From: Thermoprotei archaeon
Lineage (GTDB): Archaea > Thermoproteota > Thermoprotei > Thermoproteales > B15-G16
Reading direction: 5' to 3'
Assembly: GCA_003649205.1 (NCBI GenBank)
Contig: QMRC01000007.1
Coordinates: 21,937 to 85,936 of the forward strand
DNA length: 64,000 nucleotides
A program made the position numbers and the translations under genes. This document shows positions 1 through 64,000 of the stretch, one piece after another; positions within the stretch are counted from its first letter, which is position 1; each line of letters starts with the position of its first letter. Below the pieces are notes generated by a model that ran no database searches, was not told the origin of the DNA, and was given only the letters and a program-made list of their open reading frames with translations.

Positions 1-4
1 TACC

Positions 5-841
5 TTGATTGCTCGTTACTGTATGCTTCCAGGCATGACACTTTACGACCTTGGTTGGAGGGTTGTAACAGCTTCTGCAAGTGATTTAGCATCGAAATTA
101 GCTCAACCAAAGATCTTCCTCATCTCCATCTCCATGCCGGGTACTACACCCCTAGAGGATGTTCTTGACTTTACTAGAGGAGCTATTGATGCTTCGAGAT
201 ACTATGGTGCTGAGTTGTGTGGTGGAGACACAAATGAGTCAAGTGACATAGTGGTCTCAGCAGTTGGTATAGGATTGACAGACATTGAACCTCTACCTCG
301 TAGTGGTTTGAGACCTGGTGATGTAGTTGCTGTGACCGGAGCCTTTGGGTATACAGGCCTGGTATTCAAGGCTTACTACAGTGGTGTAGAGTTAGATCGC
401 TTACCAAGGAAATTCATTGAGAAAACCTACAGACCTAGAGCTAGGGTTGATATTGTACCTGTACTGCGAGAGATTAGGAGTTACTTAACTGCTTCATCTG
501 ATTCAAGTGATGGTCTAGTACGTACACTGTACAACTTGGCTGAGGCTAGTGGAGTATCCATAGTTTTAGATAGGTTACCTATTAGTGATGAGGTATCTGA
601 GGTATGTGCTCAGTTTGGTTTCTCTCCAGAGGAAGTTGTTCTGTACGGTGGTGAGGAGTTTGAGTTGGTTCTCGGTATTAGACCTAGTAGTATTGATGAA
701 GTGATTAGGCGTTTTCACTCCATAGGTACTGAGTTGCTCGTTGTGGGAAGAGCTACTGAGGGTAGAGGTGTTGTGTATCTGAAGTCAGGTAGTGAGGTCA
801 GGAAGTTACCTCTCTCAGGTTGGGAGTACTTTAGGAAATAG
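5..841 (+). CDS. thiL: Thiamine-monophosphate kinase (5' end probably truncated by window edge)
   Basis: SDLASK (NxSDLAAM-like), GGDTN, DSSDGL, GGEEFEL and C-terminal GWEYF motifs. Confidence 0.9.
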   Translation: MIARYCMLPGMTLYDLGWRVVTASASDLASKLAQPKIFLISISMPGTTPLEDVLDFTRGAIDASRYYGAELCGGDTNESSDIVVSAVGIGLTDIEPLPRSGLRPGDVVAVTGAFGYTGLVFKAYYSGVELDRLPRKFIEKTYRPRARVDIVPVLREIRSYLTASSDSSDGLVRTLYNLAEASGVSIVLDRLPISDEVSEVCAQFGFSPEEVVLYGGEEFELVLGIRPSSIDEVIRRFHSIGTELLVVGRATEGRGVVYLKSGSEVRKLPLSGWEYFRK

Positions 842-844
842 CTT

Positions 845-2158
845 CTAGAGTAGGTACGTATTTGACTTCTCAATCTCGTCAAAAGATTCACTGAGTCTAA
901 TGAAACCAACATCTATACCTCTAATCGGCTTCTCTCTATGTAATCTAGCTCTAATCCTGAGTACGAGATTTCTGTAGTCGATGCCATCGATGATACCTAC
1001 ACCGATGTACCTGTCCTCATCCTCAAGTAATCCAACTAGTAGACCTCTCTCCTGTCCCCGAGTAAATATGTGAACTTCCTCAACACCAAGTACATGTGCC
1101 ACAGCACTAGTGTTAACTCTATGTGTCTTATCTAGAACTACGACACCGTACTTACCATCTCTTGAGATACCAACGTACAGCACCTTACCCCTTAGTACCT
1201 TCCTCACTTCAGGTAGCTTACTATTTACAGGAACCGTAGAGAGAAGCTTAGAGCCATACACTATGTCTAGCGTAGTTGCTTTCAATGCTATGGTCTTCGC
1301 CTTTGAGAAGTACCTTGCATACATGTTCTCCCTGTGCTTCCTCCTATCACTTCTTGTTCGGATTCTCGCACTTGGTGGCGACGGTAGTCTATACACCTCT
1401 GAACATAGCTTCTGAACTTCACTCACTAGCTCCTGTAGCTCACCTACCCTTCTCTCCATTATTATCACAGCACTTGGCTTCGTAGCTTCTACGATCTTTA
1501 CCTTGAAGTTAATTGCGGACCTACCCTCTACCCAACCATCAGTATTCACCACAACTACATCTAGCCCAAGCTCATCACATTCCTCTAGTAATGCCCTCAA
1601 TCCTCTTACGTACTTTGGTATCAGTGATGCTGGTGCTACATGACCTATGAAGTAGAGATCATACGGTTCATACTCTCTTATACTGAGCTTTGGTTCACGA
1701 GGTAGTGCTAGAGCTAAGGTAGTTGGAATAGCTACGTCATTCTGACCAACATCACCGTCAACAATAGCCGTGGTCAAGCCCTTACTGAGAGCTAAGTTCG
1801 TTAACCAAGCTGTAACAGTTGACTTACCGCTATCCGTAGCACCAATGATCAGGAACCTACCTCTTGTATACCTCGTGAATAAGGTACTGAGTGCTGAGTA
1901 CCAGAAATCCACAACCTCACTCTCCGGAGGAACTACAGATACTGAACCTCCAGGTCCTACAATGAACCGAACCTCACTACTCGTAAGTACCTTGAAGCCA
2001 TATGACCTAGCATAAGGAATAACAACCGTAGAACTCTCACCAAACTCAATACCTACACCCATTAACTTACCTGAGATAACCTTAATCGTTACAGGACCCT
2101 CAACCCTAATTACAGTACCCTTGCTGTACCTCTCAGTAACCTCCTTAACAGTACTCAT
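845..2158 (-). CDS. Clp1/Grc3/Nol9-family polynucleotide 5'-hydroxyl kinase
   Basis: GATDSGKST Walker A, DGDVGQ, VNTDGWV and RTRSDRRKHRE clasp/lid motifs. Confidence 0.85.
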   Translation of the reverse strand: MSTVKEVTERYSKGTVIRVEGPVTIKVISGKLMGVGIEFGESSTVVIPYARSYGFKVLTSSEVRFIVGPGGSVSVVPPESEVVDFWYSALSTLFTRYTRGRFLIIGATDSGKSTVTAWLTNLALSKGLTTAIVDGDVGQNDVAIPTTLALALPREPKLSIREYEPYDLYFIGHVAPASLIPKYVRGLRALLEECDELGLDVVVVNTDGWVEGRSAINFKVKIVEATKPSAVIIMERRVGELQELVSEVQKLCSEVYRLPSPPSARIRTRSDRRKHRENMYARYFSKAKTIALKATTLDIVYGSKLLSTVPVNSKLPEVRKVLRGKVLYVGISRDGKYGVVVLDKTHRVNTSAVAHVLGVEEVHIFTRGQERGLLVGLLEDEDRYIGVGIIDGIDYRNLVLRIRARLHREKPIRGIDVGFIRLSESFDEIEKSNTYLL

Positions 2159-2167
2159 ACACTACCC

Positions 2168-2935
2168 TCAGCACTGTTCTCTCTTGAACCTACGGTACCT
2201 ACTGAGGTACTCTAGAACCTCCTCATCACTTAAATCATACCAATTCCTATACGCATCAGCAACAGCAAAACCAAACACATCACTTCTAACATTCACGACG
2301 CAAAGTAAATCAACCTCACTACTCAACATCTTGAGTGATGAAGCTGATGCAGTTGGCGTAGCAACGATAACCTTACCAGCACCTAACTTCTTGAGAAACC
2401 TAGCAGCAACAAGCATAGTGTACCCACTCGCAATACCATCATCTACAACAATCACTGACCTACCTCTTAAATCAGGATAAGGTCTACCACCTCGAAAAAC
2501 CTGTTCCCTCCTCCTAATCTCCTTCAAGGTCTTCTCAATACCCTCCCTAACATCTGCCTCAGAGAAACCAAGGTACTGAACAAGAGCTTCATTGAGTACG
2601 TAGGTACCATCGGGAGCTACTGCACCATAACCAGCTTCCGGATTCCAGGGTATGAGAATCTTCCTACAGATAACGAGATCTAGCTCAATACCTAGCTCCG
2701 TAGCCACTACATAGGCAACAGGAACACCACCACAAGGTATCGCGAATACTATGGAGTTCTCCGGTATCTCGACTTCACTTCTAAGTAATCCAGCTAGCTT
2801 CCTACCAGCATCCTCCCTATCTTCAAATACATGGTAGAGACCAAGTAGTGACTTATCGTAAACTAGCTTCCTACCTAACTCCCGTACAGTAGATAGCAAT
2901 TGCTCAAGCTCCAATCTAACAGGGTACCTAGACAC
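2168..2935 (-). CDS. Type I phosphoribosyltransferase (COG1926-like)
   Basis: FEDREDAG, IPCGGVPVA, PRPP-binding VVDDGIASG. Confidence 0.85.
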   Translation of the reverse strand: MSRYPVRLELEQLLSTVRELGRKLVYDKSLLGLYHVFEDREDAGRKLAGLLRSEVEIPENSIVFAIPCGGVPVAYVVATELGIELDLVICRKILIPWNPEAGYGAVAPDGTYVLNEALVQYLGFSEADVREGIEKTLKEIRRREQVFRGGRPYPDLRGRSVIVVDDGIASGYTMLVAARFLKKLGAGKVIVATPTASASSLKMLSSEVDLLCVVNVRSDVFGFAVADAYRNWYDLSDEEVLEYLSRYRRFKREQC

Positions 2936-2981
2936 AACCTACAACCTCACTATGAGGTAGTGAGGGAAAGGAGCAACACCT

Positions 2982-4298
2982 TCACTTTCTCAACATTCCC
3001 ACTAGAGACAGCACTCTAGGTAGTAGCTCCCATCCATGCTCTAGTACACCCAAGCTACCCTTCTGGCAACACTCCTTCTCTGTAAATCTCGTTACTTGAT
3101 CTGGTTCTATGCTAGGTGCTCTAACTAGTATTGGTACTGGATCATCTGTATGAGCCTTGACCGTGTACGGTGTTGCGTGATCTGACGTAACTAGTATTGC
3201 TACTTCATCTAGGTTTACATGCCCTATCAGCGGTTTAACATAGTACTGATCAATTAGCTCAATAGCTCTTGCCTTACGCTCTAGACTACCGTCGTGACCT
3301 GGCTCATCTGGTCCCTTAAGATGTACGTAGACTACATCACACCTCTCAAGTAGCTCTAAAGTAGCTTCAAGTCTCTGAGCGTAGTCACGTACCTTGTCTT
3401 CAGTGGGTGGTGGGACCTCAGCAACTTCCATACCCAATAGCTTAGCAATACCCTTCTCAACAGGCATCTCAGCTACAGCACCGAACTTTAGACCGCCATA
3501 GACCTCACTTAGCTTCGGTACTTTAGGAAGTGCAGCACCAGCATCTCTGAGAAGTATGGCATTTGCCTTTAACTTTCCAAGTCTTTCTCTCCTAACATTG
3601 ACAGGGTGCTTACTCAGTATTGTGATAGCTAGTCTTGTGAATCTATTAACTAACTCAGCTGTTACCCTAGCTTCACGTGAATCGTCAAGTGGTTTACACT
3701 CTGCAATTCTTTTCTCATAAGTCTTAGCTGCAACACTTATTTTACCGCATCTCACATATGCTGGATCTGTATTTGAAACGTTGTCTGATAATCTATGGGA
3801 TCTACTACCAATTACAACCACTGCTCTATGACCAACCGTTGCTATAACGCGAGCATAGCCATCGTACATACCTAGCTCAAGTCCATCAAGTGCCCTCGCT
3901 AGCTCTCTAGCCTCATCACTAGCCAAGTCTCTCCCACATCTCCTATCAAGGATTTCAAGTATATCCTCTCTAATGGTTGCGAAATTAGCTCTAAAGGCAA
4001 CCTCAAAACCTTCTCGAATCTCGATACCAGCACCTAGAGCCTCAATCGGTCCCCTGCCTGTGTAGTACTTCTCCGGATCGTAACCAAGTATGGAGAATAC
4101 TGCAGTATCGCTCTCCGGTGCAATCCCTCTACCTATCGTGTACATACAGCCACAGACACCTTCCTTAGCTAGTCTATCCAAGTTCTCTTTCTTAGCTACT
4201 TCAAGTGCTGTTGGCGAATCCACTACTCTATCTGGGGCTCCATCAATGACCAGGTAAATGAGCTTCATGAACCTCACCTCACGACAAGGTTTCTCCAC
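2982..4298 (-). CDS. apgM: Archaeal 2,3-bisphosphoglycerate-independent phosphoglycerate mutase
   Basis: IDGAPD, PESDTA, GRGPIEA, HLKGPDEPGHDG, TSDHATP, HTDDPVP. Confidence 0.92.
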   Translation of the reverse strand: MEKPCREVRFMKLIYLVIDGAPDRVVDSPTALEVAKKENLDRLAKEGVCGCMYTIGRGIAPESDTAVFSILGYDPEKYYTGRGPIEALGAGIEIREGFEVAFRANFATIREDILEILDRRCGRDLASDEARELARALDGLELGMYDGYARVIATVGHRAVVVIGSRSHRLSDNVSNTDPAYVRCGKISVAAKTYEKRIAECKPLDDSREARVTAELVNRFTRLAITILSKHPVNVRRERLGKLKANAILLRDAGAALPKVPKLSEVYGGLKFGAVAEMPVEKGIAKLLGMEVAEVPPPTEDKVRDYAQRLEATLELLERCDVVYVHLKGPDEPGHDGSLERKARAIELIDQYYVKPLIGHVNLDEVAILVTSDHATPYTVKAHTDDPVPILVRAPSIEPDQVTRFTEKECCQKGSLGVLEHGWELLPRVLSLVGMLRK

Positions 4299-4329
4299 TT
4301 AGGTACTATCGTGGTCTAAGTTATATAGT

Positions 4330-5586
4330 GTGACTCCTGTTACCGCTATGTGGGTAAATATGGGTAACTCAATCATCCTCAGTAGGTTGCGTAGATCAGT
4401 TACTGAGTTAAGTGTTAGGGCGACGTATAGGTATTTGGAGAGAGCTACTGAACTAGCTGCTAGTGGTGTTGAGGTTATTTCCCTCGGTATTGGTCAACCA
4501 GATTTCTCTCCTCCTGGGTACGTAATTGATGCGTTGAAGGAAGCCTGTGATAAGGGGATGTTTAGGTATGTTTCTTCACAAGGTACTGAGAGCTTTAAGA
4601 GAGCTGTTTCAGAGTTCCTGAAGTGTGAGTTAGGTGTTGATGTGAAACCTGACGAGGTTTTAGCTGTGCCCGGTGCATCTGCTGGTATCTTCATGGGGTT
4701 ATATGCACTGCTCAATCCCGGTGATGAAGTTATTGTGTTGGATCCAGCATTTCCACAATACTTCGATGTTGTTAAGGTTCTTGGTGGTAGGGTTGTTCCA
4801 GTTAAATTAAGGGAGTTATCTGATGAATTTGTCGTGGATATCGATAATGTTGTTAGTGCTATTACGGATAGAACTAAGGTCATCATCTTGAACACGCCAC
4901 ATAACCCCACAGGTATGGTTATTCCTGAGTCTACAATGATGAAGTTACTTGATGTGGCTAGAGAACACGGAATTATTGTGCTAAGTGACGAGGTTTATGA
5001 TCACTTCGTGTACGAGGGTAAACACACTAGCTGCCTACATCATCCTGAATGGAGAGACTTCTGCATCTATGTCAATAGTCTCTCAAAGACCTTCGCTATG
5101 ACCGGTTGGAGAGTAGGTTTTGTCGTAGCTAGAAGAGAAGTAATTCAGAAATTGAGTGCACTTGCCAACAACATATACAGCTGCTTACCTCCGTTCATCA
5201 TGTATGCTGCTGAGGTAGCGCTTAGATCTGGTCTAGACTGGTTTAAGGAGGTATTACGGGAGTACAGAAGACGTAGGGACTTAGCACTTAGTGAGTTACG
5301 TAAGGTCTCAGGTATTAGGTGTGTTAGACCTCGAGGAGCTTTCTACCTGTACCCAAATCTAAGTGATATCCTCAGTGAGTTGGGGCTATCTATTGGAGAT
5401 TTCGTTGAGTTGCTGATAGTTAAGAAAGGTGTTGTTACGTTACCAAGTACTGTCTTCTCCATTGCTGGTGATGTTGAGCATATTCGCATGTCGTTTACTG
5501 TACCTGTTGAGAAGTTATTGTCCGGTCTCGCTAGGTTTAAAGATTTCATTGATGAGTTGAGGAGTATGAGAGGTAGAGTTAAGTAG
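4330..5586 (+). CDS. PLP-dependent class I/II (aspartate-type) aminotransferase
   Basis: GQPDF, NTPHNPTG, SDEVY, SLSKTFAMTGWRVG, GAFY. Confidence 0.9.
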   Translation: MTPVTAMWVNMGNSIILSRLRRSVTELSVRATYRYLERATELAASGVEVISLGIGQPDFSPPGYVIDALKEACDKGMFRYVSSQGTESFKRAVSEFLKCELGVDVKPDEVLAVPGASAGIFMGLYALLNPGDEVIVLDPAFPQYFDVVKVLGGRVVPVKLRELSDEFVVDIDNVVSAITDRTKVIILNTPHNPTGMVIPESTMMKLLDVAREHGIIVLSDEVYDHFVYEGKHTSCLHHPEWRDFCIYVNSLSKTFAMTGWRVGFVVARREVIQKLSALANNIYSCLPPFIMYAAEVALRSGLDWFKEVLREYRRRRDLALSELRKVSGIRCVRPRGAFYLYPNLSDILSELGLSIGDFVELLIVKKGVVTLPSTVFSIAGDVEHIRMSFTVPVEKLLSGLARFKDFIDELRSMRGRVK

Positions 5587-5610
5587 CTCTATTCACTTAG
5601 CCACTACTCA

Positions 5611-5660
5611 GTGATGAGAGGGACGTATTGATGATCTGTGATTGTAGGTGGAGCAGCTGA
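5611..5660 (+). ncRNA. Box C/D guide sRNA; D' guide complementary to 16S rRNA AAUACGUCCCU
   Basis: C GTGATGA 5611-5617; guide AGGGACGTATT; D'-like ATGA; D CTGA 5657-5660; 50 nt. Confidence 0.75.
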
Positions 5661-5662
5661 TC

Positions 5663-5953
5663 ATGACCAAGGATGAGAAGCTTCTAAATGATATGAAGAG
5701 AACCCTGAGGAATATGCTCAAGAACTTTCGCCTATACTTTGACAAGTATGATAGGTTGAACTCAGAGGGTAGAGCACTACTCTGTAAGGTTGCTAGGATT
5801 GCTGCTGAGATACGACCTGAACTACTACCTAGGTTTAGGTATGTACTGAAAAGTGGTTCACTTAATGACTTCATCAAGCTTGCGAGAGAGATACTTGGTG
5901 AGGAGGAGATTGAATCTTTCACTAACGAGTATGGTGTCACTAGCTATCAGTGA
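5663..5953 (+). CDS. Small hypothetical protein (helical, basic)
   Basis: ORF track 5648-5953; ATG at 5663 just after the sRNA D box is the likelier start; typical codon usage. Confidence 0.6.
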   Translation: MTKDEKLLNDMKRTLRNMLKNFRLYFDKYDRLNSEGRALLCKVARIAAEIRPELLPRFRYVLKSGSLNDFIKLAREILGEEEIESFTNEYGVTSYQ

Positions 5954-5995
5954 CCGAGGTTTTCCTCATCCATCAGGTCGGGACTTCCTCATCAC
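5947..5995 (-). ncRNA. Box C/D sRNA (targets not identified)
   Basis: Minus strand GTGATGA-GGAAGTCCCGAC-CTGA-TGGATGA-GGAAAACCTCGGTCA-CTGA. Confidence 0.8.
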
Positions 5996-6022
5996 TGGAG
6001 AATCAATAGATTCGAGGTTAAC

Positions 6023-6712
6023 TTATACCTTCCTCAGGTAGCCAGGTAGTACGTACCTCTTCTCCACTATGTGACTTAGCTTAACTAGTGTGTAGCATAT
6101 GAGGAGGTATATGAGTGCTGTCATTGCGTAAATCTCTAATGCTCTGAAGGTCCATGCAACCATGTACTCAGCTCTTCTCGTTAACTCCGGTACACCTATG
6201 ATAGATGCGAGAGAGGTTTCCTTAATCAACGTCACAACTTCATTCATTAGTGCAGGTATGGCGTTTCTCAGTGCTTGAGGTACGAGTACCTTCATGTATG
6301 CTTGGTACCTAGAGAGCCCATCAACGAGTGAAGCCTCTAATTGATCCCTTGGTAATGCCTGAAGTACTGACCTCAAGATCTCAGCTTGATAAGCGCCACT
6401 GTTGAGACCTAGAGCTATGATACAGGCTGAGAGAGGGTTTAGTTTAATGCCTATGGAGGGTAAACCGAAGTATATGAAGAGGAGCTGGACGAGTAGTGGT
6501 GTACCTCGGAAGAACTCTATGTATGCTGAGGCTATTGCCGAGACTAATCTACTACCTAGTAACCTACACATAGTGAGTACAGTACCGATCACAAATCCTA
6601 TACCGAACCCACTTAAGCTAATTAGCAGAGTATAGTTAGCTCCCTTTACAAGATATGGAAAGACCTGTGTAAAAAGTTGTAGGGTATTCATGACTCTCCA
6701 CCTCTTACTCAC
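6023..6712 (-). CDS. Polar amino-acid ABC transporter permease (HisM/GlnP family)
   Basis: FRGTPLLVQL, GAYQAEILR, LIKETSLAS. Confidence 0.92.
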   Translation of the reverse strand: MSKRWRVMNTLQLFTQVFPYLVKGANYTLLISLSGFGIGFVIGTVLTMCRLLGSRLVSAIASAYIEFFRGTPLLVQLLFIYFGLPSIGIKLNPLSACIIALGLNSGAYQAEILRSVLQALPRDQLEASLVDGLSRYQAYMKVLVPQALRNAIPALMNEVVTLIKETSLASIIGVPELTRRAEYMVAWTFRALEIYAMTALIYLLICYTLVKLSHIVEKRYVLPGYLRKV

Positions 6713-7529
6713 CTGTTAACCACTTACTGATCTCCTCATCGAATATCTCATTCAGCTTACCTGTTGTACGGAGCTTCTCAAGTACCTTATTGATGAAGTA
6801 CTTGAACTCTTCATCACCAGGTGGTAGCGCAATAGCTGTGAACTTCTCACTACCTGGAACAACGAATGCTATCTCTAGCTCAGGGAATTTCCTACATAGT
6901 ACCTCAGCAAAGATGTTCCCTATTACAATTGCATCTACATCACCTCTCTTCAATGCCATGACCATCTCAGGGTAAACCCTGTCATACGACTTGACTGTCG
7001 CCTTACCAGCCTTCTCAAGAACTTCCTTAGCCCACTCCTCTTGAACAGTACCCAGCTGAACACCAATGACTTTACCATAGAGATCCTCAACAGACCTAAT
7101 ACCACTACCCTTGAGAACTACAACAACACTACAACCCATGTAGTAAGGTATTGAAAAGTCAACAACCTTCTCACGCTCTGCAGTAATCGACATATCTGCT
7201 ATGACCATATCAACCATACCCTTCCTAAGTGCTTCAACTAAAGCTGCGAACTTCATGTCCTTGACCTCAAGCTCAACACCAAGCTCCTTAGCAATTTCCT
7301 CAGCAATCCTAATGTCTATACCACAGTACTTACCTGCCTCAACGTACTCGAAGGGTGGCCAATCAGCTGATGTACCTACAATAAGCTTTCCACGCTGCTT
7401 AATGAGTTCAAGCCTAGATTTCGCAGTCTCTACAGGAACAGTAGCCGGCTTTAATAATGCTGTGCCAATGAGTAGACCAAGTACTAACCCTATGATTAGA
7501 CCCACAGCAACATGTACTGAATACCTCAT
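6705..7529 (-). CDS. Polar amino-acid ABC transporter substrate-binding protein (SBP_bac_3)
   Basis: N-terminal TM anchor, GTSADWPPFEY, ITAEREKVVDFS, GVQLGT. Confidence 0.92.
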   Translation of the reverse strand: MRYSVHVAVGLIIGLVLGLLIGTALLKPATVPVETAKSRLELIKQRGKLIVGTSADWPPFEYVEAGKYCGIDIRIAEEIAKELGVELEVKDMKFAALVEALRKGMVDMVIADMSITAEREKVVDFSIPYYMGCSVVVVLKGSGIRSVEDLYGKVIGVQLGTVQEEWAKEVLEKAGKATVKSYDRVYPEMVMALKRGDVDAIVIGNIFAEVLCRKFPELEIAFVVPGSEKFTAIALPPGDEEFKYFINKVLEKLRTTGKLNEIFDEEISKWLTGE

Positions 7530-7918
7530 GGTCTCACTCTGCTCTCATTGTAGTGAATCTTTAATAAGTATTGTTGCTTTACTAAGGATTTTGATTATGT
7601 AAACGAAGCTTTGTTTTTAAATTGCTAAATTTCAATTAACGTAGGTTATAGAGATCCAAACCATATACTTCGGCTGAGCACATTATTTGTCATTGATCAA
7701 ATGTTCTTCCAGGCCAGTGCTTAAGTTAGTACCTAGCTTCAGAGCTATGTTTAATGTTCCTTAAATGAGCTTTCTACTAACATCCCCACTTTTCTCAACT
7801 TTAACCGATTCAGTGAAGCTGGAGGTTACAGCATGTATCTAGGTGCTACGTTGGACCTAAATCACGTGATAAAGAGCTAGGGAACTGAGAAACATGGGAC
7901 TTAAGATGCTGTTGTGTG

Positions 7919-9328
7919 CTATGTCAAGTCTCTAACCACATTAACTACCTTCAAGAACTTCCTATACATCCTAAGCAGTGGTTCTCTGAGTTCACTACTC
8001 GGCTCAACAACCTCGTACTTGACAACCTTCTCAACAGCATCCTTGAAACTACTGAATAACTTAGTTCCAACACCAGCTATAATTGCCGATCCAAGAGCTT
8101 CACATTCAGGTATAGTAACCCTCTTCACCTCTCTACCAAGTACTGAGCTAATTACTTTACATAGCGCTCTTCCTCTAGATACACCACCACCTAAGTAAAC
8201 ATCACCAATGTAATGACCTAATTCACCAAGATAGTCGACGATGTACTTAGTCAGGAAGCTCAATCCTGCATAGAGACCTAGAGTGAGGTTAGGTATCGAT
8301 GGTAGGAGGTTACTCAGTACAACGAACTTAGTAGGGTCCCAACCGACATCTCTCATAACTAGGTACGGAGGTACTACGTAGGTACTTAGCTCAGCTACCT
8401 CCCTCATCAAGTACCTCTCGAGCAAATCATCGATTGCGCTCATGCTAAGTGATGACATGTTGTTTAACCACTCAATGAAGCCACCAAAGAGCACAATGAC
8501 TAAACCACAAAGCCAAAGTCCATTGATTACATGTGGTGTGTTAACTAGTACATGAGGTGCAATAACTTCCCTAGCACAATAATCAACTCCAGCACTAAAC
8601 CCAGTCCTAATGAATAGCAATCCATCATTGATGATCCCGCAGCCAATAGCTGAGGCAAGGTAGTCGAAACACCCCTTAACAACAGCTATACCTTCAGGTA
8701 ATCCCAAATCCTTAGCAATATCCCTTCTTAACCCACCAACAGTGAATCCGATAGGTAGTACCTCACCGAAGTAATCTCGATCAACACCTAACCTCTCGAG
8801 CACAGAATAGTCAATAGCTAGAGGGCCGTCTGCTATTACTGTGTGCACCGCTCTACCCGTGAACAGAAACGTCAAGTAATCATGTAAGTGGAAGAACTTA
8901 ACACCTCTCCTAGCTAAATTCGGGTATCTCCTTAAGATCCAGAGCACCTTAGCTTCAAACATAGCAGGGCTACACTGCTTACCACTTACCTCACTTAGCT
9001 CCTTAGCCTCATTAACTGCAGGTGCCTCAAACCAAAGTAACGTAGGTTCAAGAACCTCCCCATTCTCAGAGCAAGGTATTACTGTTGGTGCTTGACCACT
9101 AATACACATAGCGACTATCCTCTGAAGATCTATATCTTGCTCTCTCAGTGTCTTCATAGCTCTAACCAAAGCATCGTACACATCACGTACATTCCTAGTG
9201 TACCTAAATGTGTGATCCGTACACGTGGTAGTGATCTTCGATCCATCAATTGAAGCACACACTACCTTCACTCTAGAGGTACCGACATCAATTCCAAGTA
9301 CGAGTTCAGTAACCATCGAGAAGTACAC
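7919..9328 (-). CDS. FGGY-family carbohydrate kinase (xylulokinase-like, divergent)
   Basis: GIDVGTSRVK, ISGQ, AKVLW, DYL, GGGVSR, ALGSAIIAG. Confidence 0.8.
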   Translation of the reverse strand: MYFSMVTELVLGIDVGTSRVKVVCASIDGSKITTTCTDHTFRYTRNVRDVYDALVRAMKTLREQDIDLQRIVAMCISGQAPTVIPCSENGEVLEPTLLWFEAPAVNEAKELSEVSGKQCSPAMFEAKVLWILRRYPNLARRGVKFFHLHDYLTFLFTGRAVHTVIADGPLAIDYSVLERLGVDRDYFGEVLPIGFTVGGLRRDIAKDLGLPEGIAVVKGCFDYLASAIGCGIINDGLLFIRTGFSAGVDYCAREVIAPHVLVNTPHVINGLWLCGLVIVLFGGFIEWLNNMSSLSMSAIDDLLERYLMREVAELSTYVVPPYLVMRDVGWDPTKFVVLSNLLPSIPNLTLGLYAGLSFLTKYIVDYLGELGHYIGDVYLGGGVSRGRALCKVISSVLGREVKRVTIPECEALGSAIIAGVGTKLFSSFKDAVEKVVKYEVVEPSSELREPLLRMYRKFLKVVNVVRDLT

Positions 9329-9373
9329 TTAACCTCTTTAACCTCTTATCACTTTCCCCTGTAGTGAGAACCT

Positions 9374-10219
9374 ATGGAGTTGGTAATCACGGATAATCAC
9401 CTCCACGTAAATCCTGTAAGAGGACGAGGACCTAGAGAAGTTGCAAAACTATTTCTAAGAGAAGGAGGTAGAGGAGCTGTTGTAGTGGCACTACTTAGCT
9501 GGCACTATGGGATCGCCCTAAGAGGTAGAGACGACATTACTCGATTCTATGACCTTGTTGTGAAGTCATGTGATGTATTTCGTGAGGTCGGTATTGTAGC
9601 TGTATCAATTGTTGGACTTCACCCAGCTGAGTACACTAAGTTAATCCAACTAGGTGTTAAGCCGAGTAAAGCTATGTCAATAATGGAGCTAGGTATAGAG
9701 ATAGCTGCAGAGTACGTGAAATCAGGTAGAGCTGTTGGAATTGGTGAAGTAGGTCTTCCACACTGGTACGTTGATAAGAACACCTATTCACAGCTATGGA
9801 ACTTACTCCTTCACGCACTAACCATTGCTAAGGATCTAGACTGCGTTATTCACCTTCACCTACCTAGAGACCTAGCTGTTGTCAGTAAGGTTGGTCAAGT
9901 AGTTAAGTCTCTTGGCTTAGAGAAGTCGAGAGTAATTCTCCATCACTCACTACCTGAAGTCAATAGACCTGAAGTAGAGTTTTTTACACCATCCATACCA
10001 GCTAAGTGGAGTGACTTAGTTAGAGCCACTAGGTGTAGACCAGTGTATCTAGTAGAGAGTGATTACCTAGATGACCCGAGTAGACCGGGCTGTGTTGTTG
10101 AGCCTTGGGTACTTGCCAGGCGTGTGAAGAGGTTACTCAATGAAGGTTTTGTAGATTTTAACTACCTTGATACTGTTCTCAGGAAGAACTTTGAGAAGGT
10201 TTACAGAGTTTCCCTCTAG
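9374..10219 (+). CDS. TatD-related metal-dependent hydrolase
   Basis: DNHLH, GLHPAE, GEVGLPH, HLH, HH, ESDYLDD. Confidence 0.85.
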   Translation: MELVITDNHLHVNPVRGRGPREVAKLFLREGGRGAVVVALLSWHYGIALRGRDDITRFYDLVVKSCDVFREVGIVAVSIVGLHPAEYTKLIQLGVKPSKAMSIMELGIEIAAEYVKSGRAVGIGEVGLPHWYVDKNTYSQLWNLLLHALTIAKDLDCVIHLHLPRDLAVVSKVGQVVKSLGLEKSRVILHHSLPEVNRPEVEFFTPSIPAKWSDLVRATRCRPVYLVESDYLDDPSRPGCVVEPWVLARRVKRLLNEGFVDFNYLDTVLRKNFEKVYRVSL

Positions 10220-10860
10220 CTGATGAACCTAGTTAGTGCCAGTACCAGTAGACCTGCTAGCAGGGTATAGAGACCATAGGTTAGAGGTCTTCTACCTGTG
10301 TACTTACCCAATAGAGCACCAACTACATACAACATAGCTAGTGCTATGGCTATTGACATCACTATGGCATAGGTGTTCGGTATGATGCCGTGTACTGCTA
10401 ACATGAATGGTACCGTTATCAGTAGAGCTGTTACAAAAGGACAGAAACCACTTAAAACCGCGGAGTACATAGCAGCAAACTTCTCAGCTCTCTCAATAGC
10501 TGTCTTCCTAAGTTTCGTCAGTAGAACATGCTCTAATTCAGTAATTCTTCTACTTCTCTCAGCCCACTCAGTAATCAGTGTGCTGACTGTACCTGAGAGT
10601 CCAGAACCAACAGCTGCACCAATACCTAGGCCAAGCAGTATCTCAGGTCTCTCACTAGCACCAGCAACGTAGGAAAACAGCACAGCACCTAAGAGAGTTA
10701 AGGTTATGTCAAAGGTATTTGAGACAGCATATCTCCTAGCAACTTCTGAAGCTCTAGTAATTCTCAGGTAGAATTTAACAGTATGCAAGTTACGTCTCAT
10801 AAATGAAACTAATCGTCTAAGTACCTTCAGTACCAAGCTACGTGACAATCCCCTCACCAC
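10216..10860 (-). CDS. VIT1/CCC1-like membrane protein
   Basis: ARRYAVSNTFD, EWAER, about five TM segments. Confidence 0.7.
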   Translation of the reverse strand: MVRGLSRSLVLKVLRRLVSFMRRNLHTVKFYLRITRASEVARRYAVSNTFDITLTLLGAVLFSYVAGASERPEILLGLGIGAAVGSGLSGTVSTLITEWAERSRRITELEHVLLTKLRKTAIERAEKFAAMYSAVLSGFCPFVTALLITVPFMLAVHGIIPNTYAIVMSIAIALAMLYVVGALLGKYTGRRPLTYGLYTLLAGLLVLALTRFIS

Positions 10861-10939
10861 GTAGAGATTCCGAGTAGCGAGGTTAAGAACATTAATTGAG
10901 GAAACGAGATTTTCGTCAGCCTCACATAGTTAAGTCTCT

Positions 10940-10988
10940 TCAGCTCCTCTGACTCACATCACATACTCAGACCGGGCGTCTTCATCAC
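10940..10988 (-). ncRNA. Box C/D sRNA (targets not identified)
   Basis: Minus strand GTGATGA-AGACGCCCGGT-CTGA-gtat-GTGATGT-GAGTCAGAGGAG-CTGA. Confidence 0.75.
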
Positions 10989-11046
10989 ACAGTATACTCA
11001 ATGAGGTATTCGGTACTTAATCTCTCTTCTCTAATTTACTCAGTAC

Positions 11047-11670
11047 CTACTCCTTTCGCGACACATACACCCTATACCCAGCTTCAGAACCAACAACATC
11101 ACAATTGCCAAATACCTGAAGCATTCTCTCCATTAACCTCCTACCACCCTTATTGTGTCGAGCAACGAGCTGCAGCAATCCACCTCTCTCTAGGTACTGT
11201 GGAGCCTCATCAATTACTCTATAACACACATCAAGGCCAGCAGATATCGGAGGGTTGCATAGTATTGCATTGAACTTCTCTCCTCTAACTGGCTCATATA
11301 GATCTCCCTCTCTAACCTCAGCATTGTGAATATCATTTAGCTTTAAGTTCTCTCGAGCTAGTTTCACGGCTAGCTTATTGATATCCGTCAAGATCACGTA
11401 GCCTCTAGGAGCTAACTTAGCAGCAACTATACCAATTACACCGTATCCACATCCAAGATCGAGGATTCTCCATCCATCCTCAATTATCATGTACTTGAGT
11501 AGTACCTCAGTACCCTTATCCAATTTCCTTGCTGAGAATATGCCAGGCGCTGATATTAACTTGACGTAGATACCCCTAATCTGCACCTCAATAGTGTACC
11601 TCCTACCTGTATCCCTAGGTCTCTTCGAGTAGTAATGGTAGTGAGACATCTCAATCCCTACATCTTCCAT
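11047..11670 (-). CDS. Class I SAM-dependent methyltransferase (MTS/RsmC-like)
   Basis: HYY, PGIFS, LDKGT, LDLGCGYG, NPP. Confidence 0.88.
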   Translation of the reverse strand: MEDVGIEMSHYHYYSKRPRDTGRRYTIEVQIRGIYVKLISAPGIFSARKLDKGTEVLLKYMIIEDGWRILDLGCGYGVIGIVAAKLAPRGYVILTDINKLAVKLARENLKLNDIHNAEVREGDLYEPVRGEKFNAILCNPPISAGLDVCYRVIDEAPQYLERGGLLQLVARHNKGGRRLMERMLQVFGNCDVVGSEAGYRVYVSRKE

Positions 11671-12035
11671 CTGGGTCTCAACTTAACGATACCTAGCGTT
11701 GAGCATATTTCAATGCACCAACCTGCTAGTAATTTAGCAATTTCAATTCTAGCTTCTTCCTCCGTATACGATACTCCTCTACAGGTCTCTAGCACGTGCT
11801 TAGCTACCTCACCATCGACTCTACTGTAGAACTTATTCGTTAGTATCTGCAGTAGCTCAGCGAGCGACACGGTACCTGATTCAACAATTTTCTTTACGTA
11901 CTCTAGATCCTCTCCTCTCGGTACTACATCATCTACATGTGCTTCACCTTTTCTCTTCCTTGCTTCCTCTAAGTACTTGATTAGTGGTGTGTAGTCTCCA
12001 ACTACTGATCCATTTGCGAAGAGTGGTAATGTCAC
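11658..12035 (-). CDS. Hypothetical protein
   Basis: 125 aa ORF overlapping the methyltransferase start; GAGGTG RBS-like sequence upstream. Confidence 0.7.
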   Translation of the reverse strand: MTLPLFANGSVVGDYTPLIKYLEEARKRKGEAHVDDVVPRGEDLEYVKKIVESGTVSLAELLQILTNKFYSRVDGEVAKHVLETCRGVSYTEEEARIEIAKLLAGWCIEICSTLGIVKLRPRWKM

Positions 12036-12100
12036 GTTGAGTACACCTCTGCACCTAGAGTAATACAGTATGGCTTAAAATATAGTCTTCGCGTGTATGC

Positions 12101-13708
12101 TTGATGAAGGTTCTTCTAGTTGATTGTTTGGGTTGGGGTAGTGTTGGTAGGGTTGCTACTGTTGACGTTATTGGTACTGGTCCTAGTATTGTTGCTTCCA
12201 TACTCGAGAGCTACGGTATTTCTGTTGACTACTCCTCACCTACAGGTTTACCTAGTTCTCTACATGAGTACACTGGTTTCATGATCTCTGGTATGGTTAG
12301 TGACGTTAAAACCATTAGATGTGTTATAAGTAAGCTCCGTAAGGAAAATCCTCATGCTATCATTGTACTTGGTGGTCCTATTTCAGCTGCTAAGGATATT
12401 GTTGCTGATCTAGGTGTTGACTTCGCTATTGTCGGTGAAGCTGAGTACGTTCTCCCGAAACTAATTGAGTACGGTCTTTTCAGTAATGATGAGGGTGATG
12501 TAGCTGAGAGATGTTGTGAAGAGAAGCTACCTAACTTAATCATTGTTAGGGATGGCAGTGTCGTGTACTCAGGACCTATTAGGTGGTGCTCTATTGACGA
12601 GATCACTAGGTTCAGTCTATCTCAGAACTTTATCTCTAGGTATCCTGGTATCACTTGGTCTAGAGTATACGTTGAGGTTCTTAGAGGATGCAGTAATTTC
12701 CTTAGACCTAGAATTCAGCTACCTGATGGTAGGGAGTGCATTGAGTGTGGTCTATGTAGATCTCCAAGGTTATCGGATAGGTTAAGGTGTCCCGTAGGTA
12801 TACCACCAGGTTGTGGTTACTGTTCTGTTCCTACACTGTATGGACCTGCTAGGAGTAAACCTGTTGAGTACATTGTTGAGGAAATTAGAAAGCTGGTTTC
12901 CGTTGGTGTTCAGCGTGTTGTACTGAGTGCATCTGATATACTTGACTATGGTAGGGACTGGTTGGTTAGTCCTGAACCTCTAACTGATCCGAGAAAACCT
13001 ATGCCCAATGTAGAGGCTCTAGAGGCTCTATTCTCCAGTGTTTTCGACTTACCTGAAGTCCGTAGTAGGAAGTGTGTTGTGATGATTGAGAACATTAAGG
13101 CTAATCTCGTAAATGAGGAAGTTGCTAAGGTACTTGGTAAGTACTTTAGAGGTACTTCTGTTCACATAGGTTGCGAAACTGGTTCTGAAGAGCATGCAAT
13201 CTCCATAGGTAGACCATGTACACCAACTGAAGTGCTTCAAGCTGTTAAACTACTTAAGAGGTATGGCTTAAGACCGTACGTCTACTTCATACATGGTCTA
13301 CCTGGTCAAGACCTGAAGATAGCTAGGAGAACGGCTAAGTTGATAACTAAGCTAGGTAGGGTGGGTGTAGAGAAGATTACTGTGTATAGGTTTCAGCCGC
13401 TACCTGCAACAGCATTTGAGAAGTTCCCTAGAGCACCACCAGCTAGTAAGTCTATGGTTGGTAGGATAATTGTTGATGCTAGTAAGTTCGTGAATAGATT
13501 CTCAAAGAGGAAGATGATTGGTAAGGAGTTAGAGGTAGTTGTTGCATCTCGTTGGAGAGACGGTATACACTATGTGACCTACCCTATCTACCATGGTCCT
13601 GTAACATTAGTGAAGGTGAATCGAGAACTTAAACCAGGTACAAGACTTAAGGTAAGGATCATTAAGGTACTTAGTGATAGAGTTGTCTTAGGTACAGTTA
13701 TCGAGTGA
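12101..13708 (+). CDS. B12-binding-domain radical SAM protein with C-terminal TRAM-like domain
   Basis: GGP/GEAE N-terminal domain, RGCSN...GCGYC with Cys-rich insert, GCETGS, HGLPG, C-terminal beta-barrel-like segment. Confidence 0.8.
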   Translation: MMKVLLVDCLGWGSVGRVATVDVIGTGPSIVASILESYGISVDYSSPTGLPSSLHEYTGFMISGMVSDVKTIRCVISKLRKENPHAIIVLGGPISAAKDIVADLGVDFAIVGEAEYVLPKLIEYGLFSNDEGDVAERCCEEKLPNLIIVRDGSVVYSGPIRWCSIDEITRFSLSQNFISRYPGITWSRVYVEVLRGCSNFLRPRIQLPDGRECIECGLCRSPRLSDRLRCPVGIPPGCGYCSVPTLYGPARSKPVEYIVEEIRKLVSVGVQRVVLSASDILDYGRDWLVSPEPLTDPRKPMPNVEALEALFSSVFDLPEVRSRKCVVMIENIKANLVNEEVAKVLGKYFRGTSVHIGCETGSEEHAISIGRPCTPTEVLQAVKLLKRYGLRPYVYFIHGLPGQDLKIARRTAKLITKLGRVGVEKITVYRFQPLPATAFEKFPRAPPASKSMVGRIIVDASKFVNRFSKRKMIGKELEVVVASRWRDGIHYVTYPIYHGPVTLVKVNRELKPGTRLKVRIIKVLSDRVVLGTVIE

Positions 13709-13715
13709 GTTAACA

Positions 13716-13764
13716 TCAGCATAGACGAGTCTCGTCACTACTCTGTAACCTACCCTCTCATCAC
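13716..13764 (-). ncRNA. Box C/D guide sRNA; D' guide complementary to archaeal 16S rRNA UAACCUACCCUC
   Basis: Minus strand GTGATGA-GAGGGTAGGTTA-CAGA-gta-GTGACGA-GACTCGTCTATG-CTGA. Confidence 0.85.
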
Positions 13765-13813
13765 TTCTAGCAGGATCTGAAGTAGTTTAAGGAACAAGTA
13801 GAAACACAACACG

Positions 13814-13835
13814 TATATATTCGAATTTCGAATAT
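13814..13835 (+). promoter_or_regulatory. TATA-like box overlapping a perfect 9-bp inverted repeat (putative operator)
   Basis: TATATAT at 13814-13820; ATATTCGAA-T-TTCGAATAT at 13817-13835, ending 6 nt before the ORF start. Confidence 0.55.
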
Positions 13836-13841
13836 TTAAGG

Positions 13842-15215
13842 TTGATGAACATAACAAAGCTCTTCATAGACCTCATGACACATAAAGCTACTACAACTCT
13901 AGCCACCTACTTACTCAAACCACTGATCAAGTACTTCGACCCCATTAGCTGTTCTCAAACTGGTCTCTTAACTATGTTCTTTGAGAGGTTAACTGATGAA
14001 GGTGTTAAGTGGTTAATTAAGGTAGGTTCTCGTATACTAGGTTCTTCAGCACCTGAAGATCTTGATGGTAGGAATAGGTACCTAGTAAATGGTGTAGCTA
14101 TCGTCCTAGATTCAATAGCTAGGTTTGGAGTACGAAAACCGCTTGTAACTTCTAGACCACTAATGGTTGTGTGGAATTTCACTAATCTATGTAATTTAAG
14201 ATGTAAACACTGTTATCAGGATGCTAGTAGGAGGCACCCTAATGAACTAAGTGTTGAGGAGAAGTTAGATCTGGTAGATATGTTATGTAGAGACAGAGTA
14301 CCTCTCCTAGCATTTTCAGGTGGTGAACCTCTTGCTGCTCCTGAATTCTTTGAGGTAGCTGAGTACGCTGCTAATAGGGGTCTCTTCGTATCAATAGCTA
14401 CCAACGGTACATTAATAACTGAAGAAGTTGCTAAACGATTGAAGAAGCTAGGAGTTAACTATGTTCAGGTTAGTGTAGATGCTGCTACGCCTAGCAAGCA
14501 TGACCTCTTTCGTGGCATTCCAGGTGCGTGGGAATTAGCTATTCGTGGTGTTAAGAATCTAGTGAAGTACGGCATCTTCACGTGCATAGCAATGACAGTA
14601 ACTAAATTTAACGTAGATGAGGTGCCTAAGGTAATTGAATTAGCTAAAAAGCTCCACGTACCTAGAGTTGCTCTTTACAACTTCATTCCAGTTGGTAAGG
14701 GTACGGAGATAGTGAAGTGGGACCTGAGCCCTATTGAGCGTGAGAGATTACTATACTACATACTTCGTGAATTTATGAAGGGTGGTATTGAGGTCATGAC
14801 AACAGCACCACAGTACGGTCGTGTAATAGCTTCATTACTGGAGGAGTACGGATATCTGCCGAAGGTAGCTGCAGCGCATTTCTACAGTGGTAGTAGTGAG
14901 TGGGGTAAGGTAGTTGAGTTCATAGGTGGTTGTGGTGCTGGTAGAGTCTACCTAGGCATTGAGCCTGATGGTACTGTTACGCCCTGTGTCTTTCTTAAGA
15001 TACCTGTTGGTAATGTTCGTCAGTCACGGATTAGGGATATCTGGATGAAATCTCAAGTACTTTGGGATCTTAGAGATAGGGATAAATTGAAGGATCCATG
15101 TGGTTCCTGCCCCTACAAACACGTCTGTGGTGGTTGTAGAGCTAGAGCATATGCATATTTCCAAGACTACCTAGCACCTGACCCTGGATGTTTCAGAGCT
15201 AGTAAATACCTCTAA
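13842..15215 (+). CDS. Radical SAM/SPASM-domain protein
   Basis: CNLRCKHC, SGGEP, GGCGAG..G..TPC, CGSC....VCGGCRARA......PDPGC. Confidence 0.92.
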   Translation: MMNITKLFIDLMTHKATTTLATYLLKPLIKYFDPISCSQTGLLTMFFERLTDEGVKWLIKVGSRILGSSAPEDLDGRNRYLVNGVAIVLDSIARFGVRKPLVTSRPLMVVWNFTNLCNLRCKHCYQDASRRHPNELSVEEKLDLVDMLCRDRVPLLAFSGGEPLAAPEFFEVAEYAANRGLFVSIATNGTLITEEVAKRLKKLGVNYVQVSVDAATPSKHDLFRGIPGAWELAIRGVKNLVKYGIFTCIAMTVTKFNVDEVPKVIELAKKLHVPRVALYNFIPVGKGTEIVKWDLSPIERERLLYYILREFMKGGIEVMTTAPQYGRVIASLLEEYGYLPKVAAAHFYSGSSEWGKVVEFIGGCGAGRVYLGIEPDGTVTPCVFLKIPVGNVRQSRIRDIWMKSQVLWDLRDRDKLKDPCGSCPYKHVCGGCRARAYAYFQDYLAPDPGCFRASKYL

Positions 15216-15235
15216 TCAGTAATCTAGCTCAAGAA

Positions 15236-15514
15236 CTATACTCTTGCTCTGGATCTATAAGGGCAAGTCTCACTCCTACAAAATATTTTACAAAATTCCT
15301 TAGCAAACTCCTCATTTATTCCCTTAAATCCGGTTCTCGTACCATCACACGTACATACCTTCCACTTCCCTCGAAAACCAACGTAGATATAACCAGTGCT
15401 AGTTATTGGTGATGGTATCTTCCTACATCTCGTAATGCACTCAGGGCACCACTCAAATCTTCCACCTAAGGTAATGACCTTCTGAGCAGTGTGCTTCACA
15501 CCCATAAGAAACAC
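15236..15514 (-). CDS. Small Cys-rich protein (8 Cys)
   Basis: CPECITRC, CTC, CKIFCRSETC; fills the gap convergent to the rSAM gene. Confidence 0.55.
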   Translation of the reverse strand: MFLMGVKHTAQKVITLGGRFEWCPECITRCRKIPSPITSTGYIYVGFRGKWKVCTCDGTRTGFKGINEEFAKEFCKIFCRSETCPYRSRARV

Positions 15515-15567
15515 CTTGATTTAGCATTTACACCCTGTATTAAAGGGTGTCCTCATTACAGTGCTCC

Positions 15568-15617
15568 TCAGGTCCCGCCATAATCTTCACTAATCCGTCC
15601 GGGTTCATCACATCATC
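15568..15617 (-). ncRNA. Box C/D sRNA, possible tRNA T-arm guide
   Basis: Minus strand ATGATGT-GATGAACCCGGA-CGGA-tta-GTGAAGA-TTATGGCGGGAC-CTGA. Confidence 0.65.
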
Positions 15618-15659
15618 GGACCTAGCTGAGTGATTAAACCTTAAGGTCTGTTATAAGGG

Positions 15660-16511
15660 TCACTCCTCGTAGATATATGCATCGACACAAATCTTGTAGA
15701 CATATGGTGCGTAGGGATGGACAATCCTTCTACTTAGTATCTTGACTGCTCTACCTAGCTTCTCAGCTTCCTTTCTAATGAGTTCCTCAGCTTCATCAAA
15801 TAACCTATCCTCAGGAGCCCAGTGGTAAAAGTGTAGGATACCACCTTCAGGCTTAAGACACTTGATAGCTATGTCGAGGTACTGGTAGGCACCTTTTGGA
15901 AGTGGCATGAGGACACGATCGCAGATACCGTACCAGTAAGGACATACGTCACGAACATCGCCTAGGACAGGGACAACACGATCCTCAACCCTATTCAACG
16001 CAACGTTCTCGACCATGTACTGGTAAGCATGTGGGTTAATCTCAACAGAAACTATTCTGTAAACTCTAGGCTGAACCCTACATATTATGAGAGCATAGGG
16101 TCCGACACCAGCAAACATGTACATAATGACCTCACCAGGACGGACCTGCTTTGCAATCCTCAATCTCTCAGTAGAGTCCCTAGGTGAGAAGTAAGCCTTC
16201 GTAGGATCAACCTTAATCCTACAACCATACTCCTTATGAATAACCTCAGTACTACCAGAACCAGCAATAACCTCGTACTCACGCAACCTATACACACCCT
16301 TCCTCTCAGAACACTTCCTCAAGACAACACGAACATGCTTATGAACCTTCATCAAAGCCTCACCAATAACGTGCTTCCAAGGCTCAAGCTCATCAGGAAT
16401 CTCGATAATAGCAACAGCACCCTCCCTAGAACCAATAATATCAAAACTACGAGGTACAAGAGGAAGTAAATCATCAGGAATCTTACCCCTCAATAGCTCA
16501 CGAAGTCTCAC
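15660..16511 (-). CDS. Trm5/Taw2 (Met-10) family tRNA-modifying SAM-dependent transferase
   Basis: [47 protein letters not shown]. Confidence 0.88.
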
Positions 16512-16603
16512 AAGGACCCCCTATAAGCTAATCTGAATCAGAGTATCGGGGAACTAAAATGCTATTCGACATAGTTATCCTACTAGAAAACCATGTGAAG
16601 AAC

Positions 16604-16846
16604 ATGAGGAACGTAAAGAGAAGAAAAAGAGGTTCACTACTAGTTGAAGAAGCAATACTCATAGGAGTAGCAGCCATAGTACTAGTCATACTACTCACAA
16701 TGCTCACAAAAATATTGGGAATAGTTAAGGGGACACTAAACACAACAAACCAATCACTTGAACAATTCATAGTGAATGTACTAAAGGAATTGGATAAGAT
16801 AGGAGCAGCACTAGGGCTACCAACACCAACGAATAGCACAGGCTAA
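16604..16846 (+). CDS. Short class III signal peptide (type IV/Flp-like) pilin
   Basis: Basic leader MRNVKRRKRG followed by SLLVE (Glu at +5) and a ~20-residue hydrophobic helix; ORF track 16559-16846. Confidence 0.75.
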   Translation: MRNVKRRKRGSLLVEEAILIGVAAIVLVILLTMLTKILGIVKGTLNTTNQSLEQFIVNVLKELDKIGAALGLPTPTNSTG

Positions 16847-16923
16847 ATAGCAACATTAAAAACACATAGATACAGTACTTCAATAGCCCCGAAGACCGCA
16901 CACCTACGAGAGTCCACTAGGAC

Positions 16924-18909
16924 TCAATGAGTAGGTGTGTGGCTAGGGGCTACACCCCTCTTCTTAACGTACTCTGCGTAAAGCCGTTTAAGCCTAATCA
17001 TCCTACCTTTTGCTTCTCTCAAGCTAGTTAACCTACTGTAGATCACCATATCGACATAGTACCTAGCAATAGGACATACAAGTAGGCATTTCTGGCAACC
17101 TACACATTTGCTGGGTATTACTGTGAAGGGTAGTTCAATAGCTTCGTAATCACAGTTCAAATAGCAGTGACCACACGCTCCGCAGTTCAAGGTCATGATT
17201 AGTACCTTGAGTACATTGAGAGCTGTATCGAGGTCTCTATAGCTAATGACTACGTACCCCCTGGAGTTCACCGTGCCCTGTACCTCATCTGATGCGAAAT
17301 ACACCTCATCTACCCTACGATTGACCATCATCCTGAGCACTGATCGTAGATTTACCTCAAGTGAATAAGAGTTCCACCTCTTCACAGGTATTGACAATTC
17401 GAGTACTTCTTCACTTCTCTGGACTGTTTTCAGGAAGGGATTTAGTTCTTCGAGACTCACAGTTGGGTATATGTACCTGATACCTAGCATCTTCGTCACT
17501 CGCTGTAGTTCTTGGTGAAGTAAGAAGAATCTCCAAAGATGTCTACTACGAGCAATTTCTCTCTCCTTCTCTGTAGAGAACATCACGTTAATTATCTTCT
17601 CCATGTACTTCTTCCAGAAGCTCATCAGTTCACTGTAGTGCATCTCACTCATCTTCAGCTCCAGACATGTCCTATGTGGACACATGACACAGCTAATTCT
17701 CTCAAAGCCCCTGTAGTAATCTGGGTGAAGTGGAGTGCGTGCTCTATACCATAGGTACAGGTACTCAAGGAGCTTAGGAAAGTTGTAGGGTATGCAGTGC
17801 GATAGTACACCAGCTTCAGAGTCAATGTACGTTGGCGGTCTTACACTTCGTCTAAAGGTCTCGTATCTTCTGGAACCAGTGTAGCTAACTACCTTATCCA
17901 AACCATACTTCTCCTTAATTAGCTTAAACATCGGAACTAATTTCCACAGTGGTGTGCACCACCTAAATCCACGAACTGGAATACCTAGAGTCTCGAGGTA
18001 ACTCAGTAACTTATCGAGTGAGTACTCCACGACCTCAAGTGAGAAACCTAGTCGAGAACATACCCTGTACACGAAATCACGAGTAACCTCAGTATCGGCA
18101 TACGGTATGTGTACGTAAATCACCAAAGGATCTGAATCAACTTCCTCAAGTAAGTGAAGTGTTAGTAAGCTATCCTTACCTCCAGAAAATCCAACTACAC
18201 CACGTCTACCCTCTTCACACTCCAACCACTTCACAGCACGTCTAACCTTCTCAACAAGAAACTCAATGTAATCCTCATTAAATTCATACAATTCACGGTA
18301 AGTCCTCCTAACTCTATCCAATGAAGAGAGTACCTCCTCAGGATATGCAGGAGACCAAATCTTTATCGGAACAAATCCTCTCTCAGTACGAAGAGCAACA
18401 CCACACAACCTACCATCTCTAGTAACAGCAACGAAGTACCTACAACCCTCAACACTAACCCTATAGCTACTAAATGTCCTCATCCTCTCATCACTAATAA
18501 CGGTATTGCAGATACCACGAATATAGAGTAGAGCAGCACCTAACTTACCAGGAACGACATTGAAGCTTAGGGTCTTCAAATCATAGTTGATAGTACACAG
18601 TATCTCTCCATTAACCATGAACTCGTAGACGTGGTCAAGTACAGGGTCATTACCAACATTAACTATGGTTAAGTGCTCCCTACAGATTCCCTCAAAGAGA
18701 TACGCTACATCACTACCAAAGACATCACAGCAAGCTCTTGACATGACCTCAAGATCACGACTAGTAATAGGTCTCGGATCAACCCAGAACCTGAATCTCT
18801 TCGAAACATCAATGAGATCATCACAGTACCTCCTACCATAACTCATCTTGAAAAAGTAAACATTCAGACTAGGGCTGTAGTAGAGCTTGAGGGGCCCTCT
18901 ATCACTCAT
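16924..18909 (-). CDS. PAPS-reductase-family protein with C-terminal 2x[4Fe-4S] ferredoxin domain
   Basis: PP-loop FSGGKDS, RWC...K, GSRRYE..RR, GFERISCVMCP, two CxxCxxCxxxC motifs. Confidence 0.85.
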   Translation of the reverse strand: MSDRGPLKLYYSPSLNVYFFKMSYGRRYCDDLIDVSKRFRFWVDPRPITSRDLEVMSRACCDVFGSDVAYLFEGICREHLTIVNVGNDPVLDHVYEFMVNGEILCTINYDLKTLSFNVVPGKLGAALLYIRGICNTVISDERMRTFSSYRVSVEGCRYFVAVTRDGRLCGVALRTERGFVPIKIWSPAYPEEVLSSLDRVRRTYRELYEFNEDYIEFLVEKVRRAVKWLECEEGRRGVVGFSGGKDSLLTLHLLEEVDSDPLVIYVHIPYADTEVTRDFVYRVCSRLGFSLEVVEYSLDKLLSYLETLGIPVRGFRWCTPLWKLVPMFKLIKEKYGLDKVVSYTGSRRYETFRRSVRPPTYIDSEAGVLSHCIPYNFPKLLEYLYLWYRARTPLHPDYYRGFERISCVMCPHRTCLELKMSEMHYSELMSFWKKYMEKIINVMFSTEKEREIARSRHLWRFFLLHQELQRVTKMLGIRYIYPTVSLEELNPFLKTVQRSEEVLELSIPVKRWNSYSLEVNLRSVLRMMVNRRVDEVYFASDEVQGTVNSRGYVVISYRDLDTALNVLKVLIMTLNCGACGHCYLNCDYEAIELPFTVIPSKCVGCQKCLLVCPIARYYVDMVIYSRLTSLREAKGRMIRLKRLYAEYVKKRGVAPSHTPTH

Positions 18910-18913
18910 CTAC

Positions 18914-18964
18914 TCAGTCACCGAGCGTTCTTCATTAATCTGTACACTGACACCTCATCATCAC
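18914..18964 (-). ncRNA. Box C/D sRNA directly upstream of the PAPS-reductase start codon
   Basis: Minus strand (GTG)ATGATGA-GGTGTCAGTGTA-CAGA-tta-ATGAAGA-ACGCTCGGTGA-CTGA-gtag-ATG. Confidence 0.75.
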
Positions 18965-19119
18965 TAGCATAGAAACAGCATTAAGTACCATATAGACTTT
19001 ACTCAAGGGAATGTTGGCTATTGACCCTCAGCACTGGAAGAGCAGTCCGGAAACAATTAAGATCTAGTGAAATGCAGTAAAAAGGTTGAGAATTAAGGAT
19101 GTGGGGAGGTTAAAGACAT

Positions 19120-20973
19120 CTATGGAGTTGCTACTTTGCTGATTCTCTCGTATATCTGCTTTGCTAACCTAGCTACTTCCTCAGCTCTATACTTTGCACC
19201 AGGTATTGCTCTAGTTAGGTAAGCTCCGCTCTCCGCTCTCTTAGCTGCCTCCTTTGGATCCATACCTAGACATGCAGCTACTGCTGCTGGTACTGTTACG
19301 TTTATCACTGTATGCCCAATGTATGCTAGTTCCTGAGCTAGTACTGAACCAATTGTAAGTGCCCACATGTAATCTGGGTCTTCTCTACCAACACCCTTTA
19401 GTACGTATTCAGGTATTGCCTTAGCGAATAGGTTCTCGATCTTGTACTTCTTCTCTCCAATGGTTATCTCGTAGGATACGTATGAGTCAAAGCCCCAGTA
19501 CTTCTTCGTGAATGGATCGTGTCTTCTTGCTTGTGGTCTCAGCTCGATGAACTTTATCTCAACCTTCTTTCCGAGCATCTTGGAGAAGAGCTCTGAACCT
19601 CTCTTCTCAACAAGTTCCTTTCTCTCTTCATCGAGTGCTTTAGCAGCTTCTTCGAGACTCTTACCTGCCTTCAACATCTCGTACACCTTGATGGCTCTCC
19701 TGTAGATTGCTGCATCTCTTACAGGTTCACCAGCAATTATCATTGCTCTGGTAACCGGTCCTCTCCTAACTTCCTCAGCCTTTCTAGCTATGGTATTTGC
19801 TGCACAAAGCGCCATCTCTGGGTCGAAGAATGACTCTTCCTTATACTTCCTAATCTCTTCAGCAACCTTATGGACATCACCTTTGTACTTCATCAGTAAT
19901 CTAATAGCTGGTACAGCATCACCGCAGAGGTGTCCTAGCGGTGGGTTCACTGGACCTCCTGAGAATCCACCACCAATCATGGCTGCTTCCTTGAGACCTG
20001 CGAAGATCTCGTTAAGGGCCATTGCGCCGATTACGGTGAATGCTGGTAGGTCCTTGAATATTAGACCAAAGTCACCTATCACTCTAGCTGTATCTAGCTC
20101 CTCATCTGTACCCCTAATGTGTAGCTTTGGCGGTAGCTTAGCTGCTTCCATAGCTCCCTTACCAGCCATGTACGCTGAGTCAACAGTGCCGAAGGGTCCA
20201 TATTCCTCACCTAGGAATGCGTCTGGGTGAACTATCTCGAGAGCTACTGTGGCACCTATGAGTGCTGCCCAGAGTGGACTTGGCGTTATGCCAGCACCCT
20301 CAAATGCCCTCAACATAGCCTCCGTACCTATCTTAGCCGCATTGTAGGCTATCTCTGGGAATGCTATGTCCTCACCAAGTACGCTATGTCCATATGGTGA
20401 ACCACCTGATACGAATGGTGGCAGTTTAGCGCCATCTACCTTAGTTAGCTTCTTCTCTAGTAGTGCCTCATACACTGCCTTATATGCTGGGTATGCTGTT
20501 AATCTATTTGAGAACTTATTGGTTACGAGTGTTATTCCTCCACCTCTAGGTAGACCTACTTTAATTCTCGCCATTGCACCTAGCTTTCTATTAGCCATTG
20601 GTACACCCGCTCTAGCTCCTGAACCAGCGAAGTAGCACAGTGCTGCTGCTATGAGTGCTGCGTTCTCCGGTGCTGCACCAGCCTCCATAGCTGCCTTGAT
20701 TGCTTTCTCCAGGACATCATCTAGTGGTATTGTAGGTGCTTCAGCATCACTAATCTTAATGTCGATACCTCTTAGAATTTCTTCAGCTACTGCATTAGCT
20801 GCACAGAGAACGGCTATTGCTAGTGAACCCCAACCCTTAGCACCTGCCTCTAGTCTATCATTAGTCATTAGGTCAGGCTTGAAGGTTGTAGCCATTAGCG
20901 TCGCTGCTACTACTCTTTCTCTTTCTGGTAGACTCAAAATTAGACACCCCCTAATCATTCTGTGCAATGTCAC
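19120..20973 (-). CDS. Large uncharacterised Ala/Gly-rich cytoplasmic protein
   Basis: 617 aa ORF, probable TTG start near 20937 after a GGGGGTG RBS; no family motif recognised. Confidence 0.85.
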   Translation of the reverse strand: MTLHRMIRGCLILSLPERERVVAATLMATTFKPDLMTNDRLEAGAKGWGSLAIAVLCAANAVAEEILRGIDIKISDAEAPTIPLDDVLEKAIKAAMEAGAAPENAALIAAALCYFAGSGARAGVPMANRKLGAMARIKVGLPRGGGITLVTNKFSNRLTAYPAYKAVYEALLEKKLTKVDGAKLPPFVSGGSPYGHSVLGEDIAFPEIAYNAAKIGTEAMLRAFEGAGITPSPLWAALIGATVALEIVHPDAFLGEEYGPFGTVDSAYMAGKGAMEAAKLPPKLHIRGTDEELDTARVIGDFGLIFKDLPAFTVIGAMALNEIFAGLKEAAMIGGGFSGGPVNPPLGHLCGDAVPAIRLLMKYKGDVHKVAEEIRKYKEESFFDPEMALCAANTIARKAEEVRRGPVTRAMIIAGEPVRDAAIYRRAIKVYEMLKAGKSLEEAAKALDEERKELVEKRGSELFSKMLGKKVEIKFIELRPQARRHDPFTKKYWGFDSYVSYEITIGEKKYKIENLFAKAIPEYVLKGVGREDPDYMWALTIGSVLAQELAYIGHTVINVTVPAAVAACLGMDPKEAAKRAESGAYLTRAIPGAKYRAEEVARLAKQIYERISKVATP

Positions 20974-21047
20974 GGAATATAAAGGTTAACCAATACTAGT
21001 AATACTCTTTCATTGAATTAGTAATGCTTTCCCAATTCAATTCAGGT

Positions 21048-22313
21048 TCAACCTATTCCCGTATCTAATTCCTGAAGCTTAGCCCTTACCTGTCGTATAA
21101 CCTCCTCATAAACGTCCTTTATCGCTAATCCAGTTTCCTCGGCAATCCTTCTCAAGTCCTCGTACTCTGGCTTAGCTCTAAGTAATTGGCCTGATGGGGC
21201 TCTCGATATCTTAACTGTTACAGTGAATTTTCTTCCTTTAATAACAACATCAATAGGGACCTTAACTCTAGACGCAACAACTCTCGACAATTCACTAACG
21301 CGAACACCTAACGTACCTACCTCCCTCATCAGTAACTCAACTAAATCCCTGTAGTTACCTACATCAGCAAGAACCTTAATCACGTGTACTGGTCTATTCT
21401 TCTTACCTAAGCCAGGTAGCACAACGACGTCAATAGCACCTTGAGACAGCAACTTATTGACAAGGTACCCAATGAATTCACCGGGTACATCATCTACATT
21501 CGTCTCCAGAACAACCACCCTATCTTCACAGATATCGGCAATTGAGCCTTCAACCACTCTAAGTACATTTGGTCTACCTTCAACATCTCTTGCACCAGCT
21601 CCATAACCAACTCTCTCAACTCTCATACCTGGGTAGAAATCAACAATGTGCTTTGTCAAGTGTACTAATAGAGCTGCACCGGTAGGTGTAGTTAATTCAT
21701 ACGGTACATCCGCCATTGAGTACCTGTAGTTATGCCTTCTCAAGATCTCAAGAGTGGCGGGTGCTGGTACAGGTAGGAGACCATGTTCGCACTTCACGAA
21801 ACCACTACCAAGCGCAGGTGGTGTAGTGTAGACTCTATATCCCTCGCAAAATACACCCATCTCATCGAGTAGCTTAGCACTACAAACAATATCGAACACC
21901 GTATCTAGCGATGCTAGTTCATGTAGGTGAACTTCATCAACACTAATCCCATGTACCATAGCTTCAGCTTCAACGAGCTCCTTCACAACAGCAATAGCGT
22001 ATTCCCTAGCTCTCGTGGATAGGTTAGTGGCACTACAGCACTTATTAACTAACTCAATAACCTCCCTACCACTCCTCTCCTCTTCACTACTGGGACATAG
22101 AACCTCAACTCTCTTTGCTCTTAACCCAGACTTACGAACATCATATATCTTAACGCCAAAATCACTACATCCAGAAACATCTCTAACGGCATCTACCACG
22201 AGATTAACAATATCTGTAAGCCCCGTGAGATCAAGTAGTGCACCAACAAGCATATCACCTGAAACACCTGCAACACGAGGATCAAGCAACAATACCTTAA
22301 CCACATCATGCAC
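21048..22313 (-). CDS. larC: Nickel-pincer cofactor biosynthesis protein LarC
   Basis: AGVSGDM, EA.VHG..VHLHE..LD, HGLLPVPAPAT, ELTTPTGAA, ETNVDD, KKNRP, TLGVR, PEYED. Confidence 0.93.
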   Translation of the reverse strand: MHDVVKVLLLDPRVAGVSGDMLVGALLDLTGLTDIVNLVVDAVRDVSGCSDFGVKIYDVRKSGLRAKRVEVLCPSSEEERSGREVIELVNKCCSATNLSTRAREYAIAVVKELVEAEAMVHGISVDEVHLHELASLDTVFDIVCSAKLLDEMGVFCEGYRVYTTPPALGSGFVKCEHGLLPVPAPATLEILRRHNYRYSMADVPYELTTPTGAALLVHLTKHIVDFYPGMRVERVGYGAGARDVEGRPNVLRVVEGSIADICEDRVVVLETNVDDVPGEFIGYLVNKLLSQGAIDVVVLPGLGKKNRPVHVIKVLADVGNYRDLVELLMREVGTLGVRVSELSRVVASRVKVPIDVVIKGRKFTVTVKISRAPSGQLLRAKPEYEDLRRIAEETGLAIKDVYEEVIRQVRAKLQELDTGIG

Positions 22314-22410
22314 CTCACGTGAATTCTGAGCAATTGTACAGTAAACAACACACTTAACAGTAACTCTACATAGGTGGTACTAATCAAGAGAGTTGACGTC
22401 ATGTAACTTA

Positions 22411-22464
22411 GTGATGAGTCGCCGGGCCACATAACTGAACTATGATGTCTTCGGGACTGGCTGA
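22411..22464 (+). ncRNA. Box C/D sRNA upstream of nurA
   Basis: GTGATGA-GTCGCCGGGCCACATAA-CTGA-act-ATGATGT-CTTCGGGACTGG-CTGA. Confidence 0.75.
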
Positions 22465-22497
22465 TCACTTTCACTTACCTCTCCCTGTATCTACTCT

Positions 22498-23937
22498 GTG
22501 ATTTCAGACTTTAATCCAATGAACTTGGTAAGAAGCTTAGGGTATGTAATGAGCACTGACCTCTTCTTCGATCTCTTCGTCAAGGAGGTTGAGGAGAAGC
22601 TCACTAATGGGAATTCAGGTACTGAATTCACTATGAAGCCGAAGATACCTACCATTCTCTTCAACGAGATCAAGAAGCTATGGGTAAGCGAACTCCCCAA
22701 GAGAACAACTAACTGCTCCATAGTAGCTGTTGATGGTGGTATAAGGTCACTAGGTCTAGAAGGTGGTAGAGAGGTAGTTATAACGAGGGCTATAGCAGTA
22801 ACTAGTTCAGGTGCTAGAGCAAGACAATTAAGAGTTGAGTTAAGTAAGCTACAGGGTTTTGCTCTAAAGCTCTCACTACTTACGCAGGTAGAGTGCTCTG
22901 TTGCTCTTGAAGCTCTAGAGAAGGTACCTAATGTGGATTACTTACTTCTCGATGGTTCACTATACTATAGAGTAGTCCATGCACTTCACAGAATTCTTAG
23001 ACCTAGGGAGATAGCAGATACTTACTACCTACCTGAGCTAATCATGACCGTGACCTACGTAGCTACCTTACTCAAGCGATGTCGCGAGCTCAACGTAGTG
23101 CCGCTATTCATAACGAAGGACTCATCATCACGAATGTTGAAGGACTACGTAATCAGCAACATAATCTACGAGCAGCTGTACGAGAACAAGCTCCTTACAG
23201 ACCTAGAGGACATCACCACGGAACTACTTTTAAAAGCACGAAACCTGTACTCAGTTACCTGGGTAAAACACTACAGAGCAAATCTCGAAAAACTTCAACA
23301 ACACCTAAGAGCGGCACCTACGAATGTAGCGGAAGAACTTATACACTGTATTGAGCTATGGCTTCAACCGCACATCACAGACGTAGACTTAATTCGCTCA
23401 ACAGTAACCACTATAGGTTTCTCAAGACCGCTCAACATAGGTCTCATAGATATCCACTTAGATAACTTACTACAGGTACTTGAGAGGAGTAAGAAGAGAG
23501 TACTTGACAGGATCAGTGATGCACTCAAGATGAGAATCAATGAGGTACTAGGTAATGAGAGTTACTGGTACACCCTACTGATGAATGCTCTCAAGACAAT
23601 ACCAACTCTCTACATGACGTACATACGTGTGACACCAGACGATACACCACTAGCAATTGAGATACCTAACTTCAGATCCAGTATGGGATTCGTAGAGTTC
23701 CGAAGTAGGAGATTAAGTAGTGAACTCGAGATACTAGATCCACTTAGTATAGTTGTCAGTGGTTACAGGAATTCAACAGTCTACAATGTATGGCTCTACT
23801 TAGCACATCAGTACGCAACCTTCAGATCAACTCAGTTCAGAAGCTACGTAAAGTACCTCGAAGCACATCTCTCAAAGTATGGTCTTATCCTTCGAAAGAA
23901 GAGAAGAGAGAAGATGGTGGTGGCTCCTCTTGAGTGA
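22498..23937 (+). CDS. nurA: DNA double-strand break repair nuclease NurA
   Basis: VAVDGG, conserved E helix, LLLDGSL, ITKDSSSR, TD, Y..WLYLAH; adjacent to herA/mre11/rad50. Confidence 0.88.
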   Translation: MISDFNPMNLVRSLGYVMSTDLFFDLFVKEVEEKLTNGNSGTEFTMKPKIPTILFNEIKKLWVSELPKRTTNCSIVAVDGGIRSLGLEGGREVVITRAIAVTSSGARARQLRVELSKLQGFALKLSLLTQVECSVALEALEKVPNVDYLLLDGSLYYRVVHALHRILRPREIADTYYLPELIMTVTYVATLLKRCRELNVVPLFITKDSSSRMLKDYVISNIIYEQLYENKLLTDLEDITTELLLKARNLYSVTWVKHYRANLEKLQQHLRAAPTNVAEELIHCIELWLQPHITDVDLIRSTVTTIGFSRPLNIGLIDIHLDNLLQVLERSKKRVLDRISDALKMRINEVLGNESYWYTLLMNALKTIPTLYMTYIRVTPDDTPLAIEIPNFRSSMGFVEFRSRRLSSELEILDPLSIVVSGYRNSTVYNVWLYLAHQYATFRSTQFRSYVKYLEAHLSKYGLILRKKRREKMVVAPLE

Positions 23938-25963
23938 GGAGGTTGGTTATGTAGTTGGTGAGGTCACTCCCCTAGAATTTACCTTCGCTGTAAACCCCAA
24001 GACACCAGTACCTCTCTACGAGTATGTGTACTGTGAGCTAGAGGATGTACCACCTGGTGAGACCAAGCTCCATAGAGTAAAGGTCATAGCACAGGTACAT
24101 GAGGTGTATCGTGTTGGTGTTGGTCTTGGCAAGAATGTACCCTATGATGTGGCTAAGAACTTAGCAGCTAGCGGTGTTGAGGTTGAGGAGATTCACCTAG
24201 CTAAGGCTAGGGTACTTGGGTATGTGTGGAGAGGTAGATTGGTAACTCCGAGGAGACCACCGAGAGCGAATACTAAGGTCTTTAGAGCACCAACTGAGCT
24301 AGTTAAGGAGCTTTACAGCGTTCCAGAGGATAGAGCACTTCACATAGGGTACCTTGTTGCTAGACCTGAAGTACCTGTCTACCTAGATGTTGAGGGCTTG
24401 AAGAGGCACTTAGCGATAATAGCAGCTACAGGTAGTGGGAAGACTTGGTGCGCAGTGTTATTGATTGAAGAGCTGTTGAAGAAGGGTGCCACGATAGTTG
24501 TCATAGATCCTCATGGTGAGTACGTTAAGTTGAAGGAGAAGGTTCACGTCCTAGATCCCAGACTTAGGGATAGAGTTCTTGTACTTAAAGCTTCACGAAC
24601 GCAGGAAGGTGATAAGCTCTATAGAATAAAGCTCCTTCAACTAGATTCAGAAACTCTCTCAAGTATAGCGGGTATACCACAGAATGCTCACAAGATAAGA
24701 CACTGTGTGAGAGCAGCATTCAACATAGTTAAGGCAATTGCTAAGTACGTGAATAGGCCTGAGCTAGTTAACATAGGTAACTTGTTGAAGGTGCTTAGTT
24801 TCTGGAGGAGAGAACGAAATGTATCAAAGTCGAGGAAGTCAGGTAACCTATCTCCTGAACCTATAGTTAGGAAGATGCTTCAGGAATTATTTAATCTAGG
24901 TAATTCAGATAGTGAGTTAGTTAGGAAGCTCAGTAAGTACATTGAGGATCTGTACGCAGCAACGTACCGTGATGTATCACCTTGTCTTGATGCTATCAGG
25001 TACCTAAGGTCACTTAAGAGGTATGGGGTCTACACCTCAACAACTACACCACTACACGAAATTCTTCAACCAGCTCACGTAACGATACTGAACCTCAGTG
25101 GTGTTAAGGAGGAAATACAGGACCACATCGTCTACAATGTCCTAACCAGGATATTCAATGCTAGAGTCAGGTACGTCAGAGACCTACCTGGTGAAAGGTA
25201 TGAGTACCCTGTTGTCGTCTTCATTGAGGAAGCACATAGATTCGCACCACCTAAACACCGTAGTAGAAGAACTTGGAGTCAAGAGATAATCACGAGGATT
25301 GCTTCTGAAGGTAGGAAGTTCGGTGTCTACTTAGTGGTCATAACTCAGAGACCATCGAAGATAGACTCAGATGTGCTGTCTCAATGTCAGAATCAGATCG
25401 TCCTCAAGATAGTTAATCCGAAAGATCAAGAAGCTATTAAGGATGCTAGTGAAGTGCTCTCACAGGACTTACTCATGAACTTACCTAGCCTCAACACCGG
25501 TGAAGCTATTGTTGTTGGTCCATTAACTAAAGCACCCGTAATAGTCAGGTTGAGGGATCGTATATTACCCTACGGTGGTTCAGATATCGTGGTTAGTGAG
25601 GTATGGAGTAGAGCATTGACCTCAGTACTTCCAGATACCTCAAGTGAAGTACATGTACTTAGGAAGCTAGGTATCAACGTTGATCAAGGTACATTGAGGA
25701 AGGTAATGCCCTACCTACCGTATGTCACGTACGAGATTGATCCACTAACATTGACTATCCTCGGTAAGGTAAGTCTTGGACGTGAAGCGTATGTCGAGTA
25801 TAGACTCGGTGAAGGTACATGGTACTGTTCAGCATGTAGACATAGCATTCAACCATGTGTACACGTACTAGCACTCCTGCTAAAAGTTATAGCTTCTAAG
25901 GATATAAAATTACTTGAGAGAGAAGTGGTGCAGAACAATGGTAACGATAGCACACCTAGCTGA
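23930..25963 (+). CDS. herA: HerA DNA translocase with C-terminal SWIM-like zinc finger
   Basis: HAS barrel (VGYVVG), RHLAIIAATGSGKT, DPHGEY, EEAHRF, EGRKFG, TQRPS, SQCQNQ, GEAIV; tail WYCSAC....PCVH. Probable TTG start at 23930 after GGTGG (ORF track starts 23879). Confidence 0.92.
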   Translation: MSEEVGYVVGEVTPLEFTFAVNPKTPVPLYEYVYCELEDVPPGETKLHRVKVIAQVHEVYRVGVGLGKNVPYDVAKNLAASGVEVEEIHLAKARVLGYVWRGRLVTPRRPPRANTKVFRAPTELVKELYSVPEDRALHIGYLVARPEVPVYLDVEGLKRHLAIIAATGSGKTWCAVLLIEELLKKGATIVVIDPHGEYVKLKEKVHVLDPRLRDRVLVLKASRTQEGDKLYRIKLLQLDSETLSSIAGIPQNAHKIRHCVRAAFNIVKAIAKYVNRPELVNIGNLLKVLSFWRRERNVSKSRKSGNLSPEPIVRKMLQELFNLGNSDSELVRKLSKYIEDLYAATYRDVSPCLDAIRYLRSLKRYGVYTSTTTPLHEILQPAHVTILNLSGVKEEIQDHIVYNVLTRIFNARVRYVRDLPGERYEYPVVVFIEEAHRFAPPKHRSRRTWSQEIITRIASEGRKFGVYLVVITQRPSKIDSDVLSQCQNQIVLKIVNPKDQEAIKDASEVLSQDLLMNLPSLNTGEAIVVGPLTKAPVIVRLRDRILPYGGSDIVVSEVWSRALTSVLPDTSSEVHVLRKLGINVDQGTLRKVMPYLPYVTYEIDPLTLTILGKVSLGREAYVEYRLGEGTWYCSACRHSIQPCVHVLALLLKVIASKDIKLLEREVVQNNGNDSTPS

Positions 25964-27266
25964 TGCGCATCTAGGCTTTAGACAGTATGGGCTACCTGAA
26001 AGAGCTAGTGACTTCGCTAAATCATTCCACAGGGCAGTCGATGAGATAGTGGAGAGGAGAGCTGACATAGACCTAGTACTGATAGTTGGTGATCTATTCC
26101 ACAGCAAGAGACCTAGTCCAGAGACAATTCGTGAAGCTGTTATTGGTCTTAAGAAGCTCAGAGAAGCGAATATACCGGTCATAGTGACAAGAGGCAATCA
26201 CGACGCGCCATACTCGCAAGGCAGCAACAATGTGTTGACTCTCCTCTCTGAGCTAGGTTTAGTCAAGTACATAGATTATGGAAGAGTAGAGATTAGTGGG
26301 ATCGAAATCATAGCATGTGGTTGTACACCAACAGCGTATACAAGAGCACTAGAGAACTACTTGAGACAAGTAGTTAGCTTAGAGAAGGGACAACGTATCC
26401 TCCTACTTCACCAGGTTATTGAGGGTATAGAGCAAAATTACCCAAATGACCCGTATGTAGTACCATTAGATGTAGTTAAGGAATTTGCTACGAAATTCAA
26501 CTACATAGCTCTAGGTCATGTACATACCTTCGCACTGAAGCACCCTCAATTACCTGCATACTACTCCGGATCACTAGATATCTGGGATATCTCTGAATTC
26601 GAGACATACATCATGAAGTCTAGCAAGACCTTAGTTAAGGAACGTGACATGAGTGAGAAGGGTTTCCTCATAGTTCATGTAGATGGTGGAATTGAGGTAG
26701 AGAGAGTAAGACTTAGACCTAGTAGGAGGATGATTAGAGCAGTTCTCGCTTACAGTAATGAGGTGAAGCCTAGTGAAGTAATGAGGGATCTTATATCGGT
26801 AGCTCACGAGCTAGATAGGGAAGATGCTGTTGTTGTGATCGAGTTGCTAGGTAATCTAGTACCTGGTTCGAGTAGGCATGAGCTAAATTTGAAGGAGGTG
26901 AGGAAGTACTTTAGAAGAGTTCTCAAACTCGATATCAGGAATAGGCTGGGTGTAGTTACGTCGACTACAGATGGTAAAGTAGTAGACATATCGTCACTGA
27001 GTTTAGAGTCGCTTCTCAGGAGTTCATTCCTGAAATACTTCAGCAACGTAGCTAAGTCAATTGCTCTAGATCCTCAGTTCCTAAGTGAGTTAGCTATGAA
27101 ATTGCTCGATCTCCTAGCTCAAGGTAAGACTAGAGAAGCCCTCTACGTATTGTATAGAGAGTTGGGTGTTGATACAGGTACTGTATCGATTCCGAGTATC
27201 AGTACCTCTACTTCAGCTCCCTCTAGAAGGGGTAGGGAATCCACGATATTAGATTGGTTGAGGTGA
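25938..27266 (+). CDS. mre11: Mre11 nuclease
   Basis: DAHLG, GDLFH, GNHD, LHQ, LGHVH, YSGS; probable ATG at 25938. Confidence 0.93.
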   Translation: MVTIAHLADAHLGFRQYGLPERASDFAKSFHRAVDEIVERRADIDLVLIVGDLFHSKRPSPETIREAVIGLKKLREANIPVIVTRGNHDAPYSQGSNNVLTLLSELGLVKYIDYGRVEISGIEIIACGCTPTAYTRALENYLRQVVSLEKGQRILLLHQVIEGIEQNYPNDPYVVPLDVVKEFATKFNYIALGHVHTFALKHPQLPAYYSGSLDIWDISEFETYIMKSSKTLVKERDMSEKGFLIVHVDGGIEVERVRLRPSRRMIRAVLAYSNEVKPSEVMRDLISVAHELDREDAVVVIELLGNLVPGSSRHELNLKEVRKYFRRVLKLDIRNRLGVVTSTTDGKVVDISSLSLESLLRSSFLKYFSNVAKSIALDPQFLSELAMKLLDLLAQGKTREALYVLYRELGVDTGTVSIPSISTSTSAPSRRGRESTILDWLR

Positions 27267-27276
27267 GGGACTTACC

Positions 27277-29697
27277 TTGATCATTAGGTTAGAGGTAGAG
27301 AACTGGAGGTCCTACATAAGGGCCAGTGCTACGTTTACTGAAGGAATAACGTTTGTACATGGTGTTAATGGTGCTGGTAAGACATCTCTCCTAGAAGCTA
27401 TAGCATATGCTCTCTACGGTTCTAGGTGGTTAAGGTTAGCGAGGAGGGAAGGTGAGGAGAGGTTAAGTGATCTCCAGAGGAGGGGTTCCAGTATTACTAA
27501 GGTTAGGTTGTGGTTTAGAGCACCTAGTGGTGAGGTGTATGTTGTTCAGAGGTGTATCGTGGGTGGTAGATCTCAACGAGATAGTACGTACCTAATGGAT
27601 TCTAGAGGTAGGAGATTAGCTATTGGTGATGAGGAGGTTACTGAAGCTATTGAGAGGATAACTGGTATATCCTGTAGGGCGTTTAGGGAACTCCTCTACG
27701 TTAGGCAGGGTGAGCTGAAGGATATTCTAAAGGAGAGACGGAGAGAGAAGCTGGATGAGCTACTTAGGATCAAGGATCTGGAGAAGGCTAAGGACTCTAT
27801 GAGGGATGTTATCTCGAAGCTAGATACAGCACTTAGGTTAACGATCCAGGAACTAAGTCAGGTAGAGCACCTCATTCGTGAGTACGAGAATAGGGTTCTA
27901 GATATCTCTAAGAAGATGGATGGGTTAGTTAAGTTGATTGAGGAGTATAGGACTAGAGTTAGTTCCATTGAGAGTAGACTTGAGGAGATGAAGAAACGTG
28001 AGGAGGAGTTGAGGAGTTATCGTGAGAGGATTCAGAATCTAAGACTCGAGGTAGCTAACTTAAGGACTGTTAGGGAGAGGTACATTTCTGAGATAAGGGT
28101 TCTAGAGGGTGAGCTTCAACGGGTTAAGGAGTTAAGGGATGAAGTTGAGAGGTTAGCTCGAGAATTGCAGAGAGCATCTGAACTTGAGCAGAGATTACGT
28201 AGCTTGAGAGAACAGGAGAAGCAATTGCTCAATCTCCTCGGTGAGTACACGTACCTACTCAACCAAGTTAAGGAGTATGAAAAGCTGCTTAGTGAGGTCA
28301 ATAGGCTTAGAGATGAGTATGAGAAGTGCAGTCAGGAGCTTAGATTGCTAGAGAGTGAGAGGAGTAAGCTACTTCAACAACTCTCATTAATTAGGAAGTT
28401 TGAGGAGGAGTATAGTGAACTACTTAAGCGTAGAGCTCAGCTAGAGCAGGAACTGAGTATTCTACGTAATTTTGTAGATAATTTGGAGGGATCTAGGGTA
28501 GCTACGTGCCCTCTCTGTGAAAGAGAGATTAGTAGTGAGTACAGGGAATTGATTCTAAAGAGAAAGAGGAAGAGAATTGAGGAGTTGAAGAATACTCTAA
28601 CTGACTTATCTAAGCGTATTCAGGAGATTGAGCAGTCACTTAAGCAACGAGATGAGCTTCTCTCTAGACTACTGAATGTCGAGCAGTGTATAGCTAGTGC
28701 TCGATCTAGGTTGCAGGAACTGGAGAGTAAGCTACGTGAGCTAAGTGATCTACAGAAGCAGGTACAGAGTATGTATGAGAAGATTAAGACTCTTGAGGGT
28801 AAGTTAAGTGAGTTAGAGAGAATTCGAGATGACATAACTCAGCTAGAGCGTGAAGCTGGTAGAGTACAGGAACTGAGAGAGAGATTGAGTTCTTTAATGC
28901 AGGAGCTATCTAGGGAGCGTGTACTCGAGCAGAAAATAGCGGAGCTAAGGGAGAGGGTAAGTGAGGTTACGGAACTAATTGAGTGTAAAGAACGTGAGGT
29001 TAAGTCTCTACTCACTAAATTCAATGAGGAGGAGTACACTAACTTACAGAGTAGTATTCAGCATCTTGAGGAGGAGCTTGTGAGGTCTAAATCAGAGCTA
29101 AGTAGGCTAGAGGGTGAACTAAAGTCCTACCATGAACAACTATCCGAAGCCAAGAGGAAGTTAAGTGAACTCGAGAAGAGACGAGAAGAGTTAATCAGGA
29201 AGAGGCAGAACCTCGAGCGGGTACTCGCAGTAGCCTCTCTGATAAGGAGGTCGTACGACGAGATCAAGCCAATGCTTAGGTCATTGGTCATCGAAGCAAT
29301 AAACATGGAAGCAGAGAACCTGTTCAATCAACTTAAACACAAGAAAAACTATGAGAGTATCGAGATATCACCTGATTACGAGGTGTATATACGTGATAGA
29401 TCAGGTGCTAAGTACCTTATCGACTACTGTTCTGAAGGTGAGAAGACACTCATAGCACTGGTCCTCAGATATGCACTAGCAAAGGTACTCATAGGTGAAA
29501 CACCCATATTAATTCTTGACGAACCAACAGAACACCTAGATAGAGAGCATAGAGCAAGACTCATCAGGTGGTTAAGCACCTGTGAGTGGGCTAGACAACT
29601 AATAGTGACATCTCACATAGATGAGTTCAGTCAAGTAGCAAACAACGTAGTGGAGGTAAGAGTAAGAGAAGACGGCGTATCAGAGGTAATTCAGTGA
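27277..29697 (+). CDS. rad50: Rad50 ATPase
   Basis: GVNGAGKTS, YVRQGE Q-loop, long coiled coils, CPLC zinc hook, signature CSEGEK, LDEPTEHLD, TSH. Confidence 0.93.
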   Translation: MIIRLEVENWRSYIRASATFTEGITFVHGVNGAGKTSLLEAIAYALYGSRWLRLARREGEERLSDLQRRGSSITKVRLWFRAPSGEVYVVQRCIVGGRSQRDSTYLMDSRGRRLAIGDEEVTEAIERITGISCRAFRELLYVRQGELKDILKERRREKLDELLRIKDLEKAKDSMRDVISKLDTALRLTIQELSQVEHLIREYENRVLDISKKMDGLVKLIEEYRTRVSSIESRLEEMKKREEELRSYRERIQNLRLEVANLRTVRERYISEIRVLEGELQRVKELRDEVERLARELQRASELEQRLRSLREQEKQLLNLLGEYTYLLNQVKEYEKLLSEVNRLRDEYEKCSQELRLLESERSKLLQQLSLIRKFEEEYSELLKRRAQLEQELSILRNFVDNLEGSRVATCPLCEREISSEYRELILKRKRKRIEELKNTLTDLSKRIQEIEQSLKQRDELLSRLLNVEQCIASARSRLQELESKLRELSDLQKQVQSMYEKIKTLEGKLSELERIRDDITQLEREAGRVQELRERLSSLMQELSRERVLEQKIAELRERVSEVTELIECKEREVKSLLTKFNEEEYTNLQSSIQHLEEELVRSKSELSRLEGELKSYHEQLSEAKRKLSELEKRREELIRKRQNLERVLAVASLIRRSYDEIKPMLRSLVIEAINMEAENLFNQLKHKKNYESIEISPDYEVYIRDRSGAKYLIDYCSEGEKTLIALVLRYALAKVLIGETPILILDEPTEHLDREHRARLIRWLSTCEWARQLIVTSHIDEFSQVANNVVEVRVREDGVSEVIQ

Positions 29698-29721
29698 TAC
29701 GTGCAATAACAATACAATAAA

Positions 29722-30519
29722 GTGCAATTCTGCACATTGAAAGAGCAACAACTCAACAGGTTAAGTACCTCTACTCCAACTCCTTCTCCGGGAACACTCA
29801 TGGGTAAGGTAGTGGTTATTAAGGAGAAGAGCGAGAGCATACCATCGATATTCTTGAAGTCAGTAGTGGGTGTAGTCTGCTTCGTACTATTACTCACGAT
29901 ATCACCAGTGCTAGCAATGCTATCTCTCGGCTCAGCCGCTACCTTCATAGCTTTGAAAAAGATAGTAGGTAGAAAGAGGAAAAGAGAAGATACAGTACCT
30001 GAAGACGAAGATACAGAAGCGCTGAAACTCAACACAAAGAGGAGTAGGGCATTTCACTCAGTAATCAGGCTGAAGCCAGTGAACTTAAGTAAGCTACATA
30101 GACTAGACATGAAGGTGACACTCCTCGTACTTGATCCCAAAGCAAACTACATACTGGTACCTAGAGGACTAGAGTTAACCTGTATAGCACTCATGAAAGT
30201 ACAGACACAGCAACCGCTTGACAGGGATACTATAGCGAAGATCTGCCTCAGTACAGATTGTGAAGTCGAGCCCTCCGAAGTAGTAACACTAGATCACGTA
30301 GGTAATAGCAAGATACCGCTCACACACTACGTACTGGTAGTTAGGTCTAGGAAGGTAACACCAGTAGTGACATCAAACACCGTAGCTGAGTTAATTAGCA
30401 GAGTTAGTCTCGCAATCTCAACACTAACCTCAACAATCATGAGTAGAGACCCCCAAGCAGTGATCGAAGTTCTACCAGCTAGTAGAGTTATTGAGGAACA
30501 GCTACTGATGAGGTGGTGA
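29722..30519 (+). CDS. Hypothetical membrane-anchored protein
   Basis: Hydrophobic hairpin (SIFLKSVVGVVCFVLLLTISPVLAMLSLGSAATFIAL) followed by KKIVGRKRKR; probable ATG at 29800. Confidence 0.7.
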   Translation: MQFCTLKEQQLNRLSTSTPTPSPGTLMGKVVVIKEKSESIPSIFLKSVVGVVCFVLLLTISPVLAMLSLGSAATFIALKKIVGRKRKREDTVPEDEDTEALKLNTKRSRAFHSVIRLKPVNLSKLHRLDMKVTLLVLDPKANYILVPRGLELTCIALMKVQTQQPLDRDTIAKICLSTDCEVEPSEVVTLDHVGNSKIPLTHYVLVVRSRKVTPVVTSNTVAELISRVSLAISTLTSTIMSRDPQAVIEVLPASRVIEEQLLMRW

Positions 30520-30520
30520 C

Positions 30521-31849
30521 ATGAGGATCACCATAGGTTACGAAATTCAGGGTAACGTAGCAGTACGTGAAGCAATGCTAGATCTTAGAGGTGGAGACGT
30601 AATCGGTATCTTCGGTAAGTGTGGTAGTACTACAGTCAAGCAGTTAATCACATCACTTAGTGATCTGTCAGAGGAAATAACCTCCACAGTGATTCTAGAT
30701 AGTGAAGGTACTCTCCGAAACCTCAAAGCACTAAACGAGTACAGGTACACAGTTCTTGGATGGAATGCATCACTACCTCTAATAGAAGTAATTCCCCCAG
30801 GAAAAGACCTCTCATCTAGACTCCTCATGGTAACTGACATCATTGCAGCAGCACTGAATCTCAGCGATATCGAGGCACACATACTTCACAACGCACTCAT
30901 GAAGTACCTAACAAGCAGTAGTCACGAGCTAGATAACCTAATGAAAGCTCTCTCGGAAGAGTACATGAAGTTAAGTCCTGTAGAGAGAACGAGAGCATAC
31001 AACATACTCTCACTAATGAGGGACCTAAAGTACGGTAGACTAGGAGCTACTTTCTCTGAACTACACCACACAGTAAATTTAGAAGAGAGTATGCTCTACG
31101 TAGATACAGCACTAATACCTCCAAGCTACAGACCTCTCATACTATCACTCCTGATGTACTACCTGTATAGTAGAGGTGCTAGGGGTAAGATCATAGTGAT
31201 ACTGAACTTCGGCACTTACCTAAGTGATGTATCGATGAGATCAAAGAGCTTCAGTACCCTACTCACTACGTTACTGATAAACAACGTGACGGTAATACAT
31301 TCAAACTCAATACTAGAGCTCCCTACGTACTTAAGAGAATACATCACATACATAATCCAGCACAGGGTAAACACAAGTACTGAAGCAAGAGCTCTAGCAG
31401 ATTTCTACAAGCTACCTGAAGAAACATTAACGAAGTTGAGAGATCACGAAGCATACCTAGTCGGTAGAGGTCTATGCCTCAAGATTGCGCTATGGCATGA
31501 CATAGTTGAGGAGTTACCTACCTCTAGGTTACCCAGAGAATTACTTACACCCCGTGAACCAGCAGCCCAACCACTGATAAGGGAGGTATTCGGTGATAGA
31601 GCAGAGCTAGTGTACGAGGTACTGAACTACCTAAGGAGAGGTGCAGTTACTAGAGATGAGCTACTCTCCTTCCTAACTGAAGGTATGGGTCTCGATACCA
31701 CATCAGCGGCCAAGCTAATCAATGAGCTATGTGTTCACGGTCTTGTAGAGGACTTCATTGCGAGAGATGGTAGGTACTGGATTAGGCTCTCCATTAGGGG
31801 TCTTGTCTCTGTTGATGAGTATGAGGAGTGGAGAGCAAGAGAGACGTAG
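30521..31849 (+). CDS. Degenerate HerA/FtsK/VirB4-like P-loop protein with C-terminal winged-helix-like domain
   Basis: IGIFGKCGST (eroded Walker A), ILDSEG (cf. DPHGE), IIQHRV, LTKLRDHEAYLV; C-terminal VTRDELL...LINELCVHGLV...RLSIRG. Confidence 0.6.
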   Translation: MRITIGYEIQGNVAVREAMLDLRGGDVIGIFGKCGSTTVKQLITSLSDLSEEITSTVILDSEGTLRNLKALNEYRYTVLGWNASLPLIEVIPPGKDLSSRLLMVTDIIAAALNLSDIEAHILHNALMKYLTSSSHELDNLMKALSEEYMKLSPVERTRAYNILSLMRDLKYGRLGATFSELHHTVNLEESMLYVDTALIPPSYRPLILSLLMYYLYSRGARGKIIVILNFGTYLSDVSMRSKSFSTLLTTLLINNVTVIHSNSILELPTYLREYITYIIQHRVNTSTEARALADFYKLPEETLTKLRDHEAYLVGRGLCLKIALWHDIVEELPTSRLPRELLTPREPAAQPLIREVFGDRAELVYEVLNYLRRGAVTRDELLSFLTEGMGLDTTSAAKLINELCVHGLVEDFIARDGRYWIRLSIRGLVSVDEYEEWRARET

Positions 31850-32283
31850 TGGAGGTGATTTTGATGAATATTAGATGGGACTCTAGTGGACTAGGATTTA
31901 CATGGACTATAGGTATTGTAGGTACAGGTATCCTACGTGGTAGGGTAAGGAGGGTCAGTACTAGGAATGGCGTACGAATAGTGCGGTCAGTGTACCTTGT
32001 ACCAAAGAGGTCGTTAAGAGATGATGCTGGTGAGGAATTACTTACAGAGTGGTATGAACCGCAGGAATTCAGTAAGCTAGTCGACGCAGAACTCAAGTTG
32101 CTCTCCATAGTGCTTGAAGAAAGAAGTAGATCAGGCGACCCTGTTCAGGAGATTAAGCTCGCACTTGCTGACTTGGAGAAGCTCCTCAATCAAGTTGCCC
32201 TCCTTAAAGCTAGATTGGAGAAGTTATTGGAGGTGGTGAGTTATGGGAGGAAGGAGGAGAACTCAAACCACAACTCAAACTAG
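31828..32283 (+). CDS. Hypothetical protein (basic beta-rich N-terminus, C-terminal coiled coil)
   Basis: Overlaps both neighbours; GGAGGTGA RBS-like sequence at ~31851-31858. Confidence 0.7.
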   Translation: MESKRDVVEVILMNIRWDSSGLGFTWTIGIVGTGILRGRVRRVSTRNGVRIVRSVYLVPKRSLRDDAGEELLTEWYEPQEFSKLVDAELKLLSIVLEERSRSGDPVQEIKLALADLEKLLNQVALLKARLEKLLEVVSYGRKEENSNHNSN

Positions 32284-33286
32284 CTCACAGGTTCAGCAGG
32301 TAAGTGAACAGAGATCTGGAGTACAGGAGCTTAAGGTAGTCAGGATACCAATCGAGGAGTTACCTAACACGACGAGAGCTACCATAGAGAAGTTGAAGAG
32401 TGCAGGTATCTACAGCGTTCAGCATCTCTCAATGTTTACGGTAGATGAGCTAGTTATGTACGATGTGACGCCGGAGACAGCAGCTAGGTTACTGAGAAAA
32501 GCAAGAGCACTACTCAAGAGTGAACCACGAGTATTCTCACTCAAGGAGTTCTCAAACTACAAGAGTTCACTACCTAGAGTGAGGATTCACGTAAATGCTA
32601 TAGACAACATGTTGGGAGGAGGTCTAGAACCTAGAGCTATCTACGAATTTGCTGGTGAATTCGGTGCTGGCAAGACACAGCTTTGTCATCAACTAGCTGT
32701 CACAGTTCAACTAAGCTACGATAGAGGTGGCGTAGCAGGAGCGGCGCTGTACATAGATACTGAAGGTACCTTTACACCCTCTAGAATAAAGTCAATAGCA
32801 GAGAGATTTGGGCTAGATCTCGACTACGTATTCTCAAACATCTACGTAACACAACCGAAGACTGTTGACGATTTACTTGAGTGTATTAGGACAGATGTCG
32901 TTAGGTACGTAGAGGACCACAACGTCAAGCTAATAATAGTTGACTCATTAATAGGTCTCTTCAGAGCTGAGTACCCTGGAAGGGAGAATCTAGCTCTAAG
33001 ACAGCAGAGACTGAACTACGCTCTAGACTGGCTCTCGAGAGTAGCCAAGACCTACAACATCTTCGTAGTGATCACGAATCAGGTAATGGATGTACCAATG
33101 GGATTTGGTTCACAGAAACCAGCTGGTGGAAACATCATGGCACATGGTGCAACACATAGATTCCTACTATACAAAGTCGGTAGGGAATCAGGTCTAAGAG
33201 CAATGGAAGTGCTTGACTCACCAGCACTACCTGAGGGACTTACTGTCAAGTTCAGAATAACTGAAAGAGGGTTAGAGGATGTCTAG
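32243..33286 (+). CDS. radA: DNA repair and recombination protein RadA
   Basis: N-terminal HhH, GEFGAGKTQLCHQL, YIDTEGTF, IVDS, FRAEYPGRENLA.RQQ, TNQV, GGNIMAH, DSP.LPE. Confidence 0.9.
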   Translation: MGGRRRTQTTTQTSSQVQQVSEQRSGVQELKVVRIPIEELPNTTRATIEKLKSAGIYSVQHLSMFTVDELVMYDVTPETAARLLRKARALLKSEPRVFSLKEFSNYKSSLPRVRIHVNAIDNMLGGGLEPRAIYEFAGEFGAGKTQLCHQLAVTVQLSYDRGGVAGAALYIDTEGTFTPSRIKSIAERFGLDLDYVFSNIYVTQPKTVDDLLECIRTDVVRYVEDHNVKLIIVDSLIGLFRAEYPGRENLALRQQRLNYALDWLSRVAKTYNIFVVITNQVMDVPMGFGSQKPAGGNIMAHGATHRFLLYKVGRESGLRAMEVLDSPALPEGLTVKFRITERGLEDV

Positions 33287-33620
33287 AGTAGACATACCAC
33301 CAAAGATACTGCAGAAGTTCAGAGAGATGTTTCCGAATAAGAGTACATCGTGGATAAGGAGGTGCATAGCGAGATTACCAGATGTCGTTGAGGGTAAGGT
33401 AAGAGGTGTCTGGTTTGTTCGTGGTAATGCTAAGCTTGGTGATGCGTATTCACAGTACATAGTGAAGTACATTGCTGGTAAGTACATGTGTAGCTGTATG
33501 GAGAGAGAAAGACCGTACCACAGTAGGAGAAGAAAGGAGCTGTGCACACATGTTGGTGCGGTAATCCTGTATAGGTTACTGAAGGGTGAGACTATATGCG
33601 AGACAGAGGTCTCATCCTGA
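33279..33620 (+). CDS. SWIM zinc-finger protein
   Basis: W.V.G...Y.V...YMCSC-x15-CTH.GAV. Confidence 0.85.
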   Translation: MSRVDIPPKILQKFREMFPNKSTSWIRRCIARLPDVVEGKVRGVWFVRGNAKLGDAYSQYIVKYIAGKYMCSCMERERPYHSRRRKELCTHVGAVILYRLLKGETICETEVSS

Positions 33621-34087
33621 TCTACGGTAATCCAAAGAGGATACTGAAGAAGCTAGTAACAGCACTACAGAGAGAATCTGCACTACTGTTAACCGATAGC
33701 GAGAACTATGCAGCAGTACCATATGAGGAAAGCGATCTCAAGATAGCTATTGTCGATGTATTAGAGCATGTACCTGAGGTACTGAGTAAGGAAGCTAGAA
33801 AGGTAAACGTAGTGTGCACACCATCAATACTCAGCAAGGTTGTTAGAGAGTTCTACAGCTACGTAAGGAGTTCACCTAGTGGAAGTTACCTAGGAATATA
33901 CTACGTCAAGCTACTTAGAGAGGTTCTCGAAAGAATTCGAGCAATAACGTACTCGAGAAGGTTACTCACAATTGTCGTAGCACCTTCACGAATAAATCCA
34001 GTAACAGGTCAGGAGTACCCTGTACTACATTGGTTAGTTCAGAGGTACTTCGATGAGGTACTTCATGAACAACACGTGATGGTGTGA
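33596..34087 (+). CDS. Small RecA-fold (RadB-like) protein lacking the P-loop GKT
   Basis: GLILIYG, LLTDSEN (cf. YIDTE), VVCTPSI (cf. IVDS), helix then LLTIVVAP (cf. VVITNQ), EYPV (cf. KPAGG). Confidence 0.6.
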   Translation: MRDRGLILIYGNPKRILKKLVTALQRESALLLTDSENYAAVPYEESDLKIAIVDVLEHVPEVLSKEARKVNVVCTPSILSKVVREFYSYVRSSPSGSYLGIYYVKLLREVLERIRAITYSRRLLTIVVAPSRINPVTGQEYPVLHWLVQRYFDEVLHEQHVMV

Positions 34088-34088
34088 G

Positions 34089-34586
34089 GTGATTGATCTG
34101 TCTAAGGCGGGGAAGAACAACACAGTCGACATATACATATGTCCAATATGTGGTAAGACTTTCAGCAAGGAAAGCAGTTTAGCGCATCACATAACTAGAG
34201 CACATGGAACATACAAGCTAATTGTTGATGCAGGTAAATTCATCACTAGATTAGAGAAGGTTGAGAGAACACTCGCTAGAGTAGAGAGAGCAGTATCTCA
34301 ACTACTTGAGCAAATTAAAACCCTAAATGGTAAGCTTGAGGAAGTCTCAACATCGATATCCGAGCTACAGAAGCAATTACAGGAGGTACCTCAGATAACG
34401 GTCATGGCTCCTAAAGTAACACTTGTAACTCAAGAAGCTAAGGCACTGAAGACCGAATTAGCTACATCAATCAAGAGACTTGACCTACATAGCGCAGACA
34501 CCATAGAGATACCAGACTACATCCTGGACAATCCATGGTTAAAAGTTCTCCAGCAAAAACCAAGAGAAGGCAACTTAAATTCCTAA
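34089..34586 (+). CDS. C2H2 zinc-finger / coiled-coil protein
   Basis: YICPICGKTFSKESSLAHHITRAH, heptad region, C-terminal IPDYILDNPWL. Confidence 0.8.
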   Translation: MIDLSKAGKNNTVDIYICPICGKTFSKESSLAHHITRAHGTYKLIVDAGKFITRLEKVERTLARVERAVSQLLEQIKTLNGKLEEVSTSISELQKQLQEVPQITVMAPKVTLVTQEAKALKTELATSIKRLDLHSADTIEIPDYILDNPWLKVLQQKPREGNLNS

Positions 34587-34604
34587 ATTTTGAACAATAT
34601 CTCT

Positions 34605-36779
34605 TTACGAGTATAGAAACGTAAGTGATGCCAGCACTAGATATACGAGCTGTGAAGCTACTAGTCCAATACCAATCATGTAAAGGATCACTGACAATGT
34701 CAACCTTACACTACGTGACTCCTGATATATCACAGCTATTGTTGGTAGACAAGGTACGTAAAGCGTGAAGAAAACCAGAAACGCCATCAAGCTAGGTAGA
34801 GTGAAGCCAAGTGCTCTCAATGCTTCATCAATACTCACTCCACCATATAGTAATGACGTAGCCTCCAAGAAGGCCTCCTTCGCTATAAATCCATGAAGTA
34901 GTGCAAAACCTACCTTCCACGCTTTTTCAGCGTCAAGACCATACAGCACAGAAATTACTGGAGCTAGTAGCTTCCCAAGTAATGCACCATAGGTCTTCTC
35001 AATACCTACACCATACCCCTCTGGACCATAGCTCAGCAACATCCACGTGACGATACTCAAGCCAACTATTATGATACCTGCCTTCCTTAGGAAGTGCTTA
35101 CTGTAATCCCAAGTCAACCACCACAGTACCTTACCTGAAGGTCTGTGAATTGGAGGTAGCTCAATAACCAGTTCCGGTGGCTCCTTCCTACGGTACACGA
35201 CTCTCCTAGTGAGAATTGATGTGAGGAGTGCTACAAGGAAGGATATGGCGTAGAGCGATAGAAGTGCAAGTGCTTGCCCTAGTGGGTTCTTAATGTATGT
35301 AGTGACAAATGCTAAGATAACAACTAACCTTGCTTGACAAGGAATGAATGGTACAGAAACTATCAATTGCCTCCTCTCCTCTTCCTCAAGTGCTGTCCTA
35401 GATGCCAGTACAGCAGGTAGGTTACATCCGAGACCTATCATGAATGGGTAAATAGCTCTACCACTTAACCCAAATCTACTGAAGAAGTTGTGGAATGAGA
35501 TAGCGAAGCGTGGTGCTAATCCACTATCCTCTAGCGTAGCTATGAGTAGAGAGATCAACATTATCAGTGGCAGGAATGAGAGAATAGCACCAACACCTGG
35601 AATAACACCATCAACTATTAACGACGTCACTTGTGGTCCAAGACACGTCTTGAGAAGTGGTTCAAGAAGTGTACTTAGGTACGTAAATCCTAGACCAAGC
35701 AATCCCGATATGCTGTACTCCTCAATTAACTCAGCTAATTCACTAAACCCTAAGTAGCTAAGAAGTACATTGAATGGAAATCCCGTATTCACAGCAAATA
35801 TCAGAGAGAACAGTATGAGAAGGGATATGAAACTGACTACAGGACCCATCAGTGGGTGCTGAATTAACCTATCGAGAAGCGCAGTAGCTAACTCAGTTAG
35901 GCTAAGTTCCTCGTACCTACGTGCTTTCTTCTCAACACGAACAACGACATCGCCTAGGAGAGAGTCTATGAACTTGAATCTCTGAGCTACAAATAACTCC
36001 ATTAACTCTCTACCATAGGTTCTAGCTAATGACTCGCGAATCCTCCTAACTCCATGAACTACCTCATCTTCACCAAGTAACTCAAGCTCCTTCTCCAGCT
36101 CTGGATCACCTTCGAGAAGTCTAATAGCCAACCACCTAAGAGGGTACTTCCTGGAGAGAGCTGACTTAGACAGTACCCTCTCCACATCGGATATAGTAGA
36201 CTCAAGAAAAGACCCATAGTTAACCCTAATAGGCTCTCTCCTACACCTCCTACCCTCGGCAACATCAATTATCGCATCGAGTAATTCTCTCAAGCCATAT
36301 CCCTTAATAGCGGATACAGGAACTACAGGAACAGAGAGCTTACTTTCAAGTCTATCTACGTGGATGTGAATGCCTAAACTATGTGTGAGGTCTGATTTCG
36401 TCAACGCAATGACGACTTTAGGCGTTAACTCAAGTACCTGAATAGCTAGGTACATTGTCCTCTCTACAGCTGTTGAATCAACGAGCACCAAAACGAGATC
36501 AGGTTTCTCCTCCACGATGTACTTCCTAGCAATAACCTCTTCAGTGGTGGAAGCTGATAAACCGTAGATACCGGGTAGATCAACAAATCGAATAATCTTG
36601 CCCTTATATTCACGAACTCCCTCCTTTCTCTCAACGGTTGTTCCAGGCCAATTAGCTACATGAGATATCTCACCAGTGAGTACGTTAAATAGCGTTGACT
36701 TACCAACATTTGGCTGCCCAATAACGCCAACAACTATCTCACGTTCTCTTCCACTGTTCTTACCCGTGGTAACCACCAT
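34605..36779 (-). CDS. feoB: Ferrous iron transporter FeoB
   Basis: GQPNVGKST, NWPGTTV, DLPG, LEDSG, GLGCN, IPCQAR, YVPC; probable ATG at 36779. Confidence 0.95.
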   Translation of the reverse strand: MVVTTGKNSGREREIVVGVIGQPNVGKSTLFNVLTGEISHVANWPGTTVERKEGVREYKGKIIRFVDLPGIYGLSASTTEEVIARKYIVEEKPDLVLVLVDSTAVERTMYLAIQVLELTPKVVIALTKSDLTHSLGIHIHVDRLESKLSVPVVPVSAIKGYGLRELLDAIIDVAEGRRCRREPIRVNYGSFLESTISDVERVLSKSALSRKYPLRWLAIRLLEGDPELEKELELLGEDEVVHGVRRIRESLARTYGRELMELFVAQRFKFIDSLLGDVVVRVEKKARRYEELSLTELATALLDRLIQHPLMGPVVSFISLLILFSLIFAVNTGFPFNVLLSYLGFSELAELIEEYSISGLLGLGFTYLSTLLEPLLKTCLGPQVTSLIVDGVIPGVGAILSFLPLIMLISLLIATLEDSGLAPRFAISFHNFFSRFGLSGRAIYPFMIGLGCNLPAVLASRTALEEEERRQLIVSVPFIPCQARLVVILAFVTTYIKNPLGQALALLSLYAISFLVALLTSILTRRVVYRRKEPPELVIELPPIHRPSGKVLWWLTWDYSKHFLRKAGIIIVGLSIVTWMLLSYGPEGYGVGIEKTYGALLGKLLAPVISVLYGLDAEKAWKVGFALLHGFIAKEAFLEATSLLYGGVSIDEALRALGFTLPSLMAFLVFFTLYVPCLPTIAVIYQESRSVRLTLSVILYMIGIGLVASQLVYLVLASLTFLYS

Positions 36780-36816
36780 GAGTTTGACATATACAACATT
36801 TAATAAACATTTCCAC

Positions 36817-37050
36817 TTACTTGAGCACTTCAACCAGAATCTTCTTAGCAATACCCCTACTCAGGGCAATCTCAACACCTCTAACCTCAATCACGAGAGG
36901 TCCCCTACCACTATTGTCAAGAACCTTAACCTCACTACCAGGTACCAACCCCATCTGCATAAGTCTTCTATTAATTCCGTAACCTACATCGAGAGCAATG
37001 ACCCTACATCGAGTACCTGGAGGTACCATATCTAAAGCAGTTGTAGTCAT
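36817..37050 (-). CDS. feoA: FeoA protein
   Basis: RRLMQMGLVPG, GPLVIEVRG, IALSRGIA. Confidence 0.93.
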   Translation of the reverse strand: MTTTALDMVPPGTRCRVIALDVGYGINRRLMQMGLVPGSEVKVLDNSGRGPLVIEVRGVEIALSRGIAKKILVEVLK

Positions 37051-37766
37051 GGAGACCTCACCTCAGACACAATGAGTAGCCTAGCATGTTCAACAGGTAA
37101 CTTAACGAGACGACAAGTACCATTACTCTTAATCTCAAGCTCGAGAAATCTCCGACCAACACCTCGAATACTAAATACACACCCAGTAACAAGTCCAAGC
37201 CTAGTAAGCTCATGTAGTGCCCTTGTCAGCTCACCTAGTATCCTAACAACAGTAAACACCTTACCTACACTTACCGTGCTAATCTCAGCTAGATTACTAC
37301 CACATCTCTTCTCCTCTCCTCTACCAGGTACAGGGTTGCCATGTGGACAGGATACTGGGTAATGTAGATAACTATCAATCCTCCTAATGACCTCGCTTGG
37401 AACATGCTCTAGTGAATGAGCAACAACGTGTGTGCTGTATAGATCAAGACCAAGCACTCTATAGAGGAAGCATTCCGAGACCCTGTGCTTGTATAGTACA
37501 CCTAGCGCTATTTCACGACCCCTATCAGTTAACTTCGCACCACCATACCTAGTCCACTCAACGTACCCAAGCTCATGGAGCTTCTTCAACATCTTAGATG
37601 CTGTTGAATACGTAACCTCTAGCTCACTAGCTAAGTGTGAAGTCCTGACAATACCATAAATCTCTTCGAGACGGTACATTGTCGATAAGTAATCCTCAAT
37701 AGTGTTTCTAGTCTGAGAGCTAATGTTGTGTAGCGAGGTCATCCATGGGTTAGATATGGGAAACAA
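37047..37766 (-). CDS. DtxR/MntR-family metal-dependent regulator
   Basis: EDYL, HTH, KHR..E.FL, LEH, CPHGNPVP, FeoA-like C-terminal domain. Confidence 0.92.
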   Translation of the reverse strand: MFPISNPWMTSLHNISSQTRNTIEDYLSTMYRLEEIYGIVRTSHLASELEVTYSTASKMLKKLHELGYVEWTRYGGAKLTDRGREIALGVLYKHRVSECFLYRVLGLDLYSTHVVAHSLEHVPSEVIRRIDSYLHYPVSCPHGNPVPGRGEEKRCGSNLAEISTVSVGKVFTVVRILGELTRALHELTRLGLVTGCVFSIRGVGRRFLELEIKSNGTCRLVKLPVEHARLLIVSEVRSP

Positions 37767-37775
37767 CTTATAAGG

Positions 37776-38987
37776 TTACTCTAGGTTTAGCGAAGTTCTC
37801 TTCTCACTAAGTACAGAAACCATGAATGCCAGTGAGCAAGCAGATATAGCAAATGCTATGGTTGCTCTGTAGTTGAGAACTTCAGCTAGAAATCCACCAA
37901 TAATAGAACCTATCGTGGCAGCTAAGCTAAGTGATGTATTTAGGAGACCTAGTGCTGTACCCCTTATGCTAGCACCTACTACTCTAATTAATGAAATCTC
38001 AGCACCAACAAGTAGTAAAGACCAACCCACACCTAGAAGCACCTGAATAGGTATCACCAGTACAGCTGTTGGTGTGAGCATGTAACCTACGAAGACTAGT
38101 AGTGAGAAGAGTGTACCGAGAGTAAGGGTTCTAAGACCATACCTATAAGCAAGTTCTGAAGCTCTCTTCATGAATAGTGCTGACACCAAAGTGCTAACAG
38201 CAGCAGAGATGCCAATCACAACATTGTTACCACCTAAGTACCTTATGTAGAGTGGGTATATTGCCCATACAGCACAGGCACCGGTATGCCTCAAGAATAT
38301 GGTTATGTAAATTGATGTCGCTATCCTAGACTTAATTACGGTTCCTAATGCGCTAAGAAAGCTAGTATTGAGACCTTCGTTCGCTTTACCATAATTGAGT
38401 GAATAGGTTCTGGATGATATGATTAAGGATATGAGAGGTACTGAGAGCAGTAGTGCAGAGAGGGTGAAGGTCATAGCTAGACTAAATAACTCAGCAACTA
38501 TACCACCAACAATACTACCGATGAAGGACCCCATGGAGTAAAATAACTCTATGATACCTATACCCCTAGTAATGCCGAAGAATTCAACAGCAATAGTACG
38601 AATTAGTGGAGCTAGTGAAGCCATAGCGATACCTTGAAATATTCTAGCAAAGAGCATTGAGAGAAATGAAGCATTTAAAACGATGACTGTACATGAGAGT
38701 ATATTAAGTGAGATAGCTAACATCAGTAACCACCTAGCTCCCTTCACTCTATCAGTAATCCAACCGAGGAAAACAGCAAAGAAAGAAGTCACTATGTAGA
38801 ACGTTGAAAAGATAATACCGATGCCGAGTTCAGTGATACCACTATCCTTAGCATAGAGAGGTAGAAAGTCAAAGAAAACAGCGTACATGAATGCTGTTGT
38901 GAATGCAATAAGCACTATACCAACTCTCTCACTTAGAAATTCCAATCCATACCTCTTCAGCAACCATATTACATTTGTAAAGCCCAT
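37776..38987 (-). CDS. MFS transporter
   Basis: ~12 TM helices, GWITDRVKG, ARIFQG, RGTALG. Confidence 0.88.
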   Translation of the reverse strand: MGFTNVIWLLKRYGLEFLSERVGIVLIAFTTAFMYAVFFDFLPLYAKDSGITELGIGIIFSTFYIVTSFFAVFLGWITDRVKGARWLLMLAISLNILSCTVIVLNASFLSMLFARIFQGIAMASLAPLIRTIAVEFFGITRGIGIIELFYSMGSFIGSIVGGIVAELFSLAMTFTLSALLLSVPLISLIISSRTYSLNYGKANEGLNTSFLSALGTVIKSRIATSIYITIFLRHTGACAVWAIYPLYIRYLGGNNVVIGISAAVSTLVSALFMKRASELAYRYGLRTLTLGTLFSLLVFVGYMLTPTAVLVIPIQVLLGVGWSLLLVGAEISLIRVVGASIRGTALGLLNTSLSLAATIGSIIGGFLAEVLNYRATIAFAISACSLAFMVSVLSEKRTSLNLE

Positions 38988-39068
38988 GAAGGTTCAAGGA
39001 CTTAGGTTAGTACCTGTGTAAAATTTAAAAATTGCCCAAATGACAGCGGAGAATACACTAGGTGATAC

Positions 39069-41630
39069 TTACACACCTCCTACTACTCGACTTATGATGC
39101 TCCTTCTCTTCAGTACGTAGCAGATGAGTATGGTAGCAATAGCTATGAGAGCTATGATAACGAACATTGTTATCTTGACTTCAGCTTTCTCGACAACTAC
39201 ATTAACTACCTTACTTGTACTTAATTCTCTACCTTCCTGAGTCCAAAAGATGTCGAATTCAATGGGGTTTTTCCCGATTGGTATAGCATCACTGACATCT
39301 ATCTCCATAGCTACAACTCTACTCTCCTCTGGACCCACATCTCCGACCAATATCGTTGTCGTGCCTGTGATGTAGGGAGATACCAAGCTAATTCTCACAT
39401 CTCTACACATAACCTTACCCAAGTTTTTAAGCACTAAAAGCAATTTCACACCTCTCATACCTGGTTTTAAAACCTTTGGACTCTTAATCTCAATACTCCA
39501 CCTAGCCTTCCCATACACCAGGAGTGGGACAGGAATCGACTTATTAATCACGTAACTACCTCTTACATCCAGATGTAGCTCATGTAGTCCCTCATAACCT
39601 TCTGAAATATCCATTACGAAGGTCACAGTCACAGTATTGCCAACAGGTAGGTAGGGTATTGTATATGTATCTGAGCCAGCGTAGGTTGGTTTAGTCACAT
39701 TACCTCTAAGTACTAGCTTCAAGTTCTTAGCTGGGTAATTACCTATGTTCGTTACTGTAACCTGAATCCTAACTGCTCTATCTCCATCGAAGATAGGTGT
39801 TGGTATCGTTAGTACGTGTGCTACAGCTATCTCAGCTAAACCTCTGACCTCAAATCCTACTGGTGTTAGGACTCTGTAGCTCTTACCCCACTTATCTTCG
39901 TACAGGATACTTAGATAGAGCTGTACTGCACCATAGACTACAGGTTGAATGAAGAGCCTAAATGCTGTAGTTACTGTCTCATTTTCTCTCAGTACAGGGT
40001 AGAAGTATCTACCTGGGCTAGCTAACGATACGTACTTCTCAGAGCCAGGAGCAGGTGTCAGTACTATCGTTACATTGTATGCACTTCCCAAACCAACATT
40101 ACTGACAACTATCACCACTCTATTCACTCTATTCGGCTCAAGTGTCGAATTGAGTACAGCGTACGTTATGTATGGTTTTCCTCTCTCAAGGCTAATCAAG
40201 CTAAGGGTTATCGTATTGACGTAGGTACTACCTCTCGAATCCCTATAGGTGATGATAGCCCTTAAGTTCTGAACCCCAAATCTCTCTGTAGGTACGTAGA
40301 GCCCAATCTCTATCCTCTTGCTTGATCCAGGAGGTACCGTACCAACATCAATGACCGTAGGCCCTAATACAGCTAATTGAGGTGTTGGTTGAAGGTTAAG
40401 TACAACATCGTGAGCAGTATCGCCACCAACATTCTTGACCTCGAGGTAAACCCTCTGAACCTCACCTGGACTTACCTGCCTTGGCTCCATCTCAAGCACT
40501 ATCAGTGGTGCTTCAGCTCTCACAATGACGAATCCTAGAGTAACAGTCTCTAGATGTGATCTATCGAGGTCATCAGTATAGTGTACCGTAAGTGCTACGT
40601 CAGCACCACCAATGGCATTAGGATCAGCGTATAGACCTAACTTCACAGAAGCTATTGCTTCAGGAGGTATATCACCAACATAGAGCTTACTCCGGCCAAC
40701 AACTGTTAGCTTTGGCGAATGAGTTATAACCTCGATCGTCACATTCTTTGCTGTACCTGGCCCCCTATTCTCCACTAGTACATCCACAACTTCTTGAACA
40801 CCAGCTTTGAGTGAGGTCTTCGATGTGTAGATTACTAGCTCTGGCGTAGGTACCTCAGCTATCTTAAACCCCATGGTGTAGGTCATGTAAAACCTACCAG
40901 AGGTGTCGTAGTACGTAATTCTTATAGTTACTGAGGTTGTATCACCTGATCGTGAGCTAGGGTATATTGAGAAACGTACCTCAGCTACTTGATCCTGATC
41001 TAGTACAGCAAACCTACCTACAACACTCTCCGTGGTTACCGTAACGGAGGGATCTGCTGTGTAAACTTCAATTGCTACATCCCTAGCAGTAGCTGTACCA
41101 TTATTTTCTATCAAGACCGTAACCTCATTCTCAACCTCTTTAGTAAGTGTACGTGGTCTATAATCAATGACTACTAGATCGGGTTCACCAGCTATAGATA
41201 TTGTGAGTTCCGTACTCCAGATAAGTGAGGTGCAGTTCTTGAGGTACCTAATTTCTAGGGGTAGTACGTACGTTGTTAACTTAGCCTCATCTGGAACCCT
41301 AAAGGTGAATGTGAAGGTTACTACACGTGGATAAACAACGGTCCCATTGTAGGTATCTACCACATAGTACTCATACCCATAGAGCTTCGTTAAGTTTAGC
41401 CTAGCAGTTACGTTGTTAATAGGTGTAGGTGACAGGCACTTTATCATAACCTCTAAAGTAGCTAAGGCACCCCTTCTCACAGGTGCTGTCCAATAACAAT
41501 CCACAACACACCAATCATCAACATCCTCACTCCTCACTGCATAAGTACTCGGTAGTACAGTAAGGAATATCGTAGTGATTAATACAATGAGTAGTGCGAG
41601 TAGTGCTCGGTGAATTGAGGAGTTACACAT
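39069..41630 (-). CDS. COG1361 S-layer-domain surface protein with tandem Ig-like repeats
   Basis: Signal peptide, repeated V..N.G...A..V.I units, C-terminal TM and basic tail. Confidence 0.8.
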   Translation of the reverse strand: MCNSSIHRALLALLIVLITTIFLTVLPSTYAVRSEDVDDWCVVDCYWTAPVRRGALATLEVMIKCLSPTPINNVTARLNLTKLYGYEYYVVDTYNGTVVYPRVVTFTFTFRVPDEAKLTTYVLPLEIRYLKNCTSLIWSTELTISIAGEPDLVVIDYRPRTLTKEVENEVTVLIENNGTATARDVAIEVYTADPSVTVTTESVVGRFAVLDQDQVAEVRFSIYPSSRSGDTTSVTIRITYYDTSGRFYMTYTMGFKIAEVPTPELVIYTSKTSLKAGVQEVVDVLVENRGPGTAKNVTIEVITHSPKLTVVGRSKLYVGDIPPEAIASVKLGLYADPNAIGGADVALTVHYTDDLDRSHLETVTLGFVIVRAEAPLIVLEMEPRQVSPGEVQRVYLEVKNVGGDTAHDVVLNLQPTPQLAVLGPTVIDVGTVPPGSSKRIEIGLYVPTERFGVQNLRAIITYRDSRGSTYVNTITLSLISLERGKPYITYAVLNSTLEPNRVNRVVIVVSNVGLGSAYNVTIVLTPAPGSEKYVSLASPGRYFYPVLRENETVTTAFRLFIQPVVYGAVQLYLSILYEDKWGKSYRVLTPVGFEVRGLAEIAVAHVLTIPTPIFDGDRAVRIQVTVTNIGNYPAKNLKLVLRGNVTKPTYAGSDTYTIPYLPVGNTVTVTFVMDISEGYEGLHELHLDVRGSYVINKSIPVPLLVYGKARWSIEIKSPKVLKPGMRGVKLLLVLKNLGKVMCRDVRISLVSPYITGTTTILVGDVGPEESRVVAMEIDVSDAIPIGKNPIEFDIFWTQEGRELSTSKVVNVVVEKAEVKITMFVIIALIAIATILICYVLKRRSIISRVVGGV

Positions 41631-41631
41631 G

Positions 41632-42732
41632 CTACTCTAACCTCATCTTCAATAGGAACATCGAGAATATGAGGACAGTAACTGTGTACACGATCAATGC
41701 TGTGAACTCTGTAGATACATCAGCTAGTGTAGCACCCTTAATCATTATCTTGTAGAAGGCTTCAGCAAAGTAATAGGATGGGAGTGTATAGCTTATGAGC
41801 TTAATCTCCTTGGGGAAGAGTGCTACTGGTTTGAAGAATCCAGAGAAGAGTAGACATGGTATGAAGAAGAATATCGCTGTCTGCTGTGCCTGTAGCTGAT
41901 TTCGTGAAATTGCTGATATTACAAGCCCTATACTCAGTGATGTTAGTAAGAAAACAATACAGATCAGAATTAGGTCAGTTATTGGTCCCTTGATGTGTAC
42001 ATCAAATACTGAGATCCCTATGAATAGTGTGAAGAATAGATCGCCAAGTGTAGCTATGAAGTACGCAAGTAACTTACCCATGATTATCTCGTAGCGAGTA
42101 ATGGGTGTCATTATCAACATTTCGAAAGTACCCCTCTCTCTTTCTCGACAAATGGAGACAGAGATTAGTGACATAGGTACTAACTGTAGGAGGAGAGTAG
42201 CTATTACAGGCATGAAGCTTTCAATACTCTTCACAGTAGGTCCATACATCGTCACGTACTGTAGTTGAATTCTAAATAAGTTGAATCTAGAGCCTAAAGC
42301 TTCAACATAAGCTTGAGCTACGTATGCCATACCCCGTCTAATTATGTCTGCTATTGCTGGTTTACTGACATCAATAATAACCTCAATGTAGCAGCTTTCA
42401 CCCTGAACTACCTTAGCCGTAAAGCCACTTGGTATGACTACTACGGCGTACACATGTCCTTTCCTCATAAGCTCTTTACCAATGTCAATGCTTGGTGGAT
42501 AGGCTACAACCTTAAAGAGACCTGTTTCCTCAAGTACGTCACACCACATGTAAGACAGGTACGTCCTATCTAGGTCAACAACAGCAATTGGAAGTGGTGT
42601 CTTAGTTTCACCATAACCGAGGCCAAACATCACCATGACTATCAACGGCATTAGGAATAGCATGAAGAAGGTACGTTTATCCCTCATTAACTGCACTAGC
42701 TCCTTCCTAACTAAAGAGATGATTAGCGTCAT
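41632..42732 (-). CDS. ABC-2 type transporter permease
   Basis: KE..Q..RD.R, RERERGTFE, GK, LFSGFF.P. Confidence 0.9.
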   Translation of the reverse strand: MTLIISLVRKELVQLMRDKRTFFMLFLMPLIVMVMFGLGYGETKTPLPIAVVDLDRTYLSYMWCDVLEETGLFKVVAYPPSIDIGKELMRKGHVYAVVVIPSGFTAKVVQGESCYIEVIIDVSKPAIADIIRRGMAYVAQAYVEALGSRFNLFRIQLQYVTMYGPTVKSIESFMPVIATLLLQLVPMSLISVSICRERERGTFEMLIMTPITRYEIIMGKLLAYFIATLGDLFFTLFIGISVFDVHIKGPITDLILICIVFLLTSLSIGLVISAISRNQLQAQQTAIFFFIPCLLFSGFFKPVALFPKEIKLISYTLPSYYFAEAFYKIMIKGATLADVSTEFTALIVYTVTVLIFSMFLLKMRLE

Positions 42733-43673
42733 GTAGAACCCTCAACTAACTTCACAAAGACATCTTCAAGAGATACGTGGATAGAACTACAACCCAACAC
42801 AGTAATGTGCTGAGCTTCTAAGCACCTAACCACCTCCGGAACAGCTACCTCAGCTGATTTAACAAGGAGTTTTACCTTAACTACATCACCTAGTGATTCC
42901 ACATCAGCAATAGAACCGAATTTCTCTAGTAGTGAAATCGCTTTCTGTACATCTACACTCCTTAGCGTGACAGCTACGAACTCCCCACCAAAAACCTCTC
43001 GTTTAATCTCACTAGGTGAACCCTCAGCAACTATCCTACCACGAAACATGAGAGCCAATTTATCACAGTACTCAGCTTCATCCATGTAGTGAGTAGTGAC
43101 TAGTATGGTAACACCCTCACGATTAAGCTCACGAAAGTACCTCCAGAAAGTCCTCCTAAGTGGTGGATCAACACCTGCAGTAGGTTCATCAAGTATAAGT
43201 ATCTCTGGGTTGTGAACAAGAGCGACAGCTAGAGCTAACCTCTGCTTAGTACCACCACTCAACTTACCAGCTAACCTATTCCTGTATTCACGAAGTTGAA
43301 ATCTCTCCAACAGCTCCCTAATCCTCAACTCAGCTTCCCTACCCCGAATACCGTAGAGAGAAGCAAAGAACTTGAGATTCTCATACACGGTCAAGTCTTC
43401 GTAAAGACTAAATCTCTGAGGCATATAACCAATAAACCTCAGTACCCTCTTCCTCTCTCTTCTAACATCATGACCAAGTACGTAGATTTCACCTCTAGTA
43501 GGTTCAAGTAAACCACATATCATCCTGAGAGTCGTCGTCTTACCAGCACCATTAGGCCCCAACAACCCAAATATCACACCTCGACTAACTCGAAGGTTTA
43601 CGTTATCAACCGCCTTGAAGTTACCAAACACCTTTGTCAGCTCAATCGTCTCGATCGCTAACATCCTAGTCAC
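42729..43673 (-). CDS. ABC-2 transporter ATP-binding protein
   Basis: GPNGAGKTT, LSGG, LDEPTAGVD, TTHYMDEA. Confidence 0.93.
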   Translation of the reverse strand: MTRMLAIETIELTKVFGNFKAVDNVNLRVSRGVIFGLLGPNGAGKTTTLRMICGLLEPTRGEIYVLGHDVRRERKRVLRFIGYMPQRFSLYEDLTVYENLKFFASLYGIRGREAELRIRELLERFQLREYRNRLAGKLSGGTKQRLALAVALVHNPEILILDEPTAGVDPPLRRTFWRYFRELNREGVTILVTTHYMDEAEYCDKLALMFRGRIVAEGSPSEIKREVFGGEFVAVTLRSVDVQKAISLLEKFGSIADVESLGDVVKVKLLVKSAEVAVPEVVRCLEAQHITVLGCSSIHVSLEDVFVKLVEGST

Positions 43674-43733
43674 CTGTTCTTGACTAAAGCCCCTAGAAAT
43701 ACTTTTTTAACTGATTAAAGTTAAAGGGTTAAT

Positions 43734-44510
43734 GTGGCTCTGAGAAGTCTCATCGAGAAGTTACCATCTTATAGACTACTTCGTGAGTACGGTCTTACGG
43801 GGTACGAAGCGTTAACACTACTGTACCTTGCAAGCGTACAAGAGGCTACACCTCGTGAAATTTCTGAGAAGACAGGTGTACCCTATACTAAGGTGTATGA
43901 AGTAATACGTAAGTTACATGGTAGAGGTTGGATTGAAGTTATTGAGGGTAGACCTATAGTATGTAAATTTAGATCGCTAGATTGCGTAATCAAGTCAATT
44001 AGAGATGATTTAGAGAGGAAGTTTAGAGAACTTGAATCATCACTAGCAGAGGATGTAGCTAGGTTAAGATTTGCTCAAAGTGTTAAGAGACCAACAGCCG
44101 TTGTTGTGTATCGATTGCCAGAAGCTATTGAGTATGTCGTATCCTCAGTTAGAGCTGCACAGCATGCTATCTGGTTCTTAATAGCTTACGTTGATGATGT
44201 GCTTCAGCAAGTACTTGCAAAGTTGAGAGTTGGTGCAGAGGTAGAGATTAGAGCAATTATTAGTCAAAGCTGTGGTAATGCTGTACTAGCACTTCTCAAA
44301 ACTCTGAGTAAGAGATGTAGTATCAAGTACATAAAGTCACTCGTCCCCCTAAATTTAGTGCTCATAGACCTTGCAAAGGTAATATTCATACCTAGCTACG
44401 TGTTAGCTACAACAACCCTAAAACCAAGTATCTTAGTGGTTGATGATAGTGAAGTTGCTATAACAACGAAGAACTACCTTGAATTTCTATGGAGACATGC
44501 CTCTAGCTAG
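43734..44510 (+). CDS. TrmB-family transcriptional regulator
   Basis: GLTGYEA, ISEKTGVPYTKVYEV, GWIE...GRP. Confidence 0.85.
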   Translation: MALRSLIEKLPSYRLLREYGLTGYEALTLLYLASVQEATPREISEKTGVPYTKVYEVIRKLHGRGWIEVIEGRPIVCKFRSLDCVIKSIRDDLERKFRELESSLAEDVARLRFAQSVKRPTAVVVYRLPEAIEYVVSSVRAAQHAIWFLIAYVDDVLQQVLAKLRVGAEVEIRAIISQSCGNAVLALLKTLSKRCSIKYIKSLVPLNLVLIDLAKVIFIPSYVLATTTLKPSILVVDDSEVAITTKNYLEFLWRHASS

Positions 44511-46145
44511 CTCCTCGACCTTCTTCATCACAACTTCTTCAAGAAGTGATACTGGAAGTACTCCCTCTTCCAGTAGTAACCTGTGGAACACGTCTTCTCT
44601 GAACCTAGATCCAAGTAATTTCCTGACCTTCTCTCTAAGTCTCTTTATTCTGTACTTACCATACATATAGCATAGCTGATACCCTTGATCAATAGTGTAT
44701 CGCTTAACCTCTCTAATAGCTCCTTCCCTGGACATGAAAGCAACCCTCATTAACATATCAACAGCTTCGTCGAAGCTCATGGATCCAGTACTTAGCTTAA
44801 CATCTATAACAACTCTAGCTGCTCTCCAGAGAGCATCTACTAAGACCACTGTTCTGTACTCTGGCTCACTATGGAAACCATGTTCTAGAAGTAGCTCCTC
44901 ACAATAATGCGCCCATCCCTCTATGAAGCTTGTAGCTACGTTAGATGCTATAGCTATGAACTTTCTGATTATGTTTGGTGTTGCTTGTATCCAGGCAAAT
45001 TGTGTGTGGTGTCCTGGATATGCTTCATGTACACTAGTATTGAGTATGCTGTACCAACTATGCTCTTTCATGAGATCTTCACTTTCAGGAGGGGTTACGA
45101 GGTAAAGACCTTCCCTCACATAGGAGAAGAGTGGTGGTGGTATGTAGGCTGCAAATGGTATTATAGGTCTTAGGTACTCAGGGGTCTCGATAACTCTTAC
45201 CCTCTCACCCGCGGGTAAATCGACAATTTTGTGTCTAAGCACGAATTCACGAGCTTCAGAAATAGCTCTAGAGTACGTATCGAGTAACTTACTACGTTCC
45301 CTAACGTACCTTGACTTAACCTCCTCAACTAGTTTCTCAACTGAGATACCTCTTGAACTAGCTATCTTCTCAAGTTCTGTTCTAAGTCTAGCTATCTCCT
45401 CCTCACCTAGCTTGACCAAGACCTCTGGCTCTTCTGATATACCACGGATACGAAGTAGCTTTCGAAATAGCTCATACCCCATAGGTTTGAAGCCAGGTTT
45501 AGCCCTAGGCTTTACCTCATCTAGTAACCACCGTCTGAAGCGCTCAATTGTATTGAGCGCTCTACTACATGGAGCAGAAATGTCGTACCCATGTTCTCTA
45601 GCTAGCTTCTCAGCACTAGACAGAAGTAGGGGGAGTGCGGAACACATTTCCAGCGCTATGTCAGTCCATAATGTGTAAGGTTCATCGATAAGCTCGAGAG
45701 CGCCTAGCAGTACCTTATCGAGATTCCTTATCCTCTTCTCAAGAGCAATTAACCTGTGCTCCGTAGGTAGGTACGGTATGGTTAGTAACCTAAATAACAT
45801 AGCGCACGCTTTTTCAATATAGAGCGCGGGTACCATACGATAACACGGAAAGTCAACTAACCAGAAGAGGCAATCTTCTAAGAACATCTTAAATGCTCTA
45901 TAGTCTACCTGAGCACTGTACGGTAGCTCCTTCGGGTCAATGCTACTTAACTTCTCAAGCGTTCTCTTCGTTAATTCAGTAAGCTGTCTAAGAGTTTCCC
46001 TACTCACCACAGGCACTGAGCTGTCATACTGGTGAAATCCTAGTGCTGTTCCCACATCTGGATTTAACTCAAGGAAACTACGAATGTACTTCTCAATAGT
46101 CTCATAGAGCGTATCTACTGCAGTACTCATCCGACTACACCTCAA
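44487..46145 (-). CDS. DUF885-family protein (putative metallopeptidase)
   Basis: HEAYPGHH.Q, EGWAHYCE, RAARVVID, E..RY. Confidence 0.88.
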   Translation of the reverse strand: MRCSRMSTAVDTLYETIEKYIRSFLELNPDVGTALGFHQYDSSVPVVSRETLRQLTELTKRTLEKLSSIDPKELPYSAQVDYRAFKMFLEDCLFWLVDFPCYRMVPALYIEKACAMLFRLLTIPYLPTEHRLIALEKRIRNLDKVLLGALELIDEPYTLWTDIALEMCSALPLLLSSAEKLAREHGYDISAPCSRALNTIERFRRWLLDEVKPRAKPGFKPMGYELFRKLLRIRGISEEPEVLVKLGEEEIARLRTELEKIASSRGISVEKLVEEVKSRYVRERSKLLDTYSRAISEAREFVLRHKIVDLPAGERVRVIETPEYLRPIIPFAAYIPPPLFSYVREGLYLVTPPESEDLMKEHSWYSILNTSVHEAYPGHHTQFAWIQATPNIIRKFIAIASNVATSFIEGWAHYCEELLLEHGFHSEPEYRTVVLVDALWRAARVVIDVKLSTGSMSFDEAVDMLMRVAFMSREGAIREVKRYTIDQGYQLCYMYGKYRIKRLREKVRKLLGSRFREDVFHRLLLEEGVLPVSLLEEVVMKKVEELARGMSP

Positions 46146-46238
46146 GGAGCTTGAGTTTTGACCGAGGCGAAGCTAAAAATAAGTTTACACTTAAGTAACG
46201 TGGAGCCCTACTAGTAAAGGTACTTGAGGTGATTAAGT

Positions 46239-46790
46239 GTGGGTAAGGTTGAGTGTATGGATGATTTCTTCAAGTTACTTCATCCAAGACCTGTAGTTCT
46301 TATCGTTGCTCAGGGTAGGAGCAAGGTAAATGCTATGGCTTGCTCTTGGTGTACTCCTATTAGTGAGGAACCACCCACCGTTGGCGTAGTTCTTGCTAGG
46401 GAATCCTACACAAGGGAATTGATTCTGGAGTCGAAGGAGTTCACTATAAACATTCCATCTCGAGAACTACTTAGTGCTGTGTGGATTGCTGGTACTAAGA
46501 GTGGTCGTGATGTCGATAAAATAAAGCTCATGAACGTGACGCTGAAACCTAGTAAGAAGATCTCGACGCCAATCATCGAGGAGTGTATTGGTCACCTAGA
46601 GTGTAAGGTAATGTCTTGGTACGAGATTGGTGAGTGTACACTAATTGTGGGAGAAGTCTTGAGTGCGTACGCTGATGAGGATAAGCTGTATAGAGGTAAC
46701 TGGGATGTTAGAAAAGCTGAGGTGCTGCTTCACCTAGGTGGTTCGGTCTTCGTTATACCCTCGAAACAGGTGTACTTAGCCACTAAGTAG
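46239..46790 (+). CDS. Flavin reductase-like FMN-binding protein
   Basis: PRPVVL, NAMACSW, EFTIN, SGRDVDK, LEC, GEV. Confidence 0.88.
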   Translation: MGKVECMDDFFKLLHPRPVVLIVAQGRSKVNAMACSWCTPISEEPPTVGVVLARESYTRELILESKEFTINIPSRELLSAVWIAGTKSGRDVDKIKLMNVTLKPSKKISTPIIEECIGHLECKVMSWYEIGECTLIVGEVLSAYADEDKLYRGNWDVRKAEVLLHLGGSVFVIPSKQVYLATK

Positions 46791-46796
46791 GTGTAG

Positions 46797-46868
46797 TGTA
46801 CCCCGGCGGTGAAAGGTACCTTCATCGGTGGGAGAGTACTCCATCCTCAGGTCCTCGTCCCACCGGGG
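46797..46868 (-). ncRNA. Single-hairpin box H/ACA guide sRNA with K-turn
   Basis: Minus strand CCCCGGUGG/CCGCCGGGG basal stem, GACGA/UUUCA pocket, CUGA...GAUGA K-turn, ACA one nt after the stem. Confidence 0.7.
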
Positions 46869-46887
46869 CAGTACGGGTGTTGTTTAG

Positions 46888-47343
46888 ATGGGTATTAAGG
46901 TTAGCTACTTAATGTCGTTTAAACCGATCTTTGGTGAGCAGGTACTCACTGGCATTAAGAGTCATGAGGTTAGGAAGTTTCTTGGTCGTATTGAAGAGGG
47001 TTCTTGGGTTTTGGTCTATGAGTCCACTCCTGTTAGGGCGTTTACAGGTATCTTTCAAGTTGGGAGAGCGGATATTGTTGATGAAGATTGTGCTCTGGAG
47101 CTAATTCGTGGGTTTAGGGGTTATTCGGACCTTGATCTACCGTACATTGTGGGTAGGAGGAAGCTGGTAGTAATTGAGGTACGGAATCCTACTCGTTTTC
47201 ACGTTCCTGTATTCCTCGATGAGGTTAGGAGGTATTTCCCAAGCTTTAGACCACCTATGAGCTATGTGAGGGTTAAGTCCGGTACGCTATTATGTTCAGT
47301 GTGTGAATTCGTATTGAGGAGAGGGCTCTATGAAGAGACTTGA
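46888..47343 (+). CDS. ASCH/PUA-like domain protein
   Basis: SFKP...VLTGIKSHEVRK, VYESTPV...G, PPMSY. Confidence 0.8.
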   Translation: MGIKVSYLMSFKPIFGEQVLTGIKSHEVRKFLGRIEEGSWVLVYESTPVRAFTGIFQVGRADIVDEDCALELIRGFRGYSDLDLPYIVGRRKLVVIEVRNPTRFHVPVFLDEVRRYFPSFRPPMSYVRVKSGTLLCSVCEFVLRRGLYEET

Positions 47344-47626
47344 CGAGAAAACTCTAGGTAAGTTAGCTTACTACGTCTTAGCTGAGATTTCAGCAAGGTG
47401 GAGAGTTAGGAGGAAGTACCTGAAGACTTATAGGGTGATAACCTACTTCCTAGGTCACGAGATTTCTTGGCTTATTTTAACTAAGTTGAGGGAGGGTAAG
47501 TACATAGATTTTGATGATGATTATGTGGTGTGCCTTAAACCAATACGAGTGCAAAAACCTCTCCATAGGTTAGAAGCTGAGCTTCGTGACTACGTACGTA
47601 GTATTGTTACTTCGCTTCAACGCTGA
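47330..47626 (+). CDS. Hypothetical protein (possible winged helix)
   Basis: 98 aa ORF overlapping the ASCH gene; L..LREGKYI.F pattern. Confidence 0.6.
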   Translation: MKRLDEKTLGKLAYYVLAEISARWRVRRKYLKTYRVITYFLGHEISWLILTKLREGKYIDFDDDYVVCLKPIRVQKPLHRLEAELRDYVRSIVTSLQR

Positions 47627-48075
47627 ATTTCGTACTCTATCTCAATCAAACTGTCATACCTATCGATCACCATCCTACCAATGTACCTTCCTTTATAGAC
47701 CATCAGCGATGTAGGTATGTCAGATACGTCCAGAGTTAGGGTATCGCTCTCTTGCGCTAAGATCATGGGTATCGTCACAGGTGTACTGAACTTAATTATT
47801 AGCTCTCTCCCTGTAAATGTAGAGGAGACGACATAGGGTATACCGAGCTTCCTAATGTAGGCTTGTATCAGTGCAAATATCATGGCAACTATTATAGCTG
47901 AAAACTGAATGATTACAGCTGGTAGTGCATAGGCTGCAGACAGTATGGTGCTGAGTATGGAGCACACGATCACCAATGCAACACATAGCCGGGGTACAGA
48001 CTTAATAATCTTGAGCAAGGTGTTACGGTACTTAATCCTTACCCTTACCTTTTCCTCTCTTCTACGTAGGGGCAT
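47617..48075 (-). CDS. Hypothetical membrane protein (2 TM)
   Basis: Two hydrophobic segments after a basic N-terminus; GGTG RBS upstream. Confidence 0.65.
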   Translation of the reverse strand: MPLRRREEKVRVRIKYRNTLLKIIKSVPRLCVALVIVCSILSTILSAAYALPAVIIQFSAIIVAMIFALIQAYIRKLGIPYVVSSTFTGRELIIKFSTPVTIPMILAQESDTLTLDVSDIPTSLMVYKGRYIGRMVIDRYDSLIEIEYEIQR

Positions 48076-48085
48076 ACATACACAC

Positions 48086-48250
48086 CTACCTAAATATTAC
48101 AAAGGTGAAACCACAATCAACACATCTACACCTAACCATAGTCTTCTCAGTAGCTTCACGATCACGAAACTTAAGACTACTAAGTATGGCAACTCTAGTA
48201 CTACCACACTTAGGACACTTCAATTCCTTACTGAGTGAGGACATGACCAT
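48086..48250 (-). CDS. Small zinc-ribbon protein
   Basis: CPKCGS...CVDCGFTF; start at the ATG ending 48250 or 48244 (ORF track 48086-48367). Confidence 0.65.
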   Translation of the reverse strand: MVMSSLSKELKCPKCGSTRVAILSSLKFRDREATEKTMVRCRCVDCGFTFVIFR

Positions 48251-49376
48251 GCTCACACTAGTTTTTGTCAAATCAATACCAGTTAATAGTTGTTCCGCAG
48301 GTGGAGCTGAGGTATACGTGCATGAAGTAGGTAGGGAACTAACCGAGAGGTACTGCATAGACGTCATCGTAGTATCCTCTTCAGAGTCAGCAAGAGCAGG
48401 TACCTACACGATTGATGGTGTGAAGTATGTGCTGTCACGAGCTTCAAGTAGATACACATTCCTACTCATTGCACCGTACATCTTGAGGAAGTTAGTTAGG
48501 AAATTACTGGATGAAGGTCGTGAGGTCATTGTAGTGGATGAGTACACGACATATCCCTTCATGACCACTAAGTACCTGAAGAACGTACCCATAATGCTGC
48601 TGGTGCATCAGCTATCGTACGCAGTAGTATCGTATCAGTACAAGTTACCTGTAGAAATTGCATGGAGTGGCGAAGCTATACTTCTACGTCCCTACTTAAG
48701 CACGACATGTATTACGGTATCTCCGAGTGTAGCTATGGACCTACACGACATGGGGTTCAAAAGAGTGCAAATTGCTGAACCAGGTACACCAGTAGAACCG
48801 CTAAGTGATGTTCCTGAGAAGGCGGATTACCCACTCATAACCTGTGTATCTAGGTACGTACCGTACAAGAGATTGGAGCACATAGTGTATGCAGCATACA
48901 TAGTTAAGAAGTACGTACCTAAGTTCAGAGTGGTAGTAATTGGTAGGGGTTCCTGTAGATACCTAGTCAAGTTAATGAACTTAGTGAGGGAACTCAACCT
49001 AGGTAAGTACGTGAAGCTCCTTTACAATGTACCTCTTAGACAAAAGCTCGAGATACTTCGTAAATCCTGGCTACACGTAGTGACCTCAGTTTACGAAGGC
49101 TTCAATCTAGCTGTGTTAGAGGCTGCTGCATGCGGCACTCCTACACTAGCATATGCTGTTCGTGGATTAATTGATTCAGTTACATACATCGGTGGTTACC
49201 TATTGAGTGATCAAAACTACGAGAAGTTAGCTAGTGCGATATGTAGTCTCATTAACTCTCCAGATGATCTATTTAAGAGAGCTGAATTGTGTTTAGGTAG
49301 GGTAAAGTGCTTAACGTGGGAGAGAACGGCTGAGAAACTACGTAATATCATCAGGAATATACTGGTGGAAGGTTAA
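48243..49376 (+). CDS. Glycosyltransferase family 4 (GT-B)
   Basis: GGAEVY, TVS, VSRYVPYK, EGFNLAVLEAAACGTP; probable ATG at 48243/48249. Confidence 0.88.
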   Translation: MTMLTLVFVKSIPVNSCSAGGAEVYVHEVGRELTERYCIDVIVVSSSESARAGTYTIDGVKYVLSRASSRYTFLLIAPYILRKLVRKLLDEGREVIVVDEYTTYPFMTTKYLKNVPIMLLVHQLSYAVVSYQYKLPVEIAWSGEAILLRPYLSTTCITVSPSVAMDLHDMGFKRVQIAEPGTPVEPLSDVPEKADYPLITCVSRYVPYKRLEHIVYAAYIVKKYVPKFRVVVIGRGSCRYLVKLMNLVRELNLGKYVKLLYNVPLRQKLEILRKSWLHVVTSVYEGFNLAVLEAAACGTPTLAYAVRGLIDSVTYIGGYLLSDQNYEKLASAICSLINSPDDLFKRAELCLGRVKCLTWERTAEKLRNIIRNILVEG

Positions 49377-49426
49377 AAGCGTTTAATACACAGTATAGAT
49401 AAGTACCTCAGCAGTAGTATCTGTAG

Positions 49427-49482
49427 GGGATGAAGAGGGTCTTAAGGTTTGACTTCGAGATGATAGAGAACCCACGTGCAGA
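49427..49482 (+). ncRNA. Possible box C/D sRNA (degenerate boxes)
   Basis: GGGATGA-AGAGGGTCTTAAGGT-TTGA-cttcg-AGATGA-TAGAGAACCCACGTG-CAGA flanked by GGG/CCC. Confidence 0.45.
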
Positions 49483-49486
49483 CCCA

Positions 49487-49762
49487 TTAACCTGTTAAGC
49501 AATTTACCTCGGTACTTCTACAGAGCGCTGCGTAGAGCTTCTGAAGAATACCTTTCCAATCAAAGACTGTTTCTCCATCCTCGAACTCTATTATTGCATC
49601 ATCTAGTAGCTCCTCCTTATTGTAGAAGATCTTTGCACCACAGTTAGGACAACCCAAGCATACAGTCACTACACCCTCTATGAGCAGTAGCTTAGTTCCA
49701 CATACAGGACAGTAGAGATCGGTCTCAATAACTATGGTTTCAGAGTAATTCAATTGCAACAC
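49487..49762 (-). CDS. Small zinc-ribbon protein
   Basis: CPVCG...CPNCG. Confidence 0.7.
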   Translation of the reverse strand: MLQLNYSETIVIETDLYCPVCGTKLLLIEGVVTVCLGCPNCGAKIFYNKEELLDDAIIEFEDGETVFDWKGILQKLYAALCRSTEVNCLTG

Positions 49763-49799
49763 CCATGAGAACTTGAGCCAGAAATCCTAAATAGGTAAC

Positions 49800-50960
49800 C
49801 TACAAATTGAGACCTATACTCCTCAACACTTCACGTAGCTTAACTACAGGAAACTCTACCTGCGTATAGTCATCTATCTGAACCCCAAGTCTCTCAAGTA
49901 AGTTATCGTACATCTTCTCGAGATTGCAACCATACTTCAAACCCAAGACCTGAAGCACAGACCTAAATACATCATCTCGTAGATGCATTCCAGCACAGTA
50001 AATCTTCATAAGCTCTGAAAAACCGGTAACCACGAGAACTTGCTTAATCATGGACTTAGTAGCTGATTCACCTACATAACCTACATCAATGAAAACATCA
50101 AATGACTTTAGTAAGTCACTAGATAGTTGGTACCTAGCTAGTACAGTATAGATGGTGTTTGGAAACGATGAGACCCATAAGCTAGCTCCGGACAACGTAC
50201 TACTTAAGTCATAAAGCAATCTCAACCCCTTAATACCATGAACTATGAGTACAGTATCACCAGAGAGCGCACGCGATATAGTACTTACAACTTCTCGCAA
50301 TGCTGCATCACTAGAGATGAAGTAGTGCATTACTGAGTAAGAATGGACATTATATAGAGACCCCACTAAATCAAGGATAACAACTCTAGACCTAGCGTTA
50401 AACCTCAACCAGTGCTCAATGACAAACTTCATGACCTCAGTAACCGATTTCTCATCAGGACCAAGTAACAGCAACCTACCTAAACCAAGAACTAGTAACC
50501 TAGCTAGTAACAACCTATCAATAACCCAACCACCCTTCACACCGTACCTAACCAAGATTACCCATACATCACCACTCATAGAGCAAAATAGCAGAACCCT
50601 CCAATCACCACAGTGAAGATACGTAACGGAATCAGCTTGTAAGCTACATCCACTACTAAGGAGCACATCCAAGACATCACGAACTACATCACCTACCGAG
50701 ATAGGGCTCAACTTCCTACCCCTACGACGAAACATAGAGACACGGTAGATACGACCACACCTAACAACATACACACCACCAGGAACAACCCTAATCTCCT
50801 CAACAAGTTCATCACATGTAAATATGGAGAGAAAACCCCAACCCCTCCTCAAGACAGTACAATCCCTCAAATAGGCCTCAGCAACTCCAATACCCTCACC
50901 ACTGTAGAAGTAGCGAACAGTACCGTACTCACACGAAAACTCCTCACAAACAGACACCAC
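49800..50960 (-). CDS. Hypothetical protein resembling a degenerate type II/IV secretion (TadA/VirB11-like) ATPase
   Basis: LLLLGPDEKSVT at the Walker A position; RALSGDTVLIVHGIKG at the R..PD.I.VGE.RG position; catalytic residues absent. Confidence 0.45.
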   Translation of the reverse strand: MVSVCEEFSCEYGTVRYFYSGEGIGVAEAYLRDCTVLRRGWGFLSIFTCDELVEEIRVVPGGVYVVRCGRIYRVSMFRRRGRKLSPISVGDVVRDVLDVLLSSGCSLQADSVTYLHCGDWRVLLFCSMSGDVWVILVRYGVKGGWVIDRLLLARLLVLGLGRLLLLGPDEKSVTEVMKFVIEHWLRFNARSRVVILDLVGSLYNVHSYSVMHYFISSDAALREVVSTISRALSGDTVLIVHGIKGLRLLYDLSSTLSGASLWVSSFPNTIYTVLARYQLSSDLLKSFDVFIDVGYVGESATKSMIKQVLVVTGFSELMKIYCAGMHLRDDVFRSVLQVLGLKYGCNLEKMYDNLLERLGVQIDDYTQVEFPVVKLREVLRSIGLNL

Positions 50961-51720
50961 ATACCCCCCTCAAGACACCAGATAAATGTGAAGTAACGAC
51001 ACTAACCAAACACCTTAAACCACACAACGCCTTCCTCAACCTCGAGAGAACAGAATGAACACCAGTCCTAAACCAAAGATCGAGAACTTCGTCATAAGGA
51101 ATGGCGACAGAGCACGAAGAACACATACCTGAAGCCTCAATCATAAACTCAGTAAGATCCCAAAGCAACCACGAAGAAGGTGAAGTAGCGTCAAACTTAT
51201 TCAATACAACAACGAGACCACCACGAAATTCCTCAAAACCACTAAGCAACTGACGAACATCGTCAACACAGCACCTACCACAGTCAACAATCAACAGCAC
51301 TAAATCACACAACCTAACAAATTCAGCGCAGACATCCTCACTAAATCTCGAAGACGTAGATGGGAGATCGCAAACAACAATGAAGGACCGTAGAACCTTC
51401 ATCAAAGACTTAAAGAGATTACTATCCTCAAGTAGGTAGCTAAGACAGTAGGTATTACCAGAGAGCACAGTGATCCTAGAGGTAGCGCCACGCAGTTCGA
51501 TACGTAGCTCCAGGACATGAGGAGAGAAACCTTCACAAAGCTCATCGAGAACACACTCAAGTGATTGAGCTCTAGGACCAGCTAGTACCCTAGAAGCACC
51601 GGATTCACTAAAGTCAAGCAGTGCAACTTTAGTGTACTGACCAAGCACTAGCGTTAGGTACGCAGCTATGAGAGACTTACCAACACCTCTACGTGGACCT
51701 GAATACACAGCGACAATCAA
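50944..51720 (-). CDS. MinD/ParA-family P-loop protein (divergent)
   Basis: IVAVYSGPRRGVGKS, VALLD, VCDLPS, VVLNKF, IPYD. Confidence 0.75.
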   Translation of the reverse strand: MIVAVYSGPRRGVGKSLIAAYLTLVLGQYTKVALLDFSESGASRVLAGPRAQSLECVLDELCEGFSPHVLELRIELRGATSRITVLSGNTYCLSYLLEDSNLFKSLMKVLRSFIVVCDLPSTSSRFSEDVCAEFVRLCDLVLLIVDCGRCCVDDVRQLLSGFEEFRGGLVVVLNKFDATSPSSWLLWDLTEFMIEASGMCSSCSVAIPYDEVLDLWFRTGVHSVLSRLRKALCGLRCLVSVVTSHLSGVLRGVCGVCL

Positions 51721-51898
51721 TAAACATCACCTTCGATGAGAGGAGCAGCAAAGAAGTGGTCTCTAGGTACTAGGTATGCGAGGTATTTCTCTATCACTAC
51801 TGGTACAGGAGCTACGTAGCTTATGAAAAAGCTTTTGTCTCAGATACTGATCTTACGTATTGTAGTTGCGTCAAGCTAATCAGTTAACTAGTGTCAAC

Positions 51899-51947
51899 GT
51901 GATGAGATTTGGTGGACGCTGAATGTTGATGAACTACCGGTCACTGA
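51899..51947 (+). ncRNA. Box C/D sRNA (targets not identified)
   Basis: GTGATGA-GATTTGGTGGACG-CTGA-atg-TTGATGA-ACTACCGGTCA-CTGA. Confidence 0.8.
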
Positions 51948-52060
51948 CTAGAGGTATTGTGTGAGGTACTTCACACATACATTAGCTCAATGTAATACGA
52001 GTAAGCTTTATAATTGTGAAACCATCCCACTGGTGATCTGGTAACCTACGTAAGGTGTAG

Positions 52061-53053
52061 ATGATGGATCCCGCAATCGTTGTAGATAAGGTGGTTAAGA
52101 GGTATGTCGTTAAGAGTGGTGTCTTTAGACGAAGAACATCTGTGGTAGAGGCGTTGAAGGGAATATCCTTTACTGTAGATAGAGGAGAAGTTCATGCACT
52201 ATTGGGACCGAACGGAGCAGGTAAGACAACTACGGTCAAGATACTTGCTACACTACTGTTGCCTGATTCAGGAGATGCGTACATACTAGGACATAGTGTG
52301 ACAAAGGAAGCAGATACTGTGAGGAAGCTAGTGGGTGTTGTACTAGATGTGTCTAGGGGCTTCTATCCATACCTAACAGGTTATGAAAACCTGATGTTCT
52401 ATGCACTACTTAGAGGGCTCTCAAGGAGAGAGGCAAAGGCTAGAGTTCGTGAAGTTCTTGAGCTGGTTGGTTTGAGGGATGCGGCCAATAGATCGTACCT
52501 CAGCTACAGTATGGGTATGAGAGCTAGATTATCGATAGCTAAGGTACTCATAGATGATCCAGAGGTACTACTCCTAGATGAGCCTACTCTAGGACTAGAC
52601 GTCCATAGTGCTAGATTCGTTCGTTCTCTCATACTCGACCTAGCGAAGAGAGGTAAGACCATTCTCGTGACGGGGCACAATATGTTTGAGATAGAACAGA
52701 TAGCTAGTAAGATAACCGTGATTAACCGTGGTCAAGTAGTGGCGAGTGATTCACCGCAATCTCTTCGTGAGAAAATTGGTCTTGTACATAGAGTGGAGAT
52801 AAATGTCCATGCTCTAGAGAGGAGTGATGTTGAGCCCCTCTTAACCGCGATAAGTAGTAGATTGAAATTGGAGAAATCAAGTGTTGAGACTATAGCTGAG
52901 AATCAGTACCGTATAGTACTGTACGTTGCAGGTAGTAGAGAGTACATTTCCAGTAACGTATTCGATGTACTTCGTACCTACGGTATCAAGGTATTAGATG
53001 TCAAGATCATAGAACCTACATTAGAAGACCTGTACTTGGCTTTGGTGAGGTAG
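52061..53053 (+). CDS. ABC transporter ATP-binding protein
   Basis: GPNGAGKTT, YSMGM signature, LDEPTLGLD, TGHNM. Confidence 0.92.
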   Translation: MMDPAIVVDKVVKRYVVKSGVFRRRTSVVEALKGISFTVDRGEVHALLGPNGAGKTTTVKILATLLLPDSGDAYILGHSVTKEADTVRKLVGVVLDVSRGFYPYLTGYENLMFYALLRGLSRREAKARVREVLELVGLRDAANRSYLSYSMGMRARLSIAKVLIDDPEVLLLDEPTLGLDVHSARFVRSLILDLAKRGKTILVTGHNMFEIEQIASKITVINRGQVVASDSPQSLREKIGLVHRVEINVHALERSDVEPLLTAISSRLKLEKSSVETIAENQYRIVLYVAGSREYISSNVFDVLRTYGIKVLDVKIIEPTLEDLYLALVR

Positions 53054-53054
53054 T

Positions 53055-53891
53055 ATGTGGTCAGTAGTTATGGCTGTACTCTACAGAGATACTAGGGTGC
53101 TGAAAAGGCGTATGTACGCAATGATATCACTCTACATCATACCAATAATATTCTCCCTAGCAATCGTATATGCACCAGCAGCGGTTACCTCACCTAGTCA
53201 AGTACTTCAGCGATTTAGATTACTGACGAATCTTCCCATAGAGAATCTAAGTGAGTTACTAGCTCTAATGCTGTATTTCTCATCGATCATTTCAATAACT
53301 GCCATAGGTACTTCGACAGCTTACTGGGTTGCTGAAGATGATGTTCACGAGGTGTTGTATTCAGTGCTGAAGTACACTACACTGAGTAGGTACGTACTAG
53401 CTGAGCTAGCTGTAGCACCTCTTCAAGCAGTTATATCTACGATCTACCTAGTACCAGCAACCATACCGCTTATTGGCGTAGTTAAGTCAGTGATAATGTA
53501 CCTCACGTACTTACCCATAGCTGTAGTAGCTATGTCAGTGTTGATGATCTACGGCTACACTATTGGTCTACTTATTGTAAGGTTATTGAGGACAAGTGAG
53601 GTATGGATAGTAAGCAATTGGTTGCTACCACTAATTCTACTAGCATCTGGAATCTACATACCTCTCTCACTAATACCGGCAGTGCTTCGGTACTTCGCAT
53701 ACACGACACCGGTACCATACATCATGGAAATTGCTAAGCTAGTTCTCGTGTTTAGAAGTCTCAGTACTCAGGTACCTATAGTGCTATTCACATTCATAGC
53801 TACAATTTACGTAATAGCAACTACGTACCTAGCTAGGAGCTGTGAGTACGTACTCAAGAGGGAGGGCATCCTATGTTTAAGGAGAATGTGA
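53055..53891 (+). CDS. ABC-2 type permease
   Basis: ~6 TM segments, SGIYIPL..IP. Confidence 0.75.
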   Translation: MWSVVMAVLYRDTRVLKRRMYAMISLYIIPIIFSLAIVYAPAAVTSPSQVLQRFRLLTNLPIENLSELLALMLYFSSIISITAIGTSTAYWVAEDDVHEVLYSVLKYTTLSRYVLAELAVAPLQAVISTIYLVPATIPLIGVVKSVIMYLTYLPIAVVAMSVLMIYGYTIGLLIVRLLRTSEVWIVSNWLLPLILLASGIYIPLSLIPAVLRYFAYTTPVPYIMEIAKLVLVFRSLSTQVPIVLFTFIATIYVIATTYLARSCEYVLKREGILCLRRM

Positions 53892-54691
53892 GAAAGTTGT
53901 TGAGTGAACTTAGAAGCGACATTATACGTTCAGCTCTCTTCACATATCTTCAGTACAAGGTCGTGTTCAAGTACGTATGGTACTCCGAAGTAAGTATCAT
54001 ACTTAACTTCGTATTCTGGATCTCCATTATCATACTACCAATAGTTCTCTACTCAGGAATTACCACCAAAGCAGCAGCTATGTACGTACCTGGTTGTTTT
54101 GTTTACTTCGTTCTCAGCAGCATGATGTGGGTTGGTGCAGGTCTACTTAGACACGGTGTTAGGGAAGGAGTACTTTACTTCTACTGGGAATGTGGATTGA
54201 GGATGAGGAACTTAGCTATTGGGTACATCTTTAGAGAGCTGGTGACAGCAGTATTAGCATACATAGTCCTCATAGTGTTTATGTATGCGTACACTGGAGT
54301 TCTACTACTACCTGAGCTAGATCCACTACTTGTACCTCTATTCCTACTAACTCTCTTCGCATCAGCATATCTGGTGTTCGCTCTAACGCAGCTCCTCTAT
54401 ACCAAGGTGAAGATGCCAACAGGTTGGGTTAACATAGTTCAATTCGTACTAGTAATCGGTACGGTAGCACCGCCTAGGGTATTTGGTCCTCAAGGTTTTC
54501 TCGCAGTAATTAACCCAGGTACAGTACCTGCTACAATACTTAGGTACTTGACTGGTTTCAGGGAATGGAGCTACCTAGACCTCGTAGTGATCTCTGTACT
54601 ACATCTCATTGCTGTGATGACTATAGCTCTGTTTCTCTTTAGATGTTTAGAACGAGAACTGAAGAGACAAATACCTGAGTTACTAATTTAG
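53873..54691 (+). CDS. ABC-2 type permease (second subunit)
   Basis: ~6 TM segments, REGVL, operonic overlap. Confidence 0.7.
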   Translation: MFKENVRKLLSELRSDIIRSALFTYLQYKVVFKYVWYSEVSIILNFVFWISIIILPIVLYSGITTKAAAMYVPGCFVYFVLSSMMWVGAGLLRHGVREGVLYFYWECGLRMRNLAIGYIFRELVTAVLAYIVLIVFMYAYTGVLLLPELDPLLVPLFLLTLFASAYLVFALTQLLYTKVKMPTGWVNIVQFVLVIGTVAPPRVFGPQGFLAVINPGTVPATILRYLTGFREWSYLDLVVISVLHLIAVMTIALFLFRCLERELKRQIPELLI

Positions 54692-54693
54692 CA

Positions 54694-55860
54694 CTAGACG
54701 AGCAATCTAGCTTTGTTCACGTACTTACCAACTATGTGAATCTCAGTACCACACCTAGGGCATCTCTTACCTTCAGTTAACCTGTACTTAACAATAGTGT
54801 AGTGCCATCTCTTGATTAGTAACTCACCACAGTTAGGACAGTAAGTATGTTCACCTGGATGACCAGGCACATTACCTACATAGACATATGCAATACCTTC
54901 CCTCCTAGCTAATCTATAGGCGAAGTCTAGTACCTCAATTCTCGTAGGTGGTTCATGATATTCATAAGCTGGGTAGTATCTATTGAAGTGAATTGGGGTG
55001 TAGGGACCAACCTCCTTAAGATGCCTCTCGATGATCTCTCTAATCGAGTTCTCATCGTCGTTCACACCAGTAACCACGAGCACAATTATCTCTACGTGAA
55101 GACCCATCTCCTTAGCTAACCTAGCATTTCTCCACACCTTATCCACATCAGCGCCACAGTACTTCAGTACCTGCTCCTTAGTACCCTTGACGTCTATGTT
55201 TATCGCGTCTAAACCAGTATTTCTCAACATCTTGAGGGCATCCTCAGTCATGTACCCATTAGACACGTAGGTATTGTATAGACCTCGTTCCCTAGCTAAC
55301 TTAAACACGTCAAGAGAGTACTCAAATAACAGCGTTGGCTCATTAAATGAGACACAGGTACCCTCATCACCATTCCTAATAGCCTCCTCAACGACTTTCT
55401 CAGGTGGTACGTAATTACCGGGAATAGGTGGGGCGCACTTGCTCAGGCTCCAGTTCTGACACCAGGGACATGTGAAGTTACAGCTCCAGGTAGAGAACGT
55501 TATAGCTGTTGAACCAGGCCAAAAGTGGAAGAATGGCTTTATCTCTATAGGTCTAGACTCAATAGCTGATAAATTACCGTACACTACGGTATAGAGATCA
55601 CCATCAATATTTACCCTCGTCCTACAGAAACCAAATCCTCCCTCCGGTATGACACACCTACGCTCACATACAAGACAACGAACCTTGTTACCACGTAACC
55701 TCTCGTACAAGATAGCTCTCCTAACTGTGGGGTACTTCGTAAGTTCTAAACCAATCTTCAGATCCTTCCTACCTCCGTGTAGTGAGAACAAAACAAACAC
55801 CCATGTAAATACGGTACAGGGAAGCAAAATACCTTTATCACAACCACCACAACACCACAA
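54694..55860 (-). CDS. amrS: AmmeMemoRadiSam system radical SAM enzyme (PFL-activase-like)
   Basis: C..C...C.I...GFC, PIEIKPFFHF, CNFTCPWCQNW, FNEPT, YVYVGN, TYCPNCG; true start probably ~100 nt inside the ORF. Confidence 0.88.
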   Translation of the reverse strand: MWCCGGCDKGILLPCTVFTWVFVLFSLHGGRKDLKIGLELTKYPTVRRAILYERLRGNKVRCLVCERRCVIPEGGFGFCRTRVNIDGDLYTVVYGNLSAIESRPIEIKPFFHFWPGSTAITFSTWSCNFTCPWCQNWSLSKCAPPIPGNYVPPEKVVEEAIRNGDEGTCVSFNEPTLLFEYSLDVFKLARERGLYNTYVSNGYMTEDALKMLRNTGLDAINIDVKGTKEQVLKYCGADVDKVWRNARLAKEMGLHVEIIVLVVTGVNDDENSIREIIERHLKEVGPYTPIHFNRYYPAYEYHEPPTRIEVLDFAYRLARREGIAYVYVGNVPGHPGEHTYCPNCGELLIKRWHYTIVKYRLTEGKRCPRCGTEIHIVGKYVNKARLLV

Positions 55861-55894
55861 GAGATATTACCTAGTGAAGTAAGTCAACTACGTG

Positions 55895-55946
55895 GTGATG
55901 AAGCAGCCCCACGATTCAGAGCTATGAAGATACGACGGTTTGCTGA
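55895..55946 (+). ncRNA. Box C/D guide sRNA, probable 23S peptidyl-transferase-region targets
   Basis: GTGATGA-AGCAGCCCCACGATT-CAGA-gct-ATGAAGA-TACGACGGTTTG-CTGA. Confidence 0.75.
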
Positions 55947-56002
55947 TACGCTACGTAGTACTCACTTAAGTACCTCCCTCAACCTTGATAACTCTCCACT
56001 AG

Positions 56003-57115
56003 GTGGGTGATTTCGTGAAGTCTCCTGTATACTACCTACCATTTAACTGGCAGTACACCAATGTAATAGATCAGGTAAGGAGATTACTGAAGGTTGCAGG
56101 AGCTGAGAAAGCTATTGAGAGTGGTGATCTCGTAGCGATTAAGGTTCACATGGGTGAGAGAGGTAACTTCAGACATCCAAGACCTCAGATAGTTAGAGCT
56201 GTAGTTGACTTCGTTCGTGAGTTAGGTGGTAAACCATTTGTGACCGATACTACGACACTGTACTCAGGGTATAGGAGGGATGCTGTTGAGTACCTCGAGA
56301 CCGCTATGATGAATGGATTCTCACCGGCAACGGTGAACGCACCAATAGTAATTGCTGACGGGTTGAAGGGACACGACTACAGGGTAGTTAAGACAGGTGG
56401 TGAACTCAGTGAAGTTGAGGTTGCCTCAGCAATAGCTGAAGCAGATGCCATGATCGTTGTATCTCACGTCAAATTCCACATATCCTTTGGGTTTGGCGGG
56501 GCTCTCAAGAATCTAGCTATGGGTTGCGTTGCGAGGAAAGCTAAGTTCAAAATGCATGCAGTGACCAAACCAACGGTAATACCTGAGAAGTGTACTGGAT
56601 GTGGTTTCTGTACAAAGCACTGTCCCTACGGAGCTATCTCAGTAGTGAATGGTAAAGCGAGGATAGACTATAACCTATGTAAGGGATGTGGTGACTGTAT
56701 GGCTCATTGCAGGTTCAATGCAATAACCATAACCTGGGATAGAACGGAGAGAATCCTCAGACTAGCAGCTGAAGCAGCGTACGCAGTAATGAAGACATTT
56801 AGAAAAGGTAAGGTATTTTTCATAAACTTAGTGATGGAGGTCACTAGATTCTGTGATTGCGGTACACTACTCGAGACACAGATAGTACCTGACCTAGGTA
56901 TACTAGCATCCTTCGACCCTGTAGCCATAGACAAAGCATCAATAGATCTCATAAATTCTGTACCAGGGCTCAGGTACGAGAACGGTACTTTTGTACCGAT
57001 TGAACCAGGTATAGACAAAATAAGAATCTTCTGGGAGAGAAACTGGTGGGTCCTACTTGAAGAAGCTGAGAAATGGGGTCTAGGGAGAAGAGAGTACGAG
57101 CTGATTAGGATATAG
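56003..57115 (+). CDS. DUF362 family Fe-S protein with 2x[4Fe-4S] domain
   Basis: AIKVHMGE, SHVKFH..GFGGALKNLAMG, two CxxCxxCxxxC, CDC, DPVAID. Confidence 0.88.
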   Translation: MGDFVKSPVYYLPFNWQYTNVIDQVRRLLKVAGAEKAIESGDLVAIKVHMGERGNFRHPRPQIVRAVVDFVRELGGKPFVTDTTTLYSGYRRDAVEYLETAMMNGFSPATVNAPIVIADGLKGHDYRVVKTGGELSEVEVASAIAEADAMIVVSHVKFHISFGFGGALKNLAMGCVARKAKFKMHAVTKPTVIPEKCTGCGFCTKHCPYGAISVVNGKARIDYNLCKGCGDCMAHCRFNAITITWDRTERILRLAAEAAYAVMKTFRKGKVFFINLVMEVTRFCDCGTLLETQIVPDLGILASFDPVAIDKASIDLINSVPGLRYENGTFVPIEPGIDKIRIFWERNWWVLLEEAEKWGLGRREYELIRI

Positions 57116-57208
57116 CAGTAGTGAGACATGGTTACGTCATCTGTTGAAATATTCACGTAAAAAGCTTAAAGATTCTACCCAGTAGCCTATATACGTAGGT
57201 GCAGTGAT

Positions 57209-58750
57209 ATGAGCAGATCAACACCAGTACTTGAGACAATAGAGCTAACCAAGGTATTCCCCGGTGTCGTTGCACTAGATCGAGTTAACTTCGACCTCCT
57301 TCCTGGAGAGATACACGGTTTGGTGGGACAAAACGGAGCAGGTAAGTCAACATTTGTCAAGATACTAAATGGAATACTCAGACCTGACAGCGGTAAGATA
57401 CTCATCGACGGTAAGGAAGTAGCTATACCAAATCCAGCAACCGCCAAGAGACTAGGTATCACGTTAATTCACCAAGAGATAACGTTGGTACCATACCTAA
57501 CAGTAGCTGAGAACATCTTCCTAGGTAGAGAGCCTATAGTGAAGAAACATATCTTCAAGTACATTGACCGTAGAGAACTGTTTAGGAGAGCTGAGGAGAT
57601 ACTAACTACTCTCGGCGTTGACATAGATCCTAAGGCTAAGGTTAAGGACCTGAATGTTGGTGAACAGGAGATAGTTCAGATCGCTCGTGCTCTATCCGAG
57701 AATGCGAGAATCATATGCCTCGATGAGCCAACTAGTCCACTAACTCCGAAAGAGATTGAGAGGCTATTCGATATAATGAGGACGTTGAAGAAGCAGGGTA
57801 GATCAATGATCTTCATAACACATAGGATAGAGGAGGTATTCCAGATCTGTGATAGGGTAACGGTTCTCAGAGATGGGAAGAAGATAGCTACTGTAAAGGT
57901 GAGTGAGGTATCGCCACAAGATATCGTGAAGATGATGTTGGGTAGAGAGCTAGCTGAGTTCTACGTGAAGAGAGAACCTAGAGTTGAGGAGATAGAGAAA
58001 GTGAGTAAGGTACCTACACTCGAAGTAATTGATCTCTGGGTAACACCGGAGAGAGTAACTGAGGTACCACTCAAAGGTATTAGCTTTAAGGTCTACGCTG
58101 GTGAGATACTGGGTGTAACTGGTCTACTAGGTGCGGGTAAGACAGAGCTCGGTAAGGCAATAATTGGTCTCGGTAGGATTACAAAGGGTAAGGTATTGAT
58201 TGAGGGTAGGGAAGTTAAGATAAGAGGACCTGTTGATGCTCTGAAACACGGTATTGTGTACATACCTGAGGATAGGAGGAGGGAAGGGCTTGTATTGACG
58301 ATGTCGGTTAAAGCTAATATATCACTACCATCACTATACAAGCTCTGTAAGTACCTTGGTCTAATTGACTTAGGTAGAGAAGAGGAGGTTGCACGGTACT
58401 GGATTAAGGCGTTGAACATAGTGACTCCTAGTACTAAGACCAAGGTTGCTAATCTGAGTGGTGGTAACCAGCAGAAGGTCTCACTAGCTAAGATGCTTGA
58501 GGTGAAGCCAAAGATCGTGATCCTCGATGAGCCTACCTTCGGTATTGATATTGGTGCAAAGGTCGAGATTAGGAAGATAATTGCTAAGCTAGCTGATGAA
58601 GGGTTAGCTGTGATACTACTATCGTCTGACATCGATGAGGTACTGTCGCTAGCTGACAGGATAGTCGTTATGAGGGATGGTATGAAGGTGGGTGAATTCA
58701 TTAATAAAAACGTTTCGAGAGAGGATATCTACAAGTTAATGGTCGGTTGA
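57209..58750 (+). CDS. rbsA: Ribose-type sugar ABC transporter ATP-binding protein
   Basis: Tandem ABC domains, GQNGAGKST, PEDRRREGL, LSGGNQQK. Confidence 0.9.
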   Translation: MSRSTPVLETIELTKVFPGVVALDRVNFDLLPGEIHGLVGQNGAGKSTFVKILNGILRPDSGKILIDGKEVAIPNPATAKRLGITLIHQEITLVPYLTVAENIFLGREPIVKKHIFKYIDRRELFRRAEEILTTLGVDIDPKAKVKDLNVGEQEIVQIARALSENARIICLDEPTSPLTPKEIERLFDIMRTLKKQGRSMIFITHRIEEVFQICDRVTVLRDGKKIATVKVSEVSPQDIVKMMLGRELAEFYVKREPRVEEIEKVSKVPTLEVIDLWVTPERVTEVPLKGISFKVYAGEILGVTGLLGAGKTELGKAIIGLGRITKGKVLIEGREVKIRGPVDALKHGIVYIPEDRRREGLVLTMSVKANISLPSLYKLCKYLGLIDLGREEEVARYWIKALNIVTPSTKTKVANLSGGNQQKVSLAKMLEVKPKIVILDEPTFGIDIGAKVEIRKIIAKLADEGLAVILLSSDIDEVLSLADRIVVMRDGMKVGEFINKNVSREDIYKLMVG

Positions 58751-58751
58751 G

Positions 58752-59738
58752 GTGGGAGGAGTGGGAGGTAGGAGTAATAGATCCAGCCACCAAGCTACAG
58801 AGATATTGAAGGCTTTTTGGCAACATGAAGTATCTAAACCATTCATAGCATTTCTCGGACTATTCATCGTATCAGCAGTACTATCACCAGCATTCCTAAC
58901 ACCGTACAACCAGAGAGTACTAGCACTACAGACAGCACCACTAGCTCTACTAGCATTTGGTGAGTCCATGATAATACTGATGGGTAGCATAGACCTATCG
59001 CCAGGTTCAACAATGGCTCTCGCAGGTACAGTAGCTGCAATAACCTTCGTACACTACAAGCAACCACTAGCAATAGCGTTTCTAGCAGGTATAGCAATAG
59101 GTGCACTGGTAGGTTTCATAAATGGTCTACTAGTGACTAAGGCTAAGATACCATCATTCGTAGCTACATTAGCGGCATTGGTAGCTGGTAGAGGCATGGT
59201 ACTAATACTGACAGGAGGTCAGCCAATTGTTGGCTTAAGAGCTTTCGGAGTACTCACTATGGACATAGGGCCACTACCAACAATGGTATGGTTGATGTTC
59301 TTCTTCACAGTACTCAACTTCTTCCTACTAACCTACACGAGGTGGGGTAGGTACATATACGCGATCGGTGGTAATGAGGAAGCTGTCAGGTGTTCAGGTA
59401 TAAACGCTGATCTAATCAAGTTAATGACATTTACACTAGCTGGATGCTACTACGCAATAGCTGGTCTAATGATGGATGCTAGACTAGAAGTAGCGTATCC
59501 CTGGACAGGTTGGGGTGCAGAGCTCGATGCAATTGCATCATCAGTACTAGGCGGAATACAGTTAACAGGTGGTGTAGGTTCACCGATAGGGCCATTCTTT
59601 GGAGCTTACGTACTAACACTAATAACGAATGTCTTAATCCTCATGGGCGTAAATCCATTCTATCAGTGGGTAGTCAAGGGAATAGTCTTGGTAGTTGCAG
59701 CAATCGCACTAACCAGAGGCTTACGATACGTGAAGTGA
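58752..59738 (+). CDS. rbsC: Ribose-type sugar ABC permease
   Basis: IDLSPGS, IPSFVATL, YAIGGNEEA, ELDAIASSVLGG. Confidence 0.9.
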   Translation: MGGVGGRSNRSSHQATEILKAFWQHEVSKPFIAFLGLFIVSAVLSPAFLTPYNQRVLALQTAPLALLAFGESMIILMGSIDLSPGSTMALAGTVAAITFVHYKQPLAIAFLAGIAIGALVGFINGLLVTKAKIPSFVATLAALVAGRGMVLILTGGQPIVGLRAFGVLTMDIGPLPTMVWLMFFFTVLNFFLLTYTRWGRYIYAIGGNEEAVRCSGINADLIKLMTFTLAGCYYAIAGLMMDARLEVAYPWTGWGAELDAIASSVLGGIQLTGGVGSPIGPFFGAYVLTLITNVLILMGVNPFYQWVVKGIVLVVAAIALTRGLRYVK

Positions 59739-59772
59739 CAATCGACAATTACCGAAAAACGGAATATCGAAC

Positions 59773-59783
59773 CTTTATATTTA
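59773..59783 (+). promoter_or_regulatory. TATA box for a probable internal promoter of the binding-protein gene
   Basis: CTTTATATTTA about 35 nt before ATG 59816, with GAGGT RBS between. Confidence 0.5.
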
Positions 59784-59815
59784 TTCAGTTCTCTAGAAAT
59801 TCTGAGGTAATTTCC

Positions 59816-60874
59816 ATGAGAACCCTAGGCATAGCTAAGAAGACGTTAATAGGTATAGTCGTGGCGATAATAATCATAGCAGTCATAGCCGGCGTGGTAG
59901 CTTCACTATACCTAGCTCCAGCTCCTGGCAAGAAGAAGCTGACATTCGCCCTACTGGTCAGTAACTTGGGCAACCCATACTTCGTGATGCTGAAAGATGG
60001 TGCTGAAGCAGCAGTTAAGGAACTGAAAGCTAAAGGCATTGAGGTTGAGCTAATAGTGTACGACGCCAAGGACGACCCAGACCTACAGGTAAGGCAAATC
60101 GAAGAGGCTATTGCTAAGAAGGTAGATGCACTACTGATAAACCCAGTACATAAGGAAGCGATACTACCAGCTGTTAGAGATGCAGTTAAAGCAGGCATCA
60201 TAGTAATAACGACTGATAGAGATATAGCCGACAAGTCACTAAGAGTATTCTTCACAGGTACAGACAACGTCTACGGTGCTGAGCTAGCAGTAAAAGCACT
60301 TATTGAAGCTCTAGAGAAATCAGGTAAACCAAAGCCCTGGAAAATTGTCATTCTACACGGTATTCCAGGTACAACAGCTGCAGAAGACAGAAAGAAAGGA
60401 TTCCACAATGTACTAGACCCACTAGTCAAGAAGGGCGATGTTAAGATAGTTGCTGAAGAGATCGCTTACTTCAGAAGAGATAAGGGTCTAGAGGTAATGG
60501 AGAGCATACTAGCGAGAACTAAGGAAATTGATGCAGTAATCTGTGCAAATGACGAGATGGCTCTAGGTGCTATACAAGCAATCGAAGGTGCAGGCCTAGT
60601 ACCAGGTAAGGACATTATTGTCGTCGGCTACGATGCAATACCCGACGCAGTAGAAGCAGTTAAGGCTGGTAAGATGTACGCTACAATAGCACAGTCACCA
60701 TTCCTACAGGGTTACTGGGCAGTAATGGGTGCGTACTACATAGTAGTTAAGGGATGGAAGCCACCAAAGGACTTCATACCAACACCTGTCGTCGTAGTAA
60801 CAAAGGCTAACGTAGGAACCTTCAGTGAGGAAGTAGCTAAGCCAAAGCCACTACCCGGAGCACCTTCCGAGTAA
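59816..60874 (+). CDS. rbsB: Ribose-type sugar-binding protein
   Basis: N-terminal TM, NPYF, TTDR, GTDN..G, DR..GF, NDEMALGA, GYDA; real start ATG 59816 (ORF track 59510). Confidence 0.88.
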   Translation: MRTLGIAKKTLIGIVVAIIIIAVIAGVVASLYLAPAPGKKKLTFALLVSNLGNPYFVMLKDGAEAAVKELKAKGIEVELIVYDAKDDPDLQVRQIEEAIAKKVDALLINPVHKEAILPAVRDAVKAGIIVITTDRDIADKSLRVFFTGTDNVYGAELAVKALIEALEKSGKPKPWKIVILHGIPGTTAAEDRKKGFHNVLDPLVKKGDVKIVAEEIAYFRRDKGLEVMESILARTKEIDAVICANDEMALGAIQAIEGAGLVPGKDIIVVGYDAIPDAVEAVKAGKMYATIAQSPFLQGYWAVMGAYYIVVKGWKPPKDFIPTPVVVVTKANVGTFSEEVAKPKPLPGAPSE

Positions 60875-60935
60875 GAGAAGAAAGGTAAAAATCCACCTTT
60901 CCTATTTCATCTACCACCTTCTCTCTATTTGAGTT

Positions 60936-61880
60936 CTAGATTAGCTCCCTACCTATTCTCTCCTTGATGAAACTTCTCAATTCCTCTCTCCAAGGAAGTC
61001 CTGTCTGTGCCCCTGGCTTGGTACACTTGAGTGCTGCTGCTGCATTAGCTATGAGTACTGCCTCATCTATGGTCTTACCCTCTGCTAGTGCTACTGCTAA
61101 AGCACCATTAAATGCATCACCAGCACCTGTAGTGTCAACTGCTGTTACCTTGAAGGTTGGTACGTGTTTTACTTCTTCCTCTGTGACAAGTAGTGCCCCT
61201 TCCTCTCCTAGAGTTATCACTACGTTCTTAACACCGAGGTCCTGTAGCTTCCTCGCTGCTTTGATCATGTCATCTCTAGTCTCTATCTTAACTCCACTCA
61301 GGGTCTCAGCTTCAACTACGTTAGGTGTAATTGTGTGGATGTACTTGTAGATTTCACTTGGTAGTTTTCGTGCAGGTGCAGGATTGAGAATTACCTTGAC
61401 TCCATAGCTATGTGCTTTCCTAGCTGCGTAGACTACTGTCTCAACTGGTATCTCTAGCTGTAGCAGCATGATGCTAGCTCTCTTGATGATTTCTTCAGCT
61501 CTATCAACGTCTTCTTTCGAGACCTTGAGATCTGTACCTGGTGCAACAGCTATGATGTTTCTACCATCGCGATCCACCACTATGAGCGCAACCCCCGTAT
61601 ACGTTGTTGGGTCTCGAGTTACGTACGTAGTATCTACACTGTTCCTAACTAGGTTCTGGACTAGCTGCTCGCCAATGTAGTCAGTACCTACTCTACTAAT
61701 TAGATAGGATTTAGCACCTAATCTAGCCACAGCAACAGCTTGGTTTGCACCCTTACCTCCTGGCGACATGAGGAACTTCTCACCTATTACTGTCTCTCCT
61801 GTCTTGGGTAGGTGATCTACGTAGACGGTAAAGTCCATGTGAGCGCTCCCAACAATGATTACCACAGGTTTTTCACTCAT
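60936..61880 (-). CDS. rbsK: Ribokinase
   Basis: GGKGANQAVA, QLEIP, NPAPA, PN..E, DTTGAGDAF; probable ATG at 61880. Confidence 0.93.
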   Translation of the reverse strand: MSEKPVVIIVGSAHMDFTVYVDHLPKTGETVIGEKFLMSPGGKGANQAVAVARLGAKSYLISRVGTDYIGEQLVQNLVRNSVDTTYVTRDPTTYTGVALIVVDRDGRNIIAVAPGTDLKVSKEDVDRAEEIIKRASIMLLQLEIPVETVVYAARKAHSYGVKVILNPAPARKLPSEIYKYIHTITPNVVEAETLSGVKIETRDDMIKAARKLQDLGVKNVVITLGEEGALLVTEEEVKHVPTFKVTAVDTTGAGDAFNGALAVALAEGKTIDEAVLIANAAAALKCTKPGAQTGLPWREELRSFIKERIGRELI

Positions 61881-61924
61881 ACTAATCACCGTAACTCTCC
61901 TCAGTTGAGTAACTGTTAAGAGTT

Positions 61925-62776
61925 TCAAGTTCTCTTCAAGTGCTTTACTAACTCGATGAAGTCTAAAGGTCTTAGATCTCTAACACGTTTATTAACTAAC
62001 TCACTAGGTAGTTCATCTACGCTAATTCTCAAGTCTCTTGACTTAATGTACTCAGTAAGTACCTTCTTAACGAGCTTGTTCCTCTGGGTAAAGAGGTACG
62101 TCACGAGATCTCTAAAGTTGCTGTAGTTGAATTCAGGTACATCACTACGAGGTACTATTTTTATTAGTGCTGAATCTACTTCGGGAATTGGGTAGAAGAA
62201 GCTCCTTGGTATTCTCCGAAGATATGTGACTTCTGAGAAGAGGTTACAGAACACTGTCAATCTACCATACTCCTTAGTACCTGGAACTGCTATCAATCTC
62301 TCACCAACTTCATGTTGAAGAGTTAGTACAGCTACCTCATATCTACCTCTCCACTCAAGTAGTAGCTTCTCGAGTAGTGGTGAGGTTATAGAGTAAGGTA
62401 TGTCAGCAACTATCTTATTTACTCTCGGTAGCTCGTACTCAAGGACATCCCCCTCAATGACCTCTACATTCCCTAGAGCACTACTTAGCTCTCTAAGAGC
62501 TTCAACTAAACGCCTATCTATCTCAATGGTTATTACATGCTTTACTCTAAATGCTAGGAACGCAGTTAGTACCCCTGTTCCACCACCAATCTCAAATACG
62601 ATATCGTCTCTACGTAAGTCACCAAACCGCTCAATATCACGTAGAAGTGAAGGTTCAACTAGGAAGTGCTGTCCCAACTTCCTACTAGGTCTAACACCAT
62701 ACCTCCTAAGAACTTCCTTAACCCATCTCACTAATTCACTCCTACTTAACTCAGCAGGATCACGTATAGACATCAC
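61925..62776 (-). CDS. rsmA: 16S rRNA dimethyladenosine transferase KsgA/Dim1
   Basis: KLGQHFL, EIGGGTG, EID, DIPYSI, YGRL, F.PIPEVDS. Confidence 0.93.
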   Translation of the reverse strand: MMSIRDPAELSRSELVRWVKEVLRRYGVRPSRKLGQHFLVEPSLLRDIERFGDLRRDDIVFEIGGGTGVLTAFLAFRVKHVITIEIDRRLVEALRELSSALGNVEVIEGDVLEYELPRVNKIVADIPYSITSPLLEKLLLEWRGRYEVAVLTLQHEVGERLIAVPGTKEYGRLTVFCNLFSEVTYLRRIPRSFFYPIPEVDSALIKIVPRSDVPEFNYSNFRDLVTYLFTQRNKLVKKVLTEYIKSRDLRISVDELPSELVNKRVRDLRPLDFIELVKHLKRT

Positions 62777-62777
62777 T

Positions 62778-62799
62778 AATTCAATTAGAATTCAATTAG
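62778..62799. repeat. Perfect 11-bp tandem duplication
   Basis: AATTCAATTAG x2 fills the trxB-rsmA spacer. Confidence 0.8.
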
Positions 62800-63981
62800 T
62801 TAATCACTAGATACGCGTAGGTACTTCTCAACAATATACTTCGCATAATCACACTCGCACTGAATAGATAATCCAGTAGAGAGTGCATACTTAGCGGCTT
62901 CAAGAACCAATCTCTTACCAATACCTAATCCTCTAAATTCTTCAGGAACATATACACTCTCAATGATGAGTTTCCTACCTTCAACCCTGTATCTAAGGTA
63001 AGCAACCTTATCGTTAACTCTCAATTCGAAGACGTTATCTCTACGAACTACCTCTCTTCTCCTAGCAATGACGTACCTATATGCTGATAGAGCGGCTACA
63101 GCACCATCACCACAAGCAACAACTACTTGAAAACCTCTACCAGTAACATCACCAGCAGCGAATACACCCTCAATATTAGTTCTCTGACTCCTATCAACAA
63201 TAATGAACCCCCTATCATCTACGTTAATCCCTATCTTACGGAAGATAGCAGTATTCGGTACCTCAGCCCTCGCAATGAATACACCAGAAACATCAATCTC
63301 CTTAATAGAACCATCAATAGGCCTCACAACAATCTTCTCAACACGATCCCTACCACGAACCTCCTCAACCCTACCCTCAATAACCTCTAGGTTCGGTACA
63401 TGACCAAGCCTACGTAGATAAGCTTCGGTTACCTCATCTACCTTCTCAAGGACTAGATACACCTTCGAAGCTATCGTAGTGAGGTACTGAGCCTCCTTAA
63501 TAGCCTTCTCACCACACCCCACAACCGCAACTACCTTACCACGGTAGAGAGGTCCATCACAAACAGCACAGTACGAAATACCCCTACCCAAGAACTCGAA
63601 CTCACCCCTAATAGTACCCCTAACTCTCTCAGCACCAGTGGCTATGATCAAGGCATAAGCCAGAACACACTTACCACCACTAGTCTTCACACACCAGAAA
63701 CCACCAACATTACTCACATCAACAACTTCTTCAGGATACCAAATCTCAACACCTAAATCCTGAACCTGCTTGAGGAACCTACTAGCAAGCTCAAGACCCT
63801 TAACAGGTTCAACACCTGGGTAATTCTCTATGATAGGTACCTCATTGAGCTTACCACCAGGTAGAGAACGCTCAATGACTAAAGGATCGAGACCTAACCT
63901 CTTTAAGTAGAGAGCTGCTGTGAGGCCTGCTGGCCCTCCACCAATGATAACTACATCACGAATAGTTGAGTTACCTGACAT
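62800..63981 (-). CDS. trxB: Thioredoxin reductase-like flavoprotein fused to a C-terminal YjdJ/Acetyltransf_CG-type GNAT domain
   Basis: GGGPAG, IENYPG, ATGA, GISYCAVCDG, GVFAAGDV; tail AYLRY....IESVYVPEEFRGLGIG...C.CDYA. Confidence 0.85.
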   Translation of the reverse strand: MSGNSTIRDVVIIGGGPAGLTAALYLKRLGLDPLVIERSLPGGKLNEVPIIENYPGVEPVKGLELASRFLKQVQDLGVEIWYPEEVVDVSNVGGFWCVKTSGGKCVLAYALIIATGAERVRGTIRGEFEFLGRGISYCAVCDGPLYRGKVVAVVGCGEKAIKEAQYLTTIASKVYLVLEKVDEVTEAYLRRLGHVPNLEVIEGRVEEVRGRDRVEKIVVRPIDGSIKEIDVSGVFIARAEVPNTAIFRKIGINVDDRGFIIVDRSQRTNIEGVFAAGDVTGRGFQVVVACGDGAVAALSAYRYVIARRREVVRRDNVFELRVNDKVAYLRYRVEGRKLIIESVYVPEEFRGLGIGKRLVLEAAKYALSTGLSIQCECDYAKYIVEKYLRVSSD

Positions 63982-64000
63982 GGCTACACACCGATCTTGC

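Follow-up and report, generated by a model that had tools for sequence, protein, structure and literature searches.

A conserved archaeal operon places a SWIM zinc-finger gene next to a second radA paralog and may encode a Shu-like accessory complex

The analysed stretch of DNA (64,000 nucleotides from a Thermoprotei archaeon, hereafter the window) carries an array of genes which, from rad50 onwards, are co-directional and separated by gaps of at most 24 nt (Table 1). The ATG of the gene encoding the small SWIM zinc-finger protein lies inside the end of the radA2 gene, giving an overlap of 8 nt, and the following gene, p163, overlaps the SWIM gene by 25 nt. The gene for the C2H2/coiled-coil protein starts 1 nt past p163. 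These observations agreed with an earlier note on this DNA, which had described a 113-aa SWIM protein (CSC-x15-CTH) overlapping its upstream neighbour and a 163-aa protein lacking GKT encoded by an overlapping frame downstream. The nurA-herA-mre11-rad50 genes (22498..29697, +) were located directly 5' of the operon on the same strand, and the HerA and Rad50 proteins of the window were the best matches of the whole genome for either family. This adjacency was absent from 20 loci of other families. One class-level relative had homologues of the C2H2/coiled-coil protein (K30, 121-122 aa) at each of its two SWIM loci, in each case following the protein encoded after SWIM.

Table 1. Genes of the array around the SWIM locus, in window coordinates
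Feature	Position	Strand	Basis
NurA ORF	22498-23937	+	PF09376 match at 22717-23817, 38.8 bits
HerA	24026-25963	+	PF01935, 127 bits
Mre11-like	25914-27266	+	NF041029, 143 bits
Rad50	27277-29697	+	NF003034, 250 bits; zinc hook present
p265, hydrophobic segment, first operon slot	29722..30519	+	ORF
K2 protein, 442 aa, HerA/FtsK-like core and C-terminal winged-helix domain	30521..31849	+	profile matches
K4 protein, 151 aa, helical C-terminus	31828..32283	+	ORF, position between K2 and RadA2
RadA2, 347 aa, full-length second RadA paralog	32243..33286	+	PF08423, NF003301
SWIM zinc-finger protein, 113 aa, CSC-x15-CTHVGA	33279..33620	+	motif, AF2 fold
p163, 163 aa, probable P-loop-less RadB/RecA-fold protein (predicted)	33596..34087	+	ESM Atlas model
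C2H2 zinc finger and coiled-coil protein, 165 aa, closing the array	34089..34586	+	zf-C2H2, 28.6 bits

The gene upstream of SWIM had been read as radA. Judged by its sequence, it is a second paralog, RadA2, and not the principal radA of the genome. Of the three Rad51-family matches detected, the strongest (324.6 bits) was on another contig; the gene studied here scored 220.3 bits, and a third contig carried the weakest match (88.9 bits). RadA2 scored 219.4 bits against PF08423 (cut-off 22) and 299.1 bits against NF003301 (cut-off 259), and its score against TIGR02236 was under the cut-off (277.7 versus 361). The protein shared 44% identity with the main RadA of the same genome and 52-56% with the second RadA copies found in a sister family. 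The Walker A (GEFGAGKT) and Walker B (LIIVDS) motifs were intact, and Walker A was kept in all 21 members of the RadA2 group (21/21). An HhH-type region was present at the N-terminus (weak HHH_5 match, E 0.023), and the FxxA-type linker motif appeared, by eye, altered in comparison to the main RadA. In the RadA trees (midpoint rooting), main RadA proteins nested inside the SWIM-linked group; the monophyly of RadA2 and its orthology across families are hence only putative.

The putative zinc ligands of the SWIM protein were C71-S-C73 and C89-T-H91, following the CxC-x(n)-CxH signature with a spacer of 15 residues. All four residues (C71, C73, C89 and H91) were invariant in 19 relatives within the order and in a set of 21 relatives spanning 12 families. 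The last position of the extended CxHxxA motif, CTHVGA in the window, was occupied by Ala in 16 and by Ser in 5 of the latter. The window protein had no match to Pfam PF04434 at E<=1; 14/19 relatives matched this family at E<=0.1, the best of them with 19.5 bits, just under the cut-off of 19.6. The AF2 model of the protein reached a pLDDT of 86.4. Its best match among solved structures was the SWIM region of ZSWIM8 (Z 5.8, rmsd 3.5 over 89 residues), and the remaining rows of the ranking had Z values of 3.5 or less. Shu2 (6dex_B) was placed third among 48,161 chains (Z 3.4, rmsd 5.2 over 93 residues); the model was nearer to ZSWIM8 than to Shu2. Foldseek alone returned nothing at E<=0.001 for this model, and a SWIM-family profile search of PDB sequences retrieved no Shu2/SWS1 chain at E<=10, yielding two chance matches only. 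On its motif and its predicted structure, the window protein is a SWIM-fold protein.

The earlier note had treated SWIM and p163 as a two-gene unit; the unit is instead a conserved archaeal operon of six or seven genes that includes a HerA-like/wHTH protein. In 18 fetched loci, the gene order consisted of a protein of approximately 200 aa, the HerA-like/wHTH protein K2, K4 (approximately 115 aa), RadA2, SWIM and a fast-evolving protein of 130-207 aa, the position of which is hereafter called the slot. RadA2 was encoded directly upstream of SWIM in 17/18 loci, K2 preceded SWIM by two or three genes in 17/18, and K4 was called between K2 and RadA2 in 15/18, its full ORFs encoding approximately 93-161 aa and that of one locus (L114) 67 aa. 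The slot held a same-strand gene at -55 to +24 nt from SWIM in 16/18 loci, and in one locus additional to these (L104) SWIM and the slot protein formed a single ORF of 265 aa. A profile built from 16 K2 members matched the HerA-like PDB chains 8yho (E 1.3e-5) and 8xau (E 0.011), as well as the PadR-like wHTH chain 4ejo (E 0.0048). The K2 core had no conserved Walker A motif, three K2 members matched no Pfam family, and a weak match to CedD (E 0.0049) was far under the 600-bit cut-off. K4 likewise matched no Pfam family, and its profile matches in the PDB were coiled-coil designs only. The first protein of the window operon, p265, belonged to no Pfam or NCBIfam family. Its counterparts elsewhere were the K6/K14 proteins (approximately 200-230 aa), which had no BLAST link to p265 and were equated with it by position alone. 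No published description of an archaeal operon joining SWIM to a RadA paralog was found in the literature. An earlier mention of the linkage is possible, since the introduction of PMC5727457, in the portion available, states that Shu2 orthologues are conserved 'from archaea to humans'.

The SWIM family was detected in 65/301 sampled genomes and 26/123 genera of the phylum, and the families with the densest genome sampling yielded no member (0/43, 0/25, 0/18 and 0/17 genomes). Of 28 genomes examined from outside the order of the window, 20 had a Rad51-family match as the immediate upstream neighbour of SWIM, in the same orientation; in one family (f4), SWIM was never beside a Rad51-family gene (0/8 genomes). 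Inside the order, 22/48 SWIM matches were within 10 kb of a Rad51-family gene belonging to other paralog clades. In total, at least three separate RadA paralog groups were linked to SWIM. Gene linkage thus points firmly to RadA2 as the partner of SWIM. Longer fused SWIM forms (465-2000 aa) were not found in the search, which is weak evidence. In one genus, the long-form SWIM protein (approximately 190 aa) was followed by the 145-aa protein F7, whose Atlas features were weakly (0.76-0.77) those of a PIN/FEN-like nuclease and not of RecA.

A rival explanation is DNA transfer. According to this explanation, the operon would be a module of DNA transfer or of a mobile element rather than of chromosomal repair, in which RadA2, SWIM and their partners process incoming or element DNA, assisting either Ted/Ced-type DNA import or integrated conjugative elements. 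The long-form SWIM was multi-copy in the order of the window (up to six matches per genome) and often shared a cluster with genes for VirB4/HerA-like ATPases and for RadA paralogs of a distinct clade, and one f4 genome had 11 SWIM matches, several of them with internal stop codons; these multi-copy forms suggest mobile-element variants. K2 is itself HerA-like, and in Thermoproteales HerA-like and Rad50 genes are found together with the Ted loci for DNA import, according to the available part of PMC9905601. However, SWIM, and with it the operon, was single-copy in 40/43 positive genomes outside the order, and the flanks were stable within families, the same neighbour families being kept in f31, f32 and f40. 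The window operon follows the best herA and rad50 matches of its genome. An unsystematic look at the neighbours revealed no integrase or pilin genes, and PADLOC assigned no defence-system family to the operon proteins beyond generic coiled-coil or P-loop matches. We regard a DNA-transfer role as an unlikely explanation for the operon.

The identity of p163 was more difficult to establish. The protein has no GxxxxGK[ST] motif and carries LILIYGNPKRILKK at the aligned position. Its ATG is preceded by a Shine-Dalgarno-like motif (GGGTGA), and its dN/dS in comparison to the sister species was 0.16, which indicates a real coding gene under selection. No Pfam or NCBIfam family, the RadB family TIGR02237 included, was matched at E<=1. 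Searches of the genomes of 41 relatives, of a 5.8-billion-protein index and, with HMMER, of 1.84 billion representatives yielded a homologue at the genus level only; the sole match from outside the genus, a repetitive bacterial surface protein, was judged spurious. We also considered p163 as the frameshifted C-terminal domain of a long-form SWIM protein of approximately 190 aa and rejected this, as tblastn of 19 long forms against positions 33000-35000 recovered the SWIM domain only. The ESM Atlas model of p163 (pTM 0.77, pLDDT 0.72) resembled RecA/Rad51/RadB clusters with TM values of 0.68-0.78 (by query). RecA/Rad51/RadB/AAA_24 families made up seven of the ten Atlas structure rows, with residues 1-163 covered, and the top value (0.78) belonged to a RadB-family cluster. 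An AF2 model, built from an alignment of two sequences, had a pLDDT of 40.6; Foldseek and VIA returned only unrelated or helix-hairpin matches with this model, and these were discarded.

The slot proteins of other families were informative in this respect. Three of them resembled the RadB family TIGR02237 to varying degrees (L112, E 1.5e-13; L099, E 4e-4; a third, E 0.071), all with scores far under the 172-bit equivalog cut-off, and hhalign aligned slot proteins of three families to the RadA2 core with 79-95% probability. Walker A was present in one of 17 slot proteins checked (L112, GEAGAGKT). In profile comparisons, the slot groups K23, K24, L096 and L097 and the C-terminus of L104 resembled neither RecA proteins nor one another significantly, and the slot protein of L098, a second-copy locus without RadA2 and K2, gave no match to RecA proteins. 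By sequence, the slot after SWIM holds detectably RadB/RecA-like proteins in three families. Against the RadB-like slot profile, p163 gave a weak hhalign match (29% probability, score 29.5) that none of 60 shuffles reached (maximum 24.3). The match was register-consistent, and in the extended alignment LILIYGNPK of p163 fell on the Walker A strand of L112. The same comparison was null against RadA families (0.1-0.7% probability) and against 35 families of neighbouring genes, RadA included (all at most 1.3%). In a joint alignment inspected by eye, all slot proteins had an 'hhhhhG ... helix plus hydrophobic strand' layout.

It could be argued that p163 is not a RecA-family protein at all, that unrelated lineage-specific genes fill the slot, and that only RadA2 and SWIM are functionally coupled. 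The restriction of p163 homologues to its own genus, the missing family matches, the null comparison with RadA families, the five slot groups dissimilar to RecA and the low-confidence AF2 model are all in line with this explanation, and three-layer alpha/beta folds are common, so that a TM value of approximately 0.7 is not unique to RecA. On the other hand, the predominance of RecA-type rows over the full length of the Atlas model, the slot-profile score above every shuffle, the placement of LILIYGNPK and the shared layout argue against it, and we find this explanation rather improbable. The claim that p163 is RadB/RecA-like was in line with the Atlas model, its RadB cluster and the slot profile, and not with TIGR02237, the RadA-family profiles or the AF2 model. 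As predicted from one ESMFold-based model source and a weak profile match, p163 is probably a third, P-loop-less RecA-fold partner of RadA2 and SWIM.

Taken together, we lean towards a Shu-like role for the operon, by analogy, in which a complex of RadA2, SWIM and the RadB-like protein would assist the main RadA as an accessory factor or a mediator. The three proteins may form a hetero-oligomer in which the zinc-bound SWIM domain bridges two RecA-fold subunits, one active and the other inactive. Such a complex could help the main RadA in the nucleation, capping or stabilisation of filaments on ssDNA, the same job as that of eukaryotic Shu2/SWS1 with RAD51 paralogs, and K2 and K4 may target or regulate it. 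With the operon welded to nurA-herA-mre11-rad50 in this genus, the complex would act directly after end resection. Complex prediction for SWIM and p163 gave an ipSAE of 0.00 in two control-free runs, which counts neither for nor against binding. A nucleic-acid-binding or regulatory zinc finger serving the operon, rather than a structural partner of RecA-fold proteins, is a far less plausible role for SWIM. In its favour, SWIM domains reportedly occur in many unrelated contexts, the nearest solved fold is that of a ubiquitin-ligase adaptor (ZSWIM8), and many loci have a gene for a divergent ArsR/MarR-type regulator beside the operon; against it, SWIM is translationally coupled to RecA-fold genes on either side, fused to the slot protein in L104 and linked to at least three RadA paralog groups. 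The Shu-like reading of the earlier note, a SWIM protein paired with a divergent RecA-fold partner, thus held in part: the SWIM protein is genuine and has tight, widespread linkage to genes of the RecA family, and the slot is RadB/RecA-like in other lineages, but the conserved partner is the Walker-A-positive RadA2.

RAD51-paralog/SWIM complexes are treated as eukaryotic recombination mediators. Here, in at least ten archaeal families, a SWIM protein appears hard-wired, with an active RadA paralog on one side and a decaying RadB-like protein on the other. The operon would provide a simple thermostable system for studying how SWIM proteins organise RecA-fold subunits, and could be used to ask directly whether the Shu principle is older than eukaryotes. 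It also gives a context to four unannotated protein families (K2, K4, K6/K14 and the slot proteins). A stronger proposal, that the operon is the prokaryotic ancestor and true homologue of the eukaryotic Shu/SWS1-SWSAP1 complex, seems doubtful to us. If it were true, the partnership of SWIM with ATPase-dead RAD51 paralogs would be an archaeal invention that eukaryotes inherited, and K2 and K4 would be further parts of an ancient recombination-mediator machine.

Among known systems, the Ted/Ced loci of the same archaeal order also combine HerA-like and Rad50 genes with accessory genes specific to the lineage (PMC9905601, available part). RadA and SWIM have 0 occurrences each in that part of PMC9905601, and, unlike these loci, the window array has no identified TedA/B/C-type pilin, channel or VirB4 gene.

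The available sections of two papers allow a comparison with the Shu complex. Shu2/SWS1 proteins have an extended CxC...CxHxxA motif with an invariant alanine, and SWSAP1 is closest to archaeal RadA (PMC6316741); Shu1 has a four-stranded mini-RecA core, and the Shu2 spacer has 59 residues, in contrast to 15 in the archaeal protein (PMC5727457). As in the Shu complex, a small CxC...CxH protein (here followed by xxA) is paired, from gene linkage, with RecA-fold paralogs, at least one of which would lack ATPase motifs, and Shu2 is among the three highest-ranked chains for the archaeal model. Unlike in the Shu complex, that structural match is weak and has no counterpart in sequence profiles, the archaeal set has a full-length Walker-positive RadA2 with an N-terminal domain, and it adds a HerA-like/wHTH protein and two further proteins. 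The resemblance may reflect homology or convergence.

The crenarchaeal RadA paralogs (aRadC/RadC, Ral and Rad55-like) are extra RecA-family genes beside the main RadA and may modulate it, and RadA2 is likewise an extra RecA-family gene in Thermoproteota. To our knowledge, those paralogs have no N-terminal HhH domain and no SWIM partner has been described for them, whereas RadA2 is full length and SWIM-linked. RadB is a euryarchaeal recombination mediator. The slot proteins resemble it in being short (approximately 200 aa) and apparently consisting of a RecA core only, as well as in the TIGR02237 matches of L112 and L099 and the top Atlas row of p163. They differ from RadB in that most of them, p163 included, have no Walker A, and in that they are always encoded after the SWIM gene and RadA2.

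The SWIM gene belongs to a widely conserved, translationally coupled operon, flanked by a Walker-positive RadA paralog on one side and, on the other, a RecA-core protein whose P-loop most lineages have lost. The operon survey covered 20 loci from nine families, and counts were taken over the 18 loci with a called SWIM ORF. The Rad51-family paralog, RadA2, was encoded directly upstream of SWIM at 17 of the 18, and the family of the window's 442-aa protein (K2) was found two or three genes upstream of SWIM, likewise at 17. The family of the window's 151-aa protein (K4) lay between K2 and RadA2 at 15/18 loci. A same-strand gene for a 130-207-aa product (the slot protein) was located at -55 to +24 nt from the SWIM stop at 16/18 loci. 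At L104, the SWIM domain and a part resembling the slot protein share one 265-aa ORF, which may have arisen by natural fusion or may stem from a frameshift in that one draft assembly; at the remaining locus, the sequence stops about 1 kb past SWIM. The first operon gene usually encodes a ~200-aa protein of family K6 or K14, often with a divergent gene for an ArsR/MarR-type regulator. Among PDB chains, the K2 profile (16 members) matched HerA-like ones (8yho at E = 1.3e-5) and also a winged helix resembling PadR (E = 0.0048); it was without a conserved Walker A. No Pfam family matched K4, K6 or K14, and no PADLOC defence family matched any operon protein. The earlier note's idea of a Shu-like gene pair, SWIM with its downstream neighbour, was right in part: the unit proved to be the larger operon, and the firm partner of SWIM is RadA2.

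Features of the window and of related loci (window coordinates unless a locus is named)
Feature	Position	Strand	Remark
nurA-herA-mre11-rad50	22498-29697	+	complete array, directly upstream of and on the same strand as the operon
Region of rising dS	31828-34586		compared with the sister species (L009)
RadA2, Rad51-family gene	32243-33286	+	PF08423/NF003301 matches
SWIM ORF, 113 aa	33279-33620	+	8-nt overlap with RadA2
p163 ORF, 163 aa	33596-34087	+	25-nt overlap with SWIM ORF
C2H2 zinc-finger/coiled-coil ORF, 165 aa	34089-34586	+	zf-C2H2 28.6 bits; begins 1 nt after p163
748-aa ORF	34605-36851	-	convergent
SWIM-slot ORF, 265 aa	L104:7705-8502	+	
Walker-positive slot protein	L112:8034-8657	+	
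Third RadA paralog with second short SWIM gene, own genome	L031:7827-10213		contig 16
Long-form SWIM cluster	L028:4562-10850		similar loci L077-L080

In the window, the 113-aa and 163-aa ORFs were laid out exactly as the earlier note had described, and a Shine-Dalgarno-like GGGTGA was present just upstream of the p163 ATG. Three ORFs, encoding p265, the 442-aa protein and the 151-aa protein, separate rad50 from RadA2. In the whole genome, the HerA and Rad50 families are best matched by the window's genes, and the adjacency of nurA-herA-mre11-rad50 to the operon is peculiar to the window's genus when compared with the fetched loci of other families. All four products fall far under the NCBIfam equivalog cut-offs (e.g., 233 bits versus 970 for HerA), and additional HerA-like, NurA and Rad50-like copies occur elsewhere in the genome. 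Among the fetched loci, a zinc-finger gene after the slot gene recurs in one class-level relative only. The array is closed, 18 nt past the zinc-finger gene, by the 748-aa ORF, whose product carries a GTPase motif at its N-terminus, has many transmembrane segments and looks FeoB-like by eye. The dS values climb steadily from 0.09 (K4) to 0.66 (zinc-finger gene); either a gradient in mutation rate or a boundary left by recombination may lie behind this.

Three Rad51-family matches were found in the genome, scoring 324.6 bits (another contig), 220.3 bits (window) and 88.9 bits (third contig); the gene previously called radA is the second of these and not the best match. RadA2 is full length, scores 299 bits against NF003301 (cut-off 259) and falls below the cut-off of TIGR02236. 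Its Walker A and B motifs are intact, Walker A being kept in all 21 proteins of the RadA2 group. It shares 44% identity with the genome's main RadA and 52-56% with the second RadA copies of a sister family. The linker FxxA-type polymerisation motif reads FMTA in the main RadA, FSLK in the window RadA2 and [V/I/M]xxA in other RadA2 proteins, a sequence change that suggests altered filament contacts. The third paralog is a very divergent RadA of 387 aa; on the opposite strand, at a distance of 765 nt, lies the genome's second short SWIM gene (152 aa), and HerA-like genes and a 1225-aa ORF adjoin.

The 113-aa protein is a SWIM domain. Its zinc-binding signature, CSC-x15-CTH (C71-S-C73 and C89-T-H91), is invariant at C71, C73, C89 and H91 in 19 aligned relatives from the order and also across 12 families (21 sequences). 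Alone it did not reach the Pfam SWIM model, yet its family is a clear one: 14/19 aligned relatives matched PF04434 at E<=0.1 (top 19.5 bits versus a cut-off of 19.6). The alanine of the extended CxHxxA motif, described for Shu2/SWS1-type proteins in PMC6316741, is present in the window protein, and relatives carry Ala (16/21) or Ser (5/21). Modelled by AF2 on the 19-sequence alignment, the protein gave a confident structure (pLDDT 86.4, pTM 0.79), which had no Foldseek match at E<=0.001, and the family's sequence profile found no SWIM chains in the PDB. When 48,161 chains were scanned exhaustively with VIA, first rank went to the ZSWIM8 SWIM region (Z 5.8, rmsd 3.5, 89 residues), and on a repeat look only ZSWIM8 stood above Z 2.3. 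Shu2 of the Shu1:Shu2 complex (6dex_B) ranked third in the scan (Z 3.4, rmsd 5.2, 93 residues), a weak similarity, the protein being a possible member of the Shu2/SWS1 subfamily.

Profile searches of 301 genomes of the phylum placed the SWIM family in 65 genomes and 26/123 genera. Within the order, it was matched in 30/41 genomes (48 matches, up to six per genome), usually as a long form of ~190 aa with an added C-terminal domain. Twenty-two of the 48 matches had a Rad51-family match no more than 10 kb away, where chance alone predicts a few percent, given 2-7 Rad51-family genes per ~2-Mb genome; kinship of the genomes inflates formal tests. The linked genes fell mostly into a separate paralog clade, 13/22 members of which have SWIM within 6 kb. 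As the main rival explanation, the RadA2-SWIM module may serve mobile elements or the transfer of DNA. Multi-copy clusters of long-form SWIM genes beside VirB4/HerA-like ATPases suggest this, as does the reported co-localisation of Ted DNA-import loci with HerA-like and Rad50 genes (PMC9905601). Such clusters, seen in one genus of the order (L028 type), also contain a divergent RadA paralog, a 303-aa AAA ATPase beside the 660-aa VirB4/HerA-like one, and a protein of ~145 aa whose features are weakly PIN/FEN-like; the clusters may be mobile-element-borne variants. Outside the order, however, the protein is short, as in the window, and the operon is single-copy with stable flanks, which counts against such a role for the short form. 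SWIM was single-copy in 40/43 positive genomes there, and in 20 of the 28 with strong matches a Rad51-family match lay directly upstream on the same strand. The eight genomes without one all belong to a single family (f4). One f4 genome carries 11 SWIM-family matches, of which several are interrupted by stop codons and not one adjoins a Rad51-family gene; this looks like amplification and decay.

The lack of a P-loop in p163, noted earlier, was confirmed, no GxxxxGK[ST] being present. p163 is a real gene under purifying selection and fast-evolving, since its dN/dS against the sister species is 0.16 (RadA2 0.03, SWIM 0.05). By sequence, homologues were found in its own genus only, and no Pfam or NCBIfam family matched. 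That it has a RecA fold, as had been proposed, is backed by the ESM Atlas model of the exact sequence, a fair one (pTM 0.77, pLDDT 0.72), in which seven of the ten listed structural neighbours (TM 0.68-0.78 by query, residues 1-163) were RecA_N/Rad51/RadB/AAA_24 clusters, the top one (0.78) being of the RadB family. The nearest cluster by language-model features was 'putative recombinase RecA' (0.89, under the tool's 0.9 line). Slot proteins in three other families are RecA-like: the L112 protein, with Walker A retained (GEAGAGKT) and a match to RadB TIGR02237 (E = 1.5e-13), has the look of a 'missing link' from RadB to the P-loop-less slot proteins. It also carries a Walker B-like MVVVD. Two others matched TIGR02237 at E = 4e-4 (L099) and 0.071 (L105), and hhalign related these three slot groups to the RadA2 core with 79-95% probability. 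Against a profile of the RadB-like slot proteins, p163 scored 29.5 (29% probability, C-terminal helix-strand-loop-strand), a value reached by 0/60 column-shuffled controls (maximum 24.3), and in the extended alignment LILIYGNPK falls on the Walker A strand. On the other side, direct profile comparison of p163 with RadA families was null, and its AF2 model was unusable (pLDDT 40.6). Five other slot groups showed no significant similarity to anything in profile comparison, and the joint slot-protein alignment has a common layout by eye only. Together, the Atlas model, the RecA-like slots elsewhere and the profile match point to a degenerate RadB-like protein, and p163 is quite probably a RecA-fold derivative.

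Full-text literature searches brought up no account of an operon joining SWIM to a RadA paralog in archaea, perhaps because the SWIM family was not found in the phylum's most heavily sampled families in the 301-genome search. The operon is a variant so far undescribed in the literature searched, with priority uncertain because the introduction of PMC5727457 puts Shu2 conservation as 'from archaea to humans'. We propose that RadA2, SWIM and the slot protein would form a three-part complex, in which SWIM may bridge the RecA-fold subunits. In the window's genus, its work would follow directly on end resection by NurA-HerA-Mre11-Rad50. The Shu complex assists Rad51 (PMC5727457, PMC6316741), and the proposed archaeal complex might by analogy aid the main RadA on ssDNA.
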